Shown one piece after another: positions 1 through 64,000 of a DNA stretch of 64,000 nt. Below the pieces are notes generated by a model that ran no database searches, was not told the DNA's origin, and was given only the letters and a program-made list of their open reading frames with translations. The translations under genes and the position numbers were made by a program. Origin of the DNA: Felis catus. Taxonomy: Eukaryota. Every line of letters begins with the position of its first letter. Positions within the stretch are counted from its first letter, which is position 1. The stretch lies in assembly GCF_018350175.1 (NCBI RefSeq), contig NC_058379.1, positions 94,116,001 through 94,180,000 of the forward strand, written 5' to 3'.

Positions 1-767
1 CTTATCCGGCCTCCACACCCACCCACCCTCCGGAGCAACTTTCCTCACTATCTGTGCTCACAGAGGGTCCAGGCGCCACCAAGTAGAAAGGAAAGTTCCA
101 GACCTTTTTAGTCTTAGAATGAGGCTCCAAGATCTCATTTCATTTCCTCTAAAAACTCCCCCTCCCAAACATGTCTCGCTTTAGCAACTGTTAAAATTAA
201 TTTCCGGTTCCTTACCCGAATGCAAATGATAATAAGAGGAAGCTGGGCTGGGAGTGGCAAGAAAAAATAGTCTCTTAAGTATTATCCAGAAAGTTGCCTT
301 TCCTATTAAAACAAAACAAAACAAAACCGTACACACAACAGAAAGGCTGAGGGGACCACCGTCCCTGTACATGACCCCTGAATGCTCTTTCCTGACAGGC
401 TGTGATGTCCCCTTCCTACAGCTCATCACTTTTTCTTCATCTTAATCACTTACTCATCCTTGTTTTCTCTTTCCCACTCCCATGCAAATTCTAAGGACAG
501 GGACCCAGGTCTAGGACCTTATCCAGCACACAGAAGTCCGTGGGAAAATATTTGACAACGTAAGAAGGACAGAAAATGAAGACGCGGACGTGAGACTACA
601 GTAAGTTTCTCCACTCCAATCCCACCATTTTCCCCGGGGAACAGTCCCGCCCACTTCACCAGCTCCCTCCTAGGAAGTACAGCCGCCTGCACCACCACCC
701 CACTCCGAAACCCCAAAAAGAGAAAGCCATCACCCTGGAAGTACCCCCACAGAAAGCTCCCAACTTA

Positions 768-1181
<414 letters not shown>

Positions 1182-1370
1182 TCACGGCGGCGGCACCACC
1201 CCCTCCTCAGACACCGGCGCCTCCGGGAGCCCTGCGCACGCGAACCGGCACCCGCGGGGGGAAAGAGGCGCGGGGCGCACGGCGGTGGACGCGGGCCTGG
1301 GAAGCACGCTCAGTCCGGGGGCGGGCGATGGCTGCGTCCCAGCGGGAACACGCGGCCGGGGTGGGGCGGA

Positions 1371-1578
1371 GCGCGCTCAGTCCCGGGGGCGCGCTCAGCC
1401 CCGGTAGGGCGCTCAGTCCTGGGGGCGCGCTCAGTCCTGGGGACGCGCTCAGCCCTGGTGGGGCGCTCGGCCCCGGGGGCGCGCTCAGCCCTGGGGACGC
1501 GCTCGGCCCCGGGGCGCGCTCAGCCCTGCGGTCGCGCTCGGCCCCGGGGGCGCGCTCAGGCCCGGGGGGCGCGCTCAG
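1371..1578. repeat. GC-rich minisatellite, about 12 copies of an ~18-bp unit (cgcgctcagccccggggg-like)
   Basis: Twelve successive gcgctc(a/g)g cores separated by C-run/G-run spacers. Confidence 0.9.
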
Positions 1579-1747
1579 CAGGAGAGTGGGGTGGCTCGGT
1601 CTGGGGTGGGACGCACGGCCCGGGGGTGGGGAGACACACTCAGTCCTGGGACCCACCGCCCGCCCCGAGCCCCGAGCCAGGGGAGGGCGGTCCCCGCGCC
1701 GCGCCCGCGTCCACACGCGGCCTGCGGATCCGGGGCCCGGCCCTTAC

Positions 1748-1850
1748 CCTCCGCGCCCGCACCCGCACCCGCGCCCGCGCCGGCCCCGCCCGGTCTGTTC
1801 TGCGTGCACCTTCCGTCTGTCCGTCCCAGCGCCGCAGCCCCGCCTCCGAG
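1748..1850 (-). other. SLC66A2: Probable non-coding exon 1 of SLC66A2
   Basis: Minus-strand donor GAGG|GTAAGG at 1748/1747 lies downstream of the CRE/GC-box cluster. The TSS position is a guess. Confidence 0.5.
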
Positions 1851-3640
1851 TGACGTCACAATGCAGGGGACCCGCCCACCCAGGAGGCAGGCGGAGAGGC
1901 GCTGGGTCCTAGAGCGCACCTGTCTGTCAGGGAGGGGTCGGAGCTAGACCGAGAACGAAGTCGTGGGTTGGGGGTCGCCGCGGCGAAGCTGCTCCGCCGG
2001 CCCGGCCCGCCCCTCCCCGCTTAGGAAACACCTGCGTGGCGAGACCGCGCCTCGAGAGCCAGGGACGCACCAGACGCGTCACCCGACCTGTGCCTGGGCG
2101 AGGGGCCGTGTGGACGCGGTGCGCCGCCACGGAGAGCAGAGGACAGGGTGCCTTCCACGGCCGAGGTCTGCGCGAGGCCTGGGGACCCCCCTCGTGGGGG
2201 CCTGGGTTGGGTCTGCCCTCCCCCCGCCCCCGGTGATGCCGGCGGTCCCTCCACACCTTCGTTTTCCGACGACCTGGGGAGTCGGGGGGGGGGGGGGGGG
2301 GGCTGCCGGTCCCGATGCGGGCGGGGCCCTGAGGAGCAGGGTGCAGAAGTGAGCCGTGTCAGGAACCTCACCTGGTCTCCGGTGAGGCGGAAACAGGCCC
2401 ACCGTGTGCCCGAAGCCTCCGCAGGCCCGCCTTCCGCTCCCACCGCAGGTACCCCAGGCCCAGGGCGGCAGGCAGCCGGGACTGCTGGTCGGGGCGCAGT
2501 CTCTCAGACACATCGTGACCGAAGGACCGAAGGACGTGCTGGACATGCCGCTCCCTGACTTGCCAAGTGCTTCCCAGCCTCAGCCCATTCACAAAGCTCT
2601 TCCCCGACCGAGGTGAGCCCCCAGGGGCCCTAGCAGGTGCACCGCGCCTGCATGCTGGCGGTCTGGGTGTGCATGGAGCCCTATGCCCGGTGGGATGGTG
2701 AGCCGTGAGGACCCTTGTGAGAAGCCAGCGAGCCCTGTGTGCCCAGACCTCTTGCAGGAGGGACTCAGGGCAGAGAACTGCAGGGCCTCGGGGTTCTGCT
2801 CCCATCTCAGTGCGGTGGGACCTGAAACACCCCAAAAGGGAAGGCCCGGTGGATGAGAGCAGGTGGCCCTGGGGGCACACACCTGGCCGGCCAGCTTTCC
2901 CGCCCGCAGGTCTGACCTGGTCTCCTGCTTCCTACCGGGAAGATTTTGTGAGAAATCATGGGAACAGCACGGACCTCACTGAGACTAAGTCCCAAACAAG
3001 CCTGGTGTGATGAGAAGGGCCTCCTTAAAGCACAGGGTCATGCTTACTTCCCCCCAGTGTCCCAGGCTGTTGTTAGGTTTTCTGAGTCACAGCTACTCAG
3101 AGGATCCACAGGGAACAACTGAGAACACAGCAGCAGGAATGTACAGGGAAATGAAAATACACACACACAGAGGGAAGTGGCGGCAAGACTGGGAGAAAAG
3201 AAGTAGGTGTTCCTACTTAACTGCCTCTCCTGAACTCTGCAGGCCCGAGAGCGTTCCACTCTGTGCTGGAGGCTGGGGTGGAGTGACAGACTCCCCTCCT
3301 ACTCTCACTGGATCACGTGGAGTCACGTCCACTGGTCCTGTTCATGCTGGCAAAGGTGGGCAGATTGCTTACCGGCCCCCAGCCGCCCACTCCCCTGGAT
3401 CCATCAGGGCGCGTCTCAGAGCCTGCTAAGTGGATACAATCCTGCGTTCTTGGCCCAGGACTTCACCCCGAAAGTGAGCTGATGACTGAGAGTGGGCTTG
3501 TAATCGTTTTAAACACCAACTGTCTGGAATCCGAGTGGCACTCTCTGGTCTAGAACCGTCGGTCGGCCAGGAGAAGGAAGGACAGCTCATCTGAGATGGT
3601 GAATGTGTTACATGACTTCCCGCAAACAAAAGAAGCCAAA

Positions 3641-4718
3641 TTGTGCTAGGCCAGAAAATGGCCCCCAAGTATATCACCCTAATCCCCAGAAACCTGTGAA
3701 TGTTACCTTATTTAAAAAGAAGAAGAAGAAGGAGAAGGAGAAGGACAAGAAATGCAGGGCATTGGCTGGCTCAGTTGGTGGAGTGTGTGACTCTTGATCT
3801 CAGGGTTGAGGAGTCTGAGCCCCATGTTGGGTGTAGAGATTACTAAAAAAATGAAACCTTTTAAAAAATAAAAATAAATAAAATTTTTTGAATATTTTTT
3901 AACATTTATTCATTTTTGAGACACACACACACACACACACACACACAGATCATGAGCAGGGGAGGGGCAGAGAGAGAGGGAGACACAGAATCGGAAGCAG
4001 GTTTCAGGCTCCCACCTGTCAGCACAGAGCCCGACGCGGGGCTCGAGCTCAAGAATCTCGAGATCATGACCTGAGCTGAAGTTGGACACTTAAACGACTG
4101 AGCCACCCAGGCATCCCAAAATAAACTATTTTTTAAAAATACAGATGTGATTACATTAAGGATCTTGAGACAGCAGGGCACCTGCATGGCTCAGTTGGTT
4201 AAGCATCTGACTCTTGATTTCAGCTCAGGTCACGGTGTCATGGTCCATGACATCAAGCATTATGTTGGGCTCTGTGCTGACAGCACGGAGCCTGCCTGGG
4301 ATTCTCTCTCTCCCTCTCTCTCTGCCCCTCCCCACTCATGCTCTCTCTCTCTCTCTCTCTCTCAAAATAAATAATTTTTTTTTTTTGCAAAAAGGATCTT
4401 GAGGTAGGGAGATCACCCTAGATTACCCAGGTGGGCTCTAAATGCCATTCCTGTGTCTCTACAAGAAGAAGGCGGGAGACAAGACAAAGGAGCAGAGGCC
4501 ACCACAGGCCAAGGGACACAGGCAGCTCACAGAGGCTGGAGGCACCGGAGGGACTGTCCCCAGGAGCCTCCGGAAGGAGCACAGCCCTGCCAGGACCCTG
4601 ACCTGGGCCTATAAAACGGATTTTGGACTTCCAGCCTTCAAACCTGCGAGAGAACACATGTCTGCTTTTTCCGCCAGGCAGTGTATGGTGACAGCCACCA
4701 CCGGAAGCGAATCTAGAA
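3641..4718 (+). mobile_element. MLT1-type (ERVL-MaLR) solo LTR interrupted by three CAN-SINEs
   Basis: MLT1-like motifs (aatggcccccaa...atccccagaaacctgtgaatgttacctta...gagatcaccctagattacccaggtggg...ttggacttccagcc) split by SINEs at about 3757-3885, 3893-4116 and 4176-4372. Confidence 0.7.
3893..4116 (-). mobile_element. CAN-SINE (SINEC_Fc-like) with an internal (CA)n microsatellite
   Basis: Reverse complement of the tRNA-derived head gggatgcctgggtggctcagtcg..., with the (CT)n/A tail. CA repeat at about 3922-3947. Confidence 0.85.
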
Positions 4719-6950
4719 GTCCCCAGGGAGTGACTAACAAGATGGTCGGCGTCAGGGGCAGAGAAGAGGCGGGGCCGCCCCCCTCCGCTGCTGTGCCTGC
4801 CCGCGTGTCCAGGAAACCTGCAAGGAGACAGATCGGAGGCTTCACTCAAGGAACTTGGGTTGTAAAGTTCCGGAACACGGACTTCCAGCGCCAGCCCCAG
4901 AGCACTTGGTGCTGGTCCCCCGATGACTCTCACCCCCACCCCGGCTTTCTTCGTCGACCCAGCCGTAGCCCTCGCCTGGTGGAGTGGGGCAAAGAACGTC
5001 TGTGTGCCCGTGCTCTGAGCTCAGCCTTTCCTTCGGGCAGCTCACCACCCGTGGCCGAGGCTGGGCCCACCACCGGCCTCTGTGTCCTCACCCTGCACTG
5101 GTGCCGAGTGGCCGAGCTCTAGCCAATGAGGGTAGGGGCACTGACTCACCCCACCTGCAGGCCTGACCCCTTGGGCCTCCACCGGACCCTCCTTGCTTGC
5201 CTTCACCTGCTGACCAGGTGCAAACAAGACAGTGGAGAATCCACTGGGATGTGGCCTAGGATGTGGCTCCCGGCTAGATGGGACGTGACGCTTGACTGAC
5301 AACGTGAGGCAGAGCCCCCATGTCGGACTGTGACATCGATGAGTTTCACTGGGCTCGACCACTGGAATCTGGGATTGTTCATCACAGATGAGCATTACTT
5401 CCCGTAACATACAATCGAATTCTGAAATGTCCACCACCTTACCACTTCCCAAATGGCATTTAACCACACTCGCACACACTGCACAAAGCCCCGGACTGAG
5501 GACTCCTAAAAACCCAGTTGAGCCCACTTCTAATCTTTCAAACCGACACCCATATTGTTACGTAAAGGAGCCACTGTGAGCCCTGCAGTGTCTGCCCAGC
5601 CCGACGTGGACCAAACGCAGCTCCCACCTGGTTGGCACCTCCCACTAAGACTCCACCAGCAGAGCAGCTCTGCAACTATTTTAAATTTCATAAACGATGG
5701 CTCTTTTTTTGTTAAGTTTGTTTCTTTTTGAGAAAGCCAGCATGAGTGGGGGAGGGGCAGACAGAGAATCCCAAGCAGGCTCCCCACCTGCCAGAGCAGA
5801 GCCCGCTGCTGGGCTCAAACCCACCAAACTGCGAGGTCATGACCTGAGCTGGAACCCAGAGTTTCGCCTAATGGACCAAGCCCTCCAGGCACCCCTAAAA
5901 GATGGCTCTTAAAATGCAGATCGCCTACGGGGAGGACAGAACCACACTCCAGCACCACAGACCTACTGCCTGTCCCGTTTCCCTGGGCCGTGGGAACGGT
6001 GGTCCGACCTTCCAGGCCTTCTCTGGCCTCTTCTGGACTCAGGAAAGGCCCCTGGCATCCAGAGGTCAAGGGTATTACCACCCTTCTCAGCCCTACTTCT
6101 GCCTTTGAGAGCCTTGCAAGGACCTGCTCAGCCATTGGGGCAGGAATGTCCAGGTGGCTGACAGATTGCTGAGACCCCACGCAGGAACATTGTTACCGCT
6201 TTAGTTTTGAACATCAAAATCATGAAAATAGATAAAAGGACAACAAAAGGGAGGAAATATTCAGAAAAACAGGAAAGAAAAGGGGTGGGCCCTAAGAGGT
6301 GCCCCGATCAGCTCCTGCTCATGAAGCTGCATGGCTTTTCCTGGTGAGAAGGCACTAACCCAGTCCAGGCAGAGCCACCAGCCCGTGACAAGTATTTCCC
6401 CTTTCCCCAAATCCGTGAGAACAGTAGCAGAAATGGAAAGTCCTCCTGCAGTGAGACCAGGAGAAAGCGGGAGCTCCGAGCTGCGGGGGTGTGGAGACAG
6501 GCCACCTGCACGGGCCATAGAGAGGAGGAAGTGAGGACCCAGGTCCAGAGAGAGCCAGGGGAACACCAGCTGCGTGGCATCTGAGCTGCAAGAATGAAAC
6601 CCCTAACTTGCAGCAGGGGAACAAGGTTGACAGGCTGCTGCTAGGAACATCCCAGAACTAGTCAACAAAGAGAAAATAGAAAACAACAGCCCAAAACAGT
6701 GTAGGAGATCTTCGTGAATCCTACTTCGGAAGCATCTGTGAGCCTCACTGGGGAGGAGAGCAGAGGTGCCCGGTGACGCCCCACGGGGCTCAGGCCAGAG
6801 CCTGGTTTTCATGAAGCACCTGGGAGCTTGACAGCCACCACCGCCTTGTTGGGACCTCGCCACCTTTCTGATGCAAACCTAACTGTCCCGAGAGTGTGAC
6901 AGATCAGTGACCGGGCAGCAGAGGGTGTGTGTTGTTTTAAAATATCTTCA

Positions 6951-7150
6951 GGGGCGCCTGGGGGGCTCCCTCGGTTAAGCCTCCGACTTTGGATCAGGTC
7001 ACGATCTCCCGGTCCGTGGGTTTGAGCCCCACGTCAAGCTCTGTGCTGACAGTGGAAGCCTGGAGCCTGCTTCGGATTCGGTGTCTCCCTCTCCCTCTGC
7101 CCCTCTCCTGCTCATTCCCTGTCTCTCTCAAAAATAAATAAACACTAAAA
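6951..7150 (+). mobile_element. CAN-SINE
   Basis: ggggcgcctggggggctc...gagcctggagcctgcttcggattcggtgtctccctct...aaaataaataaac. Confidence 0.9.
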
Positions 7151-8446
7151 TAGGTGAAATATTTCAGAGAAACACATGCAATTCTTAAAATTTGTCAGAT
7201 GATGATAGTATATAAAGTGGAAGGGAGGGAGGGAAGGAGGGAAGTCTGGATGAAGTGTGCAGTGTAGCTGACAGCAGTGCCCCATGTCCTGGTGTCCTGG
7301 GTCCCTGGTGGTGACAGCGCCCTGTGGTTGTGGAAGACGTTTTTAGGGGAGGCTGGGTGAAGGACACGGGAACTGTCTACCCAACAAGGCACTCTCTGAG
7401 AAAGAGGCTGGGCTCAAGGGTGTAACTGCAGTTCGAAGAAACTAAACCTACGCGGGTGGGCAATCTGCTAGAGAAAAGCTCGAGAGAGTTCTACGGAACA
7501 ATTATACGTTTTTTCAAGGAATTATTTTATGAAACATTCAGAGAGAAAAATACCCATTACGAAATTAAACTGAGAGAAGACAGTCAGAATTTGACCGAAG
7601 CTAAAAAGGCCAGAATGAGCGGGTACAGTTACCCGCAGAAGCTGAGTCCAGACACGGGAGTGCGGAGCTCAAAGCACCGGTGAGCTCGTATCAGGAGTCC
7701 CAAGACTGGGGCACCCAGCTGGCTCAGTCAGTGGCGTATGTGACTCTGGATACTGGGGTCGTGAGTTTGCGCCCCATGTGAGGTGTAGAGATTACTTAAA
7801 AAAAAAAATTCTCAAAGACCTAGAAAGGGCTTTACTTACTTTTCAAAAAGTGAAATGGAAATTCTGCATCATTGGCTTGTCCTGCTGCCTGGCTGGAGGG
7901 TCATCAGCAGGAAGGATGAGAGAGAGAAGATGTACCAGGCTGTCTCGCGAGCAAAACTCTTCATTAAATAACTGGAATAGAGACCATTTCAAACAAAAAC
8001 TGGGTAATAAGATGGCAGCCACACATGAGACGAACAAATAAAGAAACTGTAACATGACTCTCATTTACGATCTTTGGCTAAGAATCCACTGGAAAATGAA
8101 TGTGAGATCTTGTACAAAAAAAAAAAAAAAAAGATGTCCCATGAGCTTATTTAGCAGAAATATGGGACTCTGCAAAGGGAGCTGTTTCGGGACATCAGAA
8201 TGGGACATCTGTACGGATGACAACAGAATGAGCCCAAGGCATTAGCAGCGAAGGAAACGAGAAGTCACAGAGCAGTCAAGAAAGGGAGGAAGGTGTGCGG
8301 AAGCCGACCGGTCCGTGCAGACTCCGTGTGACCGAGGGAAGCTCCCTGGGCCGGAAGAGCCCCTGCTGGGGAGAAGCAGCGCGCCCGGGGGAGACACGAC
8401 CAGAGCGAACCGAGGAAGCCAGTGCCTGTCCAAGCCAAGTACACGC

Positions 8447-8552
8447 GCACGCGTGCACACCACGCACGCGTGCACACCACGCACGCGTGCACACCACGCA
8501 CGCGTGCACACCACGCACGCGTGCACACCACGCACGCGTGCACACCACGCAC
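8447..8552. repeat. Perfect 17-bp tandem repeat (GCACGCGTGCACACCAC) x6 + 4 nt
   Basis: Identical units start at 8447, 8464, 8481, 8498, 8515 and 8532. Confidence 0.97.
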
Positions 8553-8609
8553 AAGGGGCTTTCTAGCCCTAGAAGCACGCGGTTTTGCTTATGAACCTTC
8601 CTTCCCCTT

Positions 8610-8890
8610 TTCTTTTTAAATTGAGGCACAATTCATGCGACACAGAATCGGCACTGTTAAAGCACACAGTTCGGTGGCAGCCAGCGCAGTCACGCTGCTC
8701 TGCCCGCACATTTCTGTCCAGTTCCCACACATTTCATCGCCACGAAGTAAAACCTCGCTCCTCCCCAAGCCCCTCCCTCCAGCCCCTGGAAACCACCAAT
8801 CTGCTCTCTGTTTCTGGGGATTTACCTTTTCTGGCTATTTCCTATGAACGGAATCATACGACATGTGACCTTTGGTATGTGGCCTCTCGC
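8610..8890 (-). mobile_element. Old L1 3' end fragment
   Basis: ttaaattgaggcacaattc...ggaaaccaccaatctgctctctgtttct...ggaatcatacgacatgtgacctttgg resembles the antisense L1M 3' UTR. Confidence 0.7.
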
Positions 8891-9638
8891 ATGGGGGTCA
8901 TGTGACCAATGAAACCTGCGGGAGCAGGAGGCCGGTCCGTCCCCCGCCGGCTGCCCAGGGAAGCCCAGCTCCAGCCCCCTGAGAGCCTCCCTCCTACTCG
9001 CCTTCCTGGGTGGGCTCCAGAAAAGCTTCAGGCAGCTTTAGTTTTCTGTTTTTATTCACACGCCTTAAAGTATTTTAAATCCTATGATCTTGGTCTGAGC
9101 AGTGACAAAAAGTAGCACAATTCTTACGTTTGCAAAACCATTCAGGAAAGGAAAATAAATTGAACTGAAGAGAATATTTTAATACAAATGCACATCGACT
9201 GGCTACCAAGTCCCCGAGACTCTTCCTTCTTACAGGTTTCTCTCCCTCCCTCCCACTCGGTGTGCTAGAGCCGTTCCTGGGGTCCCCGTGCTCTGCCTGG
9301 AACCGGCACCCCAGCCTCCCGGGAGCTGAACACGTGCCCTCCGGCCCCAGCCCGTGTGATTGCTTCCTTGGCTCTCCTCATTAAGACTGTGACTTGACGA
9401 ATTGCTCATCTGAAAGAAAAGAACTGTTTTCCTCAGGTTTGGGGTTTTGTTCCCAAGACACTTGTGACCCACGGACAGGGAGGAGGTACTTAAGGGGAGA
9501 GGGACTGATGGCCAAGAGCCAGGCCAAAGCTCCAGAGTTTCCACCTAAAGAGATTGATGGGAAGACACTGGTTTTTCTTTCTTAAGCTTACTTATTTTGA
9601 GAGATACAGGGAGTAAGTAAGGGAGGAGCAGAAAGAGA

Positions 9639-9678
<40 letters not shown>

Positions 9679-9915
9679 CTTGAGCAGGCTGTCAGAGCAG
9701 AGCCCAATGCAGGGCTCAAACCCACGAAACCCCGAGATCATGACCTGAACCGAAACCAAGAGTTGGACGCTTAACCGACTGAGTCCCCAGGTGCTTCGAC
9801 TAAGCCCCCAGGCACCCCGAGATGCTGAGTTTCCTGAGCACCGTGTCACCGTGTTTGATCCACAGAAACAGCAGAACTGATTTTATTTCTACTCTACACA
9901 GAATGCAACTTTTTA

Positions 9916-10125
9916 GGGGCGCCTGGGTGGCTCAGCCGGTTAAGCATCCGACTTCGGCCCAGGTCATGATCTCACGGTTCGGGGGTTCAGGCCCCGCATC
10001 CAGCTCCGTGCTGACAGCTGAGGGCCTGGAGCCTGCTTCGGATTCTGTGTCTCCCTCTCTCTCTGCCCCGCCCCCACTCATGCTCTGTCTCTCTCTCAAA
10101 AATAAATAAACATTCCAAAAAAAAA
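9916..10125 (+). mobile_element. CAN-SINE (head-to-head with a minus-strand copy at about 9580-9815)
   Basis: Canonical head, (CT)n and A-rich tail. Confidence 0.9.
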
Positions 10126-10899
10126 CCAAGAGTGCTACTTTTTTATTGTATTCTCCTCGGGGTGGCTTTTGAGAGGAGACTGCAGCCACACTGGTGGTGC
10201 CCAGTTCAGAATAAAAACCAGACACAAGGCTGGTCAAGGTGCGAAACGAGGAAGCCTTTGTCGGGGCCATTTGGAATTATGTATCGCACGCTTTTTAAGG
10301 TGCTTCTAACCTTGGAGAGGATTCAGGGAAGACGGCAGAGCAGGGCCCCCGGGAATCTCTCCCCCCAGATGACAACAGCAGGGACGGAACCTGTGTGATG
10401 GGACTGCTTTGGAAGTCTGGACTCTGCCCGAGGCCTGCCACGCGTCCGGGAGAAGTCGTCGATTTTGGTCCATTCCAGCTCGCAGCACAGCAGCACCTAC
10501 CCGTCCCGCGCCCCAGCCGTGTGGCAGGCAGCCGGGCACGTGTTTCTGGAGCAGCCCGCAGAAGCCAGGTGGACGAAAAGGACCCCGTCCCCCAAACGGC
10601 AGGAGGCCATGCTCTGACCACACAGGTGCGGACTCAGAGGCTGGCGGCCATTGCTGTCACCCCTCCAGTTCCAGCTCGAGTGACTTCAAGGGGATAAGTG
10701 CCCTCTTCTCCCCCTTTTGTTTTCCACTTTTCCCCTTTTGGGAGCCACACGTTAAAGACTAGGACATTGAAAAACAGCTGCCTATTTGGGGGAAGTTAGG
10801 AAGCGACGGCACATGTCCAAGGAAAGGCTCAGAAAAGACCGGGGAAGACATTAAATGGACACCTCAGGTTGACCCCCGGCACAGAGCCTGCAACCGAGA

Positions 10900-11285
10900 A
10901 AAGAACAATGACAATGAAACAGCAAACCCTGGGGAAGGGGGAGAATCTGATTTCCAGAGTAACCGCATCATGAGATTCGAATGTCCAGCGCTCAGCAAAT
11001 CACAAGGCACACAAAGAAACAGGGGACTTCGGCCCATTGAAAGGAAAAAGATAATTCAACAGAATCTGTCCCTAAAAAGGACCCGGTGTCAGATCTACTA
11101 GACAGACTTTAAAGCAACTGTCTTAAAGATGCTCAAAGAGCTGGAGAGTGACAAAGTCAAGAAGACAGTGTGTGAACTACTGACAACAAGAAAGAAAACC
11201 TAACACCAAAAGAAATTCTGGAGCTGAAATTACAGCACCTGAAATGAAAAATTCACCAGATAAATCAAAGGCGGATTTGAGCACA
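10900..11285 (+). mobile_element. Old L1M ORF1-region fragment
   Basis: aaccctggggaagggggagaatctgatttccagagt...gactttaaagcaactgtcttaaagatgctcaaagagct...gaaattctggagctgaaa resembles L1M ORF1 sequence. It has no intact frame. Confidence 0.65.
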
Positions 11286-13064
11286 CAAAGGAGACAATAT
11301 TTTGAAAATCTGTCCTGTTTCAAATTGTAGACAACTCACAGTGGCTCATTAGTCTGTATCCAAATCAGAGACAGTGAAGGTCTTTTTGCTTGGGGGGGCG
11401 GGGGCAGGGCTTAAACTCAATTCCTTCTCTCCTGTTTCCCAGGTCTTTGCTCACTCACAGTTTTTGCACACTTGGTCACACCCTGAAACCCTGGAGACTT
11501 TACAGCCACCCCAGGGGCACCCGGGGGCTTAGTCTGTTAAGCATCGACTCTTGGTTTCCACCCAGGTCATGATCTCAACGTTGTGGGATGGAGCCCCGGG
11601 TCAGGCTCTGAGCTGACGGTGCGGAGCCTGCTTAGGATTCTCTCTCTCCCTCTCTCTCTGCCCCTCCCCTGCTCACGCGCGTGCTCGATCTCTCTCTCAA
11701 AAAAAACCAAAAAACAAAAAACATTTAAAGCCACCCCAGAGCACTGACAAATAGGACAGTGCTGACTCTGGTCACCGTGCAGCCAGGTTTGAGAGCCACT
11801 CTTTTCAAATTCACACCCAGTGCAGGAAGTCCTCATGGCTGAGGAGAATTGCTTCCAGGAGAGGACACTTAAACAAAGGGGGCCAGATGGCACAGTAAAT
11901 AATTAGTGGATTACAAAATAGTGGATAATGTTGCATTAAAACATGAAAAAGTTATGAAACTAAAATAATTATAAACATTATTCAAAATTAGGAAAATGTT
12001 GCCACTATTTTAGAATAAAAAGCAAGAAACCTTCTACTCAAATCTGTGTATCCAAATCTGTACCCCGAAAGAACCCCTTTTCTAACAGATTTTATAAATG
12101 AGAATCTGCAAACATATCAAAGGTAGAGACGGGAGACCCATATCCCCCCCATATCCCGCATTCTGCATCGGTACCCGTAAAAGAGCCCTTTTAACGAACA
12201 CGAGACAGGGACGAAAGAGAGCACTCTGACCTGTCCTGACGCAGCAGCTGCAGGTGCCTGGGTCCGCAGCGTGCACAGGTGAGGCCCTGCGGTGAAGGCC
12301 CCACATGGAGCCGGGGGCACCTGAGCCTTCCCTGGCCTTGACGCTTCGGGCACAGAACTGCCTCTCACATTTGGTCAGACGGTGATGCTCTCATCTCTCA
12401 AAATTTCAGTTTCCAATTGAGATAAAGCTTTGCTTCCTTTTTAGCTTGTGCTCTGGTGGCCCACGTCCTCGGTTTCATAAATATGTTCTGCCGCCTCTTT
12501 TCTTTTCCGATCCATCTAGCCTTGGACCAGCGAGACGTCACCCACAGCATCTGATGTCTGCAGTTTCCTGGCACACTTGAGGGTTCTCATGTTGTGGATG
12601 CCCCACCTCAGCTACGTTAGAGGATTCTTCTCCCCAAACCTAGTTCCTTAAATGTAATATTCCTAAGGTGGGTTTCTATTAAGTGATGCTTGCCTCCATA
12701 TTAATGAATTTGTCTCACATGGATGCAGGAGTAAGACTTTGCTCCCTAACTAACCGGTATAGGCGAAAACCACCCGGGTGCTAGATGTAGAAGCACAGAT
12801 CCTATATCTCCGGCGGGAGGGGGGTGGTTCTCAGAGACGTTCTGAGTAGGTTCTCACTGGACCAGAGAGATTGCACTTCAGAAACATAAAACGTGTGTTT
12901 AAAAACACAAAGGCGAAAGAGAATCACAGGTTTCCCAGGTCCTGCAAAATTTTTTTTTTTTTTAAGTTGAAACTGTATGTTTTTTTGTTTGTTTGTTCAT
13001 TTTGGTCCTGGAATTGTTAGCCTAGAGTTTGAAGCTGGAAAAAATGTACTTTAAACAACTTTTT

Positions 13065-13480
13065 TTTTATTAAACTTTTTTTGAGAGAGAGAGCAGGGGA
13101 GGGGCAGAGAGAGAGAGAGAAAGAGAAAAAATCCCATGCAGGCTCTACAATCAGCACAGAGCCGATGCAGGGCTCAATCCCACGATATTGGGATCATGAT
13201 CTAAGCTGAAATCAAAGGTCAGATGCTGGGGCGCCTGGGTGGCTCAGTCGGTTAAGCAGCCGACCTTGGCTCAGGTCATGATCTCGCGGTCCGTGAGTTC
13301 GAGCCCCGCGTCAGGCTCTGTGCTGACAGCTCAGAGCCTGGAGCCTGTTTCGGATTCTGTGTCTCCCTCTCTCTGACCCTCCCCCATTCATGCTCTGTCT
13401 CTCTCTGTCTCAAAAATAAACGTTAAAAAAAAAATTTAAAAAAAAATCAGATGCTTAACCCACTGAGCCCCCAGGCACCC
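13065..13480. mobile_element. Nested CAN-SINEs: a young plus-strand copy (13228-~13445) inside an older minus-strand copy
   Basis: The inner element is flanked by a duplicated tcagatgct target. Confidence 0.85.
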
Positions 13481-13489
13481 CCCCACCCC

Positions 13490-14000
13490 GCTTTCACTTT
13501 TGGGGGCATATGCCCAGAAGGGGAGTCGCTGATTCATATGGTGATTCTATTTGTAATTTTTTGAGGACCCGCTGCCTCACCGTCCACAACAACTGCTCCC
13601 TTTTAAGTTCTGGCCAGCAGTACACCCGAGTTCCAGTTTCTCCACATCCTCACCTGTTGTTTCTGTGTTTCTGATAATAACCGTCATCATGAATGTGNNN
13701 NNNNNNNNNNNNNNNNNNNNNNNNNNNNNNNNNNNNNNNNNNNNNNNNNNNNNNNNNNNNNNNNNNNNNNNNNNNNNNNNNNNNNNNNNNNNNNNNNNNN
13801 NNNNNNNNNNNNNNNNNNNNNNNNNNNNNNNNNNNNNNNNNNNNNNNNNNNNNNNNNNNNNNNNNNNNNNNNNNNNNNNNNNNNNNNNNNNNNNNNCCTT
13901 ATCTGATAGATGACTTGGAAATATTTTCGCCCATTCTGAAGGTTGCCTTTTCATTCTGTTGATAGTATCCTTTGATGGACTTTCTCGGTGCTACGCCCCA
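13490..14000 (-). mobile_element. L1 fragment spanning an assembly gap (N run 13698-13896)
   Basis: Antisense L1 ORF2-like text (KRQPSEWAKIF... in the ORF track). Confidence 0.7.
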
Positions 14001-16074
14001 CTCCTGGCCCTGTACTATAATCTCAAACAACTTAGTGAAGTTTAGGGCCCCATGTGTGAAGTGGCAAGGCAATAATATTTGCCTTGCGTGTGTTATTGTG
14101 GAGCTGAATGAGAAAGTGGAAATAAAAAGTATTAGCCCCTCTTCCAGAAATAGCATTTGGGTATTCCCCTTTCTATAACACTTTTCCTACCCTTCCCAGT
14201 CAGCTGACACACCTTGTCTGTCTCCCAGTTCCGTACCCCTAGAGTACCTGGGAACTTGGAAGTGCTTGCAACCCCAAACACGGGACTAAGCCTTTCTTTT
14301 CCTCTCCCCTAAAGTCATCGAGCTCACTTTCACTCTGGCCCAACACTATCAAGCATCATGGGTGAGCAAAGGTATTACATGATGTGCTTGTCCAAATGCA
14401 GATTGTTGGGGTGGCTCAGTCGGTTGAACATCCGACTCTTGATTTTGCCTCAGGTCATGATCCCAGGGTCATGGGATTGAGCCCTACAACAGGCTGCTCA
14501 AGATTCTCTCTCCCTCTGCCCCCCTCACCTGAACATGGGTTCTCTCTTTCTCTCTCTGTCTCAAACTGAAAAAAAAAAAAAAGTAGATTCTTGGGCTCGG
14601 GAAGGGCACCAAGTGACGTGGATGCTGTGGTTTGAGAACCACGCTAGGATGCGCTGTTTTAACCACCCAGACCCTGAACATCCCACCTCCGGTGACTTCT
14701 GCCTCTGTTCCAGGACAACCACCTATTTCCATGACCACATCAAGGTCTTTGCCACCTGAGCCCCTAACAGCTGGACTTCTAGAATCTTCCTACATACCTT
14801 ACAGGTTCTCTTTCTTGGTGACCGCATGAGCCCTCACATCACACTGCCTCTGCTTTCTTATCATTCCCAACTGAGTGAGGGAACTGGGTCTGAGCCCCCT
14901 CCCTTCTTAGGGAGCTCCCAGGCCTCAGATTCTGGTGGGAGTTTCAGAGGCTCTGTCCCCTCAAGGGTAGTGCCGGGCCGCCTCTACCAGATCTACCTGG
15001 AGAGAACCCCATCACCCACCCAGACCTCCAGCCACCCTCTGAGCTGGGGGCCTGTCTTTGTTTTCTCAGACTCATGTCCCAGTGGCCTGCGGGGCACAGC
15101 AGGTTCCAATTGCCTTGGTCAAGCCGTTCCTGGAAGCTCGGGCTGAAGACCACTCGAGGCCAGGCTGGGCAGCCTCACAGAGGCTCCTTGGAGGAGAGAA
15201 ACACAGGCAGAAGAGAGGCCCGTGGCCTCAGAGACAAGAGCCTCTGCTCTTCTGTGTGTCTAGTTCCAGGCTCCCGTGGGCCAGGCCATGCTCCCTGCCT
15301 GCTGTCTACTGTCTGTAATTAAAAACAAGGAAGGCACAGCCTGCGTGGGGTGTGAGCGTGCACATTAACGCGGCCCTTCAGCTAGGACCGGCTGTTAGCA
15401 CCGGGAGTCCTCCCGGGAATCCGTGCTTCCCAGGGTGCTCCCAAGGCCCACCCCAGCCCAGCTCTGCACAGAATGTCAGAAGTGTCCAGCACCACGCAGC
15501 CCTGCCCTGTGTGAAGGAGCGTCTGGGGAGCCGTTTGCTTCCACAAGGGAACCTGCGCTTGCAGACAAGGAGAATCCGGGCTGGGCCCTCTGGCCAAGCA
15601 GGTTTTCCCTGAGTCCTTAGTGGCTGAGGGAGAACCCGGAGATCACCCAGCATGAGGCCTCTCCACCTCCACATCCTTCAAAGAGAAGCCAGAAGCCGCA
15701 GGACAGGATTCCTCACCTGGCAACCATCCTTGGAGAAGAGACTGAAGCTCAGGGCTTAGCCAGTGCACCTCCGGCCATCCCCCTCTCCCTGGGCCAAGGT
15801 CCCTACCGCAAGGCTTCCTCCTCAATCCCTGAAAGATCCTTAAAAAGACACGAAAAGTGGCAACACGGCCATGCTTTAAAAAAGCTATTAAGTTTATTTA
15901 TTTTGAGAGACAGAGAGAGAGAGAGAACGCGCACACCCGTGTTTGAGTGGGGGAAGGGGCAGAGAGAGGGAGAGGGAGAGAATCCCTGCAGAGCCAGACG
16001 TGGCTCCAACCCACAAACTGTGAGGTCACGACCTGAGCCGGAGCCGGACGTTTAACCGACTGAGCCACAGGCAC

Positions 16075-16830
16075 CCTTAAAAAGGTATTTTAACAGCTTT
16101 ATTGAGATATAATTCACATACCACAAATCCGCCCTTTAAAGCATACAATTCAATGATTTTTACTTTATTCACAGGGTCGTGCACCCATCATCATAACCTA
16201 GTTTTTGACTATTTTGCCCCCCCAAAGAAACCCCTTAACTATTGAGCAGTCTCTCCCTCTACGCTTCCTCCCACAACACCCAGCAACCACCACTCTGCTT
16301 TCCTCCTCTATGGATTCGCCAATTCTGGACGTTTCATGTAACTGGAAGCCAGTCACAATATGTGGAGTTTTGTGACTGGCTTCCCGCTCTTAGCATGAAG
16401 TTCCCAAGTTCACCCACGTCATAGCGCCCCTCAGTGCTTCCTCCCTTCCTTCCTTATGGCTGAGTAACGTTCCACCGAATGGATGGACCACATTTTCTTT
16501 GCATTTGTCTATTGGTGGCCTCCTGGGCTGTTTCCACCCCTTAGCTATTGTTAACGGTGCTGCCGTGAACATCTGTGTCACGTGTATGCTGTCACTTCTC
16601 TCGTGTCTATGTCTGGAGGTCGAACTAAGGCTATATGGCGACTCTATGTGTAGCTTTCCGTGGAGTTGCCAGAAGGTTCTCCATACTGGCTGGGCCATGT
16701 TACATCCCACCAGCAGTGTGTAAGAGCTCTAACTTTGCCACACCCTTGCCAACACTCTCATTGTCTGTCTTTTGATTCTAGCCATCATAGTGGGCGGGAG
16801 GTAGGATCTCATTGCGGTTTTGAAGTGCAT
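16075..16830 (-). mobile_element. L1M 3' region fragment
   Basis: cagctttattgagatataattcacataccac...gtttccaccccttagctattgttaac...gattctagccatcatagtggg is typical antisense L1MB/ME sequence. Confidence 0.8.
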
Positions 16831-18087
16831 TCTCCTGATGAGGCTGGGCCCTGGGACACGGGGGTGACCCAGACAGACACAGCCCCGCCCCACAGAGCTC
16901 TGAGTCCAGAAGGGTACAGACACATAACCAAAACAGGTACCTGCTAAAAACAGGGTCCTGGGGGTCACCATGAAGTGACCCACGAGCCACAATCCAGACA
17001 GGCCAGGAGAGAAATGGGTTATGAGACCTTCCTTCCAGGCTTCAGTAAAATCAGAACAGGGACACAAGTGTTGGCGGTGTGCCAGGACTTGGTCATGTCC
17101 TTAGGTTTAAAGTTGACCGTAGAAATGGCGGAGATTTAAAGAGCTGGCTGTCTGGTGGTTGGGTGGTTATGGGCCCAGGACGGGGGTGCACAAGAGGCCG
17201 CGTGCAGGCTGCGGCTAAGTCACCCAGGGTCTCCGTGATCTCACTAGAGAAGTGACCACATTGCATAAAAACGGAGGAGACCTAAAGGCAGAAGGCAGGA
17301 CAATGGGTGCCAGGGGCTGAGGAGGGGCTGTGCAGGTGCGTGCTGGTGACACAACGTGAGGTGCTCCCTGCCCCTGCACCCTGCACATGGTTATAGGCTA
17401 CGATGATAAATGTCAGGGGCGCCGGGGGGCTCAGCTGGTGAAGCGTCAGACTCTTGATTTCAGCTCGGGTCATGATCTCACGGGTTTTGTGGGTTTGGCC
17501 CCTCGTGGGGCTCTGTTGACAGAGGGGAGTCTGCTGGGGATTCTCTCTCTTCCCCTCCCCTGCTCGCACTCCCTCTCTCAAAGTAAAAAATTAAAGATGG
17601 TAAATTTTATACTGTGTATACTTTGTCATAATAGTAAAAGGATGATGCTCACTCTCTGGCTACCCTCTTCCGTCTCTGACGCAATGAAAGCAAAGCAAAC
17701 CAGTCCCGCGCAGGGGAAGCCGTCAAACTGGACGAGCTACCTTTTCCCTGCACGGGGTCTCCCCTCCCTCCCCCGGAGGTGGGGGCTGACTGCCGGGCTG
17801 GAGCCGCCACCTCCCCAAGCCCTCACCTCCCCGGGCCTCCTCCCAGGACCTGACGCCGGTACCCAGGGTGCCCGGCGCGGACAGCCACGCCCTGCCCAGG
17901 GATTCCCTCCTGGGCCCTTTTCCAGCGTCCGGGGGTCAGGAGTACGAACATCCAGGCTCTTCCAGTATTTGCCTCCGAAGCCCGAGCATCTCTGCAGCCG
18001 CCGCCGTCATCGCTGCCGGGATCTGCGTGGGTGAGGTGCGGCCCATCCGCCACAGCCACCTTCCCCCCCTCGCCCCCCCACCCCCGT

Positions 18088-18285
18088 CCCACCTGGACCA
18101 CCTGCCACCCCCCCCACCCACCTGGACCACCTGCCCCCAACCCCGACCCACCTGGACCACCTGCCCCCCCCCTCCCCACGACCCACCTGGACCACCTGCC
18201 CCCACCCCGACCCACCTGGACCACCTGCCCCCCTCCCCCCCACGACCCACCTGGACCACCGGGACGCCGACCCACCTGGACCACC
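18088..18285. repeat. C-rich minisatellite, 7 copies of the core cccacctggaccacc (period 25-35 bp), ending 13 nt before the HSBP1L1 ATG
   Basis: Cores at 18088, 18117, 18147, 18182, 18211, 18246 and 18271. Confidence 0.92.
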
Positions 18286-18298
18286 CGGATCACCCGAC

Positions 18299-18349
18299 AT
18301 GGACGCGCGGAGCCCCAAAGCCCCGGGCGGGGACGCGCTGCGGGACGCG
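18299..18349 (+). CDS. HSBP1L1: HSBP1L1 coding exon 1 (heat shock factor-binding protein 1-like 1)
   Basis: MDARSPKAPGGDALRDA, followed by the donor GCG|GTGAGT. Confidence 0.93.
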
Positions 18350-19185
18350 GTGAGTGGGGCCCCCCTCCCCTCTTCCGCGTCCCTCCTCACCCTCCTCACC
18401 GTCTGGGCGCCGCACCTCCTCCCGGACTGTGCGTCCCCCACCCCCCCATGGGGCGCAAACCCTTCGCGCCACCCCCCTTCCCGCTTCCGGTTCGCCGGGA
18501 GGAGCTCCCGGAGCAGGAGCGCCAGGCTGCGGGTCAGGGAGCGACTTCAAACGCTAGTCTGTCTTTTGAAAAGAATTTGTTAGACGTTATACATACTTGA
18601 GGCTACATTTTCTTGACAAAAGTGAAACAGAAACACCAAACCCTCTGAAGGGAAACTGCTCCCGATAGAGGCCGCAGCACCTTCATACGCACGTGCGGGT
18701 TGCGCACTGATACCCGTCTCTGTATTCTCATCTCCAAAATGGGGACAGAGACAGGTGCGGGGAGGCAATTATCCCTGGTTCCAGATTTCACTTGGTAAGC
18801 CACAAGGAGGCAATATGCAAATATGGCTTGTTGCGTATGGCCTGGTCGACAAATCCTGCCATCCCACCCCAGCTGGTAACTACCCAGAGTGCAGGGGAGA
18901 CGTGAGGCCCACGTGTGCTCTGGATGGCTGGTTCAGCTCTACTTAGGAATTCTTTGAGGGACTCAAGGTTATTAAGGCATTCTCCTATACTTTCTCTCGG
19001 ACATTTGATAGTTTCAGTGCTTACATTCAGGTGTATGATGATTTGGAGTTAATTTTGGGGTATGGTGTGAAGTACCTCTGCTTATTTAGTTAGTTATGTG
19101 TTTGGCTGTCTCATTGTCCCAGCACTGTTTTCAAAAGATTTTCCTTCGCCTTTGAATAGAAAGCTCTGGGCACCTTGTCCAAAAT

Positions 19186-20490
<1,305 letters not shown>

Positions 20491-20699
20491 TAAATACGTT
20501 TGTCTTTTGCATATCTTTTGATTGCTTTCATCTTGAAAAATACAATCCCGTATTTGTTCACTGTGGGGATTATTGCCTCTGTACTTCATGGAAAATCTTC
20601 AGGAATAATAAGACATTTACAAATGCTCTTTTCTAAATAGACTAAGAGAAACACTCCTTGTCATAGTTCCTTAAAAAGTGTACAGTTTATTTATTTAAA

Positions 20700-20904
20700 A
20701 TTTTTTTTTTAATGTTTATGTATTCTTGAGAGATAGAGACAGAGCACAAGCAGGGGAGGGGCAAAGAAAGACACAGAACCTGAAGCAGGCTCCAGGCTCG
20801 GAGCCATCAGCACAGAGCCCAACGCAGGGCTCGAACCCACAGACTGCAAGATCATGACCTGAGCCGAAGTCGGACACCCAACTGACTGAGTCACCCAGGC
20901 GCCC
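20700..20904 (-). mobile_element. CAN-SINE in HSBP1L1 intron 3
   Basis: Reverse-complement SINE head ends at ...caggcgcccc. Confidence 0.9.
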
Positions 20905-21373
20905 CAAAAAGTGTACAGTTTAAATGACAAGCTCTACTATTTAAAAAATGGATGTTATTAAAGTGCTTTTCACAACCACCCCTCAAACTAGTCTTCTATC
21001 AAAACACAAATCATGATGAATTGGAGACTGGGGATTATAACGTAGTTTCTGTTTCAGACAATATATTTGTATAACCATTTGAAGAAGACATACGGGCATT
21101 AAGCCCTCAACCCGTTTCTCAGTGGTTCATGGGCCGTCCATCCTGGCCTCCCACAATGCAAACCTTTCCAGTGGAATGTTGCATTTAATCTTGAAGATGC
21201 AAGTAAACGCTTGGCTTCAGGTCTCAGACTGGATCTGTATCCATGTGCTATATGTGGAGGTTCACAACTTCATTAAGATACTTATGTCTATTTTATTCTG
21301 ATAGATAAGAATAATAGATTATTCTCATTGAACGATTAGGTGTCTTGGTTTCCCTTGTTTTACTGTCTCTTTT

Positions 21374-21598
21374 TTTTTTTTTTTAATTTTTTTTTCAATG
21401 TTTATTTATTTTTGGGACAGAGAGAGACAGAGCACGAACGGGGGAGGGCCAGAGAGAGAGGGAGACACAGAATCGGAAACAGGCTCCAGGCTCTGAGCCA
21501 TCAGCCCAGAGCCCGACGCGGGGCTCGAACTCACGGACCGCGAGATCGTGACCTGGCTGAAGTCGGACGCTTAACCGACTGCGCCACCCAGGCGCCCC
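21374..21598 (-). mobile_element. Young felid SINEC_Fc with intact TSD
   Basis: TSD tactgtctctttt at 21361-21373 and 21599-21611. CpGs are retained. Confidence 0.93.
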
Positions 21599-22625
21599 TA
21601 CTGTCTCTTTTATAATTATCCTAAGTCAGCTGGCAAATGATCCCCACTTAATCCTGCTAAATCAGGGCCAGTTCACCTATCAGCGACTTACAAATACCCA
21701 CATCTGGTATCCTGGTAACAAAGGTAACCTGCGTCCTGCTGCCACCATAAAACGCTGCAGAGGACGCTCTGTCTCTGAGGTGAAGACATAGCTTCAATCA
21801 GGCTCCCTCGACTGAGGCGGGCGAGCAAGCCCTCCCCCGCCCCCCTGCAGGGCTGACTGAGTGAGAAGAGGAGAGCCTCAGGGCAGGAAGCCCCGTGCCC
21901 AGAAGAGATCTGGCATACCGCAGGCATGGGATGGCAGCCAGGTGACCAGGCCCCTGCCCTCCATCACTCAGATCTAGCTGCTGTTTTAAATTTGGTCGAA
22001 ACCACTAAATATTAGGCATCTAGTTAAATGATCAAGTAGGTGTGGAAACCTCACTACGTGATGTGCACGCAGCCTGAGAGAAGGTCAGATCTCCAAGTGT
22101 GTTTAAAAGTGGTACTGCCTTCTAAATGAAAAGACCTAAACAAACTGAGATGTTTGCACAAATCTGTACTTGTTGGTTGTGCTTGGTCGCACTAGGTCAG
22201 GGTTAACACGGGGCTGGCTTGTGCTGTAAATCTCAGGGATTGTGCACACCCCTCAAACCTGTGTTCCAGTTGTGGGGAACCCAAGATGTTAAAAACTACT
22301 GTTCTATATCCCGATAGATCTGGTACTTTGTCGGTCTCCCCATTAAATGACGTTGTAACACCTTTCCTGCAATTACTTAGGCACAGATAGGCGGTGAGTG
22401 TGTGGGTGGAGGGAGCAGGGCGCTTCCCTCTGGGGTACTGTGTGCTCAGTCACCGCGGTGGTGGAATACTGATGCAGGAGTCACGTTTAGGTAAGAGAAC
22501 GTGCCGTTTATTCACCTGCAGTTGTGAATCCACACTGACTCCATCTGTCAAACATGAAAAATTTGTGGTTTTCTATACACTCAATTTTTCCTATCCACAA
22601 AATGTTTTAATAATTAAGGGAAATT

Positions 22626-22850
22626 GGGGCACCTGGGTGGCTCAGTCAGTTGAGCCCCTGACTTCGGCTCAGGTCATGATCTCACAGTTTGTTAGTTTGA
22701 GCCCCATGCGGGTCTCTGTGCTGACAGCTAGAGCCTGGAGCCTGCTTCGGATTCTGTGTCTCCCTCTCTCTCTGCCTCTCCCCTACTTGTGCTCTCTCTG
22801 TCTCTCTCTCTCAAAAATAAATAAACATTAAAAATTTTTTTAAAAAAATT
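22626..22850 (+). mobile_element. CAN-SINE just upstream of the last HSBP1L1 exon
   Basis: Canonical head, (CT)n and A tail. Confidence 0.9.
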
Positions 22851-22957
22851 ACAGGAAATTAAGGTATTTTATTGAAAGCTTTGGATTCCAGGTTATTTAA
22901 CTGTGCATTAATTGGTATATAAATCAACCATTACCTCTTTCAAATTTTTCCTTACAG

Positions 22958-22963
22958 ACCTGA
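22958..22963 (+). CDS. HSBP1L1: HSBP1L1 terminal coding exon (Thr-stop), giving a 72-aa protein
   Basis: Acceptor tttttccttacag|ACC TGA followed by an AT-rich UTR with a candidate ATTAAA at 23075-23080. Confidence 0.75.
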   Translation, partial: T

Positions 22964-24105
22964 AGACTTGAAAATATGATAAAGTCAAAGTTGTACTTTT
23001 TGAATGACAATTTGCATAGCATGTGTTCTGGTTTTTACTATTTAATTGAAAAATTCATTTTAATGAAGTGAAAGATTAAAAGAACAATGCAATAAGAACA
23101 TAGTTTAGAAGGCGATTAACCACTTGACCCAGATGGTTCTAAAATGGCAGAACATCTTTCAACGCATACCTAGTATTTACAAGTCATGGGAGGGAAGCAT
23201 AAGCTATATCAGGTCAGCTCTTTTTCCTGAATTAAGTTCTAGATAGATCTTTTTACAAAAATCATAAGCTGTTTTGTGATTGAGATTTCTTTTTCAATAC
23301 GTGCATTCCAACTCAGCTTTCCCAGTCCTATGGTTCTCTGTCTAGTCCAAACACATTCTGATAGCAAAGTTCTCCAAACCAAACAAAACCCAGGAAAACA
23401 GCCCGCCTCGTCCCAGGTCACCCTTGCCCACTCTGCTCCTAAGGAGGTGTCACCGAGAAGAAGCACAAAGATCACAGTTCAGCTTATTTTGTAGGTTATA
23501 TAGAGACGTTTTCAAATAATTATCCAATTTGCCTCTCTGAGCCAAAGTAAAGCAGAACAGGGTCGGTAATAGGCTCTCATTGTAAAAATACCACGATTCC
23601 TGCATATGAGATAGATTTTATTCTTCATACAAAAGTCAAAAACACCCATAATTCTACAGTTTAAATTGAATTAGCCACTGTAAACATTTTTCTGTACGTA
23701 CAATTCTATATATGGTTGATGATGTTGTTTATAATCTCATATCCTGTTCTCTTCATATCATAAACATTTTTCCATCTGAAAATTTCACACACTTCTTATA
23801 TTTTTTTTTTTATGGCTGACTACTATTCTATCATATGGATGTAATAATTTAACCATTTCCTTGACTGTTCCTTGGACATTGACGGTATTTCCCACCATCT
23901 TGCTACTATAAATAATGCTGTAAGGAACACTGTTACCGTGAATTCTCTGCATGTTTCATTAGGGTCAGAAGTGTGACTGAAGACCGAGTACATTAGTCAA
24001 ATGCATTTAAGAAATGAAGCATCATTTTATACTCCCAAGAGTGGTGTATGTCTTTCCTTTTTTAATCCAAAGTTTTAAAATGGCATCATTTAAATTCAGT
24101 ATTCT

Positions 24106-25790
24106 GAGGCGCCTGGGTGGCTGTTGGTTAAGCGTCCGACTTCAGCTCAGGTCATGATCTCACGGTTCGTGGGTTTGAGCCCCACGTCGGGCTCTGTGCT
24201 GACAGCTCAGAGCCTGGAGCCCATTTCAGATTCTATGTCTCCTTCTCTCTCTGCCCCTCCCCACTCGCGCTCTGTCTCCCTCTGTCTCAAAAATAAACAT
24301 TTAAAAAAAATTTTTAATTGAGTATTCTTGGGGACTTAAGATCATGATAGTTCTATTGGATTATGTGAAAAATCTCAAAGCATTTTAGCTGCTATTATAA
24401 TTTTAGCAGAAACTAAAGTAGATATTTGAATTGAAGTAAACCAAACAGATTTGAGTCCTCATTAATAACATAGATCACAATTCAAAATCCAGGATTTTTA
24501 AGAGATTAAAGTAGGTAGAAAAGAAAACTTCTATTAGTTATTAACTAAATAAAAACACTAGGGGCACCTGACTGGCTCAGTTGGTAAAGCGTGTGACTCT
24601 TGACCTCGAGGTCGTGAGTTCAAGCTCTACATTGGGCATGGAGCCTACTTAAAAAATAAAATAAAAACAGTAATACTGTCCAAAAAATACTAACTTCTTT
24701 GTGGATCCTCTTTAACAGTCTGACATTAAACATCTCAATGATTCATTCAAACCTTTAGAGAGATTATTTGACATTTTAGAATATCATACCTGTTTCAACA
24801 TGTTCCTAACATTTTTATAAAGGATTGCTATTCTCCAGCACCCTGTTACATATATTTAAAAGAAATCAAATGCTTCCATAAGGAAAAAGGGGGACGTAGC
24901 ACATAGGTTTACACGTGCTTAACCATGCTTATTCCAATCTAAACTTGATTGATACGGAACTTCAGTAGCAAGCAGTTTATTCATAGAATACTTAAGTGAA
25001 ATGTTGCGAATTCAGTATCAAATGCTATATTCATATACTTGCAATTTAAAACTCATTTAACACAAAATTTTTGAACTTATGAGAACACCAAGCTTAATAA
25101 CAAAGGGCTAACTTTGTAAGGCAGCATTTCCGGATGCAATTGTCTGAAGGTTTAATTCTCACATTTAATTTCCTTTTTGTTTTTTAAAGTTTATTTACTT
25201 ATTTTTGAGAGAGAGAAAGCACAAGTGGGGGAGGGGCAGAGAGGGAGGAAGAGAGACAATCCCAAGCAGGCTCTCTGCTGTCAGCACTGAGGTGGATTCA
25301 GGGCTCAAACACACAAACCATGTGATCCTGACCTGAACCAAAGTCAGAAGCTGAACTCACCGAGCCACCCAGGCGCCCCTACTTTCCTTTCTTTACAACT
25401 ATGGTCTCTTGCCTGACCTATCACCATAGACTTTTTTAAAATATATTTTTAAAATTTTTATTTATTTTTGAGAGATAGAGCAGAGTCGGGGAGGGGCAGA
25501 GAGAGGGAAACACAGAATCTGAAGCAGGCTCCAGGCTCTGAGCTGTCAGCACAGAGCCGGATGCGGGGCCTGACCCCACGAACTGTGAGATCATGACCTG
25601 AGCTGAAGTTGGACGCTTAACCGACTGAGCTACCCAGGCGCCCCTAAATATTTTTTAAAATGTTTATATTTGAGAGAGAGCACAGAAGGGGGGGAGAGAG
25701 AGGGACTCAGAGGATCTGAAAAAGGCTCTGTCTCTCTCAAAAATAAACAAACATTAAAAACATTTAAAAAAAAGAAAAGAAAAGAAAAGA
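24106..25790. mobile_element. Cluster of CAN-SINEs (about 24106-24315 +, 24561-24668 +, 25170-25379 -, 25435-25645 -, 25650-25790 fragments)
   Basis: Repeated SINE head and tail motifs. Confidence 0.8.
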
Positions 25791-26859
25791 AACCTGGTGA
25801 GGCCACGAACACATCCTATATTTTAACTGAGCAGCTTGAGAAACGACATTTAGGGTGCAGATTTTAGAAATATCAGTGGTGTGGTTTTAGAGTAGTTGTA
25901 GCTTTGATTTTGTCAGTGCTCTGAGCAACTCCTCTCTCCTCTGCATAGGATCAGAAGTTAGAAAAAGGCAGTCTAGGGACCCACACGTAACAATCTACCG
26001 CAAACACACAAGGTTGCTGGTTGTTTTAATGTTTCGGATCTTTGTTTTGAATGTCTGAGGACTGTATGTAAATGACATCATACCATAGTATCCTGCACCC
26101 AGCTTCTCCAGTCAGTAGTTTCAAATTCATCTATGTTGATGTTGATATTTTAGTCACTAACTGCTGTGTAATAGCCTTCTGAATCGTTTTGCACTGGACT
26201 AATACTGTTTCCAAATTATACTGCAATAAACACTTTTGCGTATCTCCTCTGTGTCAGTTTCCCTGGGGTACTTGATTACTTACTGGGTCCCTGAATATAT
26301 TCTGTACCTTCTAGGCTTGTTGACACAGAGTGTCAGCTGCCACGACTAATTCCTGGACTTTGCACAAAAACCATCCTGGGGAGGATGGGAAACAGAAATC
26401 ATTCAGATTCAGAGAACCAAGGGTACTGGTATACTTTCTGCACTAGCTAATTTCAACTTGAATAAAACAACCTGGTGCAGTGATGAGGCACGTTTCGGTA
26501 GCCATGCAGATCTAGGTTTGAATTCATGCCCTGTGTAAGGAGTTGTAACTTTGGGCAACCTAAGCTTTAATTTCCTTCTCTACAAACTATCCACCTCACA
26601 GGTGGTTTGCAAATGGTTTGCAAATCACTTAGCTCTGGGCAAGGTAAACAGTAGGTACATAATGATAAGATATAAACTTGGAATGAAGAGGCCAAACTAT
26701 TATAAATTCAACTATATTGCAGTCACAAAGCACTTCCAGTGAAAAAGATAGTTATTAAAGTCAAATGTGAATGAACTTATTACAACTTATAAATACAAGT
26801 TTACAGCAAGTACAGAGTAAGTTTACAAATGTGGAGTGTAATTTTTTTGCTTATTTTTT

Positions 26860-27700
26860 TGTTAATAGCAATAAAGCTTTATCAATAAGACATAATTCAC
26901 ACGTTATGCAATTCACCCAGTCAACACACACACACTTCATTGGTTTTGCTATATTCACAGATGTGTACAACCATCACAGTTGTAGAACGCTTTCGTCATC
27001 TCAAGAAGAAACCCCATTCCCATTAGCTACCACCGCACCCCCTCCCCTCCTCCTAGTCTCAAGCAACCACTAATCTACTTTCTGTCCCTACACCTAGTCT
27101 GGATATTTCCTATGAATGGAAGCACACAATACGTAGCATCTAGCCTCTTTCCCTTACCCTGACGTTTTCAGGGTTCGCCATGTTGTAGCCCACATCAGTA
27201 GTTTACTTGTGACCAACTAATACTCCATTGCATGGCTGTGCCATATTTTGTCTATCCGTTCTTCAGTTGATGGCCACACAAGCTGTTTCCCCATTTTGGC
27301 GATCATGAATAACGCTGCCACCAATGTTCTGTCCAAGGTCCTGTGTGGACATACGTGTTCGTTCTCTTGGGCATATAGGCAAGACTGATATTTCTGGGTC
27401 AAATGGTAATTCCCGATTTTATTGGGGAACTGTCAAACTGGTTTCCAAAGTGGCTGCAGCGTTCCACCTCTCCACCAGCAGTGCACGAGGGCCCCAAAGC
27501 CTCCATGTCCTTGACCTTGAATCTACTCGTCCTTGACCACACATGTAGTAATCTGACCCTTTGAATCTACTCACAGCCATCCTAGTGGGCGTGAAGTGGC
27601 ATCTCCTGGCTTTGATTTGCATTTCCTTGATAAGTAATGACAGCGAGCTCTTCCTAGGATTGTTGGCTGTTCTATCTTGGATACACGTCCGAAGTGGAAT
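26860..27700 (-). mobile_element. L1MB-like 3' fragment
   Basis: gctttatcaataagacataattcac...aagcaaccactaatctactttctgtc...cagccatcctagtgggcgtgaagtggcatctc. Confidence 0.8.
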
Positions 27701-27839
27701 ACTGTCTATTATGTCAGGTACTTGGGGTCGTGCTGGTGTTCCCACTAGCCCCTCGTTTGATATGGGATCATACGCCCTATTCTGCAAACGGGCAAGTTTA
27801 GGCTGGAGGAATGAAGCTGAGGATTTGCATTTGAGTTTT

Positions 27840-28059
27840 TTTATTTTTTATTTTTTCAACGTTTATTTATTTTTGGGACAGAGAGAGACAGAGCACGAAT
27901 GGGGGAGGGGCAGAGAGAGAGGGAGACACAGAATCGGAAACAGGCTCCAGGCTCCGAGCCATCAGCCCAGAGCCCGACGCGGGGCTCGAACTCACGGACC
28001 GCGAGATCGTGACCTGGCTGAAGTCGGACGCTTAACCGACTGCGCCACCCAGGCGCCCC
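27840..28059 (-). mobile_element. Young felid SINEC_Fc with intact TSD
   Basis: TSD tgcatttgagtttt at 27826-27839 and 28060-28073. It is nearly identical to the copies at 21.4 kb and 46.2 kb. Confidence 0.93.
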
Positions 28060-28490
28060 TGCATTTGAGTTTTAAATCCATTTAAAGCACACCTCCTTTG
28101 TACTTGTGTTCCAACCACAGTCAATCTGGTCACAGCAGTGAGGGCCCAGCAGGCACCATCCAAAGACACTATTCCAAGACATGGGACAGCAGACACTACC
28201 ACCCCCACACTCCAGAGACAACGGAGCTCCAGGAGGCCACTTGCCACAGTAAGCGGCAGAGCCTGGCGGTGAAACCAGACAGGGCTGCAGGGTGTGGCCC
28301 CGGCTCCCCACAAGATGTTCCTGGGAAGATCCTAAGCACCCACCCATCAACATGCTGCTGGGGTGAGAGACACTCAACACTGTGATAAGGAAGCCAGCTG
28401 CATGCACCGAAGAGCCGTGGTTTCTACAGAAAATACAGCCTGCTTAAGTTCGTCAGATACGATGTTTGGAGGAATAAGAAACGACTTCTT

Positions 28491-28711
28491 GGGGCGCCTG
28501 GGTGGCTCAGTCGGTTGGGCGTCCGACTTCGGCTCAGGTCATGATCTCGCGGTCCGTGAGTTCGAGCCCCGCATCGGGCTCTGTGCTGACAGCTCAGAGC
28601 TTGGAGCCTGTTTTAGATTCTGTGTCTCCCTCTCTCCGACCCTCCCCTGTTCATGCTCTGTCTCTCTCTGTCTCAAAAATAAAAATGTTAAAAAAAAAAA
28701 TTAAAAAAAAA
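28491..28711 (+). mobile_element. CAN-SINE with 15-bp TSD
   Basis: TSD aagaaacgacttctt at 28476-28490 and 28712-28726. Confidence 0.93.
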
Positions 28712-28848
28712 AAGAAACGACTTCTTACTCTTTATATTTAAAAGGAAAATAAGACTCATTATTTTATTGCACTGCTTTTATAGCCAGAAGACTAAAAAAT
28801 ACTTTTTCCCCCAAGTGTATATTCTTTCTGAACTCAAGCCTTTGGACT

Positions 28849-29265
28849 CTGTTGTGGGTTGAATTGTGACCCCCATAAATTCCTATGAGTTCTACCCCCA
28901 GTACAATGTGCCCTTAGTTGGAGATGGGGTCATCACAGGTGTAATTAGTTAAGATGAGGTCATGCTGGGGAAGGGTGGCCCTCATCCAATGACCAGTGTC
29001 CCTGTAAGAAGGGGAAATCTGGACACAGACCCGCACACAGGAAGGAGGCCCCGTGAAGATCCGGGTGAAGCGTCAAGCCAAAGATTGCCAGAAACTACAG
29101 AATCTGGGGGAGGGGCAGGGAACAGATTCTCCATCACAGCCCCAAAGACCCCAGCCCGAGCACGCCTGGATCTGGAGTCCTAGCCGGCAGGATGTGCGAG
29201 CCCACTCGCTTCCGTTGTCACCCCGTCTGCGTACTTTGTTACGGCAGGCCTCAGAGACGCCCACG
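28849..29265 (+). mobile_element. MLT1A/B-like solo LTR
   Basis: tgttgtgggttgaattgtgacccc...gtaattagttaagatgaggtcatgctgg...tactttgttacggcagg. Confidence 0.8.
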
Positions 29266-29416
29266 GCCAGGCGTATAAAACACGGCGGCCCCATAGGACA
29301 TGCGCCCGAATTCCGCTCCCAATGGTAAAGATTACAATTTCTGACTACCAAGATCAGTGATCTGTATGTCAAGTTTCTCAAGAAAGAAGCAATCGTGGCT
29401 TTCCATCACTGCGTAT

Positions 29417-29422
29417 TTTATT
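29417..29422 (-). terminator. Probable TXNL4A poly(A) signal AATAAA
   Basis: tttatt on the plus strand, about 190 nt downstream of the stop codon. Confidence 0.55.
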
Positions 29423-29608
29423 TATCTCAGCTAGGTATTTACAGATATTTGCTAATATAAAAATACAATGGCCCGGCGGCCGGAAAGTTGAGGCCATGCA
29501 ACCCTTACTTCTTCGTGTCCAAATGCTCTAAGGCTTTAAATAGTTCAAGGTATTTCCACATGAAAAGGACTCCACAACATTTATATGCACAGAGAATGGG
29601 CTGAGAGC

Positions 29609-29780
29609 TCAGTATCTGTATTTTGTGGAGTAGTCCTTTGGAGACACCACCAGGCCCCGACCTTTCCGGGCGCCTCGGTACACGGTCTCGATTATGTCTA
29701 TCATTTCCTGCTTGTCTTCCATGGCCCAGTTGATCTTGTTGTTGTTCCCAGTACCCAGGTCAATCATGATGTGCTTGTTC
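29609..29780 (-). CDS. TXNL4A: TXNL4A coding exon 3 (U5 snRNP Dim1)
   Basis: Acceptor cctctttgcag| then (R)NKHIMIDLGTGNNNKINWAMEDKQEMIDIIETVYRGARKGRGLVVSPKDYSTKYRY*. The three exons (153+104+172 nt) give 142 aa. Confidence 0.98.
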
Positions 29781-31929
29781 CTGCAAAGAGGAAACAGGGG
29801 GGTCAATGCTCACAAAAATCCTTCTAAAAAAGAGTTCCATGAAGAGGCCTTCTGTTTTGCACCTTTACAAACTCTCGTTAAACATCATTTAAGAGAAGAA
29901 CACACAGTCAAGAGGATCCACCATGATTCAGGAGAAGATGAAAACAACCTAAATGCTATTTAAAAACACACAGCTCGCGTGGGGAGCAAGCTCTTTCTGT
30001 ACTCTTCTCTGTCTCCTTAGGACAAATACCCTACAGGGTAGTCGAAAGCTCAAAGGACACAGTTTTTGTCACTGGGACCCAGAGGGTTGTACTCATTTAC
30101 TCAGGAAACACAATGGATGAGTTTTCATGGTGCTCTTGTGAGAACCTAGTGTACATTTCATTAAAAATCCTACTAACTGTGAAATTAATAATGTTTTGGA
30201 TTTTTATGATTAGAGACACAGACAATTCTTTACAAATGTATTTCTTAAGAGGCTACTTTTAACAATGATTTATATGTGCACTTTATAGAAGATATTAACC
30301 CTGGTTGTCCCTGATGCACTAATTTTTCCAGGTTTGCTGAAGACTGATTAGTTTTAATTACTTTAACTTCTCACTTCCCTAAGAATGAAGTGCTCCATCC
30401 ATCCTGCAGTCTTTGGTCTGGCCACCTTTTAACCAGAGTGAGCCTCCAAAAGGCAAATCCGATGTTCCTTTTCTGCCACAAAATTTCACTTCTAGGATAA
30501 CATTCCACATCCTCACTCTGGCCCAGGAATCTGGGGGTCTGGACCCTGCCCCTCCCCCTCCCTGGCGGGGGAGGAGATCTGGATGTCTGGACCCTTCCCT
30601 CCCGCCCCCGCCCCCACCAGTCTCCCACCATCACCCACCAGCCACTCCGTGTCCTCTCGGGCTCCCAAACATAGCATGAAGCTCGTGCCGTGTGCCCGTC
30701 CCCCAGAAGGCTGGAGCTCATCCCAAACCTACCCCAGCTGCCACTTAGCTCCCGCCACCCTGACTCAGTATTTGTGTGCCTATAAATACCCGCCCTCTGG
30801 CACCTGTTTCCCTCTGCTAATTTACTCAGCTGTTCCCAACCTACGAAGTTCCCTGACGGCAGGATCCGCGTCCCAGCACTAGGCCACAAAACCTGGCAGG
30901 ACTCGGTATATATACATTTAGTGAAAACATTAACTGAAGTGCCACCACGCCTCGTCTTAGAACTCTGGGTGGCAGAAAGAGACGTTCTGTCTTCTCTGGT
31001 GCAGCCTCCGTCCTAAAACACCCATGTGCACAGACGGCGGGGGGCTTCTTTTTTTCAGCCTCACTCCCACCTGAAGGGCTAGAGGAGAATTTCGAAGAGC
31101 ACGACAGAAAAGGCCTAGACTGCCTCCAAGAGCCCGTGAGAAGAAACACGGACTTGGAGAGCACGGCTGGTGCCGGCTCCAAAGGAAGGGAGGACCTCGC
31201 GTTGCTGGGGGTGGAGGAAAGGGACCCTGTCACTTGGCAGGACATCGCGATGGGATCCTGCGGTTCTGTGGGAAGGACTTGCAACGACCGATGCCCTCGG
31301 ATATTCAACTGAAGGAAAGCCAAGCAAAGTCTTGAAGGTGCTGTCTGGTTTCTCCCTGGTGCTCACAGCAAAACGAGAGAGACAACCTAGTGTGAGAATT
31401 GCGAACAAAGACTCAATTCTCAGCCTCTCCAGATGGCAGAAGGTGCTGAAATCCAGAAACGGCCGCAGAATGGGGGGTACAGGGAAAAGGAAGCCACACG
31501 ACCTACTGCTGAAGCCCAGGAAAGCCCTAAAGGCCAAAACGTTCAGTCACAAGAGAGGGAGGCGTGCCTCACGGATCTTCCCCGATGCCCAGGCCAGGGA
31601 CTCGGCTGCAAGGGACAGAGGGTACAGCGAAAGGAGATGACAGAACCCAATGTGCTGCTGGCTGAAGGAGGCTGGAAAATGGCCCAGCTGCGAACACCTT
31701 TCATGAAAAAGGGAGGAAAATCCAGGCAAGCACCCTCCCAGGGCTGGGGCGTCGGCCCCCTTCCTCCTCACGTCCCCTTGGGAAACCAGACCTGTTTCCT
31801 ATGCTGTCCCACACTGTGTGCTGGGAGAGCTGGGGCCACAGACAAGTGGTGTCCAGGAGCCTAAGAAGCCTTGTCCACACCTGATTTTGCATATGAGAAG
31901 GATGTGAGTTTTCGGAGCCAGAGGGCAGA

Positions 31930-32445
31930 CTGGTAGGCAAAATCCTACATTAAACCCTGTGAATTTCCCGCCGATCCCCTGGGACTGTGATATGATGGGG
32001 CATAAAGACTCTGACAGATGTCCCAAAAGTTTCTGATCGATTGACTTTAAAATAAGGAGATAATCCTGGATTATCTGGATGAGTCTATTCCAATCACAGC
32101 CCTTAAAAGCAGAACAGGAAATCGCAGAGACTGTGCAGACTTCAAAGGCGGAAGGGCCTCCAGGAGCAGGGAGGGGTCCCAGCGTACAGCCAGCAAGGAG
32201 TCAGAGACCTCGGACCCGTGAGCACCAGGAACTGCATTCAGCCAACAACCCAAGTGAGCCAAGTGGCTTCTCCCCAGGCTGACGGTCCAGGTAAGGGCCC
32301 AGCCCCTGATTCTGACTTGGTGAGACCCTGAGCGGGAACCCACTGAGCCTGCCCGAACCTTGACACAGCACTGAGCTCCTAAGTGGTGCTGTGTTAGCTA
32401 CTCAACTTGTGCTCGTTTGTTACACAGAATATAAAGCTAATCCAC
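31930..32445 (+). mobile_element. MLT1-type solo LTR in TXNL4A intron 2
   Basis: gactttaaaataaggagataatcctggattatctggatgag...tcgtttgttacacagaatataaagctaat. Confidence 0.7.
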
Positions 32446-32746
32446 ACCCTATACAATCCACGCAAACACTCCTCGCCAGCCAGGGAGCTCTACTTTCGGA
32501 GTATGGTCTGAGGCTTAACACTGCTATTTACCAACTTCTGTATTAACAATAAACAGTAAGAAATTTTGACCAAACATCAAATGGTGATTCCTTTCTAAAT
32601 TAAATCTCCACGACAGAACTTTTTTAAAATTCACGACGTTACTTGACTTTACTACCTAAATACCATCAAATATAAAGACCTCCTGATTACGTCAAACTTC
32701 CAGACCAACAATATTCAACTGAAATGACAAGTTTAAGAGAACATAC

Positions 32747-32850
32747 CTGAAGAAAAACATGACGGTGCATGGATCGTATAACTCATACATTTTGTTGAAG
32801 TCAGGCACTTCTGTAATATCCACAAGATAGATAACTGCAAAATTTTTCAC
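32747..32850 (-). CDS. TXNL4A: TXNL4A coding exon 2
   Basis: cctag|VKNFAVIYLVDITEVPDFNKMYELYDPCTVMFFF(R)|GTATGT. Confidence 0.98.
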
Positions 32851-34137
32851 CTAGGAGAGATTGAAACAACCCTGTACAGTAACACACCATTTTTTTTATT
32901 CTGCAAAAGCACGTTAAAAACAAACACGAGAATTTGTATGTAAGCGGACAATTTTCAAACCAAGTCCCCAACATTCTTTCCCAGCAGAGCTACTACACAG
33001 GGAGATGATTCAGCACGTTCGGGCTCCTGACAACTGGCTGCTCACACCTCGCTTTACCATTTTCACAACAGCAAGTGACGAGAGTCCCACAGAAAACGTC
33101 CACAGGTACGTTATTCATGCTGACCTCGTAATAACCTATCTCAACTTTTCCAGATTTGTACTTCTACAAATACTTAATTGCACACAGGAAACCACTATTT
33201 TAAAACCCACTGCTAGAATCTGCTGCACACCTGCCTTTTTGATTCGGGGGTGCACACGTGCAGATACTAAGACTACTACTCCAAATGATACTATACACAA
33301 CAAATTTTCTTTCATTTTTTTCTCTAATTGCAGATTCATCATAGCAGATTTAGAAAACTCAGAAAACTGTAAATAAGACAGAATCACCTCCAGTCCCAAC
33401 CGCCAGAATTGCTACAAGTGTATTTTTTTTTAATGTTTATTATTGAGAGAGAGTGTGTGTGTGCAAGTGGGGGACCGGGAGAGAGAGGCAGACAGAAATC
33501 TGAAGCAGGCTCCAGGCTCTGAGCTGTCAGCACAAAGCCCAATGGGGTGTGAACCCACGAACCATGCGACTATGACCTGAGTTAAGTCAGACACTCAACG
33601 CACTGAGCCACCCAGGCGCCCCGCTACAAATATATTTTTGGTAAACACTTTCCCATTTTTTCTGGCATACACACACACACATAAATCTGTTTATACTCTT
33701 TTAACAAAATGTGATCATTCCATGCCACAGTGTTTTATATCCTGCTTTAATTATGAGCATTCTCTTATACAAATTACATACTTTCCCAAAGCACAATTTT
33801 CAGGGCTACATAATACTTCATCAAACAGCTATGTCATTAGTTTATCATTCTTCCATTATTTTCTGATTTTTCCTGAAAATAAATAATTCAGATTTTTCAT
33901 TAGTACCAATTATTCACCCGTGAACATTCTTACCTTTAAATCTATGTACATATGTCATTATTTCCAAAGAACAAATTCCCAAAATAGAATCTCTCCAACA
34001 AAAGACATGACATTTTAATGGCCCCTATAGGGGCGCCTGGGTGGCTCAGTTGGTTGAGGGTCCGACTCTTGCTTTCAGCTCAGGTCATGAGCTCATGGTT
34101 CATGTGTTTAGGGTGACAGCATGGAGCCTGCTTCGGA

Positions 34138-34185
<48 letters not shown>

Positions 34186-35624
34186 ATAAACAGTGCAAGA
34201 CGGCGCAGGGCTGAGGTCTGACCAACAGAAGGCATTAAATATGGACATGTCCCACAAAGAGCCTGGCTGCGAAAGGAGGGAAGTTACTGAGGGACCCAGG
34301 CATGGAGCTGGGGCCCCTCCGGCCACCCCCCAATTCCCTCTTTCCTGGTGACAGAGACAAGGCAGCTGTGGAACCGAGTGTGCCACACACCGCGTGTCCA
34401 GATGGCCTCTGTGGCAAGTGTTCTTTTCATGCTGCCGCGGCCCTCAGACAGCAGGGCCGGAGCACAGCACACGCCTCTGCAGAGCTTTCCGGCAAAAGGG
34501 ACCCTGTGCATCCGTAGGTGCTGCCTACCCCTACGTTTCACTCTATCATTATTCCGTTATTACTTTCCATGTAATACAACAGAGCTATCACAACTTACAC
34601 TGACAGATGTTAACCTCACAGTAAAACCAAACAAACACGTCCACTTGTCCCCTAAAGCGTAAACTGCCAATGCAGTGAGAGCCCAAGATGCCTTTCGGAT
34701 TCAACGTGAATTATTTAGCCAGTTGGCTCCAGTTCCTAGAACCTCCACATCTCCCAAGTTAAAGCAGAAACTGACACAAGAAACCACGTCCTCTTAAAGT
34801 GATCAAAATATACCACCTGTTTCATACATGAAGATATTCAATTACCCAAACTCAACGATATAATCTTCACTATAAACGTTGGTTTTTACAGCGAGACTTT
34901 GAGAGCAGGCCCTACTTCCCTTTGCCTTCAATGAGGAGGAAGAAAACGGTAGCTCGTTCAGAAGTAAAACAACTAACGACAGCACAGTACTTAATTCTTC
35001 TCTTCCCCTCTATGTACAGTACACGATGGTTCTCCAGATAAATCTAAGGCTTCCCGAGGCTAGGAACCACGTCTGTTCTCTTTACTGATGTGTCCTCAGA
35101 GCCAAGCAGTACCTGACTCATACACGGGACCAGTAAATGTTTATCGAGTGAATTTGAACAATAAGCTTGTATTCTGAAATACAAGAAACACATTAATGTC
35201 ACTAAAAATGTGTTTTGGGACAGTGTGAGCTTAATCACGTAATGCTGAGTTCAAACAGACCTGCCCTCAGGGTTGGTGGGGTGCCACTTCTGTCTGACGG
35301 GAGGCTCTCAAGCCCCTGCAGCTCAAACACCTGCAGAAAGCAAGGGGCTGCTCACCCATCTGGGCGGCCAGATGAGAACCGCACGCGGCACCAAGGGGCC
35401 TTCCTAGAAACCTGTACAACCTACCCAGTCTTTCCCCTGGAAAAGCTACCATTTATCCAAGCTGCTCCTAATGCGGGTTACATGAATTGTCGTGATGCTT
35501 TCCACATGGTCTGAACGTTTCACACCCACTGAGGAACCTACAGTTAACTAAAACTCTGTATGTTTTATAAAAGTGAAATGAAGCTAGGAGTCCACTGTAT
35601 TTTCTCCATTTAAAAAAATGTTCA

Positions 35625-36600
35625 GGGGCGCCTGGGTGGCTCAGTCGGTTAAGCGTCCGACTTCGGCTCAGGTCACGATCTCACGGTCCGTGGGTTCGAG
35701 CCCCACGTCGGGCTCTGGGCTGATGGCTCAGAGCCTGGAGCCTGCTTCCGATTCTGTGTCTCCCTCTCTCTCTCCCCCTCTCCCGTTCATGCTCTGTCGC
35801 TCTCTGTCCCAAAAATAAATAAAACGTTAAAAAAAAATTTTTTTTAAATGTTCATTTTGGGGTGCCTGGGTGCTTCAGCAGGTTAAGTGTCCGACTTTGG
35901 CTCAGGTGGTGGTCTTGAGGTTTGTGGGTTGGAGACCCGCGTCGGGCCCTACACTCTCAGCACTGAGCCTGCTTCAGATCCTCTGTCTCCCTCTCTCTCT
36001 GCTCCTCCCTCACTCCCACTCTCTCAAAAATAAAATACACATAAACAAATAATGTTCATTTTGAAAATATAGAAATGGAATGGAAAAACCACTACTGGGG
36101 CGCCTGGGTGGCTCAGTCGGTTGGGCGTCCGACTTTGGCTCAGGTCATGATCTCACGGTTCGTGGGTTTGAGCCCCGCGTCGGGCTCTGTGCTGACAGCT
36201 CAGAGCCTGGAGCCCGCTTTGGATTCTGTGTCTCCCTCTCTCTTTCTGCCCCTCCCCTGCCCACACCCTGTCTCTCTCCCTCTCAAAAATAAATAAACAT
36301 TTAAAAAATTAAAAAAAAAAGAAAAAAGAAAGAAAAACCACTACTATGTGTCCAGCCCCGTATTTTTAAGCAAACTCTACCCCAAATGTGGGCCTTGAAC
36401 TCATAACCCTGAGATCAACAGTTGCATCCTCTTCGCACTGAGCCAGCCAGATGCCCTTAAGTTATACAACTTGTTTAAAAAACACTGGGCTGGAGCACAT
36501 GGCTGGCTTAGTCAGAACAGCGTGCAACTCTTAATCTTGAGGGTGGGAGTTCAGGCCCATGTGGGGTATACAGGCTACCTAAAGGGAAAAAAAACCCAAA
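35625..36600. mobile_element. Pile-up of five CAN-SINEs in TXNL4A intron 1
   Basis: Plus-strand copies at about 35625, 35859, 36097 and 36505, and a minus-strand copy at about 36360-36460. TSDs aatgttcattttg and gaaaaaccactact are visible. Confidence 0.85.
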
Positions 36601-37939
36601 ACTTAAAAATATAGGACCGTCAAATAAAATCAATAGTATGGGTGTCTTAAAGCAAAAAGTGTTTCCGTTTCCCCAGACCCACAAGCTCACTTGTGAGGAA
36701 ATCATATACATTCTGCTTTCTCCAGCTGACATCATTAACTGATGCCCATGTTATTGAAGAAGCTCTTAGAAGATAACTTCTAACAGCCACATAACATTCC
36801 ATCCCGTGAACAGGACATTCCCAGTTTAAATCCCAACCGTCTGTTTCTGAGCCTGGACAAACTACGTGCCAGCACCTACCTCTGGGAGCCATCGTGAGGA
36901 CCACAGGACAGGTCTGTTTCCCACCTGGCAACTGGATGCGTCTCAGGGTTCAAACGCTAGAGCTCACGGTCATCACCATGTTCTCCTATCATGAGACACT
37001 GCTGTTGTTTCCAGGTATGACAGAAGTTATAGCAAAGGTCTTGTGGAGCATAAAACTTCGTCTATTGAAGACGCGGGGTTACTGGGCATAAGGTATGACT
37101 ATTCTCAAGGCTTTTTGTACGATGCCAAACTGCCTCGTGCAAGGAGATCCGTTCTACAGGTACCTCAATATTAACTTTCACCTTTTTAGCTCTGCTATAT
37201 CTAAGAAACGATAGCACACTATTTTAATGTGTGTGTCTCTGAAGTTTCCTTAACCATGAGAATTTCCTCTTTTTTAGGTTCCTTGCCTCTCTACCCACAG
37301 GATTTATTTATTTATTTCATTTTTTAGGAGTCATCTTTTTAAATGGCACTTTAAACTTATTCGCCTAAGTCTACTATATCTAAAATAGTATTTTGCCTGC
37401 TATATTTGCAATAATTTTAATTGGCTGTTCGACAGTATCTTTTAAAAACCAACGACTTTATGTACAAATTTCATTTCTATTATCAAGTTGTTTCTTAATG
37501 TACATATTCTTTTGATTGTCTACAACAGTAACTATGATTTCCAACCCGACTGCCTACACGTTTTATAAGCACCCCTCCTTCTTCGTCACCAAGTCGCTGA
37601 TTAAACTGTTCGGTAGTCCTTCTACAAGCCACTCAACTTGCCTCCAAAAAGTAACTCCTGCACATCACTGAGACTGAGGCTGGCCCATGACCCCAACCAC
37701 CACTCCACCCTCTTGTATGGGACTCCTCCTCTGGCTAAGAACCCACCTAAAATGCTGGAAAAAATCTTATGGGCTGCCAACTGGCACTATGTATTTTATT
37801 TATAAGTCAATTTTTAGATAATTCATGTCAAAGCCATCAAAAACCTGCACGATAACTTTATTTTCCCCCACTACTATTTGCCTGATTAGCTCAACAATAA
37901 CTCTCGAAAACTCTGCAATGTGAGTGGTAATGATACTAA

Positions 37940-38160
37940 CAACAGTGGCTAAGAATTATGGAACATACTGCTTACATGAGACAAGAAGTGTTCTGGAAGT
38001 CTTTTATATTAATTCTATCCTCATGACTGCCCTCTGGGTTAGGCACTACCATCCCTTTCCCACAGATGAGTAAAATGAGGCACACAGACAAGTTATTTAA
38101 GGTCATACGGGTAGTAAGCAGCAGAAACAAGCTTGGTCTCTACCCTTACTGCCCCTCATA
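37940..38160. mobile_element. MIR fragment
   Basis: cccacagatgagtaaaatgaggcacacagac...aggtcatacgggtagtaagc resembles the MIR core. Confidence 0.55.
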
Positions 38161-40781
38161 GCTTGCTCCTAGCTGCAAGACTGTTATTTCCAGAAACACA
38201 CATCCAGAGCAAACATACACATTTTGTTGGCTCTTATGAGAACATCAACTTCCAGTAGAGTTCAACTTACTTTATGCGAGGTTTAAGAATGATCCCCCTA
38301 AGGGTGCCTGGGGGGCTCAGTCGGTTGAGCGGCTGACTTTGGCTCGGGTCATGATCTCGTGGTTCGTGGGTTCAAGCCCCGCGTCGGGCTCTGTGCTGCC
38401 AGCTCAGAGCCTGGAGCCTGCTTCAGATTCTGTGTCTCCCTTGCTCTCTGCCCCTCCCCCGCTCATGCTCTCTCTCAAAAACAAACGTTAAAAAAAAAAA
38501 AATTGCCCTTCTCTAAAGTCATTTCTAAAATGTTCCATACATATATTTGTCTTATATACAATTTAATGAGAATGTATGCTGATGAGTCAATGATATCATT
38601 GAAGTTTTGCATATTTTAAACTACTTATTTGGGCTTTTAACACACAAAAATGAAATGTCCCGTTTATTCTTCCCCATTATGGGATTTCGGTAACAGCGAG
38701 CTGTCACAAACTTCCTACAAAACGGCAAGACAGCTCAAGACAGCTCAGAGATACACCAAACAGTCTCTCTTTGAAGCTGTGTATAAAATCAGCTGTTAAT
38801 CAGGAAGCTTTGCTTATTACCACTCCAGCAAGCTCCAGACATCTGTCAAATCGTTCAGCACATCTCTCAGGTCTTCAGAGCAGCTCCAGACCACTCCGGC
38901 ATGAGGTGGGGTCGGGAGGTCGGCAACGTCAAAGCATCAAGTCAACACACTACATTCCAGGAGAACGATCTAATCAAGTCCAGCCTAAACGGCGCAACTT
39001 TTACTCACTTTAAAACAGCTGGGGTATCCAAACAGGGCTCGTAACAAGATGAAGAAGATCCCCCACTATCTGCCATTTCTGCAGAGGGAGATTTTTAAAT
39101 AGAGAGTTAAGTTGTTCTTTATACTAAAACTTTAAATTTCAAATATTCCTGTTGAGATTCCCCAAAAAGGGCTTCCAGAATTATAAACTCATATTTTGCC
39201 TTTATACCAAGAAAAAAATAAAACAATAATCTTGTGATGCATTTCAAGTTTGCATTTTTAATACCTATACTATAACATTATATTAAAAGTTTATTAGGAC
39301 AGAAATCCAAATTTTGGGACAAAAGAAAAAATACCTTAAAAAAAAAACAAAGAAAAATACTCAAAATGAGCCCAATTAAGCCATTCTTATCAACAGGTTC
39401 AATACCAGAAAGAGGACGTCCACCAGCGACAGTGATTCCGTCTGTAACTGACAGAAACGGATGAGAAAAGAACAGCTCTGGTAAAAGTCCCTAAAAACTC
39501 ACATTCACACACAAAATCTGTCTCCTAGCTAAAAGCATTTTGCTGGGTTTTGCTCAGATATGAGAAGCCAAACAAGCCTCACATCTCTAATTACCGTACC
39601 CTCGCACCGAGGGCGGTGAGAGCTGGACGTCGCCTGGTGTTCACACGGTCGCCTGCAACACAGAATTCGGGGCACACACCCGAAGTTATTTCAAAGTCAA
39701 CAGAGCGACACTTTGCTTCTCAGAAAAGTGCCCTTAGGCAATTCTCGACTCAACTGGCTAGTGTCTGCCCCTGACCACCATAGCCTAAGCGAGGCGTGAC
39801 CCCCTGGCACCACCTCATTTATGCCCTCTGACCCCAAATGGGAGGACCCCCAGCGTCAGAAAACTGCCACTCTCCTGAGCTCCCCAGGCACCTCCTCAAG
39901 CTCCTTGGGGAAGAGGAGGGGAATGACTGCTAATCACAGCACCCATATTCTGATCCTGACCTCTGTTGAGGGGTTTTTGAAAGTCCCATCAGAATTCCCA
40001 GGGGAGCTGGGCCTGTTTCTGGACCTCACCCCAGATCAAAAGAATCAGAATATCTGAGACGCACTTGGGAAGTATCCCAAGTGACACTCATGATGACTGA
40101 CACACACGAATGGTCCCTAATGTCCCCAATGCCATCACCCCATCTCACTTTGCCTCTCTTACCAAATAGGAAACAGTAAAAATTAGCAATAGAAGATCAG
40201 ATAGTTTTTTTTTTAATGTTTATTTATTTTTGAGAGAGAGAGAAAGACAGAGTGTGAGTGGGGGAGGGGCACAGAGAGAGGGAGACACAGAATCCGAAGC
40301 AGCTCCAGGCTCTGAGCTGTCAGCACAGAGCCCGACGCGGGGCTCGAACCCACAGACCGCAAGATCATGACCTGAGCCAAAGTCAGCCGCTCAAACCACT
40401 GAACCACCCAGGTGCCCCCAGATAGTCGTTTTTGTTTTTTTTTTTTTAAGTAAACTATACCCAATTGTGAGCTCGAACTAATGACCCCAAGATCAAGAGT
40501 CGCATGCTCTACTGAGCCAGCCAGGCGTTCTGAAGGTCAGATAGTTTTTCCTTTCCTAAATACAAAATACATCCTCACATCTTTGCTATCTACTAAAAGG
40601 TGTTGTTTTAACCCCTTATCCCTAAGAAAAGATGGCTTCAACGCTTCCATTACTTTTACTCTCAGTTGGCAGTTGGCGGGGAGCCCCACGATGGGCTCTG
40701 TGCTGACAGCTCAGAGCCTGGAACTGCTTCGGATTCTGTCTCCCTCTCTCTCTGCTCCTCGCCCGCTCACACTCGGTCTCT

Positions 40782-40812
<31 letters not shown>

Positions 40813-41349
40813 AAAAATAAACATACATTAAAAAAAAATCGCCATGCGGAAATTTAGAAAAGCGCTCAGCCCCCCGTTACACAATAGTGCCAATGACTGC
40901 ACTTCTGTTATCAAGCAAGACTGACTAGCCAGGGGGCTAACACTAAACGTCAGGAAAACTAGTACCACAAAGCACAATTCTATTCTCTCCTAACATCTCC
41001 TGCAAATGAATCACTCTAAGCTATAAATCAAGTGACTTACAAAGAGCATCGTGGAGTAAAGGGGAAAAAAGACTAGAAGAAAACCAGATTAACATGAAAG
41101 TTCTGCTTTACGAGTACAATAAACAAGGTAGCAAAAATGGACAACCCTTTAAACTAAACTATTTAAGTAAACTCGATCGTTCTTGCCAAAACCTGTAGGC
41201 GTTTGTTCATGGCACTATAGAGAAGGAATCATGAATCATTTTTAAAATTTGAAAATCTGCGGAAACTTCTCCCAGAAAAACCACAGGACCTATCCGGTAT
41301 AGTTTCAGGACCACAGCCTCCCACCACAAGGTAAGAATCCGTGAGCTAA

Positions 41350-42400
41350 TCTAGCGAATGTGCGGCACGCCAGGAATAAAGGCACGAGGAAGGAGCACTG
41401 GACGGATTCTAACCTCACTTTTAAATTCTACCGCCAAACAGACAAGCAAAAGCAATGCCGGTGAAATGAGCAAGCTGATCACGGAACGCAACACGAAGCG
41501 GCGGAGCTGCGTTACCTTTTCGGCTATACTGTACAGGACCTCGTCCATCTTCATGCAAGTGGGGTCCCAGTCGTGTCCAAACCGGATGACGACCACCCGG
41601 TCTTCCTCCGAAAGGATGGCCTGGTCCACCTGCCAGCCGTTGTGCAAGTGCGGGAGCATGTACGACATCTTCAGGGCCGCTCGGGTACCTGCGGGACAGG
41701 AATTCCACGCACCCGCTCCTTCCCGCCAGACCGCACTGCCGGCAGGGGGGCCACGCGTGGCCCCCGCCCTCACCCCTCGGTCCCGCCGCGGGGAGGGCGC
41801 AAGGGCCAGCACGAGACCCTCGGAAGGGGGCCTGGACCGAGGGGACGCCCGGCGGGCCACCGCCCGGGAGCGGGGCCCCGAGGGGGTCTCCCCCCACCTC
41901 AGTTCCCCACCCCCTGCCTCCCCGGACCCCCGTCCACTCCCGCTCCAACCGCACGCACCTCTGACACCTAGAGAGTCCCGCGCTGCGGTCCTTCCGGGCG
42001 TGGACCCGCGCCGGACAGTGCGTGCGCGCCGACGTGAGCGTGCGCGTGCCCGCCGACGTGCGGCGCGCGTCCGGCGCAGCTGGGCGCGACGTCCGGAGCC
42101 GGGGGGTGCTGGAGTCTGCGCGCTGGCGGTGCGCTGGCGGTAGGTGGTCTCCGCGTGGGCAGCGCGAGCGGGGTTTTCCCGGGGAGCCGCCGCGGTTGAG
42201 AGGAGCCTGTCTTTACCAGACCTGCTGTCGGTCCCAGTCGGGCCCGTCAGAGACCCAACTTCACCGCGCCGCCACGGTGACCCCCCGGGGAGGGAGGGGG
42301 CCGACCGGACCAACGAGAAGGGTTCGGGTCTGGACGGAGAGGACGCCTGCTACGCTGGGCGGGCGGGGGGTGTGGGGGGTGGGCAGGGGGTACTGAACTG
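41350..42400. promoter_or_regulatory. CpG island / TXNL4A promoter
   Basis: GC/CpG-dense. It contains a duplicated cgtgc(g/c)cgccgacgtg motif at 42021-42036 and 42045-42060. Confidence 0.85.
41516..41668 (-). CDS. TXNL4A: TXNL4A coding exon 1
   Basis: MSYMLPHLHNGWQVDQAILSEEDRVVVIRFGHDWDPTCMKMDEVLYSIAEK|GTAACG. Confidence 0.98.
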
Positions 42401-43099
42401 AGGATCCCTGTGACTGCGGGGGAGGGACTGGACAGAGAGGACCACTTGACCTGAGGTGTGGGAATGGGAGCTGGACTGAGGACCCCCGTGACTCGGGGGG
42501 AGGGGGGACGGGGTGGACAGAGATGACCCCCGTGACTGGGGGTTGGAGGACCGCTGGACACAGAGGATGACATCGGGAGAAAGGCTTGTCCTGTTCACTT
42601 CCACACCAGGTCCCCAAATTAATCAGGGCGATCCTGCTTTCTGGACATAAATGCAGTTGATTGACGTGTGAAACCGATGTGTTCAGAAGAGCACTCCCCG
42701 CGGAGGGTCAGATCCTGCAGTGAGATAGAGCCAAGGTGGAAGTTACCCTTCCGACCGCACCACCTGAGCTGAGCTTGTAGCTCGGGCGGCACTAAGCCCC
42801 TTCGTGTTGTGGTGCAATATCCACCTCCAGATAACAATTCTTTGTTAACAAATTCTGCTGCAATCTCATTTGCATGCTACAAGATTTCATTCATTCAAGT
42901 TAAGGTGGTTTTTCTCTAGAGTCGTGGAACCTTGAGGCCTGGGTGGCTCAGCCGGTGGAACGTGGAACCTGGAACCTTGGACTCTTGATTTTGGCTTAGG
43001 TCATGACCCCAGATCATGGGATTCAGCCCTGTGTGGGGGCTCCCTGCTGAGTATGGAGCCTGCTTGGGATTCTCATTCTCTGTCTCGCTCTCAAAAAAA

Positions 43100-44750
43100 T
43101 AAAAAAGTGTGGGACCAACATTATGATCTATTTTTAGAACTTTTTCATCATCCTGAAAAAAATCTTGTACCCATTTGGCATCATTGCCATTTCCCTCATG
43201 ACCACTAACCTGTTTCCATCTCTGCAGATTTGCCTATTCTAGACATCTCAAGGGATCAAATGGAAATGTATGTAGTCTTTAATTTAAAAAAATTTTTAAT
43301 GTTTGTTTTTGAGAGGGAGACGGAGCACAAGCAGGGGAGGGGCGGAGAGAGGGAGACACAGAATCAGAAGCAGGCTCCAGGCCCCAAGATGTCAGCACAG
43401 CTGAACCCCTGAGCATTCGAACGCAGGAACCATGAGATCATGACCTGAACCGAAGTGAGGTGATTAACTGAGCCACCCAGGCGCCCCCGTGACTGCTTTC
43501 ATTTAGCATAATGATCTTAAGGTTCATATTGTAGCAGGCGTCAGGATTTAGTTCCTTTTTATTGATGGTTAACATTCCATTATATGGATACACTGCATTT
43601 TATTTATCAGCTAATTAACATTTGGGTTGTTTCCATTTCTTGGCTATTATGAACAATGCTGCTATGAACAATGTGTATAAATTTTTGTATGGATATAAGT
43701 TTTATTTCTCTGACTATATATGAGTGGAATCGTTTTGTCTTATAGTAAGTACGTTTGACATTTTGTGGCATTGCAAGTTGTTTTCAAAAGTGGCTGCACC
43801 TTTTAACGTTTCCAACAGCAATGTGTGAGGGGTTTGATGTCTCCACATCTTTACCTACACTTGTTATTTGTGTATTTTTTATTATGACATCCTGGTAGAT
43901 ATGAAGTGATACTGTTGCTTGACTTGCATTTCCCTGATGGTTAGCGATATAGAGAGCATTTTTCATGTACTTTTTCTCCATTTGGAGAAATTTCTGTTCA
44001 TATCCTTTGCCCAATAAAAAATATGGATTACTTATGTTTATTATTGAGTTTTTTAAAGTTTATTTATTTTGTGAGAGAGAGGGGGGAGACGGGCACACAG
44101 AGAGAATTCCAGGGAGGCTGTGTGCACTCAGTGCAGATCCCAACAAGGGGCTCCACCTCTCATGAACTATGAGATGATGACCTGAATTGAAACCAAGAGT
44201 CGCATGCTTAACAGACTGAGCCTCCCTTATTATTAAGTTTTAAGAGTTTCATTACGTATATAATTTAAAAATATTTCTTCCCATTCTGTTGATTGACTTC
44301 ACTTTTTATTGCTATCATTTGCAGCACAAAAGTTTTAAATTTTCATGAGGTCCAATTCATCTATTTAGTTGTTTGTGCATTTGGTATCATATCTAAGAAA
44401 CCATTGCCTCACTTAAGGTTGTGAACATTTCCTCCTGCATTCTTCTTAGAGTTTTATAATTTTAACCTTTTTTTTTTAAGTAAGTTCTAGGCCAATGTGG
44501 AACTTGAACTCGAGACCTGGAGATCAAGGGTTGTATGCTCCACAGACTGAGCCAGCCAGGTGCCCCCGTTAACTTTTACATTTAGGTCTATGATCACTTT
44601 GAGTTAACTTTTATGTATAAGGTGTCCAACTTCACTCTTTTGCATGTGGCCATCCAGTTGTTCTGGTACCATTTTTTGGAAAGATTATTCTTTCCCTATG
44701 AAATTGCCTTGGCACCCTTATTGAAAATCAATTGACTTTATTGTTTTATA
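43100..44750 (-). mobile_element. Old L1M 3'/ORF2 fragment interrupted by SINEs
   Basis: Antisense L1 motifs (ctattatgaacaatgctgctatgaac..., ttttccctatgaaattgccttggcaccc). Confidence 0.8.
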
Positions 44751-46200
44751 TTATTTTTAAATTTTTAAATATTTTTATTTTCCATGCTAACAAACACAAT
44801 ATGATGTGCCAGGCACTCTTCACAGTACTCTATAGGGGAACTCTGTGTGGGAACATGGAACCCACACAACAGCCCTATAAGATAATTGTGCTATGGTTAT
44901 CATCCCCAGATGAAATGACTGGATGGAGAAACCAAACCCCCAAGTGTTTCCGTATCTTTTTCAAGATAACCAGCTGGTAAATGGCAAAGCAGGTTTGAAC
45001 CTCTATGCTGTTTTAAAAATTTCCATTGTTTTCTTTATTTGAGTATGAACCATGTTCATAGGTTTTAAGCTTGATCATTAGAATTTTCATTTGCCATCAC
45101 CAGTGGGTGGCCCTAATTGAAAATAGTTTTAAATATTATATTTTTTCTTCAAATTTTTACTTAAATTCTGGTTAATTAACATATGGTGTAATACTGTTTT
45201 CAAGAGCATAATTTAGTGATTTGTCACTTACATGTAACACCCACTGCTCAACATGACAAGTGCCCTCCTTAATGCCAATCACCCATCTCGCCCATCCCCC
45301 ACCCATGTCCCTCCAGCAATCCTGTTTGTTCTATTTAAGAGTCTCTTATGGTTTGTTTCCTTCTCTTTTCTTCCCCCTTCCCATATGTTCATCTGTTTTG
45401 TTTCTTAAATTGCACATATGAGTTAAATCATGGTATTAGTGTTTCTCTGACTTATTTCACTTAGCATAATACACTCTAGCTCCATCCACATCATTGCAAA
45501 TGGCAAGATTTCATTCCTTTTGACAGCTGAGTAATATTCTACTGTATATACATACATCACGTCTTTTTTTTTTTATTTCACTTAGAGCATGCACACACAT
45601 GCATATGTATGACTGGAGGAAGGGCAGAGAGAGGGGGAGAGAGAATCCCAAGGAGGCTCCACACTGTCAACATGGAGCCCAACGTGGGGTTCGGTCTCAT
45701 GAACCTTGAGATGCATCCCACCACATCTTTATCCGTTCATCAGTTGATAGACATTTGGCTCCTTCCATAGTTTGGCTATTGTTAATAATGCTGCTATAAA
45801 CATTGAGGTGCATGTGTCTTCTTCGAATCATCATTTTTGTATCCTTTGGGTAAATACCTAGTAGTGCAATTGCTGGGTCATGGGGTAGTTCTATTTTTAA
45901 CTTTTTGGGGACCCTCCGTACTCTTTTTCAGAGCGGCTGCACCAGTTTGCATTCCCACCAACAGTGCAAGAGGGTTCCCCTTTCTCTGCATCCCTACCAA
46001 CATCTGTTGTGCCTTGTGTTGTTAATTTTAGCCATTCTGACAGGTGTGATGTGAACATCTTTTCATGTGTCTGTTAGCCATCTGGATGTCTTCTTTGGAA
46101 AAAAAGCCTATTTGTGTCTTCTGCCCATTTCTTAACTGGATTGTTTGTTTTTTGGGTTTTAAGTTTGATATGGTTTTTTTTTTTAGTATTTTTTTTTAAT

Positions 46201-46413
46201 TTTTTTTCAATGTTTTTTATTTATTTTTGGGACAGAGAGAGACAGAGCATGAATGGGGGAGGGTCAGAGAGAGAGGGAGACACAGAATCGGAAACAGGCT
46301 CCAGGCTCTGAGCCATCAGCCCAGAGCCTGACGCGGGGCTCGAACTCACGGACTGCGAGATCGTGACCTGGCTAAAGTCGGACGCTTAACCGACTGCGCC
46401 ACCCAGGCGCCCC
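46201..46413 (-). mobile_element. Young SINEC_Fc inserted in the tail of an older SINE (46431-46629), itself inside L1
   Basis: TSD gtatttttttttaat at 46186-46200 and 46416-46430. The outer SINE has TSD agtttgata. Confidence 0.88.
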
Positions 46414-46960
46414 TGGTATTTTTTTTTAATGCTTATTTATTTTTGAGAAAGAGACAGAGACAGCATGAGCAGGGGTGGGGTAGAGAGGGAGGGAGACACA
46501 GAATCCAAAGCAGGCTGCAGGCTCTGAGCTGTCAGCACAGAGCCTGACGTGGGGCTCGAACTCACAAGCCGTGAGATCATGACCTGAGCTGAAGCTGGAC
46601 ACCTAACCAACTGAGCCACCCAGGCGCCCTGAGTTTGATAAGTTCTTTATATATTTTGGATACTAACCCTTTATCAGATACGTCATTTGCAAATATCTGC
46701 TCTCATTCCATAGGCTGCCTTTTAGTTTTGTTGTTTCCTTTGCTGTGCAAAAGCTTTTTATCTTGATGAGGTCCCAATAGTTCATTTTTGCTTTGGTTTC
46801 CCTTGCCTCTGTCGATGTGTCTAGAAAGAAGTTGCTCTGGCTGAGGTCAAAAAGATCTTTTCCTGTTTTCTCCTCTAGGATTTTGATGGTTTCCTGTCTC
46901 ACATTTAGGTCTTTCTTCCCTTTTGAATTTACTTTCGTGTATGGTGTAAGAAAGTGGTAC

Positions 46961-47227
46961 TGTTATGGAAACTGGTCTGGATCACCCGGCAGAAGAACCA
47001 AGCAGCACTCGGAGATCTTGGAAGGCAGGAGGTTTAGTTTACACCGGTGGGCTCAGAGGAGATCATTCTCCAGAGGTGTGAGCCCAGAGCATCAGCAGCC
47101 GGATGATTTATAGTCTGTTGGAGTGTGGCAAGTGGGATGGGAAGAAAAACCCGGAAGGGGAGTCTTTAGGCAGGGACTGGAATCCCCCTGTCCTGTCAGC
47201 CGTCTTATAACAGACTTCTCCCTATCA
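46961..47227 (-). mobile_element. 267-bp solo LTR (ERV1-like) inserted into L1
   Basis: TG...CA termini and an exact 4-bp TSD GTAC (46957-46960, 47228-47231). L1 sequence resumes seamlessly. Minus-strand CTATAAAT at 47113-47106. Confidence 0.8.
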
Positions 47228-50200
47228 GTACAGTTTCATTCTTCTGCATGTTGCTGTCCAGTTTTCCCATTTCCATTTGCTGAAGAGATGTCTTTTTTCC
47301 ATTAGATACTCTCCTGCTTTGTCAAAGACTGATTGACCATACTGTTGTGGGTCCATTTCTGGGTTNNNNNNNNNNNNNNNNNNNNNNNNNNNNNNNNNNN
47401 NNNNNNNNNNNNNNNNNNNNNNNNNNNNNNNNNNNNNNNNNNNNNNNNNNNNNNNNNNNNNNNNNNNNNNNNNNNNNNNNNNNNNNNNNNNNNNNNNNNN
47501 NNNNNNNNNNNNNNNNNNNNNNNNNNNNNNNNNNNNNNNNNNNNNNNNNNNNNNNNNNGCTGTTCTGGGTCCCTTGCATTTCCATATGAACTTTAGGATT
47601 AGCTTGTCAATTTCTGCAAAAAAAAGGTACCTAGGATTTTGATAGGGATTGTGCTAACTCTGTACACCATTTAGAGAATACCATATTACCATCCTAACGA
47701 TGTTAAGTCTTCCATGGTTATAGGATGTCTTTCCATTTATGTAGGTCTTCTTTATTTCTATAACTTTTATATTTTCCAGTGTTCACATCTTGCACTTTTT
47801 TTTAGGAGGAGGTAAAATTTATCCCTAAGTATTCTTTTTTGATGATATTTAAATGGAATTGTTATTTTAAATATTTTCAGATTATTCATGACTAGTGTAT
47901 AGAAATACAATTGATTATTATTATTTTCTCCTGTTTATTTTTGAGAAAGAGCTCGCATGTGCTTGAGAGCAGGGAAGGGGCAGAGAGACGGGTACAGAGG
48001 ATCCAAAGTGGGCTCTGTGCTGAAAGCAGAGAGCCCGATCTGGGGCTGGAACTCAAGAATCGTGAGGTCATGACCTGAGCTGAAGTCGGGGGCTTAACCA
48101 ACTGAACCACCCAGGTGCCCCAGAAATACGATTGGTTTTTGTATACTGATCTTGCATTCTGCAATCTTGGTGAACCATCCATTACTTGGAAAAGTTCTTT
48201 ATTTGCATTCCTTAGGATTTTCCCTACATAAGATCTTGCCATCTGGAGATAAGCACAGTTTTACTTCTTGTTTTTCAGTCTGGATGTTTTTTTTTTCGTT
48301 GCCTAACTGCCCTGGCTGGGACGTGCAGTACAATGTTGAATAGAAGTGGCGACAGCAAGCATCTCTTGTTCCTGATTTTAGGGGGAAAGCATTGAGACTT
48401 TCACTATTAAGTATGAGGCTTGCTACGGGTTTTTCACAAATGCCATTTATGAGGTTGAGGAAATTCTGTTCTTATTTTATTGAGAGTTTTTTGTCTTGTT
48501 TCTTATGAAAAGTTGTTAGGTTTTGTGAAATGCTTTTTATGCCTCTGTTGAGATGATCATGTGGGTTTTGTCTTTTATTCCCTTAATATGGAGTATTCCA
48601 TTGACTTTTGTATGTTAAATCAAATTTGCATTCCTGGAAAAATCCTATTAGGTCACATTAACTTTTAACAATATATTGCTGGAATAAGTTTGCTAGTGTT
48701 TTTTGAAGATTTTGTGTCTAATTCATAAGACATATCAGTGTGTAGTTTTCTTGTTGTCTTTGTTTGATTTTGCTGATAGTGGCCCCGTAGACTGACTTGA
48801 AAAGCCAACAATATAGGCAAGAAAAATTGGTTATTTGGCCAAAGCTCCTCATCTTTCCTTCCATTCATTCACAACATATCCGATCATCTAGAAAATGGAA
48901 ATAAGTAGGCTAAATCATTCTGAGTGAATCAGACTGCTTGAATTACATCTTATCGTTAGAAATTGAATTCTTCATTTAAAAAATGACTAAACATAAGCAT
49001 TAAGTATTGCTTTCTGGAATTCTCAAGAGCAAGACAGATATTTGGAAGGAGCAGGTGTCCCTGTGTGTCGAATTGTGAAAGGATACATGTGTCTAAACAG
49101 AGTGCCCCTTCCTTCAGAGCAACTGGCCTGAGTTAAGTTGAGGAAGAGAGCAATTTGACTGAACTAATTGTTACTGATGAAAAGTGACTGGAGAGCCTTA
49201 TAACCCTCCCAGAGGAATTTTCATTTTTAAAAGAAAAAATGTTTTAAGTCAGATGTAAGACAATGTTAAAGTGAGACTTTCCTCTCTCTCAAATTTCAGC
49301 AGAGGCCCCAAACTGAAAATAAATGATTTAAAATGCTTACACGTTTCAGGGGCGCCTTGGTGGCTCAGTCGGCTGAGCATCTGACTCTTGATTTCGGCTC
49401 AGGTCATGATCCTACAGTCTGTGGGTTCCAGCCCCACATCAGGCTCTTCACTGACAGCGTGGAGTCAGTTTGGGGTTCTCTCTGCCACTCCCCCCTTGTG
49501 CTTTCTCTCTCAAAATAAATAAACTTAAAATTTTTTTAAATAAAATAAAATGCTTACATGTTTCAGAGCAAGAGGCCACACTGGCTTTCTCCAGATCCTG
49601 CAGAAGAAAGAATAATTTGCATATCGTTTGTCCATCACTCCTTAGGATACATAAGAGGAAGTGCAAAAATGTTTTGGGGAACAGTGTGACATCATTTCTT
49701 TGGAGGAAGCTGTGCACATGTGTATTTCCATGTGCATTCTCTTCCCTTTGGAAAAGAAAGGGGTATTCCACCCCACCTCAAGCCAAGCAAAGGAGCCCCA
49801 AAAGAATCCCTCACTTTAAAAAAATTTTTTAATGTTTATTTTTGTTGAGAGAGGGAAGGAGCAGGGGAGGGGCAGAGAGAGAGACACACAGAATCCAAAG
49901 CAGGCTCCAGGCTCTGAGCTGTCAGCACAGAGCCTGACGCGGGGCTCAAACTCACCAATAGCAAGATTATGACCTGAGCCGAAGTCAGACGCTCAACCAA
50001 CTGAGCCACCCAGGTGCCCCTCTAAAGCTTTTATTTACTTATTTTTGAGAGAAAGAGAGAATTGGGGAGGGACAGAGAGAGAGAGGGAGACAGAGGATCT
50101 GAAGCGGGCTCTGTGCTACAGCAGAGAGCCCAACGCAGGGCTCGAACTCAGGAACTGTGAGGTCATGACCCGAGCTGAAGGCAGACGCTTAACCTACTGA

Positions 50201-50660
50201 GCCACACAGGTGCCCCAAGACCTCCTCACTTTGGGTAGGAGATGGTCAGGAGGGAAAGAACCTGCCACCTAGTAGTGAAAGTTTGCTTAGCTGTAGAAAT
50301 CTCTATGTCCAGACCTGCTGAAGGGACCCGAGTTGAACTCTTGGGAGAAACTCTCCAATTTATAGAGTATGTTCTCTATGAAAGTGGCCAATGCTCAACC
50401 TTATACTAAGAGAAATGCAATTATCCCATTGCAGGAAAATGGATAAACTGAGGTGTACTTATTGGCACATATAGCTGCAAAGAGGAATGAGTGTACCTCG
50501 ACGTATAAACAGGCATGAATCTCACAGACTAATAAACTTAGAAGAAGCAGATCACCAAAGGCTACACAAGGTGCAATTCCGTGAACATAAAATGCAAAAA
50601 TATGCCAGACCAAGCCACACGTTGTTTAGGCTACTTTTACCTCTCTCTCTTATCTATCTG

Positions 50661-52303
50661 GAGGCACACTCGTTTTACTGCGCTTCACAGATGCTGCATT
50701 TTGTACACATGGAAGGTCTGTGGCAAGTCTGTCGGTGCCACTTTTCCAACAGCGTTTGCTCACTTCCAGTCTTTCGTGTTTTGGTAATTCTCGCAGTAGT
50801 CCAGATTGTTTCATTATTGTATTTGTCGTGGTGATCTGTGATTAGTGATCTTTGATGTTACTTTTGTAATGTTTTGGAGCACCGTGATCTGTGCCCGTAT
50901 TGAAACCAGTAACCAAAGGGAGACTGCGGATAATCCGCACAGCGGCAACTTTGCGCCCAGACCTTTTTGTGTGCCTTTACATGTCTCCGACCCCTCCTTT
51001 GGGGAGACGGACGGGGAGGTTGTCCTCCACGTCTTTGTTTGGCTGCCCCTCCAGCAAACTCTTTCCTGGCTGCATACTTGGTGTCTCAGTGTTTGTGTCT
51101 GCTGTGTGCTGGGCAGACACCTGGGTTCCATTACAGGATAAGGTGGTGAACTTCGTTGGCGAAAGTGTGTACCCTGACTCTTCCGCCCTCTGGCCGTTCC
51201 CCATTTCTCTCCCTCTCGACCGGCCTCCCTATTCCCTGAGACACCACAATATTGAGCGTAGGCCCGTTAATAACACTCTGGCCTCTCAGTGTTCAAGTGA
51301 AAGGAAGAGTCGCACGACTCTCACTTTAAATCAAAAGTTAGAGATGACTAAGGTTAGTGAGGAAGGCGTTTCGAAAGCTGAGGTAGACCAAAAGTTAGGC
51401 GTCTTTGTGCCAAACAGTCCAGTTGTGAATGCAAAGGAATGTTTTTGAAGGAAGTTAGAAAGTTCTGCTCCAGTGAACTCACAAATGTTAAGAAAGCAGA
51501 ACAGCCTTATTGCCGATACAGAGAAAGCTTGGTCTGGATAGAAGTGAAACCAGCCATGACATTCCCGTAAGCCAAAGCCTAATCCAGAGCAAGGTCCTAA
51601 CTCTTGTCAGTTCTGTGGAGGCTGAGAGAGGCGAGGAAGCTGCGGAAGAAAAATTTGGAGCTAGCAGAGGCTGGCTCTGAGGCTTAAGGAAAGAAGTCAT
51701 CTCGATAACATACAAGTATAAAGTGAAGCAGCGAGTGCTGATGTAGAAGCTGCAGAAAATTCTCCAGAAGATCTAGTGGAGATAATTTACCAAGGTGGCT
51801 ACTAACCAACAGATTGTCAATGTAGATGAAGCAGTCGTCTGTTGGAAGAACATGCCATCTAGGACTTTAAGCTGGAGAGGAGAAGTCAATGCCTGGCTTC
51901 ACACTTCAAAAGGCAGACTCGCTCTCTTGTTAGGGGCTAAAGTCCCCGGTGACTTTTAAGTTGAAGCCGGTGCTCATTGTCCTTTCCGAAAATCATGAAG
52001 TATTATGCTGTATGTACTCTGCCTGCTCTAGAAATGCAACAACAAAGCCTGGATGACAGCACACCTGTTTACAACATGGTTCACTAAATAGTTTAAATCC
52101 ACTGTTGAGACCTACCACTCAGAAAAAAAAGATTCCTTCTAAAACATTGCTGCTCATTGACAATGCACCTGGTCACCCAAGAGCCCTGATGGCTATGTGC
52201 GATGAGATTAGTGTTGTTTTCCTGACTGCGAACACAACATCCATTCTGTAGACCACGGATCAAGGATAATTTCAACTTTCAGATCTTTTTAAGAAATACA
52301 TTT
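50661..52303 (+). mobile_element. Tigger1 (TcMar/pogo) DNA transposon, 5' part with decayed transposase
   Basis: 5' end gaggcacactcgttttactgcgc..., transposase N-terminus ASQCSSERKSRTTLTLNQKLEMTKVSEEGVSKAE, and a later DDE-region motif ([10 protein letters not shown]). It has frameshifts and stops. Confidence 0.92.
50901..51135 (+). mobile_element. ~235-bp LTR-like insertion within Tigger1
   Basis: TG...CA termini (tgaaacc...ccattaca) with imperfect TSD gtat/ggat. Tigger1 continues on both sides. Confidence 0.6.
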
Positions 52304-52859
52304 TGGGGCGCCTGAGTGGCTCAGTCAGTTGGGCGTCCGACTTCGGCTCAGGTCATGATCTCGTGGTCCGTGAGTTCGAGCCTCGCGTCGGGCTGTGTGC
52401 TGACAGTTCGGAGCCTGGAGCCTGTTTCGGATTCTGTGTCTCCCTCTCTCTCTGACCCTCCCCTGCNNNNNNNNNNNNNNNNNNNNNNNNNNNNNNNNNN
52501 NNNNNNNNNNNNNNNNNNNNNNNNNNNNNNNNNNNNNNNNNNNNNNNNNNNNNNNNNNNNNNNNNNNNNNNNNNNNNNNNNNNNNNNNNNNNNNNNNNNN
52601 NNNNNNNNNNNNNNNNNNNNNNNNNNNNNNNNNNNNNNNNNNNNNNNNNNNNNNNNNNNGTGGCTTAGTCCGTTGAACTTCCGACTCCAGCTTAGGTCAT
52701 CATCTCACAGACGATGAGTTCGAGCCCCACATTGGTCTTGCTGCTGTCAGCAAAGAGCCCACCTCAAATCCTCTGTCTCCCTCTCTCTGCCCCTCCCCTG
52801 CTTGCACTCTCTCAAAACTGAATAAAAAATTAAAAAAAAAAATTCGTGTCCCCCCCCCC

Positions 52860-54420
52860 AAATAAAATACCTAGGAATAAACTTACCCTAAGAGGTGAAA
52901 GACCTGTACTCTGAAAACTATAGAACATTGATAAAAGAAATTGAAGATGATGCATAAGAAATAGACATTTTGTGCTTGTGGATTGGAAGAACAAATATTG
53001 TTAAATATCTACACTGCCTAAAGCAATCTACAAATCTAAATCAATCCCTACCAAAATACCAACAGCATGTTTCACAGAACTAGAACAAACAATCCTAAAA
53101 TTTGTATGGAACCACAAAGACTCTGAATAGATAGCCAAAGCAATCTTGAAAAAGAAAAAGAAAACTGGAGGTATCAAAACTCCAGGCGTCAAGTTATATG
53201 ACAAAGCTGTAGTAATCAAAACAGCATGTTACTGACACAAAAATAGACACATAGATCAATGGAACAGAATAGAAAGTCCAGAAGTAAGCCCACATTTATA
53301 TGGTCAATTAATCTTCAACAAAGGAGGAAAGAATATGCAATGGGAAAAAAGACAGTCTCTTCTTTGGTGTTGGAAAATGGTGCTGGGAAAACTGGACCAC
53401 TTTCTTACACCGTACACGAATATAAACTCAATATGGATTAAAGACCTAAATGTGAGACCTGAAACTATAAAAATCGTAGAAGAGAACACAGGCAGTAATT
53501 TCTCCAATATTGGTCATAGCAACATCTTTCTAGATACGTTTCCGGAGGCGAGGGAAACAAAAGCAAAAATAAACTGTTGGGATTACATCAAAACAAAAAG
53601 CTTCTGCACAGCAAAGGAAACAACCAACAAAACTAAAAGACAACCTACTGAATGGGAGAAGATATTTGCAAACGACATGTCCAATAAAGGGTTAGTATCC
53701 AAAATATGTAAGGAACTCACACAAAACTCAACACCCAAAAAACAATCCAATTANNNNNNNNNNNNNNNNNNNNNNNNNNNNNNNNNNNNNNNNNNNNNNN
53801 NNNNNNNNNNNNNNNNNNNNNNNNNNNNNNNNNNNNNNNNNNNNNNNNNNNNNNNNNNNNNNNNNNNNNNNNNNNNNNNNNNNNNNNNNNNNNNNNNNNN
53901 NNNNNNCAAAAACANNNNNNNNNNNNNNNNNNNNNNNNNNNNNNNNNNNNNNNNNNNNNNNNNNNNNNNNNNNNNNNNNNNNNNNNNNNNNNNNNNNNNN
54001 NNNNNNNNNNNNNNNNNNNNNNNNNNNNNNNNNNNNNNNNNNNNNNNNNTGATTCAGGAATTGCTCTAGTGGGTATTTGCCCAAAGAATACAAAAACACT
54101 AATTCAAAGGGATTTGTCCTATGTTTATTGCAACATTATGTACAATAGCCAAACTATGAAAGCAACCCAAGTGTCCAAGTGTCCATTGATAAGTGAATGA
54201 ATAAAAAAGATATGATATATATATGATATATCACATATTCATATTTATATGAATATTTTTCAGCCATTAAGAAGAACAAAATGTTGCCATTTGCAACAAC
54301 ATGGATGGATCTAGAAAGTATAATGCTAAGTGAAATAAACAAGTCAGAGAAACACAAATACCATATAATAATTTCACTCAAATGTGGAACTTAAGAAACA
54401 AAACAAATGAACAAAGGGAA
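52860..54420 (+). mobile_element. L1 ORF2 C-terminal part and 3' UTR, with N gaps (53754-53906, 53915-54049)
   Basis: [35 protein letters not shown]...[37 protein letters not shown]. Confidence 0.92.
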
Positions 54421-54759
54421 AACAAGACAAACCAAAATACTCCTTTTTTAAAAAAAAGTTAAAAAAAAGTTTGTTTAAGTAGTCTCTACACCCAACATGG
54501 AGCTCAAACTCAGAACCCCGATATCAAGGGTCACATGCTCTTTCAACTGAACCAGCCAGGTGCCCCAAACACTCTTAACTATAGAGAACATGCTGGTGGT
54601 GACCAGAGAGGAGTTGGATGGGGTGATGGGTGAAATAGGTGAAGGGGATAAAAACACTTGATGAGCACTGAGTACTGTATGGAACCGTTGGATCACTATA
54701 TTGTACACCTGAAACTGATAGACCACTGTATGTTAACTACACTGGAATTAGCATTTTTT

Positions 54760-55571
54760 AAAAATCCATAATTCATGAAAGAGGCCAAAATATCAACATT
54801 AACAGGGGTTTGGAAGCCGTTGACTCCAGCTATCATGGATGACACTGAGAGGTCCAGGACTTCAGTGGAGGAAGTAACTGCAGATGTGGTGGAAATAGCA
54901 TTAGAACGAGAAGTAGAGCCTGCGGACGGGACTGCTGCCATCTCATGGTAAAACTTGAACCAGTGGAGAGTTGCTTCTTACAGATGAGCAAAGACGTTGG
55001 TTTTTCAAGATGGAATCTACTGCTGGTGAAGGTGCTGTGAAAATTGTTGAAATGACAACAAAGGATTTAGAATATGATGACATACCTTTAGTCGATANNN
55101 NNNNNNNNNNNNNNNNNNNNNNNNNNNNNNNNNNNNNNNNNNNNNNNNNNNNNNNNNNNNNNNNNNNNNNNNNNNNNNNNNNNNNNNNNNNNNNNNNNNN
55201 NNNNNNNNNNNNNNNNNNNNNNNNNNNAACTTCACTGCTGTCTCGTTTTAAGAAATTGTCGTGGTCGTCTCAGTCTTCAGCAACCACCACCCTGATCAGT
55301 CAGCAGCCGTCAACCCCGAGGCAAGACCCTCCACCGGCAAAAAGATGATGACTCACAGAAAGCTCAGTGATGGTTAACATTTTTTAGCAATAAGCTTTTC
55401 AAATTGAGGTATGAACTTTTTTTAGACATAATGCTCTTGCGTACTTAACAGGCTACAGTATAGTGTAAACATAATTTTTATAGGCACTGGGAAATAAAAA
55501 TCACTTGACTTGCTGTATTGCGATATTCACTTTATTGGAACCAGACTTGCAATATCTCCAAGGTGTGCTTG
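54760..55571 (+). mobile_element. Tigger1 3' part and terminal repeat (N gap 55098-55227)
   Basis: aaaatatcaacattaacagg...gaggaagtaactgcagatgtggtggaaatagc...ttgcaatatctccaaggtgtgcttg resembles the Tigger1 3' end. Confidence 0.88.
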
Positions 55572-56288
55572 GAGATCATTAAATTCCAAGTAGGGGATAC
55601 CTCTTGAGCAGCAGGGAGTGGTAATGGTAGTGGTACACTTAATTAAGCTTGGCGGCACTTAATGGGCTCATTTTATTATTAGTTTTATAACTTGCATGCG
55701 TTATAAATAATTAAATAACATAACTTAAATGTGTTATAAATTTAATTAAAAATTGAATCCAGTTTTATCAAATTCTTATTTTTTTAATACAGTAACTTCC
55801 AACTGAATACAGCAGGGATTCTGGCAATTTGGATTCTTGCTGGGCTGAATTTGATGGAGCACCCTGGGTAGGTTGGGCAGTAATACAACTTAAAATAATC
55901 TTTTGTGACTACTGGTAATACTCCCTTTTTGCAAGTCAGTGGTTAAGAGCTTTTTTATGCTCTTGAGGTAGAAATAGTGAAACTTGGGGCATCTGTGTGG
56001 CTTAGTCAGTGAAGCATTTGACTTCAGTTCAGGTCATGATCTCATGGTTCGTGAGTTTGAGCCCCGTGTCGGGCTCTGTGCTGACAGCTCAGAGCCTGGA
56101 GCCCGCTTCAAATTCTGTGTCTCCCTCTCTGCCCCTCCCACACACACACTCTGTCTCTCTCTGCCTCTCAAAACTAAAGAAAACTAATAAAAATAAAATA
56201 GTCATCTTAATAAAAATAAATAAAACCTTTAGTCCATTTTGCAGACAATAACATATATCTTTTACTTTCACAGTAAAAAATGGCCAAT

Positions 56289-56710
56289 TGTATTAGTTAT
56301 TGCTGCATACATAACAAATTTTCCTAAATTCCAGTGGCTGTAAACACAAACTCTATGACCTCCCAGGTTTTTGGGTCAGGAATCCAGGAGTAGCTTGTCC
56401 AGGTGGTTCTGCCCAGATCTTATGAAACTTTAATTGAGGGTTGGCCAGGGCTGTGGTCACCTCAGGGCTCGCCAGGCTGGTGTCAGGCCTCTTCAGATCA
56501 GCTCCCAAGCTCATTCATGTGGGCCTCTGCACAGGGAAGCCTCCGGCCTGGCCCTGGCTCCCCCCTGGAGAGGGAGGAAGAGAGCCCAAGCTGTGACCTC
56601 CCGTGGCTTCTGCCGTATTCTCTTCACTAGAAGCACCGGGGTTGGGGTCCCACAAAGGTGTGATTAACAGGAGGAGCACTTTGGAGGCCACCTGAGAGGC
56701 TGCCATCACA
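56289..56710 (-). mobile_element. MLT-type LTR fragment
   Basis: tgtattagttattgctgcatacataacaaa...gggtcaggaatccaggagtagc...gaggctgccatcaca. Confidence 0.65.
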
Positions 56711-57083
56711 GCTGAAGGGCAGAAATAAAGACTCAGGCAGAATAGGGAGGAAAGTGGGTGTGATGGAGACATTGGTAACTTCAGAGGGGTGGGTCTATTG
56801 TCCTTCAGGTTTTTTAGGGACTTGTCCAGGAAATAAAATGGATCCCAGTGTTGATGTAATTTAGAAAATCTAGAGTAACTGCAATATAATGATTTATGAG
56901 AAATACATATTTCATCCTTCAGAGGACCAAACTACTTCTCAGATATATTTGGTCTTCATCCATAGTTCCTGGGAACACTTCAGAGCCAGAAAGGTGACAA
57001 GGATGTCTTAATGAAGGAGACTTCTGGACCCCACTCAAGGGCGGGGCTATTGCCAGGACGACCAAGCAGGTGATCAGAGGGTT

Positions 57084-57354
57084 GGAACTTCCGGCACAAC
57101 CCCCCCACCCCTGCGGAGAGGGGAGGGGCTGGAGGCTGAATTGGCCAATGGGAACTTCCAGACCCACCCCTGACGCCTGCATAGAGGGGAGGGGCTGAAG
57201 GCTGAATCAACCAATGGAAACTTCCGGCCCCACCCCCGACCTCCTGGAGAGGGGAGGGGCTAGAGGCTGAATCGGCCAATGGCCAATGATTTAATAAATG
57301 GTGGGGATACAAAGAAGCCTCTATAAAAGCCTTTTCTGGAGACGGCCACACTTC
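57084..57354 (+). promoter_or_regulatory. Putative LTR promoter: three ~65-bp ETS/GC-box/CCAAT modules, TATAAAA (57322-57328), and an Inr-like CA at 57349-57350
   Basis: Motifs are read directly; promoter activity is inferred. Confidence 0.55.
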
Positions 57355-57400
57355 GGCACCCGAACTCTTCCGTGTGCCGGTGGGCCGGACCCCAGGCTCC

Positions 57401-57490
57401 ATGAGGACAGAAACTCGAGTTGGGCACCTCGCTCTGTGGATCTCTCCCATCTGCGTGTTGCTACACACTCTTTGTATCTTTAAGGAACCG
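57401..57490 (+). CDS. Putative LTR-derived upstream coding segment (30 codons), in frame with the dehydrogenase after splicing
   Basis: ATG at 57401, no stop, phase-0 donor CCG|GTAAGC at 57490/57491, and phase-0 acceptor at 57918/57919. There is no transcript evidence. Confidence 0.35.
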
Positions 57491-57921
57491 GTAAGCACAG
57501 GTCAGCCTTCCCCTGAGCTCTGTGAGGCTCTCGAACAAGTTAACAGAATCGAAGGATTCTGCAGAATCGGCTGCTGGTTGGTCACAGGCACAGGTACCTG
57601 GTACCTGTGACTAGAGTCTGAAGGTGGGGGCTGGGAGGGGGCATCTTATAGGACAGAGTCCCACGCTGGGGGGCGGGGGGGGGGGCATCTTATAGGACAG
57701 AGTCCTTAACCCGTAGGATGTGATGGTGTCTCTGGTAGATAGTGTCAGAATTGAATTGAATTCTGGGACACGCTGCTGGGATCCTGAGAACTGCTTGGAG
57801 TTGCGGGTGGGGGACTTGGAAATTGGTGCTCAGAACCTTAAAAGAGCAACAGAGGAGCATATTGATTGTCTCTTAAAGACTGTCTTTGACAGCAGAAATT
57901 GTGCTTCTCTTCCTGCAGGCC

Positions 57922-58303
57922 ATGGGGGATCAGGACTTACCTGGCGTTTTGGTGTCTGGATTGGAAGGACCTCATGGTATATGTGAGGATCACATTGGAG
58001 ATCTGCAGAAACACTTTACTCTCATTACTCTGCAAGAATTTTTGGAAAATAACACACGATTCGGTCCAAAGGTCCAAGCTGTATACATCTGGGGCGGAAA
58101 GCCAGCCGTTACCCAGGAGCTCCTGCAGAGTCTGCCCTCCTTGAAGATAATTGCCAGTGCAGGAGCAGGTCTAGATCACCTGGACCTGAAGCTCATTGCC
58201 AGCTGTGGTGTGAAGGTGGCCAACACACCACAGGCGGTTTCCAGTCCCACAGCAGACATGGGGATGGCCTTACTGCTGGCCGCAGCTCGCAGAGTCGTGG
58301 AAG
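57922..58303 (+). CDS. GRHPR/GhrB-like D-2-hydroxyacid dehydrogenase, coding exon 1
   Basis: Acceptor cttctcttcctgcag|gccATGG with strong Kozak context. MGDQDLPGVLV...LPSLKIIASAGAGLDHLDLKLIASCGVKVANTPQAVSSPTADMGMALLLAAARRVVE(G) contains the family motif GAGxDHxD...VxNTP. Donor AAG|GTACCC. Confidence 0.93.
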
Positions 58304-59158
58304 GTACCCAGTCCTTGGAGATGCTGGTTTTCCAAAGACAGCAGATGACAGATACTTAATGCAGATGATTACATAATGTTATCTTCAAACTACAGGTCTT
58401 TCCTGGGCCCTGATTTCTTCCAGGACTTTGTTGCACTTGAGAACTGGAGTCACTTTCAGTCGTTTGCAGCGTACTTAGTGCCTGAGCCCAGCTTCCCAGC
58501 ACATATCGGCCATTTTCTCCCCCACCAGATTCCTCTCATTCACAGGCAGTAAACGTGTGTGTGGAGTAATTTCAACAACGAAATTACTATAGAAATGCCC
58601 TTGGGGTGATTCTTTGGTCAGTCAGCATGCTACTCTTGGTTAAAGACCCACGAGTGAATAGGCAGAACCTGACCTCTCCACACAGGGGACATCTCTGGGA
58701 ATATCCCCAGGAAAGGCAGGGCAGCAGTTCAACACCCCTCAGTCCCCCAGTCCTCCTGATGGAGCTCTGAGCGAAGAGGAAGATGAAGCTTTGACGAAGA
58801 GGCTTGAGGAAAGAGGAGACAGGAATCAGGCTCTGGTTCGGATTCTGGTTGCGGGTTCACGCACATGCACACACACCAACATACCAACACCAGCAAGTTT
58901 TAACGAGAAATCCTGCCGTAATGTAAAAGAAGTTGGTATTTCAAAGCTTTGCACCAGGACGCTCTGGTTTTGTTATGAGGAAACTGTCTTTGTCCCTTTC
59001 CTTCACCCCTTGCAGAAACCCTTGTCTTCTGTCAAGAGCTGCATGAGGGCTGTGTCTGCCGCAGGCACCCTCTAACTCACTACTCTGCCCCAGTAAGGTT
59101 GTGGATTTCTGTGTCTGGTGACATCCGCTCTGACCACTCTGTCCCTTGTATATTTTAG

Positions 59159-59330
59159 GTCATAGGTTGGCTATTGCACCGGATACAGAGAACTTTTCTG
59201 CAAACTGGATGGGTCAAGAAGTTACAGGGGCCACTCTGGGAATCATCGGCATGGGCAGCATTGGCTATAAGATTGCTCAGAGGGCCAGAGCATTCGAAAT
59301 GAAGATTCTGTATCACAATAGGAAACGCAG
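59159..59330 (+). CDS. GRHPR/GhrB-like dehydrogenase, coding exon 2 (Rossmann GxGxxG)
   Basis: tattttag|(G)[56 protein letters not shown](R)|GTAAAC; phases match its neighbours. Confidence 0.95.
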
Positions 59331-60786
59331 GTAAACATTCGGAAAATGGACTTGAAATTAACTGAGCAGAACGTATACCATCACTGCCTTAAAATGGCTG
59401 GGATATAGGAGCCCTCTGTTTTTCATAAGACTCTCCTACTCTTTCTCTCCAAAAAATAGGACTGATTGTCAAGAAAAAGAAAAAGAAAAAAAAAAAGACT
59501 GATTGTCACAAAAATTGTGATATTTTTATGATTACCTAGGAATGTGGCTGTGACTTTTTTATTGAAAATTTTCACCAAAAAAGAGATTTTAACTCACAGC
59601 TTTGTTTTTTGTTTTTTTTTTAATTTCTAAAGTGTTTTTTTTTCAAGGAAGCTTTCCATACCCACTGAGCAATTTGGTTCCTTTGTGTGCACTTCCTCCC
59701 TTAGCCTGACACCCGGTCTTACTGATTCTGTCTCCAAACAGCCTTCAGACCTGCCTGTTCTCTCTCACCTCATCGATGCCACTGGGCTCAGGCCCCGTCC
59801 TTTCTCACCTGAAATACATATTCTCCTAACAGTCTGCTCACATCTGCTCTTGAACCTCCCACTCTCCTTGCAAACCAGCCAGATGATGGCCATTGTTTAC
59901 AACCTTTACTGGCTTCCCACTGCACATGGAACACATTTCCGGCTGGTGAGCAGTTTATGGATGTATGGGGAGCTGAGAGATTGTGCATTAGAACTGTGCC
60001 CATTTTTCAGTCACTGTTTGCACCATGGGCAGTGGAGGGACTTAGGTAGATGTGACGACTTTCCTTGTGATGAACACGCAGGCACAGAGGCCAGGGTTCT
60101 CCCAGGACAAGGTGTGTGGTGTGGGCAACGTATTCATCTTTCCTTTGGGCTGTCCCCTGACCCAAACATGTGTTTTGTATTCCATATATGTATTCCATAT
60201 TTGCATAGCAGTGGAGGTTACCCGGCATGCTGTGGCCTCCGGGTTCTTGGAATTTCTGTTGAATAATCAGTTGTTTGGGATGGCCAGAGCAGGAGTTAAA
60301 CAAATCCTGCCTGCATCGGACCCTTGGGTCTTTGCTTTGCGTTTCATAGGCAACGTTCCAAGGCCCTCTCCTGTTTTGTTTGTTTTCTAGAGACTGTGAT
60401 GTGTTTGCTGCACTCAGCAATGCTCTGTGGTCACAGAAGTACACACTCCTGCTCTTACTTGGGAGTGGGACCCACTTCCTGCCAGTAATGTCCTGTCATT
60501 GCTGAGCGCATGTCCGATGCACAGTCAGGCTCACACCTGTCTCTGGGGGCTCAAATGAGAAGAAGCTCCTGGCCGCAAGGAGCTTCAATGTGGGGTGCAA
60601 TTCTGCAGACCCAGAGGCCTCGCCTCAGAGGTCCCGAGGGGCCCCCAGTGTTTCCATGGTGGGGGAGGATCCTGGACCCAGCAGCAACAGGCCCAGTCTT
60701 TGGCTCCCCTCAGAAACTCCTTCCTGAGGTGCCGTGATGAATTCCTGACTGGAGAACATGGTGTTTCTTCCTTGTCCCCTTCATAG

Positions 60787-60965
60787 GAAATTAGAGGAGG
60801 AGGAGGCTGTTGGGGCAACTTACTGTGAGAGTCTGGATGACCTGCTTCAGCGATCGGACTTTGTGCTGTTGGCCGTGAGCCTGACGCCCCAGACCCAGAG
60901 GCTGATTGGGAAGAGGGAGCTGAATCTGATGAAGCCCACTGCCATTCTCGTCAACATCGGCAGAG
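60787..60965 (+). CDS. GRHPR/GhrB-like dehydrogenase, coding exon 3
   Basis: cccttcatag|KLEEEEAVGATYCESLDDLLQRSDFVLLAVSLTPQTQRLIGKRELNLMKPTAILVNIGR(G)|GTACTT; includes the catalytic Arg motif NxxRG. Confidence 0.95.
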
Positions 60966-61464
60966 GTACTTGCCTGCACCACGGTCTGTGCGGAGGCCCG
61001 AGGGGCTGCAAAGTCTGCAAAGTCGGCCCAGCTCGACTTTCTCCTGGACAGCTGTGGGTCCAGAGAGTCCGTGCGCACTGGCGGATGATGAGCTCAAGGG
61101 AGTTTCTATTTAGAAATATTTCTGATTTTTGTTTTCACATCATTTCGAGCCTCAAATTAGTAACAAAAAGGATGAGAATAGCACAGTACGGGGTTTTCAC
61201 ATCCCAATTAGGGCATCTACTTTGGGGCATCACAGTTTGGTCTTCTAGGTGTGATTAAGCAAAATTTATGGGGATACATTTTCTGAGCCTTCACTTAAAA
61301 AAAATTTCTTTTAAGTGTGAGAACGAGGCGGGGAGGGGCAGAGAGAGGGAGAGAGAAAACCCCAAGCAGGCTTTGCACTGTCAGCGTGAAGCCCAGTGTG
61401 GCCTGAGCCAAAACCAATAGTCAGATGCTTAACCAACTGAGTCACCCAGGTACCCCTTCACTTT

Positions 61465-61881
61465 TTGGTTTTAAGTTTATTTATTTTTAGAGAGAGCGAG
61501 AGCAAGAACACATAAGCAGGGGAGGGACAGGGAGAGAGAGAGAGGGAGAGAGAGAAACCCAAACGGCTCCACACTGTTAGCACAAGCACAGAGCCCGACT
61601 CGGGGCTGGAACTCAGGAACTGAGAAATCATGACCTGAGCTGAAATCAAGAGTTGGACGCTTCCGACTTCAGCCAGGTCACGATCTCGCGGTCCGTGAGT
61701 TCGAGCCCCGCGTCAGGCTCTGGGCTGATGGCTCGGAGCCTGGAGCCTGTTTCCGATTCTGTCTCCCTCTCTCTCTGCCCCTCCCCCGTTCATGCTCTGT
61801 CTCTCTCTGTCCCAAAAATAAATGAATTAAAAAAAAAAAAAAGAGTTGGACGCTTAACCAACTGATCCACCCAGGCGCCCC
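61465..61881. mobile_element. Minus-strand CAN-SINE carrying a 5'-truncated young plus-strand SINE (61663-61840)
   Basis: 15-bp TSD aagagttggacgctt at 61648-61662 and 61841-61855. Confidence 0.9.
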
Positions 61882-62151
61882 TCTGATACTTTACTTTAAA
61901 AAATAAATAACAGTGTTAGTTTGGTTATTTGGCATTTATGCAGTGCTTTGTGTTTACAGGCAAGAGGGAGTTGGCCCTGTGCTGATACCAAATATTGTGG
62001 GCTGGTGTGACATTTATAAAGAGTAGAGGATCAGTGCTGACATCAGACATCCAGGCCACTCACCTTTGTGGGGTGGGGGGCCAGAGTACATACGACTAAC
62101 AACAGCCACCCGTGTATCATCTGTAAAACAAGGAAAACAATGCTTGCCACA

Positions 62152-62884
62152 TGAGATAGTGTAATTTGTAAGAAATACATATTTGGTCATTCAGTTGTGG
62201 TTTTCATCCATAATTCCTGGCTCTTTCCTCACCAAATTGACTAAGTGTTGAGAGTGATAAAGGTGTCTTTCGTTAATGGAGACGGCTGGACCCCACTCAA
62301 GGGCGGGGCTGTTGCCAGGACGACCAACCATGTGATCAGAAGGTTGGCCCTTCCAGCCCCACCCCCGACCTCTGTGGAGAGGGGAGGGGCTGGAGGCTGA
62401 ATCAGCCAATGGCCAAAGATCTAATCAACTGTGGCTATACAAAGAAGCCTCGGTAAAAATGCCAAAGGACCGGGTTCACAAGCTTCTGGAGATTGGGAAG
62501 AGTGCTGTGCGGGGAGGGATGGAAGCCCCACAGCCTTTCCCCAGACCTGTCCCTATGATCTCTTCCTCTGGCGGTTGATTCTTAGCCTTTGTCACCTCCC
62601 TGAGCCACCAGGTGAGCGGCAGTGTTCCCCTGAGTTCTGTGAGCCGCGGCAGCAAATTGCCAGTTGGTCAGAAACACGAGTAACAAACAGCCTGGGACTT
62701 CCGACCGGTGTCCGAAGTCGGGGTGGGGGCATCTTACAGGACTGAGCCCTTACTGCGCAGGATCTGATGCTGCCTCCGGGTGGACAGTGTCAGAATTCGC
62801 AGGCACCCTGCAGGTGTCCCGAGAACTGCCTGAGCTTGTGTGGGGGGGACCCTCCCTACCCCAACTTTGGAACCGGGTCCAAGA
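62152..62884 (+). mobile_element. Second MER21-like solo LTR, in dehydrogenase intron 3
   Basis: Shares long blocks with 56880-57834 (ggaccccactcaagggcggggct.ttgccaggacgaccaa, ggagaggggaggggctggaggctgaat..ccaatggccaa). Confidence 0.8.
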
Positions 62885-63725
62885 ACTCTAAAACAATTGT
62901 TGAAAGACCAAAAACCCTCATGGGACCGAGATAATATGCTTCAGAGTTCTCTGAAAATTCAGGCCATCTAGGTGAGCAGGAAGGACCAGTGCGTATTAGG
63001 TACCTTCAGGAATGTCAGAGGCTGGCGAGCACACTACAGATTCTGGAGAAGCAAACGCCCCAGGAAAGCCTCTGGGACTGGGCTTCTCCCCCAGCAGCAC
63101 CAGCATACCAGGGCTGTGCCCCGACCAGCGGGCCGGCCGCTCCCAGCCCGTCAGCAGAAAGGAGGCAGTCTTTGGGCCCCTTGCAGGGCTCTGCTGGAAG
63201 GAAAGGGCTTTCTTCTCAGCTTCTACTCAAACATGTCCTGCTTTTCTGTATTTGAAATGACAGTTACAGGATCGTGCTTGTGGCTTAGTTTTTTCGTGTG
63301 CATATACAGCTATCTGGGGGCTGTGTCCTCAGCCTGAACTCCTAGGTGGTGCTGGGAGGTGGTGTAATAAAATGAGACGGGCCCGGCTTGAGGTCAAACA
63401 AACCTGGGCTCAGATCTGAGTCTATATGTTAGAAGCTGTGTGACTTTGGGTGTTTGTAACCTAAGGGCCTCAGTTTCCTCAAGTATAAAATGAATATTGA
63501 CTTCGCCAGGTTAGTGGAGGATTCGGTGAAGGCCTGAGTGCGCTTCCTAGTATGTGGTGGGCTCACAATGTCTGATGATGAACTGGCAGAATGACACTCA
63601 CGTGCTCTTTGTCAGACCTTTGACAAGATCAGGATGTGTTTGGAATAGCGGCTAATGTGACCAAAGCATCTATCCCATGTACTCTTAATGGTAGCGACTC
63701 CAGAGGAACTGTCTTGTTGACGCAG

Positions 63726-63822
63726 GTCTGTTAGTCGATCAGGACGCCCTGGTGCAGGCTCTTCAGACTGGGGTTATTAAAGGAGCAGCACTGGACGTGA
63801 CGCACCCGGAGCCCCTGCCCAG
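63726..63822 (+). CDS. GRHPR/GhrB-like dehydrogenase, coding exon 4 (not in the ORF track); the final exon(s) with the catalytic His lie beyond the window
   Basis: ttgttgacgcag|(G)LLVDQDALVQALQTGVIKGAALDVTHPEPLP(R)|GTAAGA; the DVxxxEP motif carries the catalytic Glu, and phase 1/phase 2 fit. Confidence 0.93.
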
Positions 63823-63851
63823 GTAAGAAAGCTGGACAGAATCTACATCCT

Positions 63852-63957
63852 CTGGTCCACGTAGGGCTGTCCTCAGTGGTCATTCCTCCTGGTCCATGCA
63901 GGGCAGTCCCCAACGGTCATTCCTCCTGGTCCACGTAGGGTGTCCTCAAATAGTCAC
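63852..63957. repeat. Three diverged copies of a 37-bp unit (ctggtccacgtagggctgtcctcagtggtcattcctc)
   Basis: Units start at 63852, 63889 and 63926. Confidence 0.85.
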
Positions 63958-64000
63958 TGCTTTGGGCTTTTTCAGATGTGTTGTCACAGACCTGTAGTCG

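Follow-up and report, generated by a model that had tools for sequence, protein, structure and literature searches.

The window analysed here, a 64,000-nt stretch of felid DNA, carries a gene whose exons match Felis catus RefSeq XP_006939048.2, a member of the D-2-hydroxyacid dehydrogenase family annotated as 'probable 2-ketogluconate reductase'. Its first conserved coding exon (57919..58303, + strand) has an ATG at 57922 in strong context and matches PF00389 in a domain search (E 1.7e-15). Further coding exons on the + strand map to this protein at 59159..59330, where the NAD-binding glycine motif lies, at 60787..60965 and at 63726..63822, as does the last exon, 2.5 kb past the window end (L064:2517-2690). 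Felid proteins carry PF00389 and PF02826 in precomputed annotation, and the catalytic and NAD-binding domains stand in open frame. A preliminary description of this DNA had called the dehydrogenase an orphan. This proved wrong: the gene has 201 relatives at E ≤ 1e-20 across amniotes, the best 120 of the 201 belonging to mammals, birds and reptiles, and is better described as uncharacterised. A literature search, with subscription journals and supplements outside its scope, returned no paper on the dehydrogenase gene or on the long terminal repeat (LTR) described below. Enzymes of the 2-hydroxyacid dehydrogenase family handle glyoxylate, and cats form oxalate stones.

The neighbourhood of the gene has CpG-rich sequence on both sides. 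Upstream, a CpG island at 41500..42600 (GC 0.71, CpG observed/expected 0.81; no strand assigned) includes a first exon on the - strand whose translation leads us to take the neighbour gene to be TXNL4A; the island faces the dehydrogenase gene from 15 kb away. Downstream, about 1 kb separates the dehydrogenase stop codon from a CpG-rich stretch with a reading frame (L064:2690-3760) that resembles the start of RBFA. Some camel and koala dehydrogenase records bear an extra PF02033 domain on the same protein. Irregularities among the orthologues include Thr where the start Met is expected in the cluster of a porpoise record, and deletions or odd ends in canids (raccoon dog and an Arctic fox cluster); the proteins concerned are P0156, P0157, P0164, P0180, P0061 and P0154. 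No dog, bear, simian or mouse record occurs among the best 120 of the 201 matches. The gene may have been lost several times, which would make dog a weaker species for comparison.

The splice acceptor of the first conserved coding exon reads CAG/GCC ATG, with the exon starting at 57919 and only 3 nt before the ATG at 57922. This arrangement was correctly described before and had been taken as a sign of an upstream exon. It does not point to the LTR, since the models of other mammals read ...QA-M at the same acceptor; on this protein comparison the layout is ancestral, and we rejected it as evidence for the LTR.

Upstream of this acceptor lies a solo LTR in sense orientation to the gene (56880..57834, + strand), which we take to be MER21-like. 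It starts with TG and ends with CA (57833-57834), and the 4 nt flanking it on each side agree at three of four letters, a candidate target-site duplication. Its orientation follows from the AATAAA and near-TATA of its relatives, which fall on the + strand. The amplified modules reported previously are present as three tandem 66-nt copies on the + strand at ~57083-57283, each with a G-rich run, a CCAAT and a CTTCC core, motifs we regard as GC-box-like, CCAAT and ETS-like. The core elements also lie where they had been placed: TATAAAA at 57322..57328 (+ strand), a CA whose A, at 57350, is 28 nt past the first T of the TATAAAA, a donor CCG/GTAAGC after 57490, and a 428-nt GT-AG intron at 57491..57918 (+ strand). 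Together these would delimit an LTR-derived 5' exon at 57350..57490 (+ strand), of which the start is predicted and the 3' end is backed by gene models. An AATAAA also occurs inside the LTR on the + strand at 57293, 29 nt upstream of the TATA; the sister LTR described below lacks one.

We evaluated how readily such a combination arises by chance. Of 2000 sequences obtained by dinucleotide shuffling of 56880-57700, 79 contained TATAWAW and 6 contained TATAWAW with a CA and a G/GTRAG donor, a pattern that was defined after the site had been seen. CpG observed/expected reaches 0.68 at 57330-57560, against 0.19-0.34 in the flanking stretches. The donor, previously called strong, is present, but it matches 7 of 9 consensus letters and is equalled by five other sites in 56993-57623. 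A second, sister solo LTR lies in an intron of the gene (62160..62890, + strand) and, as had been noted, has one module and no TATA; it also lacks AATAAA and holds its own donor-like CAG/GTGAGC at 62610. Just before this sister LTR, at 61960, begins the short alternative exon with which cat isoform X3 terminates.

To place these features in the family, related copies were compared position by position after duplicates and the fragment L002 had been dropped. The family is old and dispersed: first-look searches gave 227 and 617 candidates, 40 of which were scored each time, and the distant copies, which form the majority, are 68-84% alike to the LTR. At the TATA position, TATAWAW is absent from all 39 anchored copies, 16 of which read CATAAAA. 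Across 51 rows, 46 have one module, three have none and L005 has two; three modules occur in this LTR alone. At the donor position of 44 anchored copies, four copies with poor anchors being left out of this count and of the poly(A) count, the GGTAA core is found in 23, some GTRAG nearby in 18 and the full G/GTRAG in one. On this comparison it is the TATA, the number of modules and the finished donor that set this LTR apart, with the donor latent in the family.

Two other features, loss of the poly(A) signal and CpG richness of the whole LTR, did not survive as arguments for exaptation. Directly before the donor, the former AATAAA position (57481..57489, + strand) reads TAAGGAACC. The site is indeed altered, as the preliminary description held, since AATAAA is kept there in 28 of the 44 anchored relatives, yet its absence is nothing special: 16 of the 44 copies and the sister LTR also lack it. 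CpG richness of the whole LTR was rejected because the sister LTR and L005, its two neighbouring copies, are CpG-rich as well (0.44 and 0.48). The local ratio of 0.68 over the LTR exon, against a family median of 0.14 (49 copies, over a wider stretch), still counts in favour of the reading proposed below.

Use of the donor is best supported by RefSeq, which is automated annotation and can pass between species by homology. Splicing 57490>57919 puts an ATG at 57401 in frame with the enzyme and adds 31 residues; this ATG, in weak context, and its 30 codons (57401..57490, + strand) are identical to residues 1-30 of XP_006939048.2. In five felids, namely cat, cheetah, tiger, jaguar and clouded leopard, the RefSeq X1 protein has the same 31-residue start; the extension recurs, joined at the same donor, in cat X3 and clouded leopard X3/X4. 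The predicted junction is therefore present in the automated models of five felids, and these models support the view that a spliced 5' exon of the dehydrogenase gene comes from the LTR. This exon is not wholly untranslated, since it includes the in-frame ATG at 57401, which the preliminary description had overlooked. The main ATG at 57922 is in strong context.

The encoded extension is hydrophobic, with a peak 19-residue hydropathy of 1.89. Between felids its 31 residues show 0, 0, 0 and 1 changes, where the 334-residue body shows 1, 3, 7 and 6; these are too few to measure constraint. A search for proteins of near length gave three matches that carry the extension, all of them named RefSeq felid records. 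No sequencing-derived (Logan/ENA) protein with the extension was found: none of nine short matches carried it, and all 19 cluster members are named records. The extension is missing from at least four cat X2 accessions, which encode the 334-aa protein and so are consistent with more than one 5' end; among the 15 cluster members listed, of 19, models of leopard, two lynxes and two Prionailurus lack it too. In one clouded leopard model the first ATG corresponds to 57336 and thus lies 14 nt upstream of the predicted start, and one Prionailurus model contains LTR sequence from 57011 and enters the LTR again at 57482.

To look for other 5' ends, the N-terminal extensions of 19 mammal proteins were mapped to 41700-57720; four proteins had no extension and 15 were aligned. 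The clearest placement was that of the black rhinoceros RefSeq extension, which aligned at 56506..56739 (+ strand) with a score of 179 against a maximum of 117 in 30 shuffles. This candidate older exon (56506..56736, + strand) lies 140 nt upstream of the LTR and mostly within an antisense element that we take to be MLT1-like (56290-56740); the cat letters after 56736 read GC, not GT. Both donor positions in this element read GC in cat (56556, 56736), and its 3' part marginally matches the start of UniRef A0A8C6AUN9. Two other extensions were marginal (P0164, 65 against a shuffle maximum of 58; P0188, 62 against 57), and the remaining twelve of the 15 scored below their own shuffles over 41700-57720. 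None of the 15 mapped convincingly to the TXNL4A CpG island, near which there are no + strand donors of at least 8/9. Several accessions per protein exist in meerkat, pig, buffalo and musk deer also. Given the rhinoceros exon, the gene probably had an upstream exon independent of the LTR, and the LTR probably landed in the short intron that followed it.

The age of the insertion is indicated by a spotted hyena predicted protein, KAF0885354.1, which runs through this LTR immediately 5' of the gene and implies that the insertion is older than the cat-hyena split. The hyena sequence has one module in a shortened stretch, SVK where cat has SIK at the TATA, and V in place of the cat ATG. This suggests that the TATA and ATG changes are felid; the hyena could instead have lost them. 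A metagenome scan for mammalian contigs near the gene kept 80 loci, all intronless at 45-54% identity, and none was usable for dating.

Trees of the LTR copies point to a composite history. They were built from 42 rows after 16 loci had been dropped (duplicates, a fragment, poor anchors) and one skipped. In the enhancer part the closest relatives of the LTR are the sister LTR and L005, the latter 0.66 Mb off (99/90; bootstrap not settled, 0.763), and the LTR and L005 have the same module junction. The TATA-to-poly(A) part instead places the LTR in another subfamily (100/99, 98/94). Over 515 nt the sister LTR is 97.5% identical to L005, with no matching flanks. The simplest reading of these patterns is gene conversion among nearby copies, and parallel GC-ward change could lie behind part of the enhancer grouping.

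Two matches were noted in this context. L065 (G000:C27 ~93,513,700-93,514,500, - strand), a solo LTR 0.66 Mb away, is 97.5% identical to the sister LTR over 515 nt (window 62379-62893) but only 84% in its 5' part, and has two modules and no flanks in common with it; this similarity is likely to mark a recent conversion tract between inverted copies. A 281-nt lone LTR piece, L002:1356-1632, lies 1.25 Mb away on the other strand and is 96.4% identical to window 57428-57708. It holds the lost poly(A) site and the donor, lacks the 5' LTR part and matching flanks, and is possibly a templated insertion. Segmental duplication was rejected as the source of the near-identical copies, since among the 14 best blastn rows per locus no match ran on from the LTR ends, the other matches being scattered short repeat-like pieces.

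These data allow us to propose a model for the 5' end of the gene. We favour, as reasonably probable, a reading in which the LTR provides felids with an alternative promoter and first exon beside an older upstream start; that the LTR acts as a promoter at all is likely. The three GC-box/CCAAT/ETS-like modules, with a TATA made from the near-TATA of the family, would set a start near 57350. The transcript would then read through the inactivated poly(A) site and be spliced to the ancient acceptor from a donor that is latent in the family and stronger in this copy. Through leaky scanning the weak ATG at 57401 would be passed over by the majority of ribosomes, which would produce the standard 334-aa enzyme; a minority would start there and produce a 365-aa form with a hydrophobic leader. 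Historically, the enhancer half was probably homogenised with neighbouring LTR copies by gene conversion, and the promoter was probably sharpened later, in felids.

This model keeps part of the earlier proposal, that the LTR is promoter and first exon, and gives up the rest. The spliced exon stands on the five felid models, whereas a role as sole promoter is not supported, given the four or more cat models without the extension and the rhinoceros exon. For the same reasons, and because the clouded leopard model starts upstream, the claim that the enzyme had been 'rewired under retroviral control' goes beyond what is shown.

An alternative that we regard as unlikely is that the LTR piece is an internal exon, or the tail of a first exon, in transcripts started further upstream, at the CpG island or in the MLT1-like element, with an incidental TATA. 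The clouded leopard and Prionailurus models, which begin or run upstream of the predicted start, are what this would produce, and the CATAAAA of the family (16/39) is one change from a TATA. In fourteen RNA or guessed-RNA runs, 0.73-0.93 of the words sampled from 57330-58310 are present, where a spliced transcript would give about 0.5; this is weak evidence, the runs having been ranked by word share and one of the 20 runs with such words being recorded as RNA. Against an incidental TATA is the way in which the TATA, the CA at 28 nt, the three modules and the CpG peak align, the motif set occurring in 6 of 2000 shuffles; the AATAAA at 57293, on the same strand just before the TATA, disfavours a long exon running through there.

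A second alternative, likewise improbable in our view, turns the favoured reading the other way: the LTR would be the main or only felid promoter, the older upstream exon having been replaced, and the other cat models would use other LTR donors. Such donors exist, with 7/9 sites at 57069, 57500, 57593 and 57623 that could explain the extension-less models, and the core promoter is unusually complete for the family. The GC at the rhinoceros-type donor position (56736) and the lack of a + strand donor of at least 8/9 near the CpG island would also fit. The decay of the upstream donor in cat is itself an inference, however, as the rhinoceros donor letters are not in evidence, and the CpG island does face the gene from 15 kb. 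The multiple 5' variants of meerkat, pig, buffalo and musk deer further argue that the gene has long varied at its 5' end.

A more elaborate scenario, to which we give little credence, has the LTR turned into a promoter by modules imported and multiplied through conversion, followed by the TATA, donor and ATG, with the leader sending a cat-specific form of the enzyme to a membrane or the secretory route. Finally, the 57490>57919 join could reflect rare mis-splicing or annotation transferred from one species to another, and have no role in regulation. This agrees with the extension having neither a sequencing-derived protein nor measurable constraint, but is very improbable, since models of five species from both Felinae and Pantherinae share the join and it recurs in several isoforms that differ in their downstream splicing.

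Returning to the favoured reading, an LTR alternative promoter beside an older start is not new in kind: many LTRs are known to act as promoters, and several human genes use LTRs of the MER21 group. According to excerpts of PMC4419796 and PMC11007075, MER21A drives human CYP19A1, HSD17B1 and ST6GAL1 from measured tissue-specific starts, and a TATA box is reported for the ST6GAL1 LTR promoter. The likeness to cat is a solo LTR upstream of a metabolic enzyme gene, with a TATA in the case of ST6GAL1; the difference, as far as these excerpts go, is that the MER21A cases are primate insertions with measured starts, whereas the cat LTR is an older, Feliformia insertion with a predicted start only. 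MER21C, in the portion consulted of 10.1101/2023.10.30.564869, forms the first exon of GPR1-AS/Liz in one clade and has ELF1/2 motifs in the shared region. Here too an ancient copy, by our reading MER21-like, serves as first exon in one clade, with ETS-like motifs, but GPR1-AS/Liz, a non-coding or long-isoform transcript, acts in setting an imprint, and the cat exon is spliced to a coding gene with an in-frame ATG.

The effect on the protein has its counterpart in ENTPD1, where the excerpted account in PMC11007075 describes a MER39B first exon, that is, an LTR promoter exon that alters the N-terminus, with documented placental expression. The N-terminus changes in the same way, although LTR family and lineage differ from those of the cat LTR. 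If the model is true, an uncharacterised 2-hydroxyacid dehydrogenase has gained a lineage-specific 5' end and possibly a retargeting leader.

The balance between promoters that we favour resembles that of human NAIP, for which the parts seen of PMC1781489 give about 12% of testis starts to a HERV-P LTR: a sense LTR upstream of the gene serves as a minor alternative start beside a non-LTR main promoter. In the same source a MER21C start was unconfirmed by 5' RACE, a caution for the cat LTR. This balance also accords with the general statement, in the passages available of PMC3649676, that promoters from transposable elements (TEs) usually give minor variants and that full exaptation means that most or all transcripts start in the TE.

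As regards history, the same excerpts of PMC3649676 describe, by functional comparison, an alternative promoter of prolactin that arose from later substitutions in an old TE ('epistatic capture'). The cat LTR would likewise be an old shared insertion that acquired its promoter features later in one lineage, although this is inferred from one hyena protein. Non-allelic conversion among LTRs, leaving patchwork copies, is described in the section consulted of PMC4921805 from human Y-chromosome polymorphism; here, by comparison, the proposed tracts link old solo LTRs at distances of 5 kb, 0.66 Mb and 1.25 Mb, one of them covering the modules of the candidate promoter. If true, the cat LTR would add to these systems a carnivore case with a traceable build-up, from a hyena-shared insertion through the exchange of modules to later felid changes.

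Follow-up and report, generated by a model that had tools for sequence, protein, structure and literature searches.

The motif rules for cofactor and substrate use in the GHRB subfamily of 2HADH enzymes come from a classification of these proteins (PMC6303947), in which GHRB members are described as promiscuous and variable in cofactor use, and extrapolation of function has its limits. In the cat, disease genetics has established a separate GRHPR gene, and animals in which it is mutated develop primary hyperoxaluria type 2 (PMC13566007, PMC9202916). We describe here another gene of this kind, found in a 64,000-nucleotide stretch of Felis catus DNA (the window). Very probably, it contains the first four exons of the coding region of the cat gene named "probable 2-ketogluconate reductase", a GHRB-branch paralog of GRHPR that lies between TXNL4A and RBFA, has been inherited vertically and is under purifying selection in Feliformia, and whose product would act through a reductase mechanism.

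Gene structure and annotation

Four coding exons, E1 to E4 (Table 1), are colinear on the plus strand and have AG/GT borders in compatible phases. In-frame translation reveals neither stop codons nor frameshifts, and the split codons join properly. The original prediction had proposed an intact D-2-hydroxyacid dehydrogenase with four exons, canonical splice sites and no lesions, and both exon reading and Pfam searches bear this out. All four motifs that it named are there: E2 contains GIIGMGSIG and YHNRKR(R), NIGR(G) straddles the join of E3 and E4, and E4 contains DVTHPEP.

Table 1. Features of the dehydrogenase locus, with positions counted from the first letter of the window
Feature	Position	Strand	Borders and phase	Content
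E1 coding exon	57922-58303	+	ATG 57922; donor GT 58304; ends in phase 1	Residues 1-127 and first base of Gly128; most of the substrate-binding (catalytic) domain; start codon is that of RefSeq isoform X2
E2 coding exon	59159-59330	+	Acceptor AG 59157-59158; donor GT 59331; ends in phase 2	Residues 128-185; GxGxxG dinucleotide fold GIIGMGSIG; strand-B end YHNRKR without acidic residue
E3 coding exon	60787-60965	+	Acceptor AG 60785-60786; donor GT 60966; ends in phase 1	Residues 185-245; terminates in NIGR, with catalytic Arg244
E4 coding exon	63726-63822	+	Acceptor AG 63724-63725; donor GT 63823; ends in phase 2	Residues 245-277; Asp268 and catalytic Glu273 (DVTHPEP); donor leads beyond the window toward the His292 exon(s)
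Alternative upstream coding exon, isoform X1	57401-57490	+	Donor GTAAGC 57491	30 residues, MRTETRVG...KEP; located by tblastn with the protein as query
Alternative terminal coding piece, isoform X3	61960-61985	+	Acceptor AG 61958-61959	In intron 3; isoform X3 has 283 aa, ...NIGRGKRELALC then stop
SINE tail	61805-61851			In intron 3
TXNL4A exon 1	41513-41668	-		DIM1, 3.8e-21; 16 kb upstream, opposite strand

Together, E1 to E4 encode residues 1-277 of the cat RefSeq protein XP_011286417.3 (334 aa, isoform X2) with 100% identity (127/127, 56/56, 59/59 and 31/31 residues for the successive exons). The RefSeq gene and the window exons are the same gene: the borders of the exons fit the protein model, and no difference is observed within the window. 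The idea of an orphan or unannotated gene must hence be abandoned, as the exons equal XP_011286417.3 and its isoform X1, XP_006939048.2, both of which RefSeq names "probable 2-ketogluconate reductase". The gene is correctly annotated in RefSeq and ordinary as a sequence feature. As for the name, which an annotation source assigned, a search of the literature on the gene's names produced no assay supporting a 2-ketogluconate reductase. Nor did we find in the literature a biochemical paper on the vertebrate enzyme, matches to the gene names being list entries only; that the enzyme is uncharacterised, as first proposed, agrees with this.

Two alternative isoforms are anchored in the window. In isoform X1, the upstream exon is joined in frame to position 57919, where E1 then begins at an acceptor; its 30 residues are all identical to XP_006939048.2 (30/30), and the exon has no Pfam match. 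The product of isoform X3 would be devoid of the catalytic Glu and His. The window ends at position 64000, and the last 57 residues of the 334-aa protein, including His292, are encoded past this end, in one or more exons expected to encode RDHPLL...TPHAGSAT...NEVRLNWDNSVA. Window exons were searched singly, while analyses of the whole protein used XP_011286417.3.

The gene appears to sit between TXNL4A, whose first exon lies in the window, and RBFA. Chimeric gene models joining the dehydrogenase to RBFA are found in camel and manta ray.

Domains, motifs and predicted structure

E1 matches the Pfam domain 2-Hacid_dh (PF00389, 1.7e-15), and E2, E3 and E4 match 2-Hacid_dh_C (PF02826; 6e-13, 1.8e-15 and 3e-08, respectively). 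The latter three matches fall on profile positions 26-68, 74-128 and 131-160 of 178, a colinear arrangement that is far beyond chance; the end of the profile, which bears the catalytic His, is not covered within the window. In the full cat protein, PF02826 is matched at residues 115-294 (7.3e-61) and PF00389 spans residues 27-325. Both 2HADH domains are thus present, with the NAD-binding domain inserted within the catalytic domain. Searched alone against protein clusters, E1 retrieved only bacterial single-domain clusters and was uninformative.

The ortholog alignment shows that the GxGxxG glycines (G158, G160 and G163) are invariant, as are R244, D268, E273 and H292. Catalytic Arg244 and Glu273 are encoded in the window (E3 and E4), whereas His292 is seen in the cat RefSeq protein and lies outside this assembly's window. 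The strand-B end, YHNRKRR, carries basic residues where an Asp might stand, and H180, N181 and R182 are nearly invariant. A Gly-Ser motif after the catalytic His (PHAGSAT) and an Arg-x-x-Met motif in helix 5 (RRQM) are found in XP_011286417.3, outside the window, as PHAGSATHQARRQMM. The Trp of the alpha-B/beta-A loop (Trp144), a residue to which the exclusion of large substrates is attributed, is displaced by one position in the alignment from its archaeal counterpart.

The AlphaFold model of the cat protein has a pLDDT of 92.8 and a pTM of 0.88. Its best structural matches are a B. subtilis glyoxylate/hydroxypyruvate reductase (9m0t; TM 0.86, 38% identity), Pyrococcus GRHPRs (38%) and human GRHPR (34%), and phmmer against PDB gives 216 bits to 9m0t versus 182.5 bits to human GRHPR. 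The top PDB and fold matches, namely GYAR-type Pyrococcus proteins, the B. subtilis enzyme, human GRHPR and HPPR, are GHRB members, and the assignment of the cat protein to this subfamily draws on these nearest relatives and on NCBIfam. Among NCBIfam models, the best match is glyoxylate reductase, followed by GhrB (NF011938). Both scores fall well short of the equivalog cut-offs (258.6 versus 455 and 240.6 versus 492), hence an activity cannot be safely transferred from these families.

Distribution, conservation and apparent losses

Full-length orthologs are annotated from felids to Lingula. In placentals, they occur in felids, hyaenas, pig, horse, ruminants, camels, bats, afrotheres, xenarthrans, lagomorphs, some rodents, lemurs and tarsier; elsewhere, in marsupials, birds, reptiles, frogs, fish and invertebrate deuterostomes. 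They include pig LOC100157017, chicken 2KTGRL/LOC100858664 and the zebrafish-type zgc:136493. One paper lists the chicken gene as having no mammalian homologs, which is wrong given the full-length mammalian orthologs found here. As to expression, the pig protein appears in a proteomics table and chicken liver mRNA has been reported. Full-length orthologs are also found on Logan contigs of 1.1-2.6 kb, contigs that, at this length, must be spliced.

The tree of these proteins follows the species tree. From the laurasiatherian node, the felid path is about 0.10, compared with 0.07 for horse, 0.105 for bat, 0.115 for pig and 0.12 for bison: the feliform branch is of ordinary length and not accelerated. 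At the 110 columns conserved to 95% or more among 132 non-feliform orthologs, the cat protein shows no deviation; the part encoded in the window accounts for 95 of them. A recent transfer from bacteria was considered and rejected, since the tree has this shape, intron places are conserved, and synteny with RBFA extends from ray to camel. The gene would rather be a paralog of GRHPR, of old deuterostome origin, within the GHRB branch.

Anthropoids, muroids, caniforms and cetaceans contributed no ortholog to the matches listed (two lists, best 120 each). Within Carnivora, full-length proteins among these matches come from Feliformia only, where they are modelled in more than 10 felid species and in 2 hyaenas. 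In the fox, protein fragments of exon 1 have a deletion of 5 residues and have lost the donor; 28 conserved columns carry 5-6 changes, and this copy looks decayed. Human and mouse seem to lack the gene. For human, this statement rests on the classification paper, which counts only four 2HADHs (PMC6303947), and on the lack of any anthropoid protein in the two best-120 lists. The original prediction that no such human gene stands between TXNL4A and RBFA is in line with this count and with the position of TXNL4A exon 1. Its view of a paralog retained in carnivores and lost in some mammals stands for the apparent losses but not as a carnivore speciality, full-length orthologs being present in most mammalian orders. 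A carnivore-specific gene is likewise rejected: pig, horse, rhino, bison, deer, camel, elephant, dugong, rabbit and pika, all herbivores or omnivores, hold the gene.

Predicted function and alternative explanations

The most likely function is that of a GHRB-type 2-oxoacid reductase. The analyses above establish which gene this is, that it is intact within the window, and its orthology, conservation and fold; cofactor, substrate and physiological role are what we infer for the cat protein. The enzyme would be a homodimer with two domains, the Rossmann domain (GIIGMGSIG, Asp268) binding NAD(P)H. At the strand-B end, the missing acidic residue and the basic residues lining the site would favor the 2'-phosphate of NADPH, which is probably the preferred cofactor. 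This preference had been predicted from the missing acidic residue after the second Rossmann strand; its absence is compatible with the preference, but is not proof, as cofactor use varies among GHRB members. A small 2-oxo acid would be held by Arg244, hydride delivered to C2, and a proton donated by the Glu273-His292 pair. The PHAGSAT and RRQM motifs may point to substrates of the glyoxylate/hydroxypyruvate type and not to 2-ketogluconate, and the motifs of the cat protein lean against large substrates in general.

We may also hypothesize that the enzyme is functional but uses something other than glyoxylate or hydroxypyruvate with NADPH: 2-keto-D-gluconate, 2-keto-L-gulonate, an aromatic or another small 2-oxo acid, or NADH as preferred donor. 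We hold this to be a substantial, if lesser, possibility. The promiscuity of GHRB enzymes and the limited extrapolation of their functions (PMC6303947) leave room for it, and the clade has been apart from GRHPR since before vertebrates. The failure of the gene to rescue feline GRHPR deficiency is in keeping with a role that does not overlap; the Trp stands one residue away from its place in the archaeal enzymes, and the 2-keto-L-gulonate reductase 6pex is among the structural neighbours. However, the cat protein has the features that mark small-substrate glyoxylate/hydroxypyruvate reductases, namely the Gly-Ser and Arg-x-x-Met motifs together with a Trp near the dimer-contributed position, and all of the closest structures are enzymes of that kind.

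Two other explanations appear very improbable. The cat copy might be transcribed yet already beginning to decay, on its way to becoming a unitary pseudogene as apparently in canids, its intact exons being leftovers. The apparent repeated losses in mammals, the damaged fox fragments and the truncated isoform X3 in RefSeq are in keeping with such a scenario, as is the Ala that felids carry in PHAGSAT, at a site occupied by Val or Ile in hyaena and pig; yet the catalytic triad is intact, the conserved columns are free of deviations, full-length models exist across felids and hyaenas, and the feliform branch has an ordinary length. Similarly, family resemblance to glyoxylate reductases and retention in felids and hyaenas could evoke an additional glyoxylate/hydroxypyruvate reductase that carnivores retained as an oxalate-handling adaptation to a meat diet. 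The original prediction had raised this role for obligate carnivores, and it finds no support here. Many herbivores and omnivores keep the gene, caniforms yielded no full-length protein among the matches listed, and the fox copy looks broken. The role in oxalate handling is further weakened because GRHPR-mutant cats become hyperoxaluric although they carry the gene.

Returning to the reading of a GHRB-type reductase, the gene could be an ancient deuterostome enzyme with its own physiological substrate, selected in most mammals, independently lost in anthropoids, muroid rodents, caniforms and perhaps cetaceans, and overlooked because human and mouse lack it. We put this forward as a doubtful possibility. 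If true, presence or absence of the gene would alter the metabolism of glyoxylate and hydroxypyruvate, or of other 2-oxoacids, between species, and would bear on how useful pig, rabbit, cat and mouse are as models of hyperoxaluria. The remaining interest is modest but real: a conserved gene of the glyoxylate/hydroxypyruvate-reductase kind is apparently absent from the two best-studied mammals. If its substrate were known, it would be easier to assess to what degree results on oxalate and glyoxylate in one model species apply to another, and the pattern of repeated loss could be compared with diet or metabolism.

Comparison with known enzymes

The closest structures, B. subtilis 9m0t and Pyrococcus 2dbq, 5aov and 6bii, match the cat protein with 216-200 bits, TM 0.84-0.86 and 38% identity, and have in common with it a strand-B end of the form ...ILY(H/Y)(N/S)R.... 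They differ in being prokaryotic and in the Trp of the alpha-B/beta-A loop, which is offset by one residue from the cat Trp. The molecule in 9m0t bears the name "probable 2-ketogluconate reductase", while the title of the entry is that of a glyoxylate/hydroxypyruvate reductase. E. coli GhrB, of the same GHRB subfamily (PMC6303947), is the second-best NCBIfam match (NF011938, 2.1e-71, residues 20-318); however, with 240.6 against a cut-off of 492 the cat protein scores much too low to be an equivalog, and GhrB also reduces 2-ketogluconate, a substrate that the cat motifs would disfavor.

Human GRHPR (2gcg, 2h1s) has the same fold (TM 0.83-0.85), the same Arg-Glu-His triad, the Gly-Ser and Arg-x-x-Met motifs, and a cofactor loop without Asp. 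Nevertheless, the cat protein is only 34% identical to it, scores 182.5 bits against human GRHPR versus 550-740 bits against placental orthologs, and belongs to a separate clade with invertebrate members. Its locus beside TXNL4A and RBFA is also different, and identity and locus together rule out GRHPR itself, as had been predicted. In the cat, finally, carrying the gene does not spare GRHPR-mutant animals from disease.

A D-2-hydroxyacid dehydrogenase gene already annotated in cat

The four-exon D-2-hydroxyacid dehydrogenase (2HADH) predicted at 57922-63822 is a real gene feature and not a chance assembly: AG...GT is found at every internal border, exon phases are compatible, the codons interrupted by introns join to give Gly, Arg and Gly, and Pfam matches are colinear. 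Searched singly against Pfam, E2, E3 and E4 correspond to successive parts of 2-Hacid_dh_C; the last 18 positions of this profile, which include the catalytic His, lie beyond the window end. All motifs quoted in the original prediction were found in the in-frame translations of E1-E4.

Exons located in the window
Feature	Position	Strand	Description
E1	57922-58303	+	Open, phase 1; Pfam 2-Hacid_dh, 1.7e-15
E2	59159-59330	+	Open, phase 2; 2-Hacid_dh_C profile positions 26-68 of 178
E3	60787-60965	+	Open, phase 1; 2-Hacid_dh_C profile positions 74-128 of 178
E4	63726-63822	+	Open, phase 2; 2-Hacid_dh_C profile positions 131-160 of 178
Upstream exon of RefSeq isoform X1 (365 aa)	57401-57490	+	30 residues; in-frame splice to acceptor 57919
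Short alternative terminal exon of RefSeq isoform X3 (283 aa)	61960-61985	+	In intron 3; G-KRELALC then stop
TXNL4A exon 1	41513-41668	-	MSYMLPHLHNGW...; Pfam DIM1, 3.8e-21; donor GTAACG

Named proteins were reached by searching the whole library with HMMER, using E1 as query, and by querying the word index twice with database proteins. E1-E4 are 100% identical to residues 1-277 of Felis catus XP_011286417.3 (334 aa), isoform X2 of a RefSeq 'probable 2-ketogluconate reductase', on which whole-protein analyses were run, and tblastn of cheetah and hyaena proteins against the window recovered the same exon borders. Because of this identity, and since the exons specific to isoforms X1 and X3 could also be placed, the gene must be regarded as already annotated in cat RefSeq rather than as a new locus. 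It was correctly read, but as a finding it has little novelty. Judging from its terminal exon, the isoform X3 product would stop ahead of the catalytic Glu and His.

Predicted enzymatic activity

Among PDB sequences, the top-scoring matches are Bacillus subtilis 9m0t at 216 bits, Pyrococcus glyoxylate reductases at 200-207 bits and, at 182.5 bits, human GRHPR, a glyoxylate/hydroxypyruvate reductase encoded by a separate, paralogous gene. Foldseek returned the same set (TM 0.83-0.86), with identities of 38%, 38% and 34%, respectively. The best NCBIfam models are glyoxylate reductase and GhrB, both far below their equivalog cut-offs.

Cofactor and substrate motif rules for this enzyme family have been collected in PMC6303947. 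Under these rules, Gly-Ser following the His, together with Arg-x-x-Met (PHAGSATHQARRQMM in XP_011286417.3), accords with activity on hydroxypyruvate/glyoxylate. Near the site at which a dimer-contributed Trp excludes large substrates there is a Trp (NWMG), but in the alignment it is shifted by one residue from its archaeal counterpart. Strand B ends in YHNRKRR, with no Asp; this ending, taken in the original prediction as typical of NADPH-preferring enzymes, is compatible with such a preference, but members of the GHRB subfamily vary in cofactor (PMC6303947). We therefore take the cat protein as a predicted GHRB-type reductase of small 2-oxo acids, which would probably prefer NADPH over NADH, with glyoxylate and hydroxypyruvate slightly favored as best substrates. 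No assay behind the name '2-ketogluconate reductase' was found in the literature searched, and the PDB entry sharing this molecule name is titled glyoxylate/hydroxypyruvate reductase.

Conservation in cat

Cat carries the majority residue at every one of the 110 columns with conservation of 95% or more across 132 non-feliform orthologs; 95 of these columns fall in the window part. In a 31-sequence alignment ranging from cat to bacteria, R244, D268, E273, H292 and the nucleotide-fold glycines are invariant, and an AlphaFold model built with this alignment reached a pLDDT of 92.8 and a pTM of 0.88. In a maximum-likelihood tree built from 45 proteins, the branching agrees with the species tree, and cat lies about 0.10 from the laurasiatherian node, a distance like that of horse, bat, pig or bison. 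The felid and hyaena lineages have been apart for tens of millions of years; given general mammalian substitution and indel rates, intact full-length models in both would be very unlikely without selection. Proteins of both groups end in ...NEVRLNWDNSVA or ...NEVRLKRDNSVG (334 aa; XP_011286417.3 and entry P0212), whereas in most mammals the C-terminus is ...NEVLLK (328 aa; entries P0196 and P0206). The difference is a feliform-specific 6-residue extension, which presumably arose from a changed stop codon. Also in the C-terminal part, beyond the window, felids have PHAGSAT versus PHVGSAT in hyaena and PHIGSAT in pig.

Genomic neighborhood

TXNL4A exon 1 lies roughly 16 kb 5' of the dehydrogenase, is transcribed away from it and adjoins a CpG-rich kilobase (42001-43000). 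Further CpG-rich kilobases are found at 1001-2000 and 18001-19000. The window stops short of the gene 3' of the dehydrogenase. Gene models fusing the dehydrogenase to RBFA (Pfam PF02033) exist in Camelus bactrianus (P0350) and the manta ray Mobula birostris (P0029), and thus support the order TXNL4A-dehydrogenase-RBFA implied in the original prediction. In both, the dehydrogenase part runs to around profile position 162-166, near the border that corresponds to the donor at 63822; the fusions are either read-through transcripts or annotation fusions. From rays to mammals, as these models show, the two genes have been same-strand neighbors; the linkage is old.

The region upstream of the start that holds the isoform X1 exon (57016-57815) has a second copy in intron 3 (62278-62850), in the same orientation and 71-87% identical over four blastn pieces. 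It is internally duplicated, 57155-57217 and 57221-57328 both matching 62350-62458. The two copies belong to an interspersed repeat. Intron 3 also contains carnivore SINE-like elements (61300-61870) with an A-rich tail (61805-61851). Six N runs, either gaps or masked stretches, occur at 13698-13896, 47366-47558, 52467-52659, 53754-53906, 53915-54049 and 55098-55227.

Species distribution and expression

Full-length orthologs (annotated proteins of 320-350 aa) occur in more than ten felids and two hyaenas; in other laurasiatherians (pig, peccary, hippo, bison, deer, camels, horse, rhinos, many bats, a shrew); in Xenarthra and Afrotheria (sloth, armadillo, elephant, dugong, tenrec, aardvark, sengi); and in Euarchontoglires (rabbit, pika, kangaroo rats, gopher, gundi, ground squirrel, tree shrew, lemurs, galago, tarsier). 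Other vertebrates include marsupials, birds, crocodilians, turtles, squamates, a frog, teleosts, bichir (UniProt name Zgc:136493) and rays; invertebrates include a tunicate, amphioxus, sea urchins, a crinoid and Lingula. A chicken liver study (PMC6839265) listed the chicken ortholog, 2KTGRL (LOC100858664, chromosome 2), which is expressed in liver, as 'lacking mammalian homologs'; its presence in most mammalian orders contradicts this. Evidence that orthologs are expressed is indirect: besides the chicken liver data, the pig protein (LOC100157017, A0A287A5X0) figures in a pork proteomics study. In addition, the Logan contigs that carry several full-length orthologs measure just 1.1-2.6 kb and must be spliced transcripts; one of these orthologs groups with horse and rhino sequences, another with one from a bat.

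Two lists of the best 120 clusters, drawn from 8000 scored word-sharing candidates, reach as far as marsupials at about 70% identity. They contain no anthropoid, muroid, caniform or cetacean protein, which argues for either loss or non-annotation in those groups. The human genome has four 2HADHs (PMC6303947). Canids seem to have lost the gene. The sole caniform items among the matches are short exon-1 ORFs (P0003 and P0163-P0165, one of them Vulpes lagopus CAK7305808.1), read as protein fragments. Canid ORFs have a 5-residue deletion relative to cat, and of 28 conserved columns in exon 1 they differ at 5-6, versus none in cat, pig-like and other fragments. At the position of the cat G|GT donor they read Ile/Val-Lys in the same frame, so that the donor GT is gone. 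The canid gene is probably a pseudogene.

Relation to GRHPR

With many herbivores keeping the gene and canids seeming to lack it, the idea of a carnivore speciality does not hold. The remaining interest lies in a conserved enzyme, without characterisation in the literature searched, that is apparently absent in human and mouse and shows a patchy pattern of loss. The proposed role in oxalate handling is weakened: according to passages of PMC13566007 and PMC9202916 citing Goldstein et al. 2009, primary hyperoxaluria type 2 develops in cats that are homozygous for a GRHPR mutation, and therefore the paralog does not replace GRHPR in vivo. This fits a paralog that may differ from GRHPR in substrate, tissue or compartment.
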